64,000 bases of DNA from Tubulanus polymorphus (lineage: Eukaryota > Animalia > Nemertea): assembly GCF_964204645.1 (NCBI RefSeq), contig NC_134025.1, positions 20,869,101-20,933,100 of the forward strand. The letters are read 5' to 3'. The first letter of the stretch is position 1; the number at the start of each line of letters is the position of its first letter. The notes beneath the pieces are model-generated. The model was not told the DNA's origin. It saw only the letters and a list, made by a program, of their open reading frames with translations, and made no database searches. The position numbers were made by a program, and so were the translations under genes. This document shows positions 1 through 64,000 of the stretch, piece by piece.

Positions 1-1991
1 ACGTTGAAAAAATGACTCTACTGCATAATGAAAGTGATAGAAGAAGCATGCGCCTCATGTGCTAAGTGGCACGGTACCCTTTCACAGAGAGTTCATGTTA
101 TATTCATGACTCCTTTCAGTGAAATATGATAAAATGGTTGTCTTGTTAGTACTAAAAGATGCTTGAGGCCAAATCGCACTGTAGTTTTGCCGAACACGAG
201 TGGACATTAGATCAAAGAAAATGATTCTATGAAATGTGTCGTACGTAGGTGGCTGCTTATTATTTAGTTATGCAGTACTAGCTTCATTGAAGAAATTGCA
301 AAAACTTTAAAATTGCCCTGAACAAAGGCTTGTAATCATAGACTTCCGGAAATTGTATGTAAATTTCATATTTCTTCCAGATTGAGGTGTTTCCTGTACT
401 AGATAATGTACTTTACGGTAAGTCGATTTAACGAAATGCCTCCGATACTGGAAACAAATTGCCATCATCCCTAGCATAGATTGCGAATTTTCTTGCAATT
501 TTCCATCGTGTACTCATTGGTGGCGCAATATTCCTCGTTGGAGTAACGCTCGTTGTTGTCCTCGCAGACTGCATCTGATATAGAAACGTCTGCTTCATTA
601 AACCCAACGCACACGTCGCAGGGAAACACGGTTTAGGAAACCTTTCCGAGATATGTTTCCGTTTTTTCCTCTCATCAAGACAAACCCTGACCGCAGAACC
701 TTCATTTGTCTATTACGCTGCCCAACATTTGGGCGGACAAATTCAAGATTTTTTATCGTTTCTATGTATTGGTTTACATTACAATATATGGATTACTTTA
801 CACGACAAACATTAAAAAGCGGAAATTTAAGTAAGAAACCATTAATGTACAAATATATGTGTATAATGCCGAGTGAAGTACAACGATGTAATTAGGGATA
901 TATTACAATTATGCATAAGGCAGGGCAGGTTGCCGCCCAGCGGCTACCAGTTTATGTATCAAGGCAATCAGATACATTATTTTTCACCGGCCCATTTTGC
1001 TGATACCCAATTAAATAACATACACAAGTACACATAAACTAAGGAAATGACTGCGAGTTTATTGTGATATAAGATATATAGATATAGAACTACAAATGTA
1101 ATTCATATCCAATAGCTTCTCCTTTAAGGGTCGAATGTATTTGTGAGCGTTTAAATTCCTAACGTCTTAATTCATTGCCACCTATTTCCCTATAACTGCG
1201 TAGAAATGACTTAATTCGACAAGGCAACGCCCTTCAGGTTAGCTGATATAGCCCGGGGCCGTGAGTTAGTTTCTTCCGCGTGTGGATATGATTGTGAATA
1301 CCACCGGAATGACATCCGTAGTCCCCGTCGTCAAAGTGATAACTGTAAACCTTCATCCTATTCTAGATATCTAATCTGTTCATCTCTTAAACATACATAT
1401 TCATCTTTTTCTTTTGAAACAATTAGCAACATGATGTATGAATAAAGTAAATTCAATATCGCTTATATAGTTTGATGCAGTCATCTGTGGTGACCAGTTT
1501 TGAAGATCAGTTATTCACTTACGTACAGATTGGTCAACAAAACCCCCTAAAATTGGAAACATTTCTATCCGCACAAATACTATTCTATTTTCCAGTCGCC
1601 TTGACCGATTTATTGGGAGAGTGTTTCGACGGTTTTAAGATCCTTTGATAGCGTATACATGGCGGCGAAAATGTGCGTACCACGAGCGTATACGTGCACA
1701 GCCATATATCCTCTCGCATGGTGGCTACAAAGACGGCGATTATTGAGATAAGATCAAATTGATTTATTAGGAATTCTAGACGGTTGATGATAGTAATAAC
1801 AACGGTGCTCATGTTCTTAGCGGCATTGAATCAATTTCAGCTTTATGATCATTGCGTTGCCCGTCGTGTGGTCGCTAAATCCTAAACGACACTTATGGAT
1901 CATTATCCCGGCAAAGGGCATTTCCTCGGCTCCAGTTGAAACGGGCCGACTGCCAAATGTCGCCGGCTAAATCCCGCGCTCTTTCGTTGTA

Positions 1992-2206
1992 CAGTGGAAC
2001 CGCGTTATTACGAACTCGGATATGTACAACGATTCATAGGGTATAACAATATAGTATTCCGCCTCAAGTAAGACAATTTGATTAATTTCATACTGGATAT
2101 GACGAACATATTTTCTGGTCGAGGAGGAGAGAATCCCACAATGATAATAGAAAGTCCGAAAATGATTTTCTGGTCCCGTGATGTTCGCTATAACTAGGTT
2201 CCGCTG
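1992..2206. mobile_element. Tc1/mariner-type MITE
   Basis: Imperfect ~24-bp TIR CAGTGGAACCGCGTTATTACGAAC / GTTCGCTATAACTAGGTTCCGCTG with TA on both sides. Confidence 0.7.
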
Positions 2207-2760
2207 TATTACCTATCAAGGTCAGGGATATCGATGGTGACTTAGTTCTTCGCCATTATTGAAAATTGCCCGTAATTGCGGTAATAACACCGCCGCCGTT
2301 CGGCCAAAGTAAATCTATGGCTATACATCAACCTCTTTTCGGTGCACAGATAATATACTCTGGAGCATTCAAGCAACCGAATAAAAATTCAAGATACAAA
2401 AGGAGCTTGCTGATTATAGGTTACAACTGATTTCACCTTTCCAGCTCGGTAATATCAGTCATATCTACACTGGGATCCGAACTGAAGTGACTGATAGTTA
2501 CCAACAACTAGGATTCCGCTTCGGTGTATTTTCTTGTAGAACTGTTCTGATCCGTGCGGCCTCATTATATGACTTGCTGATCGTAGATGACTGTCACAAT
2601 CGTCAGTCGTTCCACAGGGACTCATGACTTTCCTGCGGGTCGATTGCTGAAATCAACAGGTTATATAAAACTGCTTGAATTCGCTCAATTCGGATCTTTT
2701 GGGACCGTAAAAATTTGTCCGATGTCCGTGATATCCGAGTTGGGTGTTATGTATTTCTTA

Positions 2761-3667
2761 GGCCTTTTTTAAATTGCTTGCAGCACGGATCCGGCGCTGT
2801 CGTTTCCGTCAATTTGGGAAAAAAGAAACATTTTTTTTTTTAAATTTTTCCCTTCACCCGTGCTGAAAATCCGTGAACTTTTAAAGAAATAAAAAATATT
2901 TTTATTTTTTCCCGGCCGCCGTTCTGCAATGACCGCTAAATTAGAGAAAAAAATAAAATTTTATGTTTTTCCGTCCTCCTGACGTGTCTTTTTTCAACGT
3001 TCCCGATGTTTGTCATCGAGGTTTCTTTCGGTAAACAGTAGGATTTCGGCAAGCGAAAATGGCGGCGGCAGCTTTCCAACTCATTTGTCGGAAAGGAAGC
3101 AAAGAGCTTGACATGCGACTGTCAAGGCTGTCACTTGGTCTCAGGGTGTCTGATGTGGCATCTATGGTAGATACAGATGGCGGAAAGGTGGTGAGAGTGG
3201 AGGGAGGCGCCACAGCAGAGTCCAAGACGATGAAAGATGGAAAGAGGCAGAGGCATTATACAAGACTGTGCGTCCAATTTGCATTACGTGCCTTGATGCT
3301 GGACTGTGCGTGGTTGGGAGGGGCAAAAAATAAGATTGTGTTCTGTTCCGAAATAAAGAAATATGTGATTTAACAATTTTATATTTTTTCTTTTATACCT
3401 CCAGGATATCCCATAATAGCAGGCAATAAATGGGAAATTTTTTATTTTTTGTTTGTTTTTCTTCCCTTCACCCTTCCAGATTATGCGATGAAACTACTGT
3501 TTGAAAGGAAAAAAATAAAATTATTTTTTTTATTTCTTTTCCCTTCACCCTTCCACTTTTTACAAGGTCATTTGGAAAAATTTTTTTTTTTATTTTTCAT
3601 TTTTTTCCCTCCACCCTTCCATTTTTTGGGTAATAAAATCCGTGCTGCAAGCAATTTAAAAAAGGCC
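2761..3667. mobile_element. Non-autonomous PIF/Harbinger-like element
   Basis: Perfect 30-bp TIR GGCCTTTTTTAAATTGCTTGCAGCACGGAT; TTA target-site duplication; subterminal CCCTTCACCC repeats. Confidence 0.85.
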
Positions 3668-4381
3668 TTAGTGCCAAAAAAGTATCTACAAAACCATCCG
3701 AGTTGAACGGTTATCCGAGTTGATCAGATCTGACTTGGGCGGAGTCTAACTCTATAGTTGAAAACAATCATTATTATAGTTGCACACGAAATAGACGGGT
3801 ACATGAAATCAAAAATCCTTCTAAAAACAGGGTTTCGTTTAACCCGAATACCTTATGGACAAAACTGTCGGACGTGAAGAAGCAAATTGTCGATTACTGT
3901 GTGATATTATTCGCGTAAAAATGTGATCTGTAGATGGGTTTCTTTTCTGCGCCACATTGTGAATAGAATGGGTATTACTTCAATTCAAATTAACCAATAA
4001 CTGTTATCCAAGTTAAAATACAAAATTTCATATATTTCCATACTTCATTGCTTTACCACTACTAGACCTACACTCTTTTATCAATCTATATGTTGAGGCT
4101 ATATTATACCTACTGATTGTCAATATTAGTGCAGCAATGGGTTTCATATACCATTGCCATTTCACGGCGGATATAACATTCTATGCTGCTATTTCGCGGC
4201 GGATAGTTTCGCGTTGTTACAGGTAATGACCGATACACGGTTCGAACTCGAGAGTACCTTTCAATTAGTTCAGCAGCTGAGAACTCTTTAACAAATCTAA
4301 CTGGATACGCGCCATCATTACAGATATATTTACAAAGCCACAGTTTAAATAATGTAATTTGAAAACAGTTTATTGACTGTA

Positions 4382-4810
4382 AAGCCTTTTTTAGTTGTGG
4401 AGTATGGGTTTTTCGAGAAAGAAGTGGTAGGGCGAAGGGAAAAAATTTAAAAAATTTTCATAATAGGCGTTTTAAAATGGAAGAGAACAGGAAAATATTA
4501 AAAACCAAAGTTGTTTATTATTTGAGTATTTTTTACATAGAACATCGGAAGGACTGCAGAAAAAACTTGATGAATTTTATTCAAATGGTAGGAAAAATGA
4601 AAAAAAAAAACATTTTTGCAAATCTTAAATTAGAAAAATGATGGACATGACAAGTTATTAGATTGAAAATCAAGACGGACATAGCAAAACTTGTTCCTTA
4701 AATTGAAAAATTGTGATGAAATACGATTTAGAACTAAAAATGTGTTTTAATTTGATGATTTTTGCAGAATTCTGGGAGGCGTATCCGTACTCCAAGTAAT
4801 TAAAAAGGCA
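4382..4810. mobile_element. Degenerate Harbinger-like MITE (family A, copy 1)
   Basis: Colinear with 13540-14030 (GGGCGAAGGGA, TCGGAAGGACTGCAGAAAAA, ACAAGTTAyTAGATTGAAAATCAAGAyGGACATA). Confidence 0.65.
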
Positions 4811-5064
4811 TAAAGCATAAAATGAAAAGTTTGTTATAATAAACTTGTCTGAGATTTTATGGAAAAACTACTCGGGATATTTATGTAAAAACATAAAAAA
4901 ACATTTATTTACATTCATACATAGATATGTACATGTACATCAGTTTGAAATGATTGTTTCTCTTAAGGAAAATTCATAAATCCGGAGGAGCTTTTTTCAT
5001 TCAAAAGTCAGTTACCTCGAACCTAATCTTTTCATACCGGTAATTTCTCGATCAATCATTGACG

Positions 5065-5456
5065 TCATAACTGGTCAACTGTCTCGTCATCTGACTGGCA
5101 GCTAAGTATTAATTGGTACGCTTTATTCTTATCGTGCGGGTCTATTCGCGTCGTAACTTGCTGCTGATTTTCGAACGTCACCGATTCCGCGCCTTTAATT
5201 GGTTTCCGGCGGCCATTTTGTTGCGTGAAAGTGCCGTTCTTAGAGTTCCTCGATCGGCGCGTCTCCCCGTTCATGCGTCCCGCCGGCTGGTCTTGGTCCA
5301 TTTTCTGCAGTTTTACCGCCAGGCTCTGCTCTTCGGACGGGGAATTGGCCATCCGTCGACGCCGCCGACATATCACTACGGCCACGACGATGACGATCAC
5401 CGATAGGACGAAAAATACCGATATGATGATTCCCAATTGCAAACCGATTCCATGAC
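5065..5456 (-). CDS. NETO-like terminal exon (TM helix, basic stop-transfer, cytoplasmic tail)
   Basis: ttttgcag acceptor completes TGT (Cys of DEENC); LGIIISVFFVLSVIVIVVAVVIC-RRRRR; TGA at 5065-5067. Confidence 0.9.
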
Positions 5457-8400
5457 CTGCAAAAGATTTATCACATCAAGAAGTGGCAAAGCTCTGAAAG
5501 CGAAGAACGTAGTAGGAGCAGTATTTTTGGGCCATATCATTCTAAAGCGAAGTTCATAAAAGTGTAAGTTTAAATGTATACAAGCGAAGTACACATTATG
5601 ATATTCTTGTTCTGTACAAATATCCTTTATTAAAGGAGCAAATAAAAATGTACATTTAAGCTCGGAAGAGCATCGCGGAAGTACGGAAGGGCATCGGGGC
5701 CATATGATTTTAAGTCGAAATTGTTTACTTAGTAAGCCAAATTTCAACTTGGATAGAAATGGTAGCAATGACCATGATGCGATCTTTTGGGGGATTTTCC
5801 TGTTGTGGACGGAATGGAAAAAGTCTGGAGGGCAAATTAATGGATCATTTTTAAACGAGCGATGATTTATCGTTCATATCTTCTCTTATTATGTGGGGAA
5901 ACGTGCAATGTTTATTTTATTGCCCGAAGCGTAAATTCATTTCGTAACGCGCTTCTGCGACGCCAGAATCGAAATTCATATCAATTTTCCAATTCCACGC
6001 AATTGCCTCGTATCGATATAGTTTCTCTGGCGAAAAGGCGAGATTTGCTGTCAAGTCGTGTATACGGATGCTTTTATAAAAGCGTACGTATAGATGAATA
6101 GGATGGGGTTGTTTTGCCGGCGGCGAAGCATCGGTATTATACACAGTTGTTGTAACGGAGAAGCGATAATTGACACACCTTACTGCTGTAAACAATATAT
6201 TGTACGGCATATGCGCGTTCTCCAGACAAAAATGGAAACTCGTTAGCATTTTGATCTGACATCGATTGCCTTCTCCCTAGACATAAACGCTACGCTTTTG
6301 AATTCAATGGTTTGTTTTCGCTGGTGGTATGGTGGCAATATGTATATTAAAGGTTTTGCCACTGAAGAAACGGAGCGCTGGAAACCTTAAAATGTATATC
6401 TCGATTAGAATCGTGATTCTACCCAGCACTTACAGTTTTCCTCATCGCTTTTGTCGTAGAAGCCGCAGTTCGGTATCTTGTTACACTCAAACTCTTTGGC
6501 GATGCAGTATCGTTTCAAGTCGTTGCACAACATTCCGGCCGAGTCCATGCACGTCACACCGCCGGCGCACCAGAAACCGTCTTCACACGCGCCTTCTGTA
6601 GCTACTACACGTGGAGCAAGGAAATAAATCAAACAACGTTATAAATTTACAAAAGACTTAGGCTTATAAAGGCTTTTGTCACTATGAAACCCACTAAGAA
6701 CTATGAAAGCTGATATCAGATAAAATAGAGCAGTTTTTCTCGTGTTTTTCTTTCGTAATCAATTCACAAAGGAAACGATTTGAGAGAATGTGTTTTGGAA
6801 AGTGTCCAATCTTAAGGTATGAAAATTTAGTGGCGTTAGATAATAATAGATATGATAGGACGGTAGCTAATTTTTTTTCTAAGAAATACTTGGAATCCGC
6901 CCGTCGACCGGTCGGACTTACAACATCTTAGGTCGGACTTGCAATCGATTGAAATGATAAAAAATTCGGATAAGTGCGATCATGCGCGCACGCATGCACG
7001 TATACCTTTGCTTGGAATCTGCACTGCTGTCCAGACGAGTCTAAATCCCTTGTTTCCACGGGCATTCGAAGCACCAGCCCTGTACCTGAATTAATGAAAA
7101 ATTGCCGTGTGAAGATGAACCGTGCGACCCATCGGTAATAGAATGACGGCGTGATTTTAGAAAAGTTCGCGTGCTAAGATGCGACTGGTAAATAATGTAT
7201 CGATAGAACAAGCTGTTAAAGAAGAAGCGGGTGACGGTACGAAATGTAGTGCGGAGGTTGGAACTGGAGAATTCGCAGTGTTTTTAGGGTGGTCGAATCA
7301 CAGCCGTAGCCAAATAAAATAATTTAGCACAGCCAAAAAATTGGACCAGGCCCACACTATAATCGTACAACGCCTCTCGTTTTGAAGCCAAAATTGAAGA
7401 TCTCTTGGCCTGTGTAGATTGCCTTGTTAAAGTTACTAGGTTTATACCAGCAATCAGCATGTCAAGATAGACATCTTAGTCTCGCCCGAATTCAGGTAAA
7501 CGCAAAGTAAAGAATTCGTTTGTGTAATGAATTTCTTATGGCGATAATTGCCGCTTCACAAGCCTTTGACTGTTTTAAACTTTAGAGTTATCAATCTTCG
7601 TATCACTATGTGCCGCAAAATAATATTGTTTGTATCATAAGAGATTGTTTGTATCATTAAATTATTGGTGTTCAAATATTCTGGCGCGAGTCCAGTATAC
7701 GGCATTATACATGTAGTGCGTGCGTAGAGTGTAGCGCTATTCGGTCAGTGTTTACAGCAAGTGACAGTTGACAGTCGACAGCTAGGGTAAACGATGAGAA
7801 GAGGTGGCAACCTATCTCACATAACTGTAATATTGCAGTTTTGTCATTTGCCTTAACAGCCATTTCTGTTCATAGTTTTCAATGTTTCTCATAAATCCAG
7901 TGCGTATATACGTAATCGGATGATTGGATAATATTGATTCGAAACACCAGAAAGCCACGCATGTTTAACCTTTGGAATATGTTCACCAGGGCATTTTCCC
8001 TCAGTGCGATGCTTATATTAGATAAGCTTCCGTGTACATTTCCCTATAAAAACAAAATATCACGAACCAATTTTTTTCAGTACAGATAGCCGATTCGAGT
8101 ATGAATTCCGACGTAATCTCAAAAAGCACCGGGAATAATTGATTTCGTGGCAGAAGAAAAGACGATTAGGTAGGTGCCTCCCTGATATATGCAATCACAC
8201 GGAACCTAAGTGCTGTGTGGGTTGTTTACTGTCAACCATCCTGTTGAGTCATCACCTAACTGGTGTGTAGGAGTAGGATGTCTGCTGTCAACTGTCCTGT
8301 AAGCTATCATCCAGGGCCCGGTTTTATAGACTGGTATTATCTTTAACCAGGGGTTAAAGGGTGTCGCTTGTCATCAGCTGTAAACTAACGTCACTTATAT

Positions 8401-11400
8401 CGAGGATCCATTTTGTCCATTAATAGATTTCTAAATTCGCCAATTCGCAACAACTTACTCTTGCACTATAACGCCGTATATCGGACTTGCGTCTATTTAC
8501 CTTTATTTCACGGTTGATATAATAAACCATTTTACAGTTGCTAGCCGCCATTTTGTTAGGGTACTTTTGTCCTGTATTGTTGGGTCATTTTTTTCTCTTT
8601 TTTTAATAACTATCCGTGATGCGTGTTATATCATATTTCATCTGTCCCTGGGTGGATTTTGACAGTTTCAGCAACATTCAAACCGTGTGAATCTCTAGTT
8701 TTCAGTTATGTAAAAGTCATTTCTAATATTTGCAACAATGCGACATGGGAGCGATATATAAATCGGTGGTCAGTTTTTGCCGTGCGCATAAAAATCCAGG
8801 GTACTGAACTTTGAAGTTCGTTATTTTCAGAAATAAGTTTCCAAAAAATCCAAACATTTCAAGAACTGTGCGCATAAACGTCCCCTTTCAGGTGAACTTT
8901 AAAATTTTCAGATATCTTGCCAAGTTTTTATCCTATGGCTCTTTAACTGCAGCGCGTGTATTGTCATTCCGAGATTCGGCGCCATTTTCTTTGCGTGTAT
9001 TTCAGTATATGAGTGTTATTTTTTCACTTTCACTACACTTGTCTCCACGGAAAATGGTTTTAATTGTTGGTATGTGTATCAGGTGTTAATATTACGTTAT
9101 TTATACAATATAATAGATCGAAGACATTAGAGAGGTTGGGGTTTGAAGGATTTTTCTGACCAGTTTCAGCAACAGAGACTGAGCGGTATTTTGATCACGC
9201 GCCCATTCGAAGTTGCGCGCGGGAAGAGAATAGGCATATATTGAGATGGTAGAAGTAAAGAAATATAACACTCAAAATCGAGTATGATGACCATTTAAAT
9301 CAGTAGTCCATTAATCAATTTACACTATCTACTGAAATTAGATGGATGGAGAAGTGGTCAAAAAGCTGTACATATGGGGTGGGGGAAATATTCAGCTACT
9401 TTCTATGAATACTTTCTATTAAGTACACAAAAGATCGATTAGATCGGGAAGAAAATATAAGAAAACGTTTTCTTGTTTTGGTGGTGATATATCAAGTTTC
9501 AAGTCTGAATGTCAGACACAGTTGATAAAAAGTAAAAAGTGACATCTACCATCACAAAAACGCAAGTAGTGTGTGGATTGCATTTACAACAAATGAGTGA
9601 TAATTTGGGTTTTCTTGGGTGCATGTACGTAAGCCTCTGCCTGCCGTAAAAGCGGTTACCATTACAGCCATTACGAACTAGCGCCGGAGAACGGAATACA
9701 GTATTAATGCCGTAATATTTAAAAAATGATACACATACCAACAATTAAAACCATTTTCCGTGGAGACAAGTGTAGTGAAAGTGAAAAAATAACACTCATA
9801 TACTGAAATACACGCAAAGAAAACAGCGCCGAATCTCGGAATGACAATACACGCGCTGCAGTTAAAGAGCCATAGGATAAAAACTTGGCAAGATATCTGA
9901 AAATTTTAAAGTTCACCTGAAAGGGGACGTTTATGCGCACAGTTCTTGAAATGTTTGGATTTTTTGGAAACTTATTTCTGAAAATAACGAACTTCAAAGT
10001 TCAGTACCCTGGATTTTTATGCGCACGGCAAAAACTGACCACCGATTTATATATCGCTCCCATGTCGCATTGTTGCAAATATTAGAAATGATTTTTACAT
10101 AACTGAAAACTAGAGATTCACACGGTTTGAATGTTGCTGAAACTGTCAAAATCCACCCAGAGACAGATGAAATATGATATAACACGCATCACGGATAGTT
10201 ATTAAAAAAGAGAAAAAAATGACCCAACAATACAGGACAAAAGTACCCTAACAAAATGGCGGCTAGCAACTGTAAAATGGTTTATTGTACATGTACATTA
10301 TCTTCAGCTTATCGCATAATATCTAATAATAAAATCGGGACAAATTGACCGTGGCCTAATTGCATTGCGATAGCGGCTTACCTTACGACGACACGAAATC
10401 CCGTCGACAAAAAATCTTTAACTCTTTGTTCGTATAGAGACAGTTGGCCGCAAACTCGTTCTTCCGGTCGATCTGTTACGGTGGCGAAACCGTTATATAT
10501 CGAAACAGCAGTACCTTCACATTTCACTGCAAGAAAATTCAATATCATATTTTTGAGTATTTCATTTATACGTTGTTATATTTGAGATTTTCATCTTTTG
10601 AAGGCTCAGTCAAATCACGGGGTCGCGAGAGGTGTGCGGACGAGAAAATATTTCGACTTATAAAGGTCCAGAAAACGTCCCTCTTGAGCCTCGAATTTAG
10701 AAAATTAAGACAATTTCAAGGATTCAGAAATAATGATGATTTCTATTTCATCATAATTAGATCGAATACAAAATTACAAATGGAGTACATAACAGAATTA
10801 GTGGATTGATGGTCGGGTCATAAATGCTCATACATGAATGCCCATTTGCTTTCAGCGCGCAAGTAAGCTTTTGCTACCGTATATTAAATTACCTGTTGGT
10901 CCAAGGTCTAATTCATGGAACGTCAGCAATATCCGCTTATGTCTTTCGACCTTAATCATCCACGTGCATTCTAGATCAGGTATAAACGGCTTAGGGTAAC
11001 CGGGAGATGTAAGTACGCCACCCGGGCCTGTCATATAATCGGCACCACATAATTCACTGGACGGAGGAAATGGTTGCCACCCTGAAAAAGATATATTTTC
11101 AATGCTAATTTACGATACCGTTTGAAACGAAGCGAGTATTAAATGGTCGTATTCGAATCGACAAAAATAAAACTCCCTCGTGCGTGTTTCAACATAAATG
11201 ACTTAAGGCGCGTTTTTGAAACAAGTAACGAAACGACCACGATTGATTTGACAGATAATAACCAACCGAAATCCGTTTGAAAGCTCGAGCTAATATAGCG
11301 AAACATGACAATTTTTACATTTCATCGCATAGATTCACACGCAATTAACGATCATGAAATTATAATTACGTACATCGAGTCACAACATTGCGGGGTTTAC

Positions 11401-14400
11401 TCAAAACGGAAAGGGGATAAGACGAGCGGAACCGGCTCGCGAGTGGAATTCGATCGGACTATGTAACATTGGTTCGGTTTGTCGGGGGAGTTAACACCTA
11501 TATAATGAATCTATTTGATACGGCGCAATGGAAGCCTATTTTCCAATGTCATCGCTAACGATTGTATGTTTTCTAATTGTGCTACCAGTATAAAGATGGC
11601 TGCCTCTTACCCCACCCATGCCATCATGAACTTGCCTAATGATTACATTTGGTAATCGCGTTACCGCCGTAAAGATGAAGCTGTTAGGTAATTGAACAAA
11701 TAATGGCAATTTGTGGAATTTCTATGGAAGGTATTGTACACAGGGATTCGTATCACAGTTACAGATACTGTAAAAACGATAATCTGTTAATCCAGTGTCT
11801 AATGTATGCCTATCTATTCAATATAACACGAGACACTGAATCAACAGTTATCGTGTTTACAATCTTTTACAACTATACGTTACGAGCCCCCGTTGTTTTG
11901 AAGATACGAATATGATACGTAATATAGCGATTTATTTTGAGAGACCGAATTCCTCAGTCACACAAACACAGTTCCACAAGCCTTTTTTGTTGCATTTGTT
12001 AAAGGTTGCGCGTAGTTATTAAAAGGCAAAGCGTTTATCGGGGTTTACCTTGTGACGTATTATCGAAAGATTCTGAAACACAATGGTTAGTATACAAATA
12101 ACATCGAACTGAACTTGTTAATACGCTAATGCAGTAACGAACATGTCATTCGTAAAGGTTTCCACTGAATTGATATAGCAGTTGATTCAGTCCGTACTAA
12201 AAACACAAATTCTGTACGGCTAGAGGAACCATAAAAAATTTCACATTGGCCGTTTCTTTATTGTTTTCTCGCTTGAAAACAAAAAATGGACTAACGTAAA
12301 GAATTTTTCATCTAGTATCTAGCCGTTCAGAAAAATTTTTCAAACCGAAATGCTTTGTTTTCTCGCGCGGGAAAACCGAAATATTTTTAGTATGGACCGA
12401 ATCAGTCACCATAGAATTGATATATCATTGTTATGATATCTTTGTTTTACTATATTTGAGATTTTCGATTAGTCTCGTATGCGCCAACCGCCTCAATACC
12501 GCTGCGATATCATGACCCTAGAGCGCGAATGCCGAAAGTCTAATCAAGAGAAACCGATGCGTGGATTTGGAAATTTCCATTTCAGCTTCAGACAATTCGT
12601 GGACAAATTCGATTTATTAATAATCAATGCACCGTGCGATGGTCGTCTATACGAATCTAAAGCCGTTATGTCACCATCACCCCAGAGAGATTGCGGCGTC
12701 GAGCGAATCGCTCCTTTGAAACTAATGTTCATTTGTGAAAGACAGATAATAGCTCGAGTCGGTATTATTAAAGCCATTGCGAGCGAGATAAACCTACTTT
12801 CTGAGAGGAACTCGTATTTCGCTTTGAATCCTCGGTGTCCGCGGACATAATCCGACTTGAAAATCACTTCTAATTTCGGATACTTTGATATGATAGGTTG
12901 TGGAATGATGTCGCCGCACAAACGACCCAGCTTATAGGGTTGGCCGTCGTGGTCTACGGCTAGGATGTCGACATAATCAAACAAACATCTGGAAAAGTAC
13001 ATGATAAAAAAATGATCAACAAAATTTTAATCGCCAGAAGTAGAACTCAAAGAAATCAAGCACGATTCGTGTGATAGAAAAAATACAATCATGATCTAAA
13101 TTAGAAAATCTATATGGAATATTACTAAATATGTTATTATATGAAATCGAAAGCTATCGAATAAGAAAACGAAAAAAGACGATGAATTACCCCGCTTCAC
13201 TCCTAACTTCTAACTCAAAGGCAACAAAATCGAGACGGATTCGTTCGTCTAATGTCCCGGATATGATGTATTTACAGTAGGTGCGGTCGGGGTAGTTGTT
13301 TGGAAAGTTCGGAGTTGTGAATGTACCTCCGGGTACGGTGTGACTCGAAAAATGGTACTCGCATTTTGCTAAAAGTAAAGAACACGCATGTATCACATTT
13401 TTGAACTATATCAACGCGTTTTTTTACACGAATACTTGATTTCGAACAACAAACATTTAAACATTTAACGGAGACAGACTGCGAGTAGAATGATAACCAC
13501 AATCGGATGTGGTGCATTAATAACGTGTATGAACCCCATAAGGCCTTGTCTAATAACTCGAAGTACGTATTTGTTTCAAGAAAAAAATGGAGGGCGAAGG
13601 GAAAATTGAAATAGAGAAAACATTTATAATATGGCTTTTGGAAATGGAAGTGAACAGGAAATTTATTTTTCATTTTTTGAGTATTTTCAACATTTAAATC
13701 TCGGAAGGACTGCAGAAAAAGATTTAATTGGAATGAATTTGGTTCAAATGATGGGAGAAATGGAAAAACATTTTTAATGCAAATCACGAGACTGATAATC
13801 AAGATGAACATGACTTTTACAAGTTACTAGATTGAAAATCAAGATGGACATAACAGAAAGAAATTTTTATGGAAATGTTCTAATGAAAACACGAAGGACT
13901 AGAAAAATTATTTTTTCTTTGTAATTCGATAGTACTTGTAGAGTTTAAGGAGGCGGATCTGCACTCCTATATTTGTTTTAGGAGTACGGATCTTTTCCCC
14001 ATCATTTTCTAGTAATTAAAGAAAAAGCCTAACAGATGAGTCGGGTTGCCTACAGTTCAACGAAAATTAAATTTTGTTCATTAAAAATGTTAAGCAGCTC
14101 TAATAATTGTCAGTAAGATTGTAATTTTCACTGGAAAGTTCCTATGCTTCTGATTAGATATTTGATTGTGTATGAACTTCAGTAACTACTCTTTAGAAAC
14201 TAATCGGATGAACGAAGACAAATATTGTTACTGACATGAAGATATGGTTTTAGAAACGAAGTAATCGCGCCGTCCGTTCAGCGACTGGAATGCCATTTCA
14301 ATTTTACAAATCCAATTTCGAAATACGTCGATGCACGACTCCACCTATTTGACAGACGCCAAATAATTGAATGACCCGAAATGCTTCGCTGGAATTAAAT

Positions 14401-16457
14401 TTGATAAAAAAGGTTTTTTTGTATCGCCCGCGTTACTGATTCTTTAGTTCAATTACTACCAGGTCACTGACGAATACTTCGTTCGCTGAGGTAGGAGCCA
14501 GCGAATTATTCGGATAATCAATAGGTCGCTCAGTTATAACTGGGTAATGAGTCAGAAAACAGTGCGGAATAAAGAGTTATTTGCATTTTAATGAAAGATT
14601 TGTATATGTCGCTCGCAAAATTGAAACGCTTGACGTTTACACAGCGTTATCTAGGCAATCAGTAGGTCCCTTCGTCGTCAGGATTAATATTATACGTATA
14701 TACAAACATACACATACATGGCAGATTCTCGACTCATATCGCTAAAATTGCTATGTTTGATTTTCTATTGAATGCAAACCACTTCCATCGGCATTGAGGA
14801 TATACCGCGCTTCGAGAGACCTGCAACTAGATTACCGTTGAAGGGTACGTTCTTGTAATGTGGTTATGACTGGAGCGAGCATTAACAGTGTCGTCACCGC
14901 GGGAAAGGCAATTTAATTTCATCCTAATCTCGACTCATGATGGTAATGGTGTATAAAGTGAAAGTTGCACAACTAATATCGCAATTCCCTTCACCCTCGA
15001 GGTAGAAACGTTCTGAAGGAAACACGCGTTTGCGCGACTGAATGAAACCAGGAAATTAACGATATTTCAACGCGCGAAAAAACCATTCCTTGAAACTAAA
15101 TATTTGAAGATAACCTGAATATAATCATATTTGTTTATATGACTTTCATTCTTCGGTAGACCATGGGGGAGGGATCGTCCATCTATTTATTTGGTCCTAT
15201 TTTAACGATGTATCGGGAAGCAATGGTGGCCTTGGAAATGGTGGCCGGTCGCTTTCATCCCTTGCCTTTCCCGACCGACAAAAGCTGAGAGAACCCCAAT
15301 CATTGATTGATTTGATATAGTGATAGTATCAGAATTTGAAATAATGCAAAAGAACACAAGCTCTATTAGTTTCGCTCGCAACAAAGAGAGGTGTTTGGGT
15401 AAACACAACATGCAACTTCTATCCCGCATGGTGGCGTGACAAGTGGTCTAGCGTTTACCAATCAACTTCGACCTAAATCTAGGCATCATATTTCTACCAA
15501 ATATACATTGGATTCATTTGTCTACTCAGTGATTGGTATAGTTTTCATTGATAATCGAGAGAAAAGTTAATCTTTCGATTTTAACTGAAAGTAGACGAAA
15601 TGGGGAACCCGCAATACCAGCTATCTCATCCGATGGCGTGTGAAGAGCACTCGGTCCTACGCTCTCAAAATTAGTTCATTTTCGATGAAGCTTGAACTGA
15701 ATTTTCAGTCTCCCGAATCCGCATATTATCAAAGGACCTACCAAATATACAATAATTTAATTTTTCTACTCAGACATCGGCATAGTTTTCATTTAAAATT
15801 GATTTACTAAAAAAGACAGTGGATGCCAAGTTACTACTAGCGAACCTGGTGGATCCTCGCACGCTATAAGTGAAATCCTTGATTGTCACAGTAGCAATGC
15901 TGGTACCCCAATGAACGCGGAAAACCGTATAACTACTAGCGCGCATAGCGGATCCTTGCTTGCCATAAGCGGAATCTTCGATTGCCACAGTAGTGTCGGA
16001 GGTTCCCCATATTCCCTTATGACGTTCTCGGCCACACCGGATTGGGGGGACTGTCAAGTGATTATATCGCGGTCAATATGGCTGTGCGGAGTAGCGAAGA
16101 TATGAGGATTTTTCAACGCGGATGTCAGCAACGCATCAGTGGTTGAAGTAGAAACAAGAGCCTCTGAAGCGGTTGTAGGTAAATATAACATCGATCGAAA
16201 ACAAACCCCGACGATGATATACGGCGGTGATATATGCGTCAATGCCGCCATACCGCCGATCTTTAGAAACAAACGTACCCCTGGACAAACACACACATGC
16301 AATGAACTTCGTCTTAAGTTAATTAATTTCTACGTAGAATAGAAAATGTAATAAGTGTTTGCGTATATGATTTACCATTGCATCCAGCGATGTCGATGAT
16401 CGTGAATAGAAAAACGGGAAGAGGGAACAAATCGTGAATGGAACTCGTGAACTTCAT
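5065..16457 (-). CDS. NETO: Neuropilin and tolloid-like (NETO/SOL-2-like) type I membrane protein: SP-CUB-CUB-LDLa-TM-cytoplasmic tail, 8 coding exons, ~475 aa
   Basis: Exons 16457-16376, 13368-13191, 12988-12798, 11081-10893, 10526-10382, 7085-7006, ~6604-6434, 5456-5065. All have GT-AG ends and compatible phases and total 1428 nt. The domain order matches the NETO family; orthology is inferred from architecture only. Confidence 0.88.
6434..6604 (-). CDS. NETO-like exon 7 (LDL-receptor class A domain)
   Basis: CEDGFWCAGG...CIAKEFECNKIPNCGFYDKSDEEN(C); gtaagt donor. Acceptor is ambiguous (6604/6601/6595, all in frame). Confidence 0.88.
7006..7085 (-). CDS. NETO-like exon 6 (CUB2 C-end)
   Basis: YRAGASNARGNKGFRLVWTAVQIPSK; attcag acceptor, gtatac donor; phases fit both neighbours. 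Confidence 0.85.
8521..10286. mobile_element. Foldback-like element: ~560-bp near-identical inverted arms (8521-9081, 9727-10286) around a ~645-bp spacer
   Basis: The arms are reverse complements with only a few differences; mirrored ORFs on opposite strands in the track confirm this; no clear TSD. Confidence 0.85.
10382..10526 (-). CDS. NETO-like exon 5 (CUB2 middle)
   Basis: KCEGTAVSIYNGFATVTDRPEERVCGQLSLYEQRVKDFLSTGFRVVVR; cttgcag acceptor, gtaagc donor; absent from the ORF track. Confidence 0.88.
10893..11081 (-). CDS. NETO-like exon 4 (CUB2 N-part)
   Basis: CGADYMTGPGGVLTSPGYPKPFIPDLECTWMIKV...ILLTFHELDLG; ttttcag acceptor, gtaatt donor. Confidence 0.92.
12183..12404. mobile_element. 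MITE
   Basis: TIR TGATTCAGTCCGTACTAAAAA / TTTTTAGTATGGACCGAATCA. Confidence 0.6.
12798..12988 (-). CDS. NETO-like exon 3 (CUB1 C-half)
   Basis: CLFDYVDI...GRLCGDIIPQPIIS...VIFKSDYVRGHRGFKAKYEF; ttccag acceptor, gtaggt donor. Confidence 0.92.
13191..13368 (-). CDS. NETO-like exon 2 (CUB1 N-half)
   Basis: CEYHFSSHTVPGGTFTTPNFPNNYPDRTYCKYII...IRLDFVAFELE; ttttag acceptor, gtaatt donor. Confidence 0.92.
13540..14030. mobile_element. Degenerate Harbinger-like MITE (family A, copy 2)
   Basis: AGGCCTT...AAAGCCT ends; similar to 4382-4810. Confidence 0.65.
15599..16030. repeat. Dispersed repeat family E with an internal partial duplication
   Basis: 15599-15914 is colinear with 45144-45476 (AATGGGGAACCC..., CTACTAGCGAACCT, CACAGTAG...GTACCCCA); the 3' part repeats at 15930-16030. 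Confidence 0.65.
16376..16457 (-). CDS. NETO-like coding exon 1 (signal peptide MKFTSSIHDLFPLPVFLFTIIDIAGCN)
   Basis: tttcatttcag|ATG start directly after the acceptor; hydrophobic stretch; phase-1 donor G|gtaaat. Confidence 0.8.
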
Positions 16458-16785
16458 CTGAAATGAAAAAAAACGAATGTAAATTAGATTCATAAGACCT
16501 GCGATAAAAATATTCCTGATGATCGAGAATGCGTATACGTCTTTATGTATTTTTGTTATGATGAATTATGCAGGAGTCAGTAAAGTGGTTTTGATAGATT
16601 TGTATAGTGAGTTCAAAAGACGATTGGAAGAAGTCATTCACTTTCAACCGACATATCTAACTGACAGAACTGGGTCCGCGGACGCTTCCGTAGGTTATTG
16701 TCCATTTCCGACGAGTATCACGTCAAAAGTTCAATATTTATCTGCGACCCAAATCGGAGGACGGGCCTCATGTACCGCGAGCAAC

Positions 16786-17324
16786 AGTAATAGTAATTTA
16801 ATTTCTATAGCGCTCTTTTCACAATGTTCAACGGCGCTTTCCACTAAATTGGTACAATCACTTCTAGCCTATAATCCTAACCATTTATCAGTCATCTCTC
16901 CCTCGGGAGAAGTAACATCCGAGCAGCTGCTATAGGCGCTCAGGAGTCGTAATCATTTACTCCTGGGTGAAGAGAGGCAATGAGGATGAGTGTCTTGGCC
17001 GGGGACACTACCGTAATCTCCGGGGTTTGAACCCACGACCTGGGCGAACGTCGGTTATCGGAGTAAGTCGACTATAGTCGAACTAAAGAAACAGAATGTC
17101 AGTTAGTCGGAACTATGGTCCAGAAATGATCGACCACGGGATTGAGCACGGTCGCTGCAGTTCCAACCCATTCCTAAGATGGCCGACACTGTGAAATACG
17201 TTACGACCGAACTATAGTGCGTTCGACCACTAGTAGTTCCGACCACTAGTCGACTAGCTTCGAAAACCGAAGTTGGCCCTGGCTTCCCAAAGTCGAACGC
17301 TCTAACCACCCAACCGCACCGCTC
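16786..17324 (-). mobile_element. tRNA-derived SINE interrupted by a MITE
   Basis: Minus-strand head GAGCGGTGCGGTTGGGTGGTTAGAGCGTTCGAC...GGTTCAAACCC (A/B boxes), GTGTCC...CAAGACACT core, (ATT)-like tail; matches 48729-48960. Confidence 0.75.
17043..17278. mobile_element. Harbinger-like MITE inserted in the SINE head
   Basis: TIR GGCGAAC.TCGGTT / AACCGAAGTTGGCC; CTG duplication; second copy at 60802-61018. Confidence 0.75.
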
Positions 17325-20300
17325 GCTCAGTCGGACACACGGTGAGGCTCATTATTGTACAGTATCATCTAATCATGTAAACAAAATCATACATTTATAG
17401 CATTAGCAAAATCGGCAGAAAAGAATGATCACACTTCTGGCTAAATCTATGTAGAATTCATGTCAATTCGCTAATGCAATTGATATCCTATGCGCAATTA
17501 TCTTTTGAGCAAATGACATTAACAGATACTAGCTAATTAAGGTTGTATCCAATTATCAATCCATCTAATCACCGGGAGGGTATGAAGTTCTAAACACCAG
17601 CGATATAGAATCGTTTCGCACGGGATGAAATCCTCGCGCGTAATCAATTAAAAAAACGCGCTGAAGGGACCCGATGATGTAACGCGTTCTTAATTAAAAA
17701 CCGCGTATATCTAATTGACTTCCGACTTCTCCTCACAACGAGATATCGTTTACGCTGTATACAGCGCCCGTAAAAAAAGATCGTATACTCGTTTGTGTGC
17801 TGTTGCGATAAATTTGCTAAATACACCGAATGATTCTATTAGCAACGCGTGACATAAGATCCAGCCGCGTTGAAAATCACGACCTTCGATGACGTATTTA
17901 ATCGACGCACGGTCGAGCCTTAATTCTAAATATAAAATGCATTTTTTTGCTCTCAACCTCACGAGAATTACACGCGGTTTCCACATAAATCGATATGATT
18001 TTATCCTTAATAGGAGTGTTAATGCGTTCGTCCTAATGACCATTTCCGCTAAACGCAGCGTGGTTTTTTTCGGGGGGGGGGGGGGGGTTGCACTCACCTC
18101 GACGCAAAATTCTTTGATATAAGCCTATGAACGAGATTGCAGCGCGGACAGAGTTCCTAATGAGTAAATGGACATTAAGGTAACAGGCGTATACGTACGT
18201 AAATATATCAGCAGCAGCAGATCAAGGGTGTATCGGATAAACTCGTTGTCTGGCATGGTAGTTATTTGGATAACATTTTCCGATGAAATGTGCCATTATG
18301 TAGTCAATTTAATGGATCACGCGCTATCGGAGTTGGATACGGTGTATCTACAGCGAGTCGTGGCATCGAAAAACGACAAACTATCTTAAAGGACATCCGA
18401 GGGTGGATTTAGGGGGGGGGGATTGGACTGGGTGGAGTGGTCCATCTTCTTTTGAATTCGTGCTCTCTAAAAAGTCGATGAAAAAATAATAAGTCTGGAA
18501 GAAAATTCTTAGAAAGACGAAAAAATCCAAAATGGGTTCTGATAAGGACAAGAAAAGTTGCTTCTATCCTAGATTTTCTGTTGGAGGGCCACCAGAACCC
18601 CCACCAATGTTTCGCGCTTGCAACGCTCACATAACCAAATCTACCCTTCGAAAATTAATTGCCGAGTAAGGTCCACTTTTAAAGAACCCTAGATACGCCC
18701 TTGCTGTTCTCTGAGTAAAAAGGGGAAAAACGTTTGATTAAAGTGACTGAACCTTGGTAGCACAGTGGAATTTTAAGTCCAATTTGAACCTCAACATCGG
18801 TAGATTCGATTGTTATGGCCAAAATAAAATTACGGCCTGGTCTGGTCTTCCATTGACTTTTTGTAACTATAGACCATGGACCTGGAAAAATTGCCAATAC
18901 TTAACAACAGAACAGCATCATAAAGTCTGACCATTATTCGTAAAATCAACATACGAAAAGGCTTTTAAATTAACACTGCATCTAATTCATGACTGGGTAA
19001 AACTGCATCCTTGGTGGAGGATTGTAATGTTGCTCGATACATAAATTGTTATGCAATTCCTATCAACTTAATGGTAAAAGTAACATTCATATAATATGTT
19101 TACGTTTGTTTCTTTTCTAAAAAGTAATAAAACAAGGTAAAAAATTCTATCTTTAAGAATCCAAAGTAGATTGATTGGAACGCTCATTGCGAATGTCGCG
19201 GCGTGATTCGATTGGGTCTGCATCCGACACACAGATTGACTTACCTTGTCCCGAGGTGATGGGTAAACGTCGTGATAAACACAGAAAGTCAATGTTGATG
19301 ATGGTGCCGGCTTATACGTGCATTTGGCTAATTATACCAACCGTAGAAAGATCGATGTAGTGTCATTTGCGATACATATTTCATACATCAGGCGTCTAAT
19401 CATCGATACACACAGCCTTATAGTAATTCGGTCGATGTAACGGGTCAAGTTGGTTACTGCAGACCGTATTCACGAGCCCGGTTTTACCGTATATGCATTT
19501 CTGGCGTAAATAATTGAAAACCGTCAGTACATAGCGATAAAATCTATATAACAAGTGCCGGTGATGACGAGAAATCGAATGGAAAATCTTTACCTCGCCG
19601 TGTATGGAAGACAACGATACATATATATGTTAACGTCACATAGTATACTTATATAGCATTCACAAATGCTAGAAGAGATAATCGAGATGAACACAGATCA
19701 TTTTATCAGAGGCCGACTTCCAAACGACTCGAATTTACCAGGGTATTCTCACCTTCAGTATTGAAATGTTCGTTGAACGCAGTATTTTAATTCTATAAGT
19801 TTTTGCGTGGGTGTGTCGACTTATAATACAGATCGCTAAGATGCACGTTAAGAGCTGCGAACCACTGGTATAGACTGGTTTACGAAGTACGTAGTTTGCT
19901 TAGCAGGAACTCACCGATAATTTCACGCTGTTTCTCTCTGGTCGAAACACGTCTTGCAGTTAATAAGCATCATTATATGTTATTCAACCTATGTCATTAT
20001 CGAATGCCAGGGTTCGGGAACAACACACACGACCAACAGCAGCCCCGGCTGTTGGTGCACGCGTTGACTGATGGTGAATGTGTCCTCGACGTTTAATGAC
20101 GCCTAAGGGCAGCGCTAGCAATTCAGGAAAATATTTGTGCGTCGTACACTCGTATGCTTATCGGACAAACAGTCGTGACAGGTCGAAAATAAAACTAATT
20201 TCGTTATCATTTGTTCCACGCTGATGACAAATCCTGAAGCATCGTTGACAATGAGTACTCTGTCTATTGCGACTGTGAATATCGACGAACGAAAACGCTG

Positions 20301-23300
20301 ATAATACAAATGCGGCGATATTTTCATTTATGAAAAAAATCAATTTCGGTTAATACTTTTTCGGGTATGTGTAGCCACTGAACGCGCGGGTTTTGATTGT
20401 TGGTTTTATATTGGACAATTTACGCAGTGACACTGATGATACTTATGCCCACTAACTGATGACGTATCTACAGTCATCAGAGGGATTTTTCTTCTCCGGC
20501 TATGATATTATATATGTACATATTGGTTTTCGAATACCCTTTCATCAAATCAGAAAGAAATGGAAGAACAATTATCTCCGTACGCGCGGAATATGTTAGC
20601 GATGATGGATGACATGGTTGAAATTTTCGTCGAGAAAACCCAATGTTCAAATACCCACAAGGAATCTTGAACGACTCGCGAAATACGCAAGTGAAGTACG
20701 TTAGAAATCTGTGAAGTGCCGTCTTAAAATGTCGACAAAACCAAGTATAGCATAGGTTTACTAGATTGAATACTTCATCTTGTCATACAGCTGAAGATAT
20801 ATAATTTCCACGGTTAATATTCGCGAGGCGCGGCTTGTGAAATATAAGCCCTATGCAATTTTGGAAACAGCATGACGATTGTTGCAACAGATATAGCGAT
20901 AATCTTCAAGGGTACCGCTAGAACGACTTATTTTCAAATGAATATCGACTGATAATTTAGACCATTTATGCTAGAAGCAGTGTCGTCTGCGTAGATGAAG
21001 CGGCCTTCTGCGTTGTCAGGTGATTTTGGACGGAGAACGGAAAGACGTGTCATGTCGTATCCCCATATGGCAAGAAATATATCTCACGCAACGTGATGTT
21101 GTTAAGCTGATTGCATTAACAAATTCCGAGTGAAGCTAAATTGAAATATACGTATAGTTTAAGTTCTTTCGTAATTTGTAACGTCGCGGCTAAAGCATAA
21201 TCTTCTTCGCTCTGTCGTCTGGCCTCCCTGTGATGATCGAGGGACATATATCGATGACCGATAATCACAAAGATTTAGAAATTCGACTGGATAAATTGCG
21301 TTATGAATTGGTTATGAAAATCCCGCGGCCGATTTCACACGTGTATAGCCATTCCTGGCTAGTAATTGGCCGACGGACTTCAGTAAATCTGGATAGCGTG
21401 TGAAGACAAGCGAATGCCGGGTAATTGAAGGGACAGCCCGCGGAGGAGAGTTAATCTTGAATACATATACATGTATAGACATAGCGATAATCTTCAAGGA
21501 AACCGCCGAGACGCTGGATCAATCTTATATAGATTTTACTTGATTAATCAACTTAGTAACTGGCATCACTATCGGCTAGAAACTAATGTATTAGGACGAT
21601 CAACACTTCACGTAACTATTTCGCATTTCTGTCTGCTTATGTCCCGCCGACTGCTGCGATAATCCCCTATCACAATCTGAGCCTGATAACTTAATGCACG
21701 TTGTTGAACGATTAAGGAATTCATTCGGACACGACGCAACAGTTATCTTCGGCCCATCATTAAACATAAAGGGCTATAAACTTCAAGTTTTTATTCGTTA
21801 TTTACGTACTCCTCGTGCCTTGCACCGATTGAAAAGACCCACCTGTTATTTCGAAATATAACCGAACGTTATAAGCAATGTATTCATTGATATCATATAC
21901 AATATCAATAATTATTAAAAATATATGTATCCTATAGGCAAGACTTGTGTTTGAACATTTTCTATCAATATTCATATGATATATATCTAATCGATGTGAG
22001 TTTATTTGTAGCGCTTAGTACAATCATGCAGATACTATGATATATTTCACTGTATATGTACCTTTCTGTAGCATAATGATTGCCGTATATGTTTCAATTA
22101 ATCTTCTCTCAAAAAATGTTACAAGTAAAGCAAGTTTTGCGAAAACTATGAGTTGAGCATAAACGAATAGTATATACAATGTACCAAAGTATCAAGAATA
22201 AGGCTGAAATAGAAAGACCGGTTGAAATCTAGTAAATTGTTATTGGGGCAACATGGGATATAGGCCGGTGTTCAAAAGTTCAATTGTCGCGGTAACAATT
22301 TCAATTGCTATTACGGCATTTTTCAAAACACCATCCTTATCGCAAAGAACTGACCCAACCTGCCATGTTTTAGATCACTGATTGAAGAGCCAAGCCGACG
22401 GTAACATAAAGCCTTAACTAATCGACTGTCTAACCAAAATCTCTCGTAAGTTCACGACAAGTAACGTATAGAATATCGCCAGTCGATTAGCCAACCGTCA
22501 ATTCTGTAAGAAACGTGATGCGGATGCGTGCGTGTACATCTAGGAAAAAATCCTGCAGACACACAAGACTTGAATTAAAATTGCCGCGGTGGATACGTAT
22601 GGAAATTTGATTAATTCTATTATCAAAGCAAAGAGGTTTATCGACGTTTATATTTCTAACGAGTGCATCGACGGTTTATTTCTCTTTTCTCTCATTCATG
22701 CTAGACTAGTGAAAAGACATTTACAACAATTCTGATTTGCATTCGTGTATTAGTTTAATATGTATACATATACGTGATTGATATTTGTACATCTGAATGT
22801 TCCTTTTGTCGTCGTTTGCTCTCGGTTCGAAATGAGATTCTATTCACATTGTAATATGTATAACGTTACTGCATTTTGCCCGTTTGAAAGCGCGGTATTG
22901 TCTTTGTATTTCTATATAATCGTAGAGCTCATCGTCAGAGGTTTTATAGCGCCGGTATATCGAGGGATGATCCGCTCGCGAGATGAATTGTATCGCCGTG
23001 ACCACTGCGCCGGGGTGACCGTTAAAAATGAAAAATCGCCGCGTGACAGTGGAAAGTATTCTATCCTATCTCCTATTCCCCACAAATCCACAGAGAATGG
23101 GATAGGCTATGTATGATCGTAGAGGAAAGATGGGATGATCATTGGACACTCAAAACAAAGTGGTGTATGAAACGTACACGCGTTACAACTGTAGAACTTG
23201 GTCCAAAACCTAAGCGGCCATATCTATTTTTCTATAATCTACGAAAAAAATCTAAAATCTTTTCTCATTACTGACGACGCGTTGAAAGAGGTTTGTGTCC

Positions 23301-26300
23301 CACAACTAAGAGCATGTAAGTTACTAAAAAATCAAAATGAGAATATACGTCCGAATAATTCCGATCCGGATGTTTATAAATCCAATATTGACGAATGATA
23401 AACCATGTTTGTGGGTACGCTCTTTGTTTGGCCAGTGGTACAAGAGAGCAAATGGCATCCCATATTGATTATCACAAAATGGCGGCTAGAAATACACTAG
23501 GTATAGTTACGTGAATAGTGACATGGTAATAGTTTAAAGGTATGTTTATATGTATTATCCAAACGTTTCATTATAAGTGTGATACCCGGTATCTGATAAT
23601 GTATATATATATATATACTCGTTAAATTACACCGTAAACAAGTTAACTCGGTAATGTGTTCATTTCAGATACATTCCATCCGGCCAAAGACACCAGTTTT
23701 ACGTAGGCTGACTCTTTAAGAAGACTGTATATAAAAGCACCATAAAATCAAGAAAGATAAACTTACCTATATGCATGTATATTATACGTAGAACGCAGCA
23801 AAATCTATTCTATTTGTTTCTCGAATTGAGTACGTCACCGCGTGGCGATATTTCAAATATAATTCCATCGGAACAGTTTCATATTCCGTACTTCTTCGAA
23901 CGGTAAACACACGCTTAATGACTCCGGTTTCTGTCGTACACTGCGAATGTCTTTGGGATAACTGCGGAATCGATATCGATATTACAGCCTCCAGAATGCA
24001 ACCAACAGAACAAATAGGCTACAGGGATAATACGGGTATAAACCCGCGGTGAATATAACATGTCAATTGATTTAACTCCACTTAAAATCATCACCGGCAG
24101 CGGATTTCAGGTTTGCGCGTCTCCTGTTGCCTTCTTTGCGAGTGGTTTTGTATGTAAAAGAGCTGCCAGTTGTAATCGAGAATACACCAAGACGTATACG
24201 ACAGTCATATAAATTTAAGGCCGTTCCATTTTGTCGCCAAATTTCGATCCATTATCTGAGCGTGAAATTTCAAAATACCTCGTTAATGAATTGAAGGCCT
24301 TACCCTCACACGGAATTTTTACACGTACTGAAAGATGATGTCAATCAGTGAATTTCTATAAATGTGTGATGAAAATTCTAGCTTTGGCTGGATTCATATT
24401 GTGACCGATTGTAATCCATTTTCATAAGGAAATTCATATTGGTCACGATGTACGTGTATATGGTTTCAAATAATGCTTTCATGGATGAATTGACTATCAG
24501 AAACGAAACGGATTTATCTCATAACCACACACACACGGTAAAGCCAAAATCGGATGCCTTCGCTATATATGGTTTTCGGGGGTCTAAAAAGTATATCTGT
24601 ATTATAAGCGTCAGTGTAATGGACAAACTAAATCACGGCGTCCGCTTTCGGAAAATAATCTCTTTACATCCACGGTGAAACGATGTAATGTGATGTACAA
24701 TCCGTGCTAGGTGAAGTGCGTTACTCGATCGGGAACAAGTGGTCTCAAAGTTTTTGTGGATAGCTATTCAATCACACGCCACCAAACTCCCACTAATATA
24801 ATTGCCGATAGAATATATCACCGCTCGCGCTGTAACAGTCACGTGCGCTAACGAATAAACCATTTACCGGAAAACCGAGCAATCGTCTAGCGAGAAACTA
24901 ATTTTCCCCCATGAGTAGATTTGCAGTGCCGGACCCATAATGATAGATATATATTCTTATTAATACCGTATACCGCGTACAAACCAGCTCGTAAGTTAAG
25001 CTAAATGTAAGCCATCACGATTTATTTGTTTTTTTATATGAAGAGATGACCAGATGAAAAATTGCGTGTATGTATCAATGTACTGAAAATTGAAGCTGCT
25101 AGTAATGATATTACTGGAAATACTCGATACATAGCGTTCACGAAAACTGTAAATACGATTTGCGGTCAGCAGCGCATTTTATTTCTCCCTATTGTGGTGT
25201 TTAGACCACGTTTCCAAAAATCTACGTATTCTATAGTAAGATAAAGCAATTCCAAAGTGAAGTTCATATATAGTGCGTAAATCCAGGCATAATGGCATAA
25301 TGTTCTTAACGGATCTTCATAAAATTGCAAGGATGTATTCAGTTGTTCAAAGTAAAAAATGATATGTTGGTATTTCATCTATAGACATTGTCTGATATGT
25401 CAGAAGAGATCTTGTACAAGACAGAAGTTTATTCCTGAAAGAATAAAGAAGAATTGAATAGAATAGCTTATTCCTCTCTAACTAAAACATAGGTACATAG
25501 AGGTTACAAGAATTTATACAACAAAATTTGATCTATAATTTACAAAGCTTAAAAAGAAACGAAAATCAATATTGAATAAATTGATGATAAAGATAAAATA
25601 CGTATATAGGCTACATGTAATCTACCTAAGTAATTTGAGGCCAACATTTACAAATCAAGGGAGTTCAATTAGGATATTACTACGTATTTACAGTATAAAA
25701 TAGTTCTGTGGTGATGCCACCTACAATATATAAAAACACATTTTGAATGACATCTACTATGATTACAGATACAGTCAACTTGTACCTTATATCAGGTAGC
25801 AATCAAGCCTATCAGATTAATTCATATTCCGACCTGGTTCGCCCAGCAGACTGTATCTCAATTATACGCCCAGTTACCATTGCGAAAATTAGTATCTAGA
25901 TACTTCTGACGAAGAGTGCTTCGTTGATTTTCATTTGGTACACATGTAACTTCATCGAATAACAATCGATACCCTATAATATTTTTTTCCATATTCCGTC
26001 CACTGTGGGGTAAGACTATGGTGAAATGCCTGCATCTCAGTTATAACAGTCATATCACTACCTAAGTGAGTGCTATCTAGATTCATATTTACTATTCAAA
26101 CCTACAAATATTTAGAAAGCTGAGATCTTCATAATCTTTATCGCTGCTTTGCAGCTATCTTTTTCAGTTGAATCCATAATTTCAACTGACGTGCGGTCAT
26201 CCGAAACTCCAAATAAGCGTCACGGAAAGCGCCCAGTCTAATTTATCTATAAGAAACGTACCGGTACCTCAAATGGTTTATCGCGTAAAAACATCAATGT

Positions 26301-29300
26301 ATTGAATTGGATTGAATTTATTACCTATACACGTAATACATCACAATCTCTGTATTCATTTCATCCGTGGTAGGTGAATATTTCTGGGTTTTCTATTCAC
26401 GAGCATTGCATCAAACGTATTGTTTTTTACCTCCTCCCTGGCCGGCATCGAAATACGTACTTTGTTCTGATGAAGACCAATGGCTCATTTCCTATCAAAC
26501 ATGTCCTCTGGGCAACATAGATTATTTACTTGATGTACGTATCCATTATACGACTTTCAGCTCTGATTGCAGGCTGAAAATTACCTGGAATTTACTCTCG
26601 TCTGCATCGACATAAAAGCAGTTTTTTACCATCAGATCATAAAACATCCATTTATTTGTCAATGCTCGCTATAGTGGATGAAAATCAATTTCAAGTTCCG
26701 TTTTTTTTTGTCGCAAGCTATATCTCGCTGTAAAATGAAGTAATAATAAGCGACAACGAAATTTTTTCTTGGGACTGAATATTCTATTCGTTGTAACCAT
26801 TATTTCAGCGATGTTATGTCGTTACATTGTATCTCACGAGAGCTCTACGAAATAAAAAAACATTTCGAATGTATCTAAAATCTTTTTACAAGTTTACGCA
26901 TGACAAGAACCACTAGATTCTATACTTACACACCGATCAATCATTTATTCAAACTGTCGACGTATAAATGAATGAGCGTGGAATTTGAAAACAATTCGGA
27001 GTTTTTCTGCGAGTCTAGCTGATGAAGATGATTGCTTTCTGACACCACCGCGTTTTCGAGAAGGGAAAAAACTAAACATATAGCCGTCGAGAATCTATCG
27101 AAAATGCCATCACGTATACATGATTTCATGGCAATTATCCATGGTAAATTGTGAAATTCTATGAAAAATATGATAACGTTATCGAGAATTCAGACTTTTT
27201 GTTACAGTAGTAAAATACCGACTAATAGGAAGTTATTATATGCCTCTATAGGTGTTAGGCGTTCTTGTCACGTAAAACCATTGACGAAATTCACGAACCC
27301 CCGAGAATGACGTACAATGAAGCCATCAACTTTTACGTCGAGCCTTTCACACTCCCCCGGCGCACCGAAACGCACTGAAACAGAAATTCCAGAAATTGAT
27401 GTTCACAAGCCATGACTTGACTACATTTCAGTAGCGTTCCATTATTCATTCTTGTGATACTGTTGGGATCTTCATCAAAGATTCCAATACGACCAATATA
27501 CACGGGAAGATTTTATTTGACATTTACACTTCAATTTTTAACGTCGTTATGGTGTAAAATGCTATCGATGGCTAGCCGCGTCGATTTCCGGGGAAGTAAT
27601 AATGTAAAATGTCCCGAAGGAAATTCCTGCTTAGGTTTCACCGCGACGCAGAAGGCCTTGATCAATCCCCGGCATGGCATATTAAATTCCTAGCAAAGCC
27701 AAAATAACTGGATACAACCGGAGTCTGATTGAAATTGTCATTCTACCTTTTTTCACGGCGCGTTACAAATGTCCTTACGTCGTACAACGGGACCTGTGCG
27801 ATATGTATACATTCATTAAAAAACCCATTCGCGTGGCTTTCTCAAATGGTCTCCACTTTTTGCGCGTACTATTTCGAGTGTTTGTCGGGTTGATAATAAA
27901 TAACAAGCATGAGTTGCAGCGAATCGAAAAGAAATAACTCAGCGACACATATCTACGTCGGTTCTGGTCATAAAGATCGACGCCTGATTACCCGACTACA
28001 GATGAAAATCACAATTTCCCGAATTATCGTGCCGCGGGAAATTCATATTCATCATCGTTCGCACGCCATGAACGTCAATAGAAACTGTAGGCAATGACAT
28101 TAAGCGTCCCAGAAGTCAGCTTTTCCCTATCACTATCGCCATCGCTCGTGACAATCAAGACCAGAAAACGGTCCGTTGTTTTATTGGACTTGCGAGTAAT
28201 TTGTTTGTTGGCTCAAAATATTTTATACGTTAAGCCCCGAGGATGCTAAGCCATCTTGTCAGATTTTATGGTTACAAATTCACCATCGGCATCATTTCGT
28301 ATGGCCAACAGACGGTGAGAGATTCAGCGAAAACGTCGAAACTAATGAAAGTTTTGCTTTGCTGATTCCGGAGTGCCATTATTTCGTCCCTATCAACAAT
28401 TCCGTTCGCAGTTCCGAATAATGAATCGCTGCTCGCACAATGGGGCGTCATCCCTCGAAACAAAACGCAGCTGTGATTGGATTATTTGTATTTTCACTTT
28501 GAGTGTCTCTTGTAACGTATGTGTGGTGTGCGTATGAGAGCAAGAATGTGGTAGGTGTGGTGTGAGGGATTTTAGACAAGCCTTTTTGGCTTTTCTTCAA
28601 TTCCTCGCACAAATTATTGCTACACTGACTATATACTGTATTATACCATGTAATTATCATTTTCCATCTATTATAATCCCTTTACCAACTATTTATGCAA
28701 AATAAATCAAATCAAATTGTGTGCTCCGAGGAATTTCGCGGTTTATCGAGGGCCACGTTCTGCTTAGCGTTCCAAACTTCATTATCGGACTTTCTCAATA
28801 AAGGGATCAACCTACAATAAGATTTAAAAAACTAGGAGAGATGTTTTTGGACTCAAATCTATGAGCCATTTTCAAAATCTGACAGTGACCTGTCTGTGGA
28901 GACCAACGAACTTTCTCAAAATATTCCACATTGGTTTCAAGTGCCCTGGCGCGTCGTCGACTCACGACTTACACGTCATCGCTGTTTCCTTTCTGCTCCG
29001 ACGGAGAGCGTCGATATCCACATTTCATATCGTGGGCCGGCGGGACTCGTAGAGAACATAACGCGATCAAACTGCATATCTTCTAATCTAATTAATCGCG
29101 GCGTCTTTAGCGTAATTCAATTGAAAGTTAATGACTGTCGCGGTGATGAACACGCCAGTAAGGACCTCTAATTCGGAGGGAAACAATGTTAAAATGATAC
29201 GCACGAGTCCGAAGCAGGATAACTGAATTTATTTACAGTATCCGTGGATGTTTATCTATCATGTAGTTAATGATACAACTGGATCGGAGCGGAGCGTAAA

Positions 29301-32300
29301 ACTACTTTCGTATTTTCTGAAATTTCCCAATAGGCTCTACTCATTGTCAACTATTCCTTGTGCGTACATTCCTTGTTCATTCATACCTTTATCTACAATT
29401 TGGGCTAATACATACACACACAGTGGGACCAGACTTAAAATTCACAATCAATCATCTTCGATACATCAAACGGAACCAAAACCTGTGGACTAGATTCATG
29501 TCGATATCAGATCGCCTCGGGTATATCCTTTCATCTCGCACGAAAAAAATCTTCAAGTTAATCCATAAATGTGGGAACCATCCAACTGCTTATGACAATA
29601 ACCATTCACGGCACGTGATTCGACCCTCTGACATTGGTCTCTTGTGTCTCCCAACGCAAATACTATGGCGAGAATTTCTATTCAGAAGATCCCCTTACGG
29701 AATCGTGGTGAGCAGAATTTTACGACACATAACTGCTCATTTCTCTCGGAATTTTTATGGCTCGCTTGTGGATCCTTTTAAGTACTTTTGAGATACTACC
29801 TTCCGCGTTCGAATTATCGACAGACCGCAGTGGCAAAAACTGAAAATTGACTACTTATTACATAACGTCTGGAAAAGACTGCTTCCGATGGTTTCCCCCG
29901 GAATATGTCTGTTTAGGCGTATATTTATCGATATGAGTCTGATCAATCACTGACATGAGCATAATTAACGTATTCATCATTTTGCTGATAACCTAGCTTC
30001 CATACAATAATTGATAGGCTTTCTACATCACTCCCGCAACCATACATATATTACCCTGAAAACCATCGGTCGTAATACTGTAATTGTAATACTGCGTAAT
30101 CACTGTGTCGGTGGATGGCTGGTGAGGTTTAGCAAGGAGTAGGTGAAAAGGTCGGCAATGGGTTACACATTTGAACTTAGCTGTAGGCTGGAAAGTCGAT
30201 GGTCATCTAGAGTATATATCCGTGAATTTATGCCGTTGCATCATTATTACCAGTTTTGATGGCACTTAAACTCATTGTAGCACTTAAAGGATTTATGCAC
30301 ATATCGCCTGATAGCAGTAGTCTGTATCCTCAAGCAACATTTAATGGCATTCAGAATGCTTCGTCTGACGATATCCTGGTTCCGTATACATCACCGTCGC
30401 TTTTCCCGAGCTTGTCCAGTTCCCTAGAAACTTTTCAGACTAATTCTCATTGGAAATATGAAGAGTCAAACTGGACCATTGTTCATTCGGTACTTTTTTT
30501 ACGATCAACCACCAGTTTGGTTCCCTTCTATCGTTGCATCGCCGTGTCCATTACCAAGAGAACAGCTATGCAAACCCAATTGGTTAAACTATTACGGACT
30601 ATTTCGATTTAGAGTCCATGGTTAAACTCACATGAACCTGTGTTTTCGGTTTTCGGTATAGATTCGACTCTAAGGTTAAAACATTGGAAAAATGAGGAGT
30701 CGAACTTAATCAGAAATATTTTGGAACAGGGCCGGTATCATATTTATCATCACATGATTTTTTCAAAGTCTGTTCAGCTTTGTCTTCTATATAAATACCA
30801 CTATGATATGGAAATTTAATCCCTTGCGCTATGTCTGAAGAGGGTAAAATGTAACTCCCGAAAACGTTTGCTAGAATAAATTTCTATACTTATTAGAAAA
30901 TGAAATATGTACTGTTTTTTGCTTCTATAGATTTTCACCTACTTGAACTCTCTACCAAAGATCTGTTCAGCATTCTTTTACAGGATATAGTTTGACAAAT
31001 ATTTCCCGAGCTCAAATTCTCGCACAATCCGTAGACATATATGATAAAATATTTGACGGGCTTAATTCTTTTAAATCCCAGCAAGCAACTACTGATAAAC
31101 TGAAGGATTTTGCTGCTGGGTCTCAAGAACATTAGAGGAGATAAACAGGCATGCACATATTATTCTGCCTAGAAAATGAAACACAATTTTCCTATTTATG
31201 AATTTGTTTGCTACACACACAAATTGACTTCGACAGTATTCAGCTGTCATCTGTTCTTTCACATGAAAATATTGATATACGATATATTCGTAAAACGTGC
31301 TGTGATTCACTGGCAATAAGCATATAAGAAACCGGCGTATACGATCTCTTCTTCTGGTACCGAGAAGATAATGCGCTGCTATACGGAACGCGTTCTAAGT
31401 TTAATAAGCGAATATAAGACGAATTGACCGGAATACCCAGACAGAGGAAATTATAGTAATTAATCTATTTTATCTCGCGAGTTACGATGACATGGATTAG
31501 GGATATTAAGAGATCGATTTGTTTTATCGGGGCGAATCGTCGGTCGTAAATTGCCCCGACACACCGCCGATAAAACAATTTCGTCTATTCAACAGTAGCT
31601 AACTGCAACAGTAAAGCCACCCGAACACTAAAAGCCATTTCTTTAATCAAATGTTGATAGAACTACGCCACGCGCGCAAGAACATCCATCATTTTGCTTC
31701 GACGTCGATTGCATTGTACGCGCTAAATGCGTTCCGATTTCTGCACCGGGAAGCAAGGTCTTACGTAACCGGAAAATATCAATCCAGCGTCGGCGTTGTT
31801 ATGGCGTGTTTGTTTTTTGTCGATGGTGTACTATTTGCGGAAACAGTGACGTACGCGGTATTTCATCATATCGATTAAATTCAGAAAACATCGCCATACT
31901 TCCGAAAGACTATACGGGTGGTCCAGAGATTCGACGATTATTCGACGGTGACCGAACATGGAGAACTACGGTCGTATAAAAATGCATCGTCTTCTCAAAC
32001 GATGGGAGCGAACTCATTCCTCGAAAACGTTTGACAAATCCGGCCATTCGAGAAAAGACCCTCATTAATTTGTCTTTAGGCGTTGCACACGTGTGCGAAA
32101 AGAAATTGTAACTCCAGTCCATGTGCTTTACGACCTCGTGCTGAAATTCATGTTATAGAAATGCCCCTGTAACTTATTTCATATCTATTTTTGAATGTTA
32201 AATTGTTATGTGCAAATATTCGAACGGAATTGCAAATAATTCTATTTAGCTTCGAAGCTTCGTTCGTCTGTCTACTTGTGCGCTATGGCTGTGTGCTTGC

Positions 32301-32324
32301 GTTTTATTCTTTAACAAATACCCT

Positions 32325-32486
32325 CAACCCACTGAGCGCCACGCAGGGCACTGGATGTTTCTTTTTCCCAATTGGGGATAGACCTTCGACCAAGAAAGAA
32401 CCTTCGACCAAGAAACCCTGAACCCATGAACCTTGGACTGATGTGACCAGTGACCGGCGGCTTAAACCACTCTACCACTGCGCCTC
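32325..32486 (-). mobile_element. tRNA-derived SINE fragment (second family)
   Basis: Minus strand GAGGCGCAGTGGTAGAGTGGTTTAAG...GGGTTCAGG. Confidence 0.55.
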
Positions 32487-34659
32487 TTACGTTGAACGTT
32501 GCGTGGATGCTTCTACAATGTAGTATAATATTGGTGATGCGGCTTAGATAGACCGATCCAGTCTCTCCGCGTGCAGCCCCATTATTCCGTTACAATCTTT
32601 CTTCACTATATCATTCCTTTGTAGAATGTCCGATAATGTAACTTCGTAATGAAAATAAATTTCAGTTTCAAATTCGATTTCTTTGTAGACGAAGAATCTT
32701 TCCATCTATCTCTCTATAGACTCGAAACATCTTTTCCGATATTCATCCATTGAGACCTCCGAGATCCCGTGGTTGTGATTTCTGAATAATATGAAAATCG
32801 AATTACTGATGTTCGGTTGAAATACATCCATTACATCTTTCTGCTTGGGATCATCACAGAACGCTTTTGCCAATAACTAGCATGGCAGGTCAGGTACGTC
32901 TTGCCGGGGAAGTTATGCTTAAAATGAAGACGCTTTCTTTTTTCTATTTCCATCCAATTATTATTTACTCCATGTTGCTTCAATCATTCTTTGATGATAC
33001 AAAGTCGTCTGAACCACTCCGCCGAAGTTGATGACATAAGATAAACCGCGGGCGATTTTATTAATAACTTTTAGAGTCTTTTTTTCGTGTTTGACAACCG
33101 TTCGGGATCAGCTACCGGATAAAACCGCGCTCCTGGATTGATTGATCTGTACACGTTGTGTTTCACTTGGCTTTTATCAAGATGAACTTCCAAATAAAAA
33201 GATTCAGAAGTTTTTTGACTTGGTGTATAGTGCAATTCGTGCTAATCACTGCCAACAATACAAAGTAAGAGGGTTTTTTGGAGGAACTTGGAGTAATATT
33301 TCGATGTTTCGGTAACAAAAGTTGACTATAATACCGCTACGAGGACTTTCCTTGATTCTATATCATGTCGAATGTATACGTAATGCAACGCATATAGGAA
33401 ACAGGCTTTTAACTTCGACCCACAGAGATTTGATTAAGCGTAAGAATATGAAAATGATCTTAAATGTCAAATGATCTCCCTTTGTCCATTCAATACATAT
33501 TTGTAAAACAATAGTAAACAAGTCGACTAAAATCCTCAAGGAATTGAATTTGGGTCGAATAAGCGATCAAGTTTTTACAGTTTTTAAGTTTCTCCGCGGA
33601 TATGCTTTTACATCATCTGAATAAACCGCGATTTACTTACGTACCACAAAAGTAGCGTTGCTACAAAAACCCATGCTTGCTTTCTATCTAGTCAACACGC
33701 GGGAAAATCAACTTAGAGGACTTTTACATCAACATCTACCCGAGAAAAAACTACAATTAACCATCGGACTATCTACACGTCAAGCCAAGAAAATTCACCC
33801 CAATCAGTCGCTTGCCGGTTCAGACTGAATGGAAGATTGTTTGAATGAACTGGAACCGAATTTCCCAATAATGTACTCCGATTTAAACAAAAAACTTTTG
33901 TTAACTCGACCGCCGATCACACAACTATATCTGTACTTCGATTTCCGATTTCAAAATCAAATCCCCTGTTTGGCTCCCGGCAGGTGTGGTGGGTCTGTAA
34001 GGGACACTCAATCAAAAAAGTCAAACGAGATTTACCAACCAAATAAATAACAGGGACAAAAAAACCCATTCTCGCCATTGTAATCTTTGAGGGTTAATTT
34101 CTTAGAGAATAGAACTGGTGCATCGGGGAGACAGACAATATGAGTGCGGCGGCAGACACCCGATCGAAGCTGTAACGGATACGGAGGTCAGGGCGCCTTC
34201 CCTAGAAGACCTGCAAGAATAGTGACAAGGCGACGATTTTCTAAGGGTTTGGCCTCAAGGGTATGAAAACGCCATATTTTTATTTCTCAAAGAATGCTTT
34301 AGCGTGAAATTCTCGGGATCACCATATGGCTACGTGCTCCAAAATCAAATGACTTTTAGCGTACGCAATGAAATTGTTACAAAAAGGCGTGATGTCGCTT
34401 TTAAGAATCAAAACGTCATCGAGTCACACTCTCTGGTGATGAGCGACTAAGAAAGAAAAGTTTACCGTTAATGTCAAGTGAACTATACTTGATGTTTACG
34501 GTACCAGATAGTTATGACCACATAAACCTTTGATTGAAATTTAGCTGAGTTGTTCCTTGTTTTTCGACTAGAGAAAATGATTGCGTAGTTAAACGCTATT
34601 TGATGTATTGAAATTATGTATACTGTCATATACTGCTTGATATGTGTCTCCTGTTTATT

Positions 34660-34733
34660 CGTGTGTGTGTGTGTGCGTGTGGGTGCGTGCGTGCATGCGT
34701 GCATGCGTGTGTGTATGTTCGCGTGTGCGTGCA
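34660..34733. repeat. (GT/GC)n microsatellite
   Basis: gtgtgtgt...gtgcgtgcatgcgt run. Confidence 0.8.
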
Positions 34734-35712
34734 TTTTTCGAGTTAGGGGGCCCGGATTCGTATAAGTCACTTTTTGACTTCTCTGGGTCTCCTGCATTTT
34801 CATAATTGCGCTACATTTAAAAAAAAAATCACACGAAACCCTGTAAATTTTTCTATTTTATAATGTAATTTTGAAATGCAAAATAAATTCAATATTCAAT
34901 ATAAAATGTGTGTACATTCCATTATATTAGGTGGCTATAAGACCAAAAGATACCCGTAGAATCATGGATGAATATATGATATATTTCAAAAAAGAAAATT
35001 GGGAGCCGACGAATAATTAGGATCTGTATGCTAACAAAAAATGACAGATTAATTTCATGACCACGAAACGGCCGATAAATGGACTGTACTCTGATTTATC
35101 AATCCAATTGATTTGTCATATTTGATAATCGCTAAAATCGATCGATCAGTGTCATGAAAGCCAGCTAGATTCATTTTCTTATTTCGTCGTTTTTCTAACC
35201 TTTGTCACCGAAACGCGTCTTCATGTCGCCGATCAGTCTGACGGGCACAGGCAGTGTCCGAATTTTTCATCGAACAGTATAGGGTTTCTGATGCCTAGTA
35301 GCTACACTAAAAGGGAAATTGCCCATCGGATGGTGGACTATTGTATACCCGACAAGAGATAAGATAAGCTGACTTCGGACCGCACGCTAGCGTCATCTAC
35401 CTTGCAGGCAACGGGGCGCTCATTGGTTACCCACCAGCCAATCAGATCCCCTTTCTCTGTGTCTCTTTCTCTTCCAATAGAACGCAAATACTTCCAAGAC
35501 ATCTAAAACTTCTTATCATCACAGCCTTATCTTTATCCTTTCAAATATCAACTTATTGTTTTCTTAAACACTGTACAAATAACTTTCATACACGTATATG
35601 TACATACGATAATGCATTTTATGTAAAACTCGACAATTGATAAGTAATACCAGAGAGTTGGTAATATTGAGCAATATTGGGCATTGAGCATTGACATATT
35701 TCGATGTTAGGG

Positions 35713-37047
35713 TCATGCAATAGCCGATACTGGCTTTGGCTCATCGACTATTTCGTCAAGATGCAATGGCTTTAAGCTGGGCGTCGACGAGATGTGAAAT
35801 TCGTGGGCCTTTTCCAGCGCTTCTTTGTACTGTGTCGTAAGTTCGAGTTTTAACGTGATAACTTTCGCGTCAACCATTTTGTCGAGCGCCGATGGTCGTC
35901 TGATTTGTTCGAATTGTTCGGGAATACACGAGGACCGACGTCTACACACGTTTGTAGCCAGCACTCTCGCTTGATTGACCGTATGTACGAAGTCGTTCTT
36001 ATGCGGGTCGTTGGACGGTAGAGTGCGGCGTATTCGACTCGTCCGTCGTTCTTCCAGTGGTACTTTCGGCGGCATATCGTCCGAAAACGTATCCTCATCG
36101 TCATCATCGGGACCTTCAAAGATTTCCTTTTCCTCTTTGAGCAACGAATCCCATTCGCCGGTTTCAACTACCGATTTTCTTTTGTTGCCCATCGATAAGC
36201 CGTTGAGAGATACCGTCTCGTTGGCGCTGTTGTCTTCGCCGACGGAAAGACGAGGTGATACATTCGTTTTACTCTTGCGACGAGTCAAGATTTTAGCGCT
36301 GCTTCGCCGTCTGGTGTCAATTTTACCGCGACAACGTTCTGCATCTTCCGTACAACTTTCGGATTTAATACCAGAATCATTGACATGCTGATTTTCATGA
36401 GTTATTTCACCTTTGCATGGATCTTCGTCGTTGGTAAATCGTACAACTGAAATTCTTCTCGTTAATTTATCATCGCTTTTAGCTACAGTATTCGGAATAA
36501 GATTGTTCACGCTATTTTTTCTTATTTTGATAATTTCGCCCGGAACCTCGACGACTATGGCTCCATTTTCGTTATCTGGCGTGTGCTCTTCAGACGCTTT
36601 GGTGCGTACCTTCTTAAGTACATCTTCCCAATTGGGAAACTTTTCGTTTCGGGTAATCGGGCATGATTGGGGACGTGTCGGGACGTCTGGCTGAACTCGA
36701 TGCGAAACGATGTGGCGATTGCCGGCCGACGTTGCCCGTCGAAACTTTCCGAATCGTCTGCTGATCACCCGATCGCCGTAAAGAAAACACGATCCTATCG
36801 TCTGTCGTTGATAGTCGGTTTCCCGGTCGGGAGGTAAACCTTCTGGGCTGTACCCGCTCGACGATCTGATAAACGCCATACTACGGTTCAGAGTGTATAT
36901 GTTTTGATTCGTGAGGCGTATGTTGTGCGACTTTTCTTTTTCGAAAAGAATTATTTGCTTGCGCAGTCGGTTCTCTTCGAAATTGTTCACGCGACATGCC
37001 TTTTGAATGCGGAGCGATTTACCAGGAGTGACGTCAAATTTATTCAT
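35713..37047 (-). CDS. Uncharacterised ~444-aa protein: N-terminal predicted coiled coil, then an R/K/S/D/E-rich, probably disordered region with many RRxS motifs
   Basis: 1.3-kb open frame in AT-rich DNA; first ATG at 37047 in CACACC-ATG context with an in-frame TGA upstream (37102-37104); likely acceptor near 37215. Confidence 0.8.
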   Translation of the reverse strand: MNKFDVTPGKSLRIQKACRVNNFEENRLRKQIILFEKEKSHNIRLTNQNIYTLNRSMAFIRSSSGYSPEGLPPDRETDYQRQTIGSCFLYGDRVISRRFGKFRRATSAGNRHIVSHRVQPDVPTRPQSCPITRNEKFPNWEDVLKKVRTKASEEHTPDNENGAIVVEVPGEIIKIRKNSVNNLIPNTVAKSDDKLTRRISVVRFTNDEDPCKGEITHENQHVNDSGIKSESCTEDAERCRGKIDTRRRSSAKILTRRKSKTNVSPRLSVGEDNSANETVSLNGLSMGNKRKSVVETGEWDSLLKEEKEIFEGPDDDDEDTFSDDMPPKVPLEERRTSRIRRTLPSNDPHKNDFVHTVNQARVLATNVCRRRSSCIPEQFEQIRRPSALDKMVDAKVITLKLELTTQYKEALEKAHEFHISSTPSLKPLHLDEIVDEPKPVSAIA

Positions 37048-37254
37048 GGTGTGAGATTTTTTACGCAAACAAAAACGAGGTCTGCCAAGTTCCCATACCT
37101 TTCACAGATATCAACGTTAAGCGTTAATCCTACTATTTGTTCCTCGGTTACAACTTGAGATATCTCTTATACGTAGGTATAGTGTTCCATATACGAGATC
37201 GGCATTTGTGAAACCTACGAAAAGAGGACGCAATATCTTATAATTTAATTAAAG

Positions 37255-37585
37255 AGTTTCCCACAATAAAAACGAAAAATAAAGTCCGAAAAAGTTTCCT
37301 TGAGCTGGTAGTTTATTAAACGTTTCAACCTTATCCTGATAGTCATCTTCAGGAATACTGTATTCCTGGACTAATCAGGATATAGTCGAAACGTTGAATA
37401 AACTACCGATACTGTTTTTCTGAAGATGACTTTTGGGATCAGTATTCTAGAAGTATTCTGAAGTATTAGAATCAATATTGACATGACATGATAATGATAT
37501 TGATATTAGAATTACAGTTGAGGCATCAAATAAACAACTAGCTCAAGGAAACATTTTCGGAGAGTTTTTTCGTGTCTCATTAAAT
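37255..37585. mobile_element. Palindromic repeat family D (copy 1) with degenerate hammerhead-like motifs on both strands
   Basis: Inverted arms TCCGAAAAAGTTTCCTTGAGCT / AGCTCAAGGAAACATTTTCGGA; inner symmetry centred at ~37359; matches 54102-54332. Confidence 0.7.
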
Positions 37586-39451
37586 TACTTATTTAACTGT
37601 CTTATTATTAGTTTTCACTGTAGAGAAAGCCAACCGTCCAAACGTGTTATTATCCATTGCCCAACTCACTGCCCAATCCTCATCACCTTCAAACCTCTCG
37701 ATGTAACTGTATCAAACCGTACATGTGGAGTTTAATTCTATGGATTCTATCGGAACGGCAATAGGGAACGGAAGCATCATGCCCGTCACAGATATTGAAA
37801 ATGTACCCTAAAATTCATTCCTTCTCTTTTTCTCGTAAAATACGGAGCAAATAAACTTTGAAAATTAGAAACTTGGGCCATTTTGAAGATTGAAGGCTGA
37901 CTAGGCTACTACATCATCGCATATGATTCCTCCGTTCTACTGTTGTTGTTTCGGAATCCAGACCAAACTTCACTTATATTAAGTTAAGATCGTTTAATTT
38001 ATAATGAGCAGGTATTTTAAGAATATGCTCCACAGGCCTTAGATGTATTCGTATTCAAATCATTGAGATGAATAAATATTGTAATTGGTCACTTACGCTG
38101 AATTAACAAGCAATTTTTCGAATCTGCTCAATACAATAACTGCACTTCTCTGGACTGCACCTTTTCGATTTCTTTATTCATTCTTTCCAATTATACATTC
38201 GAAATACCTTATCTCGAGCCAATCATCATCGATGGATTTTAATCAAACGCTCCGCACTTTTCATCGTATAAGTCAAGAAGATAAAACAAAATTATCAGTA
38301 ATCATCAGTAGACATCTTGGCGCTTAGTAAACGGTCATAAAAGTGAGTCCGCGACCGTCCGCAGTCATAGAAACAGCCCGAATAGGATTCGATCGAAGTT
38401 CAATTTGTTAGTAAACAGTATCGAGATGATCAGACTGTGATCTACGAAAACATGATATTCAAGTGATTTACGTTGTAGAATATCCGAGATATAAACATGT
38501 CAACCGCCGAGGTCGGTACGATGTTACCCGAGGAAGATTCGAGAAGGTTATCTCGACCCTTCATCTCGAACCGTTCTGATTTTCGCTTTCAGTCGGCACA
38601 TATGGTTTTCCAGTGACAGAACTCCATTGTTCAATAATTCTAATAACGTTCATGTATCACTAACATTGAGTGAAATTCCTTTCGTGCGGTCTACAAAGTA
38701 AACTGTTGCACTTGAACGAGAAACAACATTTCTGTGTACATAGACCTCGTGTCTTGTTCGCTGCAAACGCGCGTAACCGCTTTCTCTTTAAAACGCTGGA
38801 CAACCCTCCGTCTGTTTGTCGTTTCGTGTATTACCAAGTCGTGAGAACGTTTGGCTATAGTGTTATATAGAAATATCGCAGCGGTGTCTGTGATCCCCAG
38901 GTCAATGATTTATAAACCGAAGTGATTGATATCGAATATTCATATCGTACGAACGTACGATATCTGACTGTTGTTTGCCTGATTAATGCTGTAAACGTTT
39001 GTATCGATTGTTGTGCGTTGCAGGTTCAATATATACATATATATACAAATGGAAAGTTGCATTTCATTGTCCATGAATTATATATGCACAGAAAGATTTG
39101 ATTGTGTCCAATTGAATCTCGTACTAATGAGCGTTAACTAATTAGTAATCATATACGCCTATTTTAGTGATCAATTAACTGTCGGTTCGCTTACACGCGG
39201 TTCGAAACATCGTGATCATTATTTTTTTGCTTTTTGGATTAAAAAATTCTGATTTCTACTATGTATGAAAAACCGCGCAGATTCGTAACAAATAAGTGCT
39301 ACATATTTGCTTAATGAACTATAGATTAGAATTTGAAAAAATATGAAAGTGAGAACGAAGTGAGGTTTTAAACTCGGGAGGTCAGACACTCCTTGTCCTT
39401 TTGATATCATGATCACTTTTACCTCATTTTTTTCGGAATAGACGAAATTAC

Positions 39452-39520
39452 CTTCTGTTTTCGGTAATGTCTTCGATTAAAAGCTGATCTGGCGAGGATG
39501 TAGGCAAAGGTCATGATTTT
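39452..39520 (-). other. Probable 5' UTR exon of the 35.7-37.0 kb gene
   Basis: Polypyrimidine acceptor tctcttttcttcag and AAG|gtaatt donor. Confidence 0.5.
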
Positions 39521-41142
39521 CTGAAGAAAAGAGACCGTTTTGTAATTTGTGAGACTTAACACGATAGTTAGAAAATCACACCATCTGAAAAATAATATCG
39601 AACAAACTTATAGAGTTGACCCATTATAGCTTTGGTTGATTACTTCTTCATCTCAAAAAGCAGATGCCGATGCAACTTATTTTTCGCGACAGTAACATTG
39701 ATGACATCATTGAGTAATGTTTGTTTTAAAGATCCTTTTTGGTGAATTTTTGTATTGATTGTATGATTATGGTATTTTGTTTTGTCTGGTTTCGCTGTTC
39801 TTGGTTTATTTGCAACTTGTAATATGTACGCTTTTCTTTCCAATTTATTTGTATCTCATATCATATCCTTATATTCGTTGTGTGTATCGTTCTACTCTTT
39901 TGTATGGACTGATACGATTGATAGATAAATTGTAATAAGTAGAATAGATATTGGAAAAAGGAGAGCGCAATTTTCACTGAAAACAACGTGTTTCTTTCAT
40001 CGCGAAACGATCTGCGCGTGGGTCTGAAATTTTGATAACTTAAACGCATCTAGGGGCATTCTGCGAATACCTTCATAAATGTATCTCACAAAAAATGTTT
40101 GGATCCTCAAATGATATAAGTACAGCGCACTCTGAATGTAAGTCCAAACTTTTTCAGCGAACTAAATCCTGGACAAAATTCCACACGAATGTTTAACCCG
40201 AATTCTGTGTCTACCTGAAAAGGCGGTCATTTCCAGATTTTCAACAAAAGCGGTTTGAAGCTTTTAACTGCTTTTGTTGAAAATGTGGGCGCTTTCGTCT
40301 CGGAAACCAAATCGCCATCTGACGTTCTATTTGAGATAAAGCCGTCGTATACGCCCAGTCGTTCGATGTGTTGCGACGAAACGGCGTACTGCTGAATCCT
40401 ACCGCGGTTTATTTCTAAAGTACGAAGACATTTTCATAAAAGCGTATTCTTAGCTTTCGTATATTAATTGTTGCTAAACAAAATAAATCTAGGAGTATAC
40501 ATGAGTGCCAAATTATAATCAGCAGTTTGCCACGTGGGATTTCTACTATAACGTTGGAATCGCCCGTGAACATTCGAAATGTTACTGGCCATAACCATAA
40601 ACCACGAACTCACCGATACTGCCCGCCAATCTGAATTTAATTTGGCGGTGCACCTCGGTTTAGCGTTGCTTTCCGAAATCGTAATACCTTATGTGTAATT
40701 TGAAGTGAATTATCAGTATAAAAATCCACCGTGACAGTTCGAGAAAACACTGTGATTTAATTGACAGTTTTAAGTATATCGGATGAACAGCGTTGCTCTC
40801 TCTCCCGTTCTACCGTTTCTTCTTTAGAACGCGCGCCGGTCATCAGCCTTTTTTGGTCGCAAATAAAGCTTGCATAAAATGAAATAAAAGTATATTCATC
40901 CAGGTCAGTTGTCACCGTCCCCACAGCTTCATTACGCATTTGCAGTTCTGTCCCCACAAATTACACTTGCAGGCTAGTTTGGCTTCCGGGCAGCATTTCT
41001 TCTCGCTATAGCCGGTCCACGGATCGCACCATTGGTTCCAGCGTTTACAACCTCTGGGCCAGTTGTGGTAGGCGTAGTCGGCTTGAGAACGCGAGCGCCT
41101 ATATTGGAAACAAAATGTTCGAATTTACAACAACCCGCGGGT

Positions 41143-41345
41143 CTGATTCGGGCCAGATGAAACAGAAATGATATAATCGTGAGAAATTTCAGCGATGCAC
41201 CAAATTTCTATCTAACACGAAAGTAGCTCGTATATGAAACGAATATTCATTCTTTAAGCCACGATTAAACCATATCTTTCGTGTAAACTTTGCAGTACAG
41301 TTGAAAATTTTCCCAATTTCATTTTTTTCATCTGGCCCCAATCAG
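41143..41345. mobile_element. MITE with termini related to 12183-12404
   Basis: TIR CTGATTCGGGCCAGATGAAA / TTTCATCTGGCCCCAATCAG. Confidence 0.6.
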
Positions 41346-41969
41346 CTACTCTAAATCATAGCAACGATATAATAATGTTTCAATCATATACATATCAGTT
41401 TTTCAGTTAGGATTCTGAACGTTGTATCTCAAGCACGGATTAGGCGGAAGGTTAGAATTTGAAAATTTGCATCGTCGAGAATTAAAAAGCCTCTTTTCAA
41501 ATCACTGATTATTTAGAAATTCAGAGGGCGTTTTCATTGAATTCGTTAACTCAGTTGAAAATTGTAAAATCGATTATTTCAGGAATGCATAAAATGTCGT
41601 GCGATGTTGTGATCAGAATTGCTCATTTTTGCTTTGTAACGTATAGAACAGTCAGTTACTATCCCTGAAATGATAATTTCGATTTAAAAGCGTCTGCTCG
41701 GGAAAAACAGCAAGTTAGAAATACTATGATATATGAAGACAGAATCCTTAGTTAGCGTGGAAAGTAACACATGCGAGGAGGTTATTAGGATAAATACATG
41801 GATTTTATTTATGAAAACCCATTTGACAGACAGAAAATACGAGATAATGTATCATAATGAATCGGAAACAATTCGTTTAGCCGATTAGGAACAAACGATA
41901 TAGGCACAGGGTCAGCCTTCACCACCTCATAGAAATACCCGTCGCCTCTGAGTCGCTAGTACGATTCGT

Positions 41970-42120
41970 TTATTTTCCGAAGAGCGATCTTGCACATCTG
42001 CAGTTCCATAGGCTGCACTTGCAGTAGTAGCTTTTGCAGCAGAAGAAACGCTCATTTTTCTTACGGTTGTCGCACGTTTGACCCCAAAGCCGGCATTGTC
42101 GGCCGCCGCGTCGGTCGTAT
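41970..42120 (-). CDS. Knottin precursor exon: mature 8-Cys peptide
   Basis: C-x6-C-x10-CC-x4-C-x-C-x4-C-x-C, ending LFGK-stop; long polypyrimidine tract before the acceptor. Confidence 0.9.
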
Positions 42121-45100
42121 CTTGCAAAAGAAAGAGAAATAGAAACAAAGTTTTGTTTCAGTGTCGTTCTAAAAGTGAATAAAACGCGCATACCGCCGCT
42201 GCGCGCGGCCGCCGCAAAGCTGAACCTGCGCCAGTAAGTCTGTGAGACCGTGGACCCTAAAACGTCGTTGGCCTTTCGTTTTAGAGTCCATAGTGAGACT
42301 AAAGAAAACATACCATGCTTAACATGAATATATGAGACGGTTTCACATAGTGTATGTAAGGTGACGGATAAGGGTCTAGAAATAGAACATCAGTGAAAAG
42401 ATTACGATATTTTGGTCAATTTCGGTTCTCAGGTGCACTAAAAGACAAACTGGATTCTTGGAAAAACAAGCTTTCACCAGAAACTTTAATTGATTCTGTT
42501 CGTTGTTCTTTCATTGCATGGCTGTTTTCACGAAAATGAACGAACCCCGAATGTATCAACAAAACTTTAAAAGTGGAGTTCTTAGTAATTGTATCAATGT
42601 TAGGCTACGTAGTAAAATTCCAATTATAATCATCGCTAAGACTGGATATTTTCCATGTCGTCACTGCACTGATTAACAGCGTGTCTTCGCGGACAATACG
42701 TAACGGCAAATATGTCTGTGCATATTTACCGACATCGTTGACAATTGTGGAGTCATTGATACTCGGAATATGGATGAATTTCATTCATTTCCGCGAATAG
42801 ATTCGAGTAGCCGACGCAACGTCGGGTGAATCGAACAATCAATGCTTGCCTTGGTTCACTTAATGGCGTCATTAATCACTGATGAAAGCTCGTATATATA
42901 GCGAGACAGACAAGATGCCCGAAATGTAATAGTTCTATCAGTGCGCAGACGAGGGGAAAGTTGAATTTACACGAACATCTTCTCAAATTTTCTCATTTCG
43001 GCCGATTCGAACGCGTGGTGGCCGCGTGTATAAGCAAATCGTGTGTATAGATTACGTAGGCCGACACATAAGGCTAGAAATTCAGAGACGGAAAATAACA
43101 TAATTGACGGGGAGTTTTTGTACGGATTACGAAAAGCTATTGGCTATTGAGGATGTATTCAGAGGTTTCGCTTGCTCATCAATACCGACTTTAAAGTCTT
43201 CCTTGTTTGCGCGCATAGGTAAGATTGCATTTCTGAGCGAGTGCGTCTTTATTTAAAAAAATACTTCTTGTTATGCCAGAAGAAACCTTATCAACGGCCG
43301 TTTTTGCACGCATTCTATTCCGAACCGATCCTCGCCGGTAATGATGATAGCTCGTCAAAAAACAGGCGGGCGCGTCATAACACAACAGGTGCCGCGTTTT
43401 GTCGACAACGGGAAACTTGCTAAAGAGGGGAAAAACGTTTTCGAAATCTCGCGACCCTGTTATTCCCGAATCTAAGCATCTGATTCAATACTGGAAATAA
43501 CAACGTCGATTATCTCAATGGAGAGTAAGAACCGTTTAGTGTTCTGGGTAAACACTTAGGCGTTAAACACTTAGATTAGGTGATAAACTATTCCACGTGT
43601 CGGCACTTAACGGACACTGCTCGAAACGAAAGAAAACTCGCTTGTTTCGTGACGCATTGCCCCAAAACAAGAAACACTGTTTCGATTGCTATGAGCAATA
43701 TCTGAAAAGCTAAACACCGGCACATAATATTGGCCAATCAGTAACAACCAGCAGATCACGTGATCCTCACTAATTTGATCACATGTGGTACTAATTTTCT
43801 TCGTCGTTGTTGGCACTGCGGATAAGTTTCAGTATGTTTCCTGTTTTGCCGTGCGCGATAATGAGTTAGAAAATCATAGAAACGCGCATAAAAAGAAAAT
43901 ATCTTTGTTCTGCTCTAGGCTCCAAGCCTAGTGCACACCGCAAAAGACCTTCAAACAGATAGCAGAAACAGGAAAGAAACGATTTTGATACGTTTCGAAA
44001 TTAAGTTCACAGCGAAACAAGAAGATGAGAGAAATCCCACAATAATTCAATCAAAAATGAAAAATTCTACGATTGAAAAACAATTTTTCATCTTTGACTG
44101 AATTATGGTAAGATTTCTCTCGTCATCCATCTTACACGGATAGTGTGTATCTTCTTTACTAAGCGAAACATACCGAAAACAAACCCATAATACAAACGAG
44201 TGAGAACAATGGCGGTGATCATACGGGTGATTCAATAGTTGTCACTAATTGGTTATTATGTTGGTGTTACTTTTCTAGCTAGTTGGACATCTAGGACATT
44301 CAAAAAAATGTTTCTTGGTTTGCGAAACCAACAGTTAAGGTTTCAGTAAACTGTGTTTCGTGTTTCACAATAACAAACACAGTCATGAGACAAGTCAGAA
44401 ACGTGCCTGTTTAATGTTTATTTCTTGCCCCGAAGTAATAGCGATGTGCGTAAATGTGTAATGTAATGTGAACCAGCAAACTGACCAAAAACAATAATAA
44501 CCAAGTCCCGAAGACAACAGGAAAACTTGTATCTTAAACGACAAATAATCTGTTAACGTTTGATGGCAATGTCGAAAAGAAACCAAAATATTCATCATGG
44601 AGTAAATATTGGTTTCTTTTAATCTCATTATCATCCAACGAAACATATTCCTGGTGTACAACAAAGGTTTGATTTACAGTTGAAATTGCTCAGCGAAGTA
44701 TTCAACCATTTCCATTTTTCATTATCAATTCAAATCGTTGTTATACAGCCAGAGAACAGATATAAGGTGGGTAACTATCTGATATTTTGAAAATCAAGCG
44801 ACAACAAACCGCAAATTTCTTCGTCTACTTAATCTACAGTTCGTTCTAAAAACAAAACACGAGAATCAGGAAATATGAAAGATAGAATCGCGTACAATAT
44901 CCATTCAATCGTATAGGATAGATATCAAAGTCAGCGACAGGCGGAACCATTTTATTAGTAGTTTTCTTTCTTATTTGTAGAGTACGTAATTGATATGGAT
45001 ATCAAACATTCGATTTGTTTCATTCGACGTATTTCATCGAATTATAACTTGTGTCGCGTTTTAATTTCTTGAATCAAGATAAATTAACATTACCAATATA

Positions 45101-48100
45101 ACAGCCGATATTGCAAATTAGTTTTTTAATGAAATTCTGTTTCAATGGGGAACCCACAACACCAGCTATCCCACCAGATGGCGTGACGAGTAATACATTT
45201 TACGTCGCCAAAATGTTCAATCAACTTTTAACTGAATTGTTTAGACTTCCGAATCCATTATCACAGCACCCACCAAATATACAATTATACTTTAATTTTT
45301 CTACTCGGATATTGATGTAGTTTTCATTGCTAAGTGATTTATCTAAGAAAAGGTTCAGTTTTAATTGAAATGTAGAAGAAATCGACGCGGAAGACCAACT
45401 AGTATCTACTAGCGAACCTAGTGGATCGTCGCCTGGAAGCCTCGATTGCCACAGTAGCGTCGTGGGTACCCCATTGATTCGAATTGTAGTTTCCTATATC
45501 AAAGGTAAATTATATTACAGGTAAGTGTTATCAAATATGATTTTTGTGTGTTATCTATTCGGTGAAATTAAAAGCACTTTTTGATATGTATCGATTTCGA
45601 CGATTTTGAATTAATCTGTGCACGCGCGCGCCAACGATGACTTTCGCTCAACGGAAAATTTTCAACAAAACTATCCGGCTCTACTTTAGAGAAACATCTG
45701 TCACAATCTAAAAACGCTGGAAAATTCATAAAAACTGTTTAAATTAAAGGTATTGAAGTATAAAGGGGCACTCAGATCGCCCTTACAACTGCAACTACAA
45801 CTAGAAGTGACTGGTTCGTAGGGCGACCTGAGTGCTGCTTTACAGAAACCAACTGGCTTATTAAATGATTACATCTTTAATCAAACTGTTATCATAGTTT
45901 ATTATGTTTGCATTTTGGTGTTAAGGTTGACTGTGAGCGTGTTCTTCTTATTGCATTTTCTCTTTTTTTCTTCTTCACTTTTCTCTTTTGAGGGCCCCGT
46001 TTTATATAATAAACTATTTCTTAGTTTCTACGGACCCCTCCAAGTCTAATTTACCGTATTTTGTATTATTATGCTTTCGTACACTATGCTGCAGATTATA
46101 TTTGAAAAATAAAGCGTTCGTTCATTCATTCAACGATCGAAACGATTTTCACAACAATTGACACGAGAACGAGAAGACAAGTCGACAATTATTTCTGTCG
46201 TCACACAAGCAAAAACGAGCAACACTGATCAGGACACGCGCAAAAAATAGAACAAGACATATAATTCTTCGAAACGTATTTTTCGAAACACAATCTAAAC
46301 AATGAGACGTTTATTGGTATTGATCTCGGAAAGATGGCTACGTCCACAAAATCCATGCATCATCCCTTAAAATCACCATAACTGCCCCTATAACATATGA
46401 ACACGTGGTAGTCGGCTAGAGTGGAGACAATGGGGACATTCCGTACCACCTTTTTTTCTCCTCTTAGCATCTTTATGTTGCTTTCGACGTAAACGTTCAG
46501 ACCCCGCCATGATAAGCTATATTAGTATCCCACGCTAATTAGATCGTTTAGTCGGATCGAACGTATATTTGATGACATCTTAGCCGGATTTATGGAGGTA
46601 CCCATCTTTACCGGGACAGTGGCACATCGCACTATTTGGTTAATATAGTGACTCGTTTTTTAAACGAATTAACAAAATATGGGGCCCACGTCAAAATAAA
46701 CACGACGTGTCCCCGCAATTCAACTTATTCGAAGATGTGGAGAATCCGTGGCTCACACATATGGAATGACCAATTATCAAAACGATAACTTTACGTATAG
46801 AAAATGATTTTCAATCTATTCTATGAAGTTTTAGACGATAGTTTTGTTCGCAGCGTATATCGTGAATTTGCATGGACGGGCCAATTATTGAATTCATATA
46901 CGATATCTGATGAACGATATCCAGTTTACACTAGATTAAATAGTTAGATTTTTCAACGACTTCGTCAGATATGAAAACGGACGAAGTATAGGATAGTAAT
47001 TTCTCTTCGGAATGATTTTTTATGCTCACCTCTTCGCCGCCGTTTGAAATACGTCCAACGCAGATTGTCTTTCATCGGAATCGTCGTCATCTGGAATCAT
47101 AAGATTTGAGCTAAAAATACCAGCGAGAGATCTGAGAAATGCACTGCCGGATATGTTATCAATGAAATCGTGTCGCAAAACACCACGATCTATCTGCTTT
47201 AGCGAAATATAAGTTCCTGTTCGTTTGAAGTACATATAATTCGGTGATAAACGGTATTTAAGGGATACGGCCACCATAACCTTGTCGCTAGAATTAGGGC
47301 CGTACTTAATGAAGTTGTGGCAAAAGTACCCCTTTTCATCTACCTTTGCCCTTTTGGAAAGTCTGTAATGACATTGCACCGCAATTCCCTGTACATTGTA
47401 AGAAAATATATTCGGTGAATAACGGTGTTAATGGGATACAACCACCATAACATTGTCGCTAAATCGGGGGCGTACTTAGAGGGGTGGTAAAAGTACCCTT
47501 TTTTCAACTGCTATTGCGCCGCAATTCTCCAGTACATCCTATGAAAATACACTAACACAAAGCCATTGTGCAAAATTATTTTAGCGTAATGAAATATCAC
47601 AATCATATATCCAATAGATATTTGTTGTAGAAATGTAGAAATTATAAGGCTGTTGTCTATTATAAGTTGGATTACGGATTCGATGGTCTTGAAATAATTG
47701 CGGGGGCGGGAAAAATTTAAAAATGAAACGTTATTTTTTTTAAACATTGAATTCATTACCAATTTAGTGATCCAGGAGCGGGATTTATTAACTGCTTTAT
47801 TTTAGAGGTCGTTTTGGGATAATAATATTCGAATATTTCGCTATTTTCCGCCTACACACACTGACTGACGCATCCATTTTTGCAAGTGACGCTATGTACC
47901 GAACGAACTCGACAAAAATATCGATTGTAACACCATTTTCCACCAGCCATGATCTGTGTGGGACGTCACAAGATGATGTGGCAGTGGAAAACTTATAAAT
48001 GTTTATTTTCATTGATCCATATCTATGCTTAAAAATATGGGGGTGGCGGGAAAGAGTAAGAATAATTTTTTTTTATACCGAGGAATGTTTAGAAAATTTT

Positions 48101-49771
48101 GCGGCGGATCCGTCGTACAATTAATAGTAAAAATCGGCCTAAGAAGAATCGTTGTATCGGTGTTTGAACCTACAGGTGACTGCCCTTTTCAAGAGTGTCT
48201 CTGCGCTATCCACATTCAGAGGAATAAGGCCATGTAAATATGATATTTTCAAGATTTGTTCTATATCCGTAAAGTAACGCGCATTTGATGATGCTTGGTT
48301 TTAAAGTTCAAACCGAGGAAGAGTTAGCTGCGGTAAAACGAAACCGAAACTTGAAACGCGAGGTGCAATTTACCGACCAGGAGTTCATACGATACGACAA
48401 AATGCTGGCGAGATTACGGCGATACGGTTTCGTTTCATATTCGGCGCACAATGGCTTTTAGCCACCATTTATCTCACCGGTTCTACATGGCGACAAATAT
48501 ACTTAAGAGGCACTCGTCGGATTTGCCACAAAATGGACGTATAAACGTAACTAATCCCGCTTATAGAGGATGAAACTCCGCTGACCATCGCTTTAATTAG
48601 CGTGCACGTGAACCGGGGTGTGAATCTATACAGTGTTTCTAAGGTTACGTGTCGTGTAATTAAAGAATATTGTAATGTAAATTTGCGAGCTTCGTTTAAA
48701 CTACGTACGGTAATAAACGTGTATTGTGGAGCGGTGTGGCCGAGTGATAAGAGCGTTCGACTCTAAGCCAGGTCGTGGGTTCGAACCCAGTACATTAACG
48801 TAGTGTCCTCGAGCAAGACACTTATTATCCTCATTGCCTCTCTCCACCCTTACTTCTCACCAGAGAGAGATGGCTGATATATGAAAGAGTTAAATGGCTG
48901 GGGTAATAATACCGAAAAATGTAAAGCGGTCTGAGCAGCTTCGCTTATCGTTATTATCATTCACGCGCGCCTACCCGAATGCGCGTTCAAATATTATCAA
49001 ACGTAAACCAAAAAGTGAATGAGAAAAGCTCAATCCTTCAATTATCCTTATAAGTCTAAGTATTTTCCACAAATTGAACGAATACCGGCGACGCCCTCGT
49101 ATTTCATATTGGCCATAGATAAACATCAAATGAATTCTGCGTATATTTGAGATGTAAGTCGCCGATATCTATAACCGATGGCGTTTATAGACACCACTGT
49201 GATTCATTAATCAAGTAATCAAACGGGGCATGGCACGCCGCCGAGACTGCGTGTGACGTTTTACAACTGTATAAGATAGAGCGTCGTGGAAAACCGTTAA
49301 GAGTGCATTTGGCGTTTCGCATAAAACAATTTTCCGTATAATCTTTTAATATCGGGTCGCGCGAAGCCTTTCGTATACGGATCATTAACCGATCAGAGCT
49401 CAAACGGCGAGACTTATTTATCTAAATATGAGAACGATTTAAACGCGTTGACGGGACCGTGAATACACTTTCATTTATAACCGAAAAATGAACGAGTATA
49501 CACAAAACGCCTCTGCCCACGCGTAATGAATCACAGAACGATATTTGGAACTAATCAAGCATCGCGAAAATATGAAACATCAATACCGATATTAGAGCGA
49601 AATGCGTCTTTTATTATCCGTACTCGTTTTCCTTTTAAAGGCAAACCCTAATTAATGAAAGTAATGGATACGTTGATGGGGTCACTTACCTCCGTAGAAA
49701 CCAATGCTGGAGCATAACACCACGGAAAACGTGATGGCTAGGATGTGTATCCTTAAAGCTGTTGATTTCAT
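41970..49771 (-). CDS. Secreted 8-Cys knottin prepropeptide (agatoxin-like/agouti-like peptide precursor), 97 aa, 3 coding exons
   Basis: Exons 49771-49690, 47090-47030, 42120-41970 give MKSTALRIHILAITFSVVLCSSIGFYG-DDDDSDERQSALDVFQTAAKR-YDRRGGRQCRLWGQTCDNRKKNERFFCCKSYYCKCSLWNCRCARSLFGK*; phases 1 and 2 are compatible. Confidence 0.85.
45144..45476. repeat. Dispersed repeat family E, copy 2
   Basis: Similar to 15599-15914. Confidence 0.65.
45768..45835. repeat. Short inverted repeat
   Basis: GCACTCAGATCGCCCT / AGGGCGACCTGAGTGC. Confidence 0.5.
47030..47090 (-). CDS. Knottin precursor exon: acidic propeptide ending in KR
   Basis: gattccag acceptor and AG|gtgagc donor; other AGs at 47111 and 47132 make the exact acceptor uncertain. 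Confidence 0.7.
47248..47510. repeat. Diverged ~95-bp direct repeat pair
   Basis: GGGATAC..CCACCATAAC.TTGTCGCTA...CGTACTTA...AAAAGTACCC at ~47248-47343 and ~47418-47510. Confidence 0.6.
48729..48960 (+). mobile_element. tRNA-derived SINE
   Basis: A box TGGCCGAGTG, B box GGTTCGAACCC, core GTGTCCTCGAGCAAGACACTT, TTA-rich tail. Confidence 0.75.
49690..49771 (-). CDS. Knottin precursor exon: signal peptide
   Basis: Acceptor gtttcag at 49789-49790; TACACC-ATG; hydrophobic core; G|gtaagt donor. Confidence 0.82.
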
Positions 49772-49933
49772 GGTGTATGTCGGTGAAACTGAAACGACAG
49801 ATTTTAGTTAATAATCATATATACATCCTTGAGTAGATGTAATTGCATTAGATGAGCATGACATCAGAATTGAATTGAGAATTAAACAGTAATATGTAGT
49901 CTAGTTTGACTAATCTCGCTAAAATGTGGTAGT

Positions 49934-50199
49934 CAGGGGTGGATCTAGGATTTCTTCAAGGGGTGTGAAGACCGAAGGCGCCAAATCCACAGGAGAGGGT
50001 CTGGCCGCCCTGCCCCAGTAATTTTCGAAAATGTAGACTTATTTCAGTCACCTTTCAGGGCATCTGATCTGACCGTTATGGAAACTTTGAATCTATAAAT
50101 GTATTCATAAAAACGTATTAAAAAATTGGGCCGCAAAAAAAGGCGTTCGGAAAATGTCAGGGGGTGTACACCCCATGCCCCCCTATGGATCCGCCCTTG
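49934..50199. mobile_element. hAT-like MITE with 5-bp TSD
   Basis: TIR CAGGGGTGGATCTA / TGGATCCGCCCTTG; GTAGT on both flanks. Confidence 0.65.
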
Positions 50200-51583
50200 G
50201 TAGTGATAGTGATGTGATGTCGACGATATTCGCTCCGTACGCCGTTATCTTCATGCTAGAGCAAGTTTATAAAATATAATTCGCCGAACAAAAATGTATT
50301 AGCATAAAACGATGATTTTCGTAGAGATAGATCGTCTTGTTTTCTTTTTCAGACACGTATATGTCAAGCAGATCTTTGTCGGTACATGTTGTATGCGTAC
50401 CAACACCCCGTATCAAATCCGATGGGACACACGACAAATCCTCTGTATACTAATGAGTAAAAAGCTGTACATGTACGCGCCTTGTGAAACATAAAGTAGG
50501 AAATGTCGTGATTTAACTGAATGACCAGTACACTGATAAGCTTCCGTTTTATAGACAGATCTTGAGACAATGTTCACTACGCAGTCATTATCATCTACGA
50601 TAAACTAGACCCCAGCGGCTACGGCGAAGAGAAGATAAACACCTCTGAGACCGTGCAAGCGCAGTGACGTCTGTAATTACCAGCTGTGTTGTTGCATCAT
50701 TAGTTCATTACAGGGAGCCCATATAAAGTTAGTATATAACTTCTTAAAAAGTTTTGAATATATATAGGAAGATATTCCATATGTTTATAGCAATGCGCTT
50801 CCTAATGTTGACGTGATTCGAAGACCCACCAATTGTGTAGACAAGTGATATATAAGACGTACTAGGCGACTGGCAGACTGTATGACTAGACGACTGGTCG
50901 AATGGTGAAATGTAGTGAGCTGTGGTGATGGTGATGATGTGGATTGTGACTGAAACGTTCATTTAGTAAAAAATTGCAAATATATAACTGACCCAGGGAT
51001 TTTCCGATAGCAAACTTTACTTGTATAGATTAGTCAAAACGTTATGTTTCAGTTCCAATATAGAACGGGTGGGGGGGGGGGGTACGATGCATTTAATTCC
51101 ATAGGTCTCGTTTTAAAGTTGTAGATATAAGAAACACTGACGGAAAAAACGGTCTTCGCCGCGAAAAAGAGAAATTGCCGTCTTGACTTCGCTCGCGAGA
51201 TATTAAGTTCGTACCGGGTAATCGAAATTTATCGAACAACGTCGCGTATCAGAACGAGTACACTTTGCGACGACTAATAAACTGGACTAACGTGATGGAT
51301 ATTCTATTTCATAAATGTCGCCACGGATATAAAGTACTAAACCAATATGCATAAATTTCGTGGGAGCACACACTTCACCGTCGTGTTCCGTTTGAATATT
51401 TCACTAGGTAACAACATAAAACATCGTTAAAGAGATACTTAACCCGTAGCCGGTTATACAGCTTGTTGGACATCTTTCATCTTTCAGAAAGAAGTTGTCC
51501 GAATCTGATTCTCGATATTTCTTTTGTTGTGCCAGACAATGAAATGAACATGCAATTTATAGTTCAAATTTTACAGGAATCAT

Positions 51584-51849
51584 TAGGCCCGCACCGAATA
51601 GGGGGCGGGGGTAGTTGGTTGTAGCAAACGAACCCCTAAAATGTTCGGTTTTTGCCCTTCGAAAAGTCGCTGTCACAAAAAATTAGGGTCAAGATTTTTC
51701 GAAATTTGGATACAATTTTTTTTAAATCAATTTTCAAATGACTTATCCGCGTACCCAGTCACTTCATATCTAAGGTCTGCCCTCTTTCACGGTGAAAGTG
51801 CCTATTTTATGAAATTGAACTGCCCCTGAAAAAGCTCTGCACAGGCCTG
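51584..51849. mobile_element. hAT-like MITE with 5-bp TSD
   Basis: Ends TAGGCCCGCAC / GCACAGGCCTG; ATCAT on both flanks. Confidence 0.6.
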
Positions 51850-52610
51850 ATCATATGTGAAATGATAACGATAGCGGTGATGTTTATTTCGTGAAAGTGC
51901 TTTGCATCACGAAATGATCGCAAAGCCCTTATATATCATTGATAGACATACGAGAACGCTCGCTCGCCGTTTCATGTTCCCGATGTTTCATTTTTTCATC
52001 CATGTCCGTCAAGAAAACCGTGTAGGTTAACATTGTGTCGGTTTTCATACCGTCGCCATTTCATCGACCAAGATTTTTTGCGTTCACTGTGAGAGATGAA
52101 GGGGACGTGTAATTACAAGACTCAGTCCACTATTTCTTATGCATGGTAGATTGATATTGATAGGACCGTGTTGTGTTGCACAAGACGTCCATATTTGTCA
52201 TGAAAGTATAGTTCGTATAGAAATGCGAACGCTAGTATATCGGTACGTGACCGAATTCATAAGGTACTAGTTATAAGTTTTAAAGTGGGATGATACTCGA
52301 TCAATAGTCAGTATTCTCGCCATCACTTTCTGGAAGATAAGTTGTCCCCGACTGAATAATCACTCTCATCGAGTAGCTGATATCTGCCTCCATCATCCAT
52401 AAGTGGCCCTTATTAAGTCATATAACGTTTATCACCGGTGCACACGACGGTCGGTACTTTTCGGGTCGTCGTGCGCCGTCGTCAAAATAAATATCCGAAT
52501 AATCGGTATTCTGGGACAGCGCATTGGTACACTTAAATAGTCGTAAGGTTCTTACTCAATTGAAAGCCCACATACGCCACATGAACATTCCTTATTTCGA
52601 AAAAGGATAA

Positions 52611-52818
52611 GGCTAAAGATTGATACCTTGTTTCTCATTTCTGCTTAGCCTAAAGGTTGACCCGGCCGCCCGCCAATCTACGTACCCTTTTTGAAATCCT
52701 GATCAAGCTAACCGTAACAGACTCGGCAGCTATAGAAATGAACTGATTAAAAATCTTATTGCATTTAACAAAATGACCCAGCCGATTGGGAAAAACAAAG
52801 TATCATTTTTGTTTAGCC
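52611..52818. mobile_element. Harbinger/Tourist-like MITE (family B, copy 1)
   Basis: GGCTAAA...GATACCTTGTTTCT / AAACAAAGTATCA...TTTAGCC termini; TAA TSD. Confidence 0.75.
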
Positions 52819-52984
52819 TAATAGTGATAATTCCGAAATGTAAGAAAATCGAAAAAGTCAATACATCGAGTAAATAGATAGTACCGTCGTTGTTCATACC
52901 AATTAAAAAACATGTACGTATTTAAAGAACATGCATATATAGTTTGATCGCAAAATAATCAAATTGTAGTTTTGTGTTACTTAC

Positions 52985-53680
52985 GGATTTTTCGATTCCT
53001 TGTTGAGTTTTGTTGCGGTAAATGAATCCTACGTGGTAACTGTATAAAACCGATATGAGTTGGAATAATTCGAGTTTCTTCTAACAGTACTTCAAACAGC
53101 AACGCACATTGTATTGCGTTGGGAAAAAAATTAAGCTAAGTTAAGTCTAGTAAAAACCCTAACTTATAGCTGCGAGTAATTGTGCGCGGTTTGGTATTCT
53201 CGACACAAATGAGACAAATGCAACTCGGTGTCGCTCCCACTGTACGCTGCTGTTCTGGTAGTAGGCGGCGGGAATGACGCCAACCGTAGCAATTCCGTGT
53301 TTACGTTCAGAGCAAAATGAAATATTATCTTAATCGAAATGTGTTAACAATATCATGCATCTGAAGAGGACGTGACGTATATCCGAACAGTGTATTGCTT
53401 CTCTGCCCATAGAATAATCTTAATCGCCGGTAGGGGGCAGTGCTTCGTGTGGCAATGACGTCATATACTGCATATTGCTAGTAGTAAACAAGTCTCTATT
53501 CATAGCTCAGTGATGATCTCAATGTAATCCTGGATACATGTAATCATTCCCCACGGAGAAGAGTTGACGACAAGTGTGGGGATCGGCTGACAACTTGTAA
53601 TTAAGATGGATCGTCGCTGGTAACCCCTAAATCAGCGACGCCTATTGATTTGAAGTTAATAAATATAAAGTGACGTCAAA
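52985..53680 (-). promoter_or_regulatory. Putative non-coding first exon and promoter of the knottin gene
   Basis: gtaagt donor at 52984-52979; TATAAG-like at ~53163-53168; TGACGTCA at 53456-53463 and 53671-53678; CTCF-like CCGGTAGGGGGCAGT at 53427-53441. Confidence 0.45.
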
Positions 53681-54101
53681 GGGTGTCACCATATGTGAAG
53701 TTTACGACATCATAAAGTTGCGCTTTAAATAATCTATACTATGAAGACACAATTTAGAAAAAAAACTCGTTGAAAGCCACCAATTCTCGCCGCTTCCGGA
53801 GACCGCAAACCGGAAGTTCCGTAGATAATAGTATTTTCATCTTTGGTCGGTCTACAGACGTTGAAATGTCCCCTCTTGGGAAACGCTCGGTAACATCTAG
53901 GAGACAACTTACGAAATCTACGGCTGCAATTACTGATTTACCTTGGGAATAATGTCATAAAATACATCCTACACGCAACCCGCTCGGGGATTTTGGAGGC
54001 TGGATTCGTCATTTCAACGAGCACGGTTTTGCCTCGTTGAAACTAATACAGACCCTCCTGTTCACCATTGATGAGACACTACATGCGTTTTGAGAAGATA
54101 A

Positions 54102-54332
54102 TGTAACGAAAATCCCACAATAAAGACCAAAGATAATCAAGTCCGAAAATGTTTCCTTGAACTGGTTTGCTCGGGATCGAATATATATTTCACAGTTTTT
54201 GTTGTATCTCAGTATTCCTGAAGATGACTATTACGTTGCTTATATAGTCGAAACGTCGAATTAACTACCAGCTCAAGGAAATATGTTCGGACTTAATTAT
54301 TTTTTCGTCTTTATTGTGGGATTCTCGTTACA
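54102..54332. mobile_element. Palindromic repeat family D (copy 2), possibly derived from a Penelope-like element
   Basis: ~65-bp inverted arms TGTAACGAAAATCCCACAATAAAGAC... / ...GTCTTTATTGTGGGATTCTCGTTACA. Confidence 0.7.
54214..54261 (+). ncRNA. Minimal type I hammerhead ribozyme-like motif
   Basis: ATTC-CTGAAGA-T-GACTAT...ATAGTC-GAAAC-GTC-GAAT: stem I ATTC/GAAT, conserved core, stem II GACTAT/ATAGTC, palindromic ACGT in place of stem III, GUC cleavage triplet. Confidence 0.6.
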
Positions 54333-55459
54333 CTTATACGGACCCTATACTTAACCGAGCCATTAAGGGCGATGCAGTTAAGCAGCAATCGCTGGACAGG
54401 ATAAACTGGTTACGTCGTGATACATAAAAAACGAGTAGGTACTTTGATACGTATCGTCAATGGAAATTCGCCTACTGCGTTATGTTTGCGTCTGTATCAT
54501 CTTCAATATTTTCACTGTCGAATGGCTAAGATTTATCGAATAATTCTGTTTGGCTCAGTTTCAAAACAATTACAATATAGTGGATACGTACTACGCCTAC
54601 CGAACGTAAAGATTTTTCTGAATTTCATGTATAGTTCCAGAGACGCGTTTTGTTTTGGCAGTTTGCCCGGAACACCCAGTATTCTAGGATTGATAAGACC
54701 AGGCACGGATCGACCGGGGAAAAGTTCCTGAACTTGAAGATTGCTCTTTTTCCATGAGAATACTTCATAAATCCATCGTTCATTAACATTGTGTCGCAAT
54801 AGATGCCTCTTCGTTGGTTGTGCGTACTTCAAAGGGCCCGCCTTTGAATGCTGGAAACCTTAGTGACAGTTAATCTTTGTGGTGAAGGCCCGATGACAGG
54901 AAGTTGAAGGTAAAGTTCCATGTTGGATGTCGAATAATCAAATTATGCCCGTTGACGCGACATCTACCATCGCTGCACCAACAAGTTAATTGTCAGTCTT
55001 TAGTGAATGAACATGTCTTTCCTGGCTGCGTATAATAAACCATCACACTGGCCATCAAAAACCATGATCCCTACATTAGATTGATGGATGCGACTCACCG
55101 ACTCGCTGTGTATTTTGACAGCTACGGCAGTCGGCTTTTGAAATTATTCTCGATGTAATCTACTAATGGGCTTTCAGGAGTCATTTCAGGTTTATGTTGC
55201 AAATTGGTCCGCCACAAGTAGGTTGCAAATAACGGACGTTCGAACGCGGAAATGAGTGCATCAGCGTGGTCAAACATGATGATATAACATCCATTTTTAT
55301 GGTAAGGAATAGATTGCGTAAACAGACCATTTATGGATCGTCAAATGAACTCGATGAAGCCAGGTGCTAAGTTCGGGACATCAATTTCATAGCCTACAAA
55401 AATTAGCTTTCACACGTGTATGTCATATCTCTCTCTCTATCAGAAATACCCACTGCCTA

Positions 55460-55606
55460 CTTAAAAGTTGACTCGGCTGGCCGCTTTATACCCTGTCCAT
55501 TACTTTCTTAATCGTGATCAGGCGAACGAACTGACTACAAATTCTATTGCATTTTACAAAATGACCCGGCCGATTAGGAGAAACAAGGTGTCATGTTTGT
55601 TCAGCC
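55460..55606. mobile_element. Family B MITE, 5'-truncated copy
   Basis: AAATGACCCGGCCGATTAGGAGAAACAAGGTGTCA...AGCC. Confidence 0.6.
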
Positions 55607-56210
55607 TTATATGAATTTTTTATATGCACCCTTCTTCAGCTTTCAATCATAACGTGATTATTTACTAAATAAATTTGATGAATCAGTATTTTTGTGCGTG
55701 CAGTGACCAATCATCAACGCGAAACAAGCTATAGTACATGCTTCTGCGAGTACCATCAGAATATTCACTCAAAATGAGGCGTTCATCGAATTTCCTTTCG
55801 CCGTGATGAAATTGTATCCCGCATTCGCTATCTCATCAAAACACTTAACTTCAAAATATCGAGTGTTTGCCGATAGGAATTGACAGCAATAAAACGCTAT
55901 TAGAAATACCCACTGCCTACATCAAATACTTCGCCAGTAAAAGGTGAGTCAATGCCTATTGGCAAGATGTAATCAAACCGAGAGGGTCTTACCAGAATCA
56001 CTCCCCCACAAACGGAAGTGTTACCCGAGCTTCGCTTCCACAATGCACTTCACCCATTACTTATTTTCCCCGAACGCGTTAGTCAGTTCCTGACTTATTT
56101 ACGATTTGGAGAAATTAATGTCCAACAAAGAAGGTCCCAACACCGTGATATCAAAAGATCACTGCCTCATCCAAATGACCCGATTGAATACTATAGGGAT
56201 TCTTTGATCC

Positions 56211-56322
56211 TGGATCCAGTTCCACAGTTGTGTGTAAGAGTTATATCAGTGTCAAAATTAGTTTATTTTCAATGTCTTAACTCCAATGTCAAATCTTAAC
56301 TCACAACTGTGGAACTGGATCC
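56211..56322. mobile_element. Short hairpin MITE
   Basis: Perfect 22-bp IR TGGATCCAGTTCCACAGTTGTG / CACAACTGTGGAACTGGATCCA. Confidence 0.6.
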
Positions 56323-56506
56323 ATGGGCTACAGTGAACGACGTTCGTTTTCGTTACCGGTACACCCTGATCCAACCAGGTCAAGGACAATTCATAAGTAG
56401 GATCAGCTCGTTTTCGATGACTTTGTTCAATTGTTAATACTTCAGCTAACTTACGAATTTTCGCCATTGATTTATCGGTGAATCTTGCTCGAAATCAGAT
56501 TTATAA

Positions 56507-56736
56507 GGCTAAAAAGTCATGCTGAGCTTAGAAATATCTTTGAATTGTCTGCTGTGCTTGGTAGGTAGATCCGGCCGGTCGCCTATCAATCCTGTTAATT
56601 ACTTTTTAAAGAATCATGATCAGGCTACCCTTAACTGATCCGGCAGTTGTAGGAATGAACTGATCTCAAACTTCATTGCGGTTTACAAAAGTGACCCGAC
56701 CGATTAGGAGAAACGATGTATCATTTTTGTTTAGCC
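56507..56736. mobile_element. Family B MITE, copy 3
   Basis: GGCTAAA...TTTAGCC with TWA flanks; colinear with 52611-52818. Confidence 0.7.
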
Positions 56737-59700
56737 TTATAATGCGCGATGAAATGTGACAGCGCACCTAGCAATCACCTCGTCGGCGTTTAATACCGCA
56801 GTTGATAAATTAAACGACACTCCTTAACTGGTTCAAAACGCTGTCTTAACAAACGAAGAGAAGATATTTATCTCAAAACCGCAAAATATGAAATACTTTT
56901 TTGGATTAGGTCGGTATACGGCGAGTTGCGGACGAAGTAGGTTTCGATGTAGCGAACGAAACGATACGCAGAGGAAAATCGTGTTCTCCCGAAATAGATA
57001 GGAGATGCCTAAGCGAATTAATGCTTCGTTTGTCGAAAAAATACAACGCGCACGTCAGGTACTTTATTTAGCACCGGATTGTGTCTTATCGAATTAATTA
57101 ATAACTATAGCTCCCTACTGGCTTTTCGCCTACAACGTGGTAAATCAAATTCATGATGGTCTATTTGACACCGTATATGATGTGTTTTATGACAACATCA
57201 TTATTGGGTTCGATTCAGCATTGGACCAGAAATGTGTGATCTTTATGGAATTCATCCGTCCACCCCGGGACTTTTACGGGACTTATACTGCGTTTGAATT
57301 CAATTTATCCAATCATTTCCTTTGCGAATAGATTCCGTTTACATTTTGAAATTGTTTAAGGAAAAATTGCGCAATTTGCTAAGTATATCCTACGCTGCCT
57401 GCGAAAATGCCCCTTGTCGTGGCGTGCGCTCGAAGAACGGATACCAGCAGCGAGATGAAAGGTTATGAATTCAATCTCGTTCCCTTCGTGGAAAGCAATA
57501 TAAATTCTACCCGCCAGTAAAATGTAGCTGGAAATGTTTACAAGCAATAAGTTCGTTGCCTTTTGTTTTGGCGAGACTCACAAAAATCTATGCCGTAACG
57601 CGTAAACGTTATCGACAATCGTTACTACGAAAAACGAACATTAGGTTTTGAACTCCACGCTCAAAGTTTAGAATAAGTCTATTATTCGTGCAATCTTTTA
57701 CTACGACACTCCGTGAAGATCGACCCGTTTAAGCCAATGGCAATCATATATCGGAAGCGTTGTCCTCATTGGCATCTGAAACGTTCAACGATTCCGTTGA
57801 AAAATTCGATTTTTATTGACGTTTATTCATTCTGTTCCCACGCACATCAGACACACATACAACACAGAATATGGATACGCTGAAATATATTGTTAGCTAC
57901 AATGAACAGGAACAAGAGAACTAACTTAGAAAAAATAGTACATTTGCATTTATTGCCTAATATAATCGAAAATGAATGATGTAACAAAATGTAAAGGGTC
58001 AATAAAGTGATTTTGAATTGGAATATATTGGCGACCGGGTACCAGTCTAGCTCTGATACATCGATGACACATCCTTTCAAACATAAATTATCAAAAAGAC
58101 AATTAGAAAATAAGAATCATGACACAAGTTGAATTACAAAATAAATGCCGAAATTCACAATTATAATTGTTATTTTGAAACGACGTAGTGCACAGCGTCT
58201 CGCAAAGAACCGCCTAAATAACGCACGAAAAATCAGTACAGTACGTAGATAGTACATAGTATGTATACTGCACTTAGTCCCGGTGACGAAAATACCCAGC
58301 GATATTGCGCACACCTATATCTACACACATGACGGGAAGAATCTTTTGATGGATGCTCTTTGGTTCGTCTAGTGGCAGATTTGCTTCCCAATAACAATTG
58401 ATCGAGCCGCGGTTGATAGGTATCGATTCTGCCCACACACTACGCGCTACGCCAACATGATTCAATCATCTCAAAAGATCGTCTGATTAGGCGTTAAACA
58501 ACTCGTCCCAACCCGGCGTTCAATTGACACAAAAATGCCATAATAATTTCTGCGCAAACGATCAAATACTTGGAATTACAATCACTCTAATGACATCTAC
58601 ACCGAACAAGGCGTTTACACAGCGGGATATTTCCATCGCTGAAGGTATTGTTTATTTCCGTTTTCGCTGCATGTCCTTTAAAAGTGTTGAATCCCACCCG
58701 GCGTTCGCAACATTTTCAGAAAAAAGATCGATTTAATTGTGCGGTATTATGGCGTATTAGTTAACAAAACTGTACATATTATCAAAAAAACAAATTAAGC
58801 GGCTTAGGAAGCTTCCGCGGTGGTATTTCCATGCATACCCGGTTGGATCTCGAGAGTAAAATTTGAAATCTATATCCTCTGATAGTGTATCGTCAATCGA
58901 CGAGACAGCAGCCACGAGAAATGTGAGATTTAGATGGCTATGAATCACTTGTACATTGCCCAATCAAATGGTAGTGAATAGATCATAATTCGCACTCAAA
59001 ATATTTTTTCAAATCCTTTTCAAATACTTATTACTTGTGTACATAGTGTGTGAGTGTGATGGGTGAAGTGGAGATGCTTTCGGGCGATACGTTAGCCCCG
59101 TCTAGCCCCGTTATCCTGTTACATTTTTTGTCGTTAGTTTATATTTGCAATATCGTCCAATAATGTAACATTCTAATGAAAATTCGATTCAAAATTCAAA
59201 TACTTTTACAATGATGTCTGTATTTTATATCTAGGCGACGAAGCGATGTGTCTTCAAAGTAGTTAAATATTGCCCAATCCGGCCATCTAGTATTTGACAT
59301 GTCAACGGAACACATAATATGATATGGCTTTGACTTTCTCTCTCATGATATAAATGTTTATCTATGAAGTCGCGGGGAGGAGAATCTCCATCAAACCATG
59401 ACACGTTTATGCCCGCACCGCTCGGATCACTTTCCGACGCGTGCTATGAATCCTTATCTCGCGAGAACTCTACCCGTTAACTAGAGAGAAAAACGGCCGT
59501 TTCTAATTCATCAAAAGAAGCCTGTCCGATGAAAAATGGGATGCTTTGATAATAATACGAGTCGCCGTAAAGTTCGAGACCGGTAAATAAAGACGAATTA
59601 TTATCGTCCTCGGGTGTTCGGTCGTATTACATGATGGAAATAGTTTTGTCAGCCAACGGTCGGTCTGATACTTCAAACGACAGAATTTGCATCCGAGGCA

Positions 59701-60801
59701 TTTCTATTAACAAATATCGAGCAAGCCTATCCGTTTTTAAATACGTCGACCGATAGGTGAACTCCGGCAATTAATTATAAATTGCCGCGAACGCGCAGTG
59801 TAGCCTCCCCTTTATTTTTCTATTCGCGAGAAATAATTAAATGGCTATTCGATAACCTTTCAAACCTCACCCGTATCTGTCTTAGGGATTTAGATAAATT
59901 CATAGATTATAAGGTTGCCAAATTGCCATTTCATCTCATCCCAGTTTTAAAGCCGATTATAAAATCTCGAAATAATTAAATGATCTCCGAGTCAACGCGT
60001 CGGCCGTGCATCCGTTCAACAGTCAGTCGAGATTACTTTTTTAACCGTCAACAAAACCGTTAGAATAATGTTTATGTACATTGATTTGTGTTGGTCGATG
60101 TGTACTACGTCACCAATACTGGAGTTTCAAAATAACTATTACAATAATGTGAATTTTGGTGTTCATTATGTAATGAATATATTTCATAACTCTTATTTTA
60201 TTTATTTATAATTATTTGTGAGAGTATATATGTACTACTTTATCGGGAAAAGACTGGTTGCCGGTGAATTCAATTCAATTATCGATATATACAAATTCAA
60301 AATAGCTTTATTGATCCTTGATGTTAAACAATTTATATTATGTTATTTATTGTCGACAATATACGTGTTTTTCAAGGCATCAAAACTTCCAAGTTAGTGT
60401 TCTTGTTTGGTGATGTGTTTATGTAAGTGACTTGCTTATGATTATTTCCAATTTGGCGTTAAAGGCCAAAACCTCTGGAGTTCTGGCTCGTTTAAGAAAT
60501 TATCTTCTTCTGTCGGAAAAAAATTGTACGACGGTGATAAAAATTGTGTTCAATTTTCTTGTACAACATTTTGTTTGAGAATGAGAGTGAATAAGTATGA
60601 ATACGAGAGTGCTGAGGCTTCTGGGCTTGAAGTTTTACTTCACCCACTAATCTAGTGTTTAATCTTATATTCTATATTTTACTATATTCAATCGTAAATT
60701 CAATGTTAAAATTATCATAGATTACAAAAAAAACTATTCAAAGTTATTTTGTTGATTTGATATTTTGATGTATTTTTGATGAGCTTCGAATGCGTTCTTA
60801 C

Positions 60802-61018
60802 GGCGAACTTTGGTTTCCGTAGTTAGTCGAATAGTGGTCGGAGCTAATGACCGAAAGCACTATAGTTCGTATTTCCCATTATCGGCCATCTTGGAAATAG
60901 ATCCGATTTATAGCGACCGTGCTCGAGCGACTATTCCCGGACTATAGTTCCGACTTAATGGCATTCGGTTTCATTTAGTTCGCAAATAGTCGACTAACTC
61001 CGAAAACTGAAGTTCGCC
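60802..61018. mobile_element. MITE, same family as 17043-17278
   Basis: GGCGAACTT...AAGTTCGCC termini; internal GACTATAGT repeats. Confidence 0.7.
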
Positions 61019-61869
61019 CGGGGTGGTATACAACGTAATAGCATTAAAGAGCTTAAGCTTAAGACTTAAAAATACCTACAGGGCGTTCATAACACATTGC
61101 TTTGTCTCGAAAATATGTATCGTTTACGTTTTGTAAGTTTGATGTACCTGAAATTAGATGGTTTAAATCGAGTTTAGAGTTACGCCTTGTCCTGGTATAT
61201 TAGGTTTATTCCTTCAAGCGTGCTTGTGTCTTGGTTGCGTTGTTGGAAACGAGCGCCGAAGCTGAAGAGTTGTATGTAATCTCGAGAGGCGTATGTAATC
61301 TGGGCAAGGCGCAATCAATACAAGTTTCAGCCAGATTAAGTATAGCCAACAACATCACAGGCAGCTGTTGACGTGGACCGAAAAAGCGTGAAAAAAATCC
61401 CCTTCTAATAAACCGCCCATTTACGCCTTAAAGCCTTACATATGTATAAATATATAAAAATACGAATTTCCACATTTCCAGCCGTTTGGATTATGAAAAA
61501 TAAAATGCGACAGATTGCCACATTGTTCTTCGGTGATGGGGGAGACGGGGGAACGCTGCGGAAGGCATCGAGGTCATCGATAACGCAATGACTTCATCAG
61601 ACGCAAATGATACTCGGAACCGATCGCCATTATCTTGCCAGACATAAGGGAAGCGTTGTGTCTCTTGTCCGGCGACGTAGGGAGTGCTCTCTTATCAAGT
61701 TGTCGCCATCAGCGTACTGATCTTTCTGGGCTAATTCCTTCCTCCTCGGTTTGACCTTACTCGTCACGAATTCTACGAAGAATTGTTTTAAAGCGTACAG
61801 GGAACTTAGGACGATCCCCATTCAACTAGAAAATAGATATGATATCACGCTTGTCTAAACTACAATTTA

Positions 61870-62083
61870 GGCTGAAATAAAACGATACCTTATTTCTTCT
61901 ATTTGGCCGGGTCATTTTGTAAACCGCTAACAAAATATGTAATCAGTTCATTTCATAGCTACCAGGTTTGTTATGGTTAGCTTGATCATGATTAAAAAAG
62001 CTGATGTACAGAGTAGATAGGTGGCCGGCCGGTTCTACTTTTAAGCTCGGCAGTAAGGAGAAACAAAGTATCAATATTCTAGC
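61870..62083. mobile_element. Family B MITE, copy 4 (inverted)
   Basis: Reverse-complement match (GGCCGGGTCATTTTGTAAA...GGAGAAACAAAGTATCAAT). Confidence 0.7.
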
Positions 62084-62641
62084 CCTATATTTGCATGTTT
62101 CTTAATCCTAGAAATAATTCGATTATTTCATCGCCGACTTCCGGGATTATTACGTTTAATGACGCCCTGTGTAAACGCGCATTTTTTCATCGCATTGCAT
62201 ATTTGCGTAAACAAAAGTGCAAATACACATTTTATTTATTCGGAAGCAGATGTCACTTAGACAACGAACCAGCCTAAAGGTGATTCATTTTGCCACGCAC
62301 TTACTTCTATGTTTGCGCAACAAACATATCGCGATGCGAAACCAATTTTATACTAAGTTCGATATTTGTTTAGAAAGTTGTCGTTAAGTAGAGGCTGTAT
62401 TTTTAAATCAAAAATATCGAATGGGGGAGAACTGCGTTGTAAGTACCTAAGTATCTTTTCAAAGCCTGAGAAGCAATTCATACCTAGTATTTTCTGGCGA
62501 CATCCAAATGAGAATACCCTACATAACCCTTTCTGTTCGAGAGGTAAAACTTTGCTCAATCAGGCGATATTCGTAAAAAAGATATCAAATCATTTATTTA
62601 ACATAGTGTAAACTCATCGGATTTCGACACTACCATTCCGC

Positions 62642-62750
62642 TTTATCTTTATCTTTATTCGTATTATTATAGTTATTGTTATCAGTATCATTATTATTAT
62701 CAATATCATTTTTATCATTACTATAATTATCATTAATACTATCATTATAT
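62642..62750. repeat. Degenerate (TTA/TCA)n low-complexity repeat
   Basis: ttattatcattatc array. Confidence 0.7.
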
Positions 62751-64000
62751 ATTTGTAATTGGCTGCGATTTTTGTATTATTTTTGTGCTCTGCGCAATGT
62801 TATCATAACTTGTGGAGTAAATAAGCTAAACTAAAATTGTATGCACAATATAACGAATCTTTCGGGCAAACTACGAATGACGGCTGATTCAGATGGATTG
62901 AACAAGCCAGGCGATCGTAATTAGAAAATCAGGATTGATTGATCTTTTTTTACCATTGAAAACGCCAACAGTAATTGAATGTTTGTTTTCAATTAGAAAT
63001 GTTGGATTTTAGCTCTGAGGAAATTATTCTATCAATCACATCGTCGGATGCAAATTTTTTCTGCATCTTTCGCAAAATGGTCCCCACTCTCGTACATGTG
63101 TACCGGGATATCTTTTATAAATGTGATCAACGGTATAATCCGTCAAAATTGTAGGTACGTGTTATTTTGTAAGTTGAGAAGCGTGGGCGTTCATAAAGAA
63201 ATCGACCATTTCTCGAAAAAGATCGTTCTCGATAAGCGCGCGCGATAAGTACCGAAAAAAAATACTGGGAAGCCGCGCAAAATAGACATCGTCGTCTCAT
63301 CCGGTTGTACGAATAAGCATCATTTCAATTAAGGCTTAAAACACAGCAATTGTAGCTGAAAGAACAGGATGTCAAACCGGGCGAATTATAGTCATTATTT
63401 CCCGGCGATGTTGATGAGAAGCCTCGACGAAACTAATTCTCACATTCTGACTTAAGTTAATGCCGTATAAATAGTTGATACGATTTCCTTGCTTAGTTGT
63501 TCCACGTTTGTTGCTAAACGCATCGTTGGGTGCTTTGGAGTTCACGCGGCGCGTTCTTCTTTTCGGTGCGATATATTCTCGGCGGAGGTTTTTTCCGACG
63601 ACCGTTCTTTGATCCGTATCAATAAGTAATGAGCCACGCCGGTGTGACGTAGGCGGTGGGTCACATGCCATCTAACATCTCATAAATGCGTGTTCATCGT
63701 CATCGTCTTCGTCGTTTTTGTACGGTCGAAAATGTATCGCGTCGCCGAAAATGGTGACAACGACACAGTTGTTGTCTTACGAACACGATTCTCACCGCGA
63801 CGAAAATGAGCTCGGTGAAAATCACCTTCGAATTGTGTTTTCGACATTCTGATTCACGCGTGACATATCTGTCGAAATTCGAATTTCTGTCCGCCACGAC
63901 GCGTCAAAGTAGATCTGGCAGCAGTATATTTACAACACGATGCCGAAGAACATGTTTATCAATGAAAACTGGCCAAAATAGAACATATTTAGGCATCGAT

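What the first reader, a model, noticed from the sequence alone, without database searches (positions are those of the whole stretch)
41970..49771. Hidden three-exon secreted knottin (agatoxin-like/agouti-like) neuropeptide or toxin precursor
Seen: three tiny exons spread over 7.8 kb splice in phase to a 97-aa precursor. It has a signal peptide, an acidic spacer, KR and RR sites, then GGRQCRLWGQTCDNRKKNERFFCCKSYYCKCSLWNCRCARSLFGK. Known: the C-C-CC-CxC-CxC framework with a 'CxC(N/S)LW..NCRC' tail matches arthropod agatoxin-like peptides (ALP), U8-agatoxin-type knottins and the agouti/AgRP cystine-knot family. Inference: this is a processed, amidated neuropeptide or a venom/mucus toxin. Such genes are easily missed by annotation.
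Basis: partly seen in the sequence, partly recalled or inferred. Interest (0 to 1): 0.85.

Follow-up and report, generated by a model that had tools for sequence, protein, structure and literature searches.

The report
Ribbon-worm neuropeptide gene, two swappable endings
This is a real, spliced and already annotated ribbon-worm gene of the known CCWamide (agatoxin-like) peptide family whose shared front end is joined to either of two different last exons, so that one gene likely releases two different cysteine-rich signalling peptides rather than a venom toxin.

Summary
In detail: the three exons splice in phase to a 97-aa precursor identical to NCBI's Tubulanus polymorphus LOC141914719 isoform X2, and one public run shows both junctions at GT-AG sites. 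It is therefore not missed by annotation. The gene is a CCWamide / agatoxin-like peptide (ALP) precursor: eight cysteines, amidation signal after an aromatic residue, phase-1 and phase-2 introns, the KR site split by the last intron. Counterparts of both forms are listed as CCWamide in Thiel 2021. Each ending is closer to its counterpart in Lineus than to the other ending, and published sequence lists show the same pair in 6 of 13 nemerteans and 2 of 4 phoronids, which that paper does not remark on. Agouti membership fails. A knottin fold was not shown by my models. Most likely a neuro/enteroendocrine signal with unknown receptor; toxin role unsupported. The scan had not noted this gene before; it noted a similar multi-ending design in an unrelated peptide gene.

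The parts
52985..53299 (-). 5' UTR exon (5' end is only as far as the contig reaches)
   Evidence: Run X3 contig record 6 covers 53299-52985 and joins to 49788 across a 3196-nt GT-AG intron; donor GTAAGT
49690..49788 (-). Shared coding exon 1: 17 nt UTR, ATG at 49771, predicted signal peptide; phase-1 intron follows
   Evidence: Translation; hydrophobic stretch, 7-residue Kyte-Doolittle means 1.5-2.6 for windows starting at residues 5-19; joint 49690/47090. SignalP was not available
47030..47090 (-). Shared coding exon 2: acidic spacer ending in K plus two bases of the R codon of the KR site; phase-2 intron follows
   Evidence: Translation; phase arithmetic; joints
41970..42120 (-). Last exon A (proximal), coding part: 8-Cys peptide, Cys spacing 6-10-0-4-1-4-1, ends F-G-K-stop (predicted Phe-amide); gives the 97-aa isoform X2
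   Evidence: joint 47030/42120 in run X3
41804..41969 (-). 3' UTR of exon A with AATAAA at 41809 (predicted proximal poly(A) signal)
   Evidence: X3 contig covers down to 41827; hexamer. Use of this signal is inferred
40912..41098 (-).
   Evidence: Pattern scan, sequence, NCBI isoform X1 at 100%, joint 47030/41098 in run X3
40408..40911 (-). 3' UTR of exon B with AATAAA at 40413 (predicted distal poly(A) signal; ATTAAA also at 40761 and 40641)
   Evidence: X3 contig covers down to 40470; hexamers. Use of the signal is inferred

Best explanation
This is the Tubulanus CCWamide (agatoxin-like peptide) precursor gene, spliced to either of two last exons, each carrying its own eight-cysteine peptide and stop codon, and the two products are likely secreted, cut, amidated and released as signalling peptides acting on a still unknown receptor. 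Shown: the exons, all four junctions, both isoforms, family features. Inferred from family knowledge: a signal peptide takes the precursor into the secretory path; four disulfides form (an inhibitor-cystine-knot pattern is expected but was not shown); a prohormone convertase cuts at the conserved KR (peptide A may be trimmed again at RR); carboxypeptidase removes the last K/R and PAM turns the Gly into an amide (Phe-amide for A, Trp-amide for B). Choice between A and B likely depends on competition between the proximal acceptor plus poly(A) site and skipping to the distal acceptor. The cells are probably neurons and gut endocrine cells; a GPCR is my best guess for the target (about 0.55), an ion channel next.
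For: Identity with annotated isoforms X2 and X1 of one locus. Junctions at GT-AG in run X3, while run X1 has contiguous contigs over the exon/intron borders and lists none of these joints. Family features listed in PMC8557429 section 9 are met. That paper's supplement files the counterparts of both forms from 'T. polymorphus' under CCWamide. Lineus longissimus has one NCBI locus with the same two isoforms. Core identities: A-A across species 24/41, B-B 28/45, A-B within this gene 17/41, so both endings are old and kept. CCWamide mRNA is broad in gastropod head-ganglion neurons (bioRxiv 10.1101/2023.06.22.546160, passages); ALP was found by mass spectrometry in cockroach brain and neurohaemal tissue (PMC12604039, passages).
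Against: No expression site or peptide was measured for this gene. The CCWamide confirmed by mass spectrometry in L. longissimus is a spacer peptide of another paralogue (c34565); the places I saw for the orthologue c37514 (6 of 9; others in the FASTA lists) were sequence lists only. Oyster CCWamide is low in visceral ganglia and mainly in digestive gland (PMC8398477), so 'neural' is not general. No receptor or function is known for the family (PMC13311285). Junction evidence comes from one run whose kind is not on record, in the same study as the DNA runs.
Confidence: 0.8

Rival explanations
1. One ending (most likely A) has been co-opted as a gland or mucus toxin while B stays the neuropeptide: a 'moonlighting' gene resolved by splicing.
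For: Nemerteans secrete knottin-type toxins, including an agelenin-like one in Lineus mucus (PMC10674772). ALP was recruited to spider venom. Cone snails derive some toxins from neuropeptide genes by alternative splicing (PMC13542836, passages). Peptide A is very basic (net +10) and less conserved than B. ESM Atlas neighbours are arthropod toxin-named clusters (best score 0.90), a lead only.
Against: An A-like ending is listed for two phoronids, filter feeders not known to be venomous (lifestyle recalled). A is single-copy in the window and conserved across palaeo- and heteronemerteans, unlike typical fast-expanding toxins. The agelenin-like mucus toxin is reported only from Lineus and Riseriellus; I could not see its sequence. 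In the cone-snail cases the splice adds a new 5' UTR, not a second mature peptide. Both forms share promoter and signal peptide.
Confidence: 0.1
2. The products are secreted gut or epithelial defence peptides (cationic, cysteine-rich antimicrobials) rather than receptor ligands.
For: Net charge +10 (A) and +8 (B); oyster orthologue mainly in digestive gland; decapod ALP found in intestine (PMC4888303).
Against: Conserved amidation signal, dibasic processing and intron pattern across protostomes; neuronal expression of orthologues. Gut expression also fits enteroendocrine cells.
Confidence: 0.07
3. Exon B is the remnant or end of a separate tandem paralogue and isoform X1 is a prediction or assembly artefact.
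For: Contig joints rest on about 30 letters on the short side; no single long read spans a whole transcript.
Against: No second signal-peptide or spacer exon in the window (tblastn); only 871 nt lie between the A stop and the B acceptor; joint 47030/41098 is seen at GT-AG; the same shared-front pair is in transcriptomes of eight species and in the Lineus annotation.
Confidence: 0.02

Closest known systems
Spiralian CCWamide precursors (PMC8557429, section 9 and supplement parts 9, 10, 214, 241 read)
   Same: Signal peptide, unconserved spacer, KR, one C-terminal 8-Cys peptide with amidated aromatic end; introns in phase 1 and 2; counterparts of both isoforms are already listed for 'T. polymorphus'. 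Ending B resembles the oyster, Platynereis and chiton CCWamides (by eye).
   Different: The paper describes three coding exons and one mature peptide per gene; it does not describe two alternative mature-peptide exons. Ending A has a shorter last loop (4 residues) and predicts a Phe-amide.
Arthropod agatoxin-like peptides (ALP; U8-agatoxin-Ao1a-like)
   Same: Same Cys order, same intron phases with the cleavage site split by the last intron; Pfam Toxin_9 weak match for all 4 proteins, best E 0.00021.
   Different: ALP has a 6-residue C2-C3 loop, these have 10. ALP genes have splice variants too, but the passages I saw do not describe two different mature-peptide exons; the primary papers (Sturm 2016, Christie 2020) were not seen.
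Neuropeptide genes with alternative last exons: termite/decapod CNMamide, arthropod calcitonin A/B (PMC4888303), oyster QSamide3/PXXXamide (PMC8398477); vertebrate calcitonin/CGRP (recalled)
   Same: One shared signal peptide and spacer, different mature peptides by splicing.
   Different: Unrelated peptide families; here the swapped unit is a whole 8-Cys domain of 40-44 residues.
Vertebrate agouti / AgRP (PMC3397983, passages)
   Same: C-x6-C ... CC ... C-x-C ... C-x-C order at the end of a short secreted precursor.
   Different: 8 instead of 10 Cys; C2-C3 loop 10 instead of 5-6; RFF not in the active-site loop (and absent from B and from the Lineus peptides); no Pfam Agouti match listed.
Nemertean knottin toxins (alpha-nemertide; U-nemertotoxin-3)
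   Same: Small secreted cysteine-rich peptides of ribbon worms.
   Different: Reported from pilidiophoran mucus; U-nemertotoxin-3 only in Lineus and Riseriellus. No sequence comparison was made.

Membership tests
CCWamide / ALP | Short precursor: signal peptide, unconserved spacer, cleavage site, one C-terminal peptide | tested here: met
   signal peptide judged by hydropathy only, SignalP not available
CCWamide / ALP | Eight conserved Cys in the mature peptide | tested here: met
   8 Cys in both A and B, same order as in Lineus orthologues
CCWamide / ALP | Aromatic residue between Cys6 and Cys7 | tested here: met
   Trp in both
CCWamide / ALP | Amidation signal after a C-terminal aromatic residue | tested here: met
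   F-G-K-stop (A), W-G-R-stop (B); the signal is seen, amidation itself is not measured
CCWamide / ALP | Signal peptide in first coding exon, mature peptide in last exon, phase-1 then phase-2 intron, cleavage site split by the last intron | tested here: met
   against the patterns
CCWamide / ALP | Processed peptide present in nervous or neuroendocrine tissue | not testable with these tools
   No tissue-resolved data for this gene
Inhibitor cystine knot (knottin) fold | Knotted disulfide topology | tested here: inconclusive
   Single-sequence models: A pLDDT 84, best structural Z 2.6 (rmsd 2.4, 29 aligned, granulin), no Foldseek match at E <= 0.001; B pLDDT 64, best Z 2.0. Sequence profile gave only non-significant hits to knottins in PDB (E 1.9-9.6)
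Agouti / AgRP | Ten Cys with C-x6-C-x5/6-CC start | tested here: not met
   Eight Cys, C-x6-C-x10-CC
Agouti / AgRP | R-F-F (or R-L-F) in the active-site loop | tested here: not met
   RFF in A lies before the CC pair; the corresponding loop holds other residues; B has no RFF
Venom / mucus toxin | Gland-specific expression, presence in secretion, toxicity | not testable with these tools
   No tissue data; four nemertean toxin papers searched by passage gave no mention of CCWamide or this gene for the terms used

The most novel reading that the evidence does not exclude
The mature-peptide exon of one CCWamide gene was duplicated in tandem before nemerteans and phoronids split, and both lineages still use it to make a second, Phe-ending ligand from the same gene. 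If molluscs and annelids lack it, it is a rare genomic character uniting Nemertea with lophophorates, and a built-in ligand pair for finding the orphan ALP/CCWamide receptor.
Probability: 0.3. Interest if true: 0.6.

Novelty: new variant of a known kind. Interest (0 to 1): 0.32.

Why it matters
The family and even this gene are on record, so the finding as given is ordinary. What remains of value is the two-ending design: it doubles the ligands of an orphan peptide family from one gene, has been kept at least since palaeonemerteans and heteronemerteans split, and may be shared with phoronids, which bears on where ribbon worms sit among spiralians. It also warns that toxin-named database hits for such peptides usually point to an endogenous signal.

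Tried and rejected
No whole genome was held, so paralogues elsewhere in the genome and synteny were not examined. The run search listed no holder on record as RNA; this blank is no evidence, and laying the runs then showed spliced joints in X3. Contig depths of the two joints (203 and 124) cannot rank the isoforms and were not used. Single-protein PDB search found 0 matches at E <= 10. Both structure models came from single sequences and matched no solved knottin: inconclusive. Protein searches reached only Tubulanus and Lineus (4 proteins among 25 candidates), so mollusc, annelid and brachiopod genomes could not be tested directly. No DNA-level similarity remains between exons A and B (best blastn E 1.0). 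A third ending was looked for in the window: none. ESM Atlas hits were at or under 0.90 and are leads only. Christie 2020 was not held. The RFF stretch as an agouti pharmacophore was rejected on position. Literature searches that found no description of alternative mature-peptide exons in CCWamide genes: 'CCWamide' (8 papers, 7 listed), 'agatoxin-like'+'splice variant', a five-term search, and text and supplement of PMC8557429; subscription journals and bioRxiv supplements were not searchable.
Full report
Observation. The minus strand holds an ATG at 49771 and three coding pieces, 49771-49690 (82 nt), 47090-47030 (61 nt) and 42120-41970 (151 nt), with GT donors and AG acceptors; they sum to 294 nt, 97 codons plus stop. 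A protein search with the last piece returned one protein, 100% identical and 97 aa long, named by NCBI 'uncharacterized protein LOC141914719 isoform X2 [Tubulanus polymorphus]' (accession XP_074662096.1); its three parts match the exon translations. The window is therefore from a palaeonemertean ribbon worm, and the gene is annotated, though without a name. An eight-cysteine pattern occurs twice in the six frames of the window and never in 100 simulated windows of the same trinucleotide make-up.

It equals the end of isoform X1 of the same locus, 109 aa, whose first 48 residues are those of X2. Contigs of public run X3 show four joints, all with GT-AG ends: 52985/49788, 49690/47090, 47030/42120 and 47030/41098. 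The kind of X3 is not on record; it behaves as RNA because it skips exactly these introns, while X1 of the same study has long contigs running through exon borders and lists none of these joints. This is one run from one study, and the short sides of the two last joints are 30-31 letters. The gene thus has a 5' UTR exon, two shared coding exons and two alternative last exons, A (proximal) and B (distal). AATAAA hexamers lie at 41809 and 40413, just beyond where the X3 contigs end (41827 and 40470). No third ending and no second front were found in the window.

Family. Thiel et al. 2021 (PMC8557429; sections 9 and 15 read whole; other passages; supplement parts 9, 10, 214, 215, 241 and searches) define CCWamide, the spiralian orthologue of arthropod agatoxin-like peptides, by a short precursor with signal peptide, spacer and one C-terminal peptide of eight cysteines, an aromatic residue between Cys6 and Cys7, an amidated aromatic end, and a last intron in phase 2 inside the basic cleavage site. 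Both isoforms meet each feature that sequence can show. Their supplement lists, under CCWamide, two 'T. polymorphus' transcripts of one component that share the front up to KR and end in clear counterparts of A and B, though with many substitutions and some indels relative to this genome (by eye). B ends in W-G-R like the oyster and Platynereis peptides; A ends in F-G-K. The agouti comparison fails: AgRP/ASIP have ten cysteines and RFF in the active-site loop (PMC3397983, passages), whereas these have eight, a 10-residue second loop, and RFF only in A and before the CC pair.

Age of the two endings. Lineus longissimus has one NCBI locus, LOC135487422, with isoforms X1 (109 aa) and X2 (90 aa) of the same two types. 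From the first cysteine on, A matches Lineus A at 24 of 41 positions and B matches Lineus B at 28 of 45, while A and B of this gene match at 17 of 41, eight of them cysteines (BLASTP 17/44); no DNA similarity remains. The duplication is thus older than the split of these two nemertean classes. Reading the whole CCWamide section of the supplement, both endings on a shared front appear in 6 of 13 nemerteans (T. polymorphus, Baseodiscus unicolor, Lineus lacteus, L. ruber, L. longissimus, Cerebratulus sp.; in L. lacteus and L. ruber one of the two is partial), one ending only in 2 (C. marginatus B, Cephalothrix A-like), and neither in 5, including all three hoplonemerteans. Among phoronids 2 of 4 (Phoronis ijimai, P. 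psammophila) have a shared front with a B-type and a second ending that resembles A in spacing and residues but lacks the amidation glycine; P. australis shows B only. One P. psammophila transcript yields both the front-plus-A frame and a B frame with a foreign lead-in, which suggests the same A-then-B order (inference; no nucleotide sequence seen). None of 6 brachiopods shows the pair (2 have any CCWamide listed). In the paper's reference set, 27 mollusc, 3 annelid and 2 entoproct entries include eight species with two entries, and in each the two fronts differ, so they look like separate genes; that set may have dropped isoforms, so it is weak evidence of absence. These cross-species comparisons from the supplement are by eye, not computed. 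The paper's text does not mention this splicing; its one note on alternative splicing concerns the spacer of another paralogue.

How it most likely works. Shown: transcription and splicing to two precursors. Inferred from the family and from standard prohormone processing: signal peptide (hydrophobic stretch over about residues 5-25), disulfide formation, cleavage at the KR that is invariant in all four proteins aligned, trimming of the last basic residue and amidation. The RR in A is not in the Lineus orthologue and may be a secondary cut. Isoform choice probably reflects use of the proximal acceptor and poly(A) site against skipping to the distal exon, as in other peptide genes with alternative ends (CNMamide and calcitonin, PMC4888303 passages; oyster QSamide3/PXXXamide, PMC8398477 passages). 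Orthologues are expressed broadly in gastropod head-ganglion neurons (bioRxiv 10.1101/2023.06.22.546160, passages) and found as peptides in cockroach brain and neurohaemal organs (PMC12604039, passages), but the oyster gene is mainly in the digestive gland. Receptor and function are unknown for the whole family (PMC13311285, passages).

Results against or short of this reading. The knottin fold was not shown: single-sequence models gave pLDDT 84 (A) and 64 (B) and matched no solved knottin (best Z 2.6 and 2.0). Pfam Toxin_9 is below cut-off for A. The mass-spectrometry support for CCWamide in L. longissimus is for a spacer peptide of a different paralogue. A toxin role is not excluded: nemerteans secrete knottins (PMC7460313, PMC10674772, passages), and cone snails recruit neuropeptides by splicing (PMC13542836, passages); but searches of passages in four nemertean toxin papers gave nothing tying this gene to secretions, and an A-like ending in phoronids argues for an older, non-venom role. 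PMC13760995 (passages) adds only speculation on ALP roles. Sturm 2016 and Christie 2020 were not seen, so what arthropod ALP splice variants change is not checked here.

Verdict. Real gene, known family, already annotated and in part already published: the finding as written is ordinary. The two-ending design conserved across nemerteans and perhaps phoronids was not described in the papers I could search and is the part worth following. Interest 0.32.

Noticed in passing
window 12544-13026 (-) and 5065-5475 (-): An exon with a CUB domain (Pfam PF00431, E 1.1e-08) and, downstream on the same strand, a frame with a transmembrane-like stretch and basic tail; possibly parts of one membrane-protein gene.
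   Followed up: no
window 35713-37101 (-): A 462-codon open frame without a Pfam match above cut-off, the next long frame downstream of the peptide gene.
   Followed up: no
window about 44030-44130, 45140-46120, 47700-47960, 48760-48900: Intron stretches with very high summed contig depth and many variant letters: dispersed repeats of the genome.
   Followed up: no
window 40910-41049, run X4: A run under the same species label holds exon B with 27 other letters in 140, and the published 'T. polymorphus' proteins also differ clearly from this genome's; the species name may cover more than one species.
   Followed up: partly
window 41969-41974 (-): An AATAAA overlaps the stop codon of exon A; the X3 contig reads past it, so it is not the only 3' end signal.
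   Followed up: partly
window 53109 (-), 5' UTR exon: One upstream ATG opens a 5-codon frame out of phase with the main start.
   Followed up: no
PMC8557429 supplement, CCWamide list: One entry under the hoplonemertean Paranemertes is nearly letter for letter the brachiopod Hemithris entry, which looks like cross-contamination in that data set.
   Followed up: no
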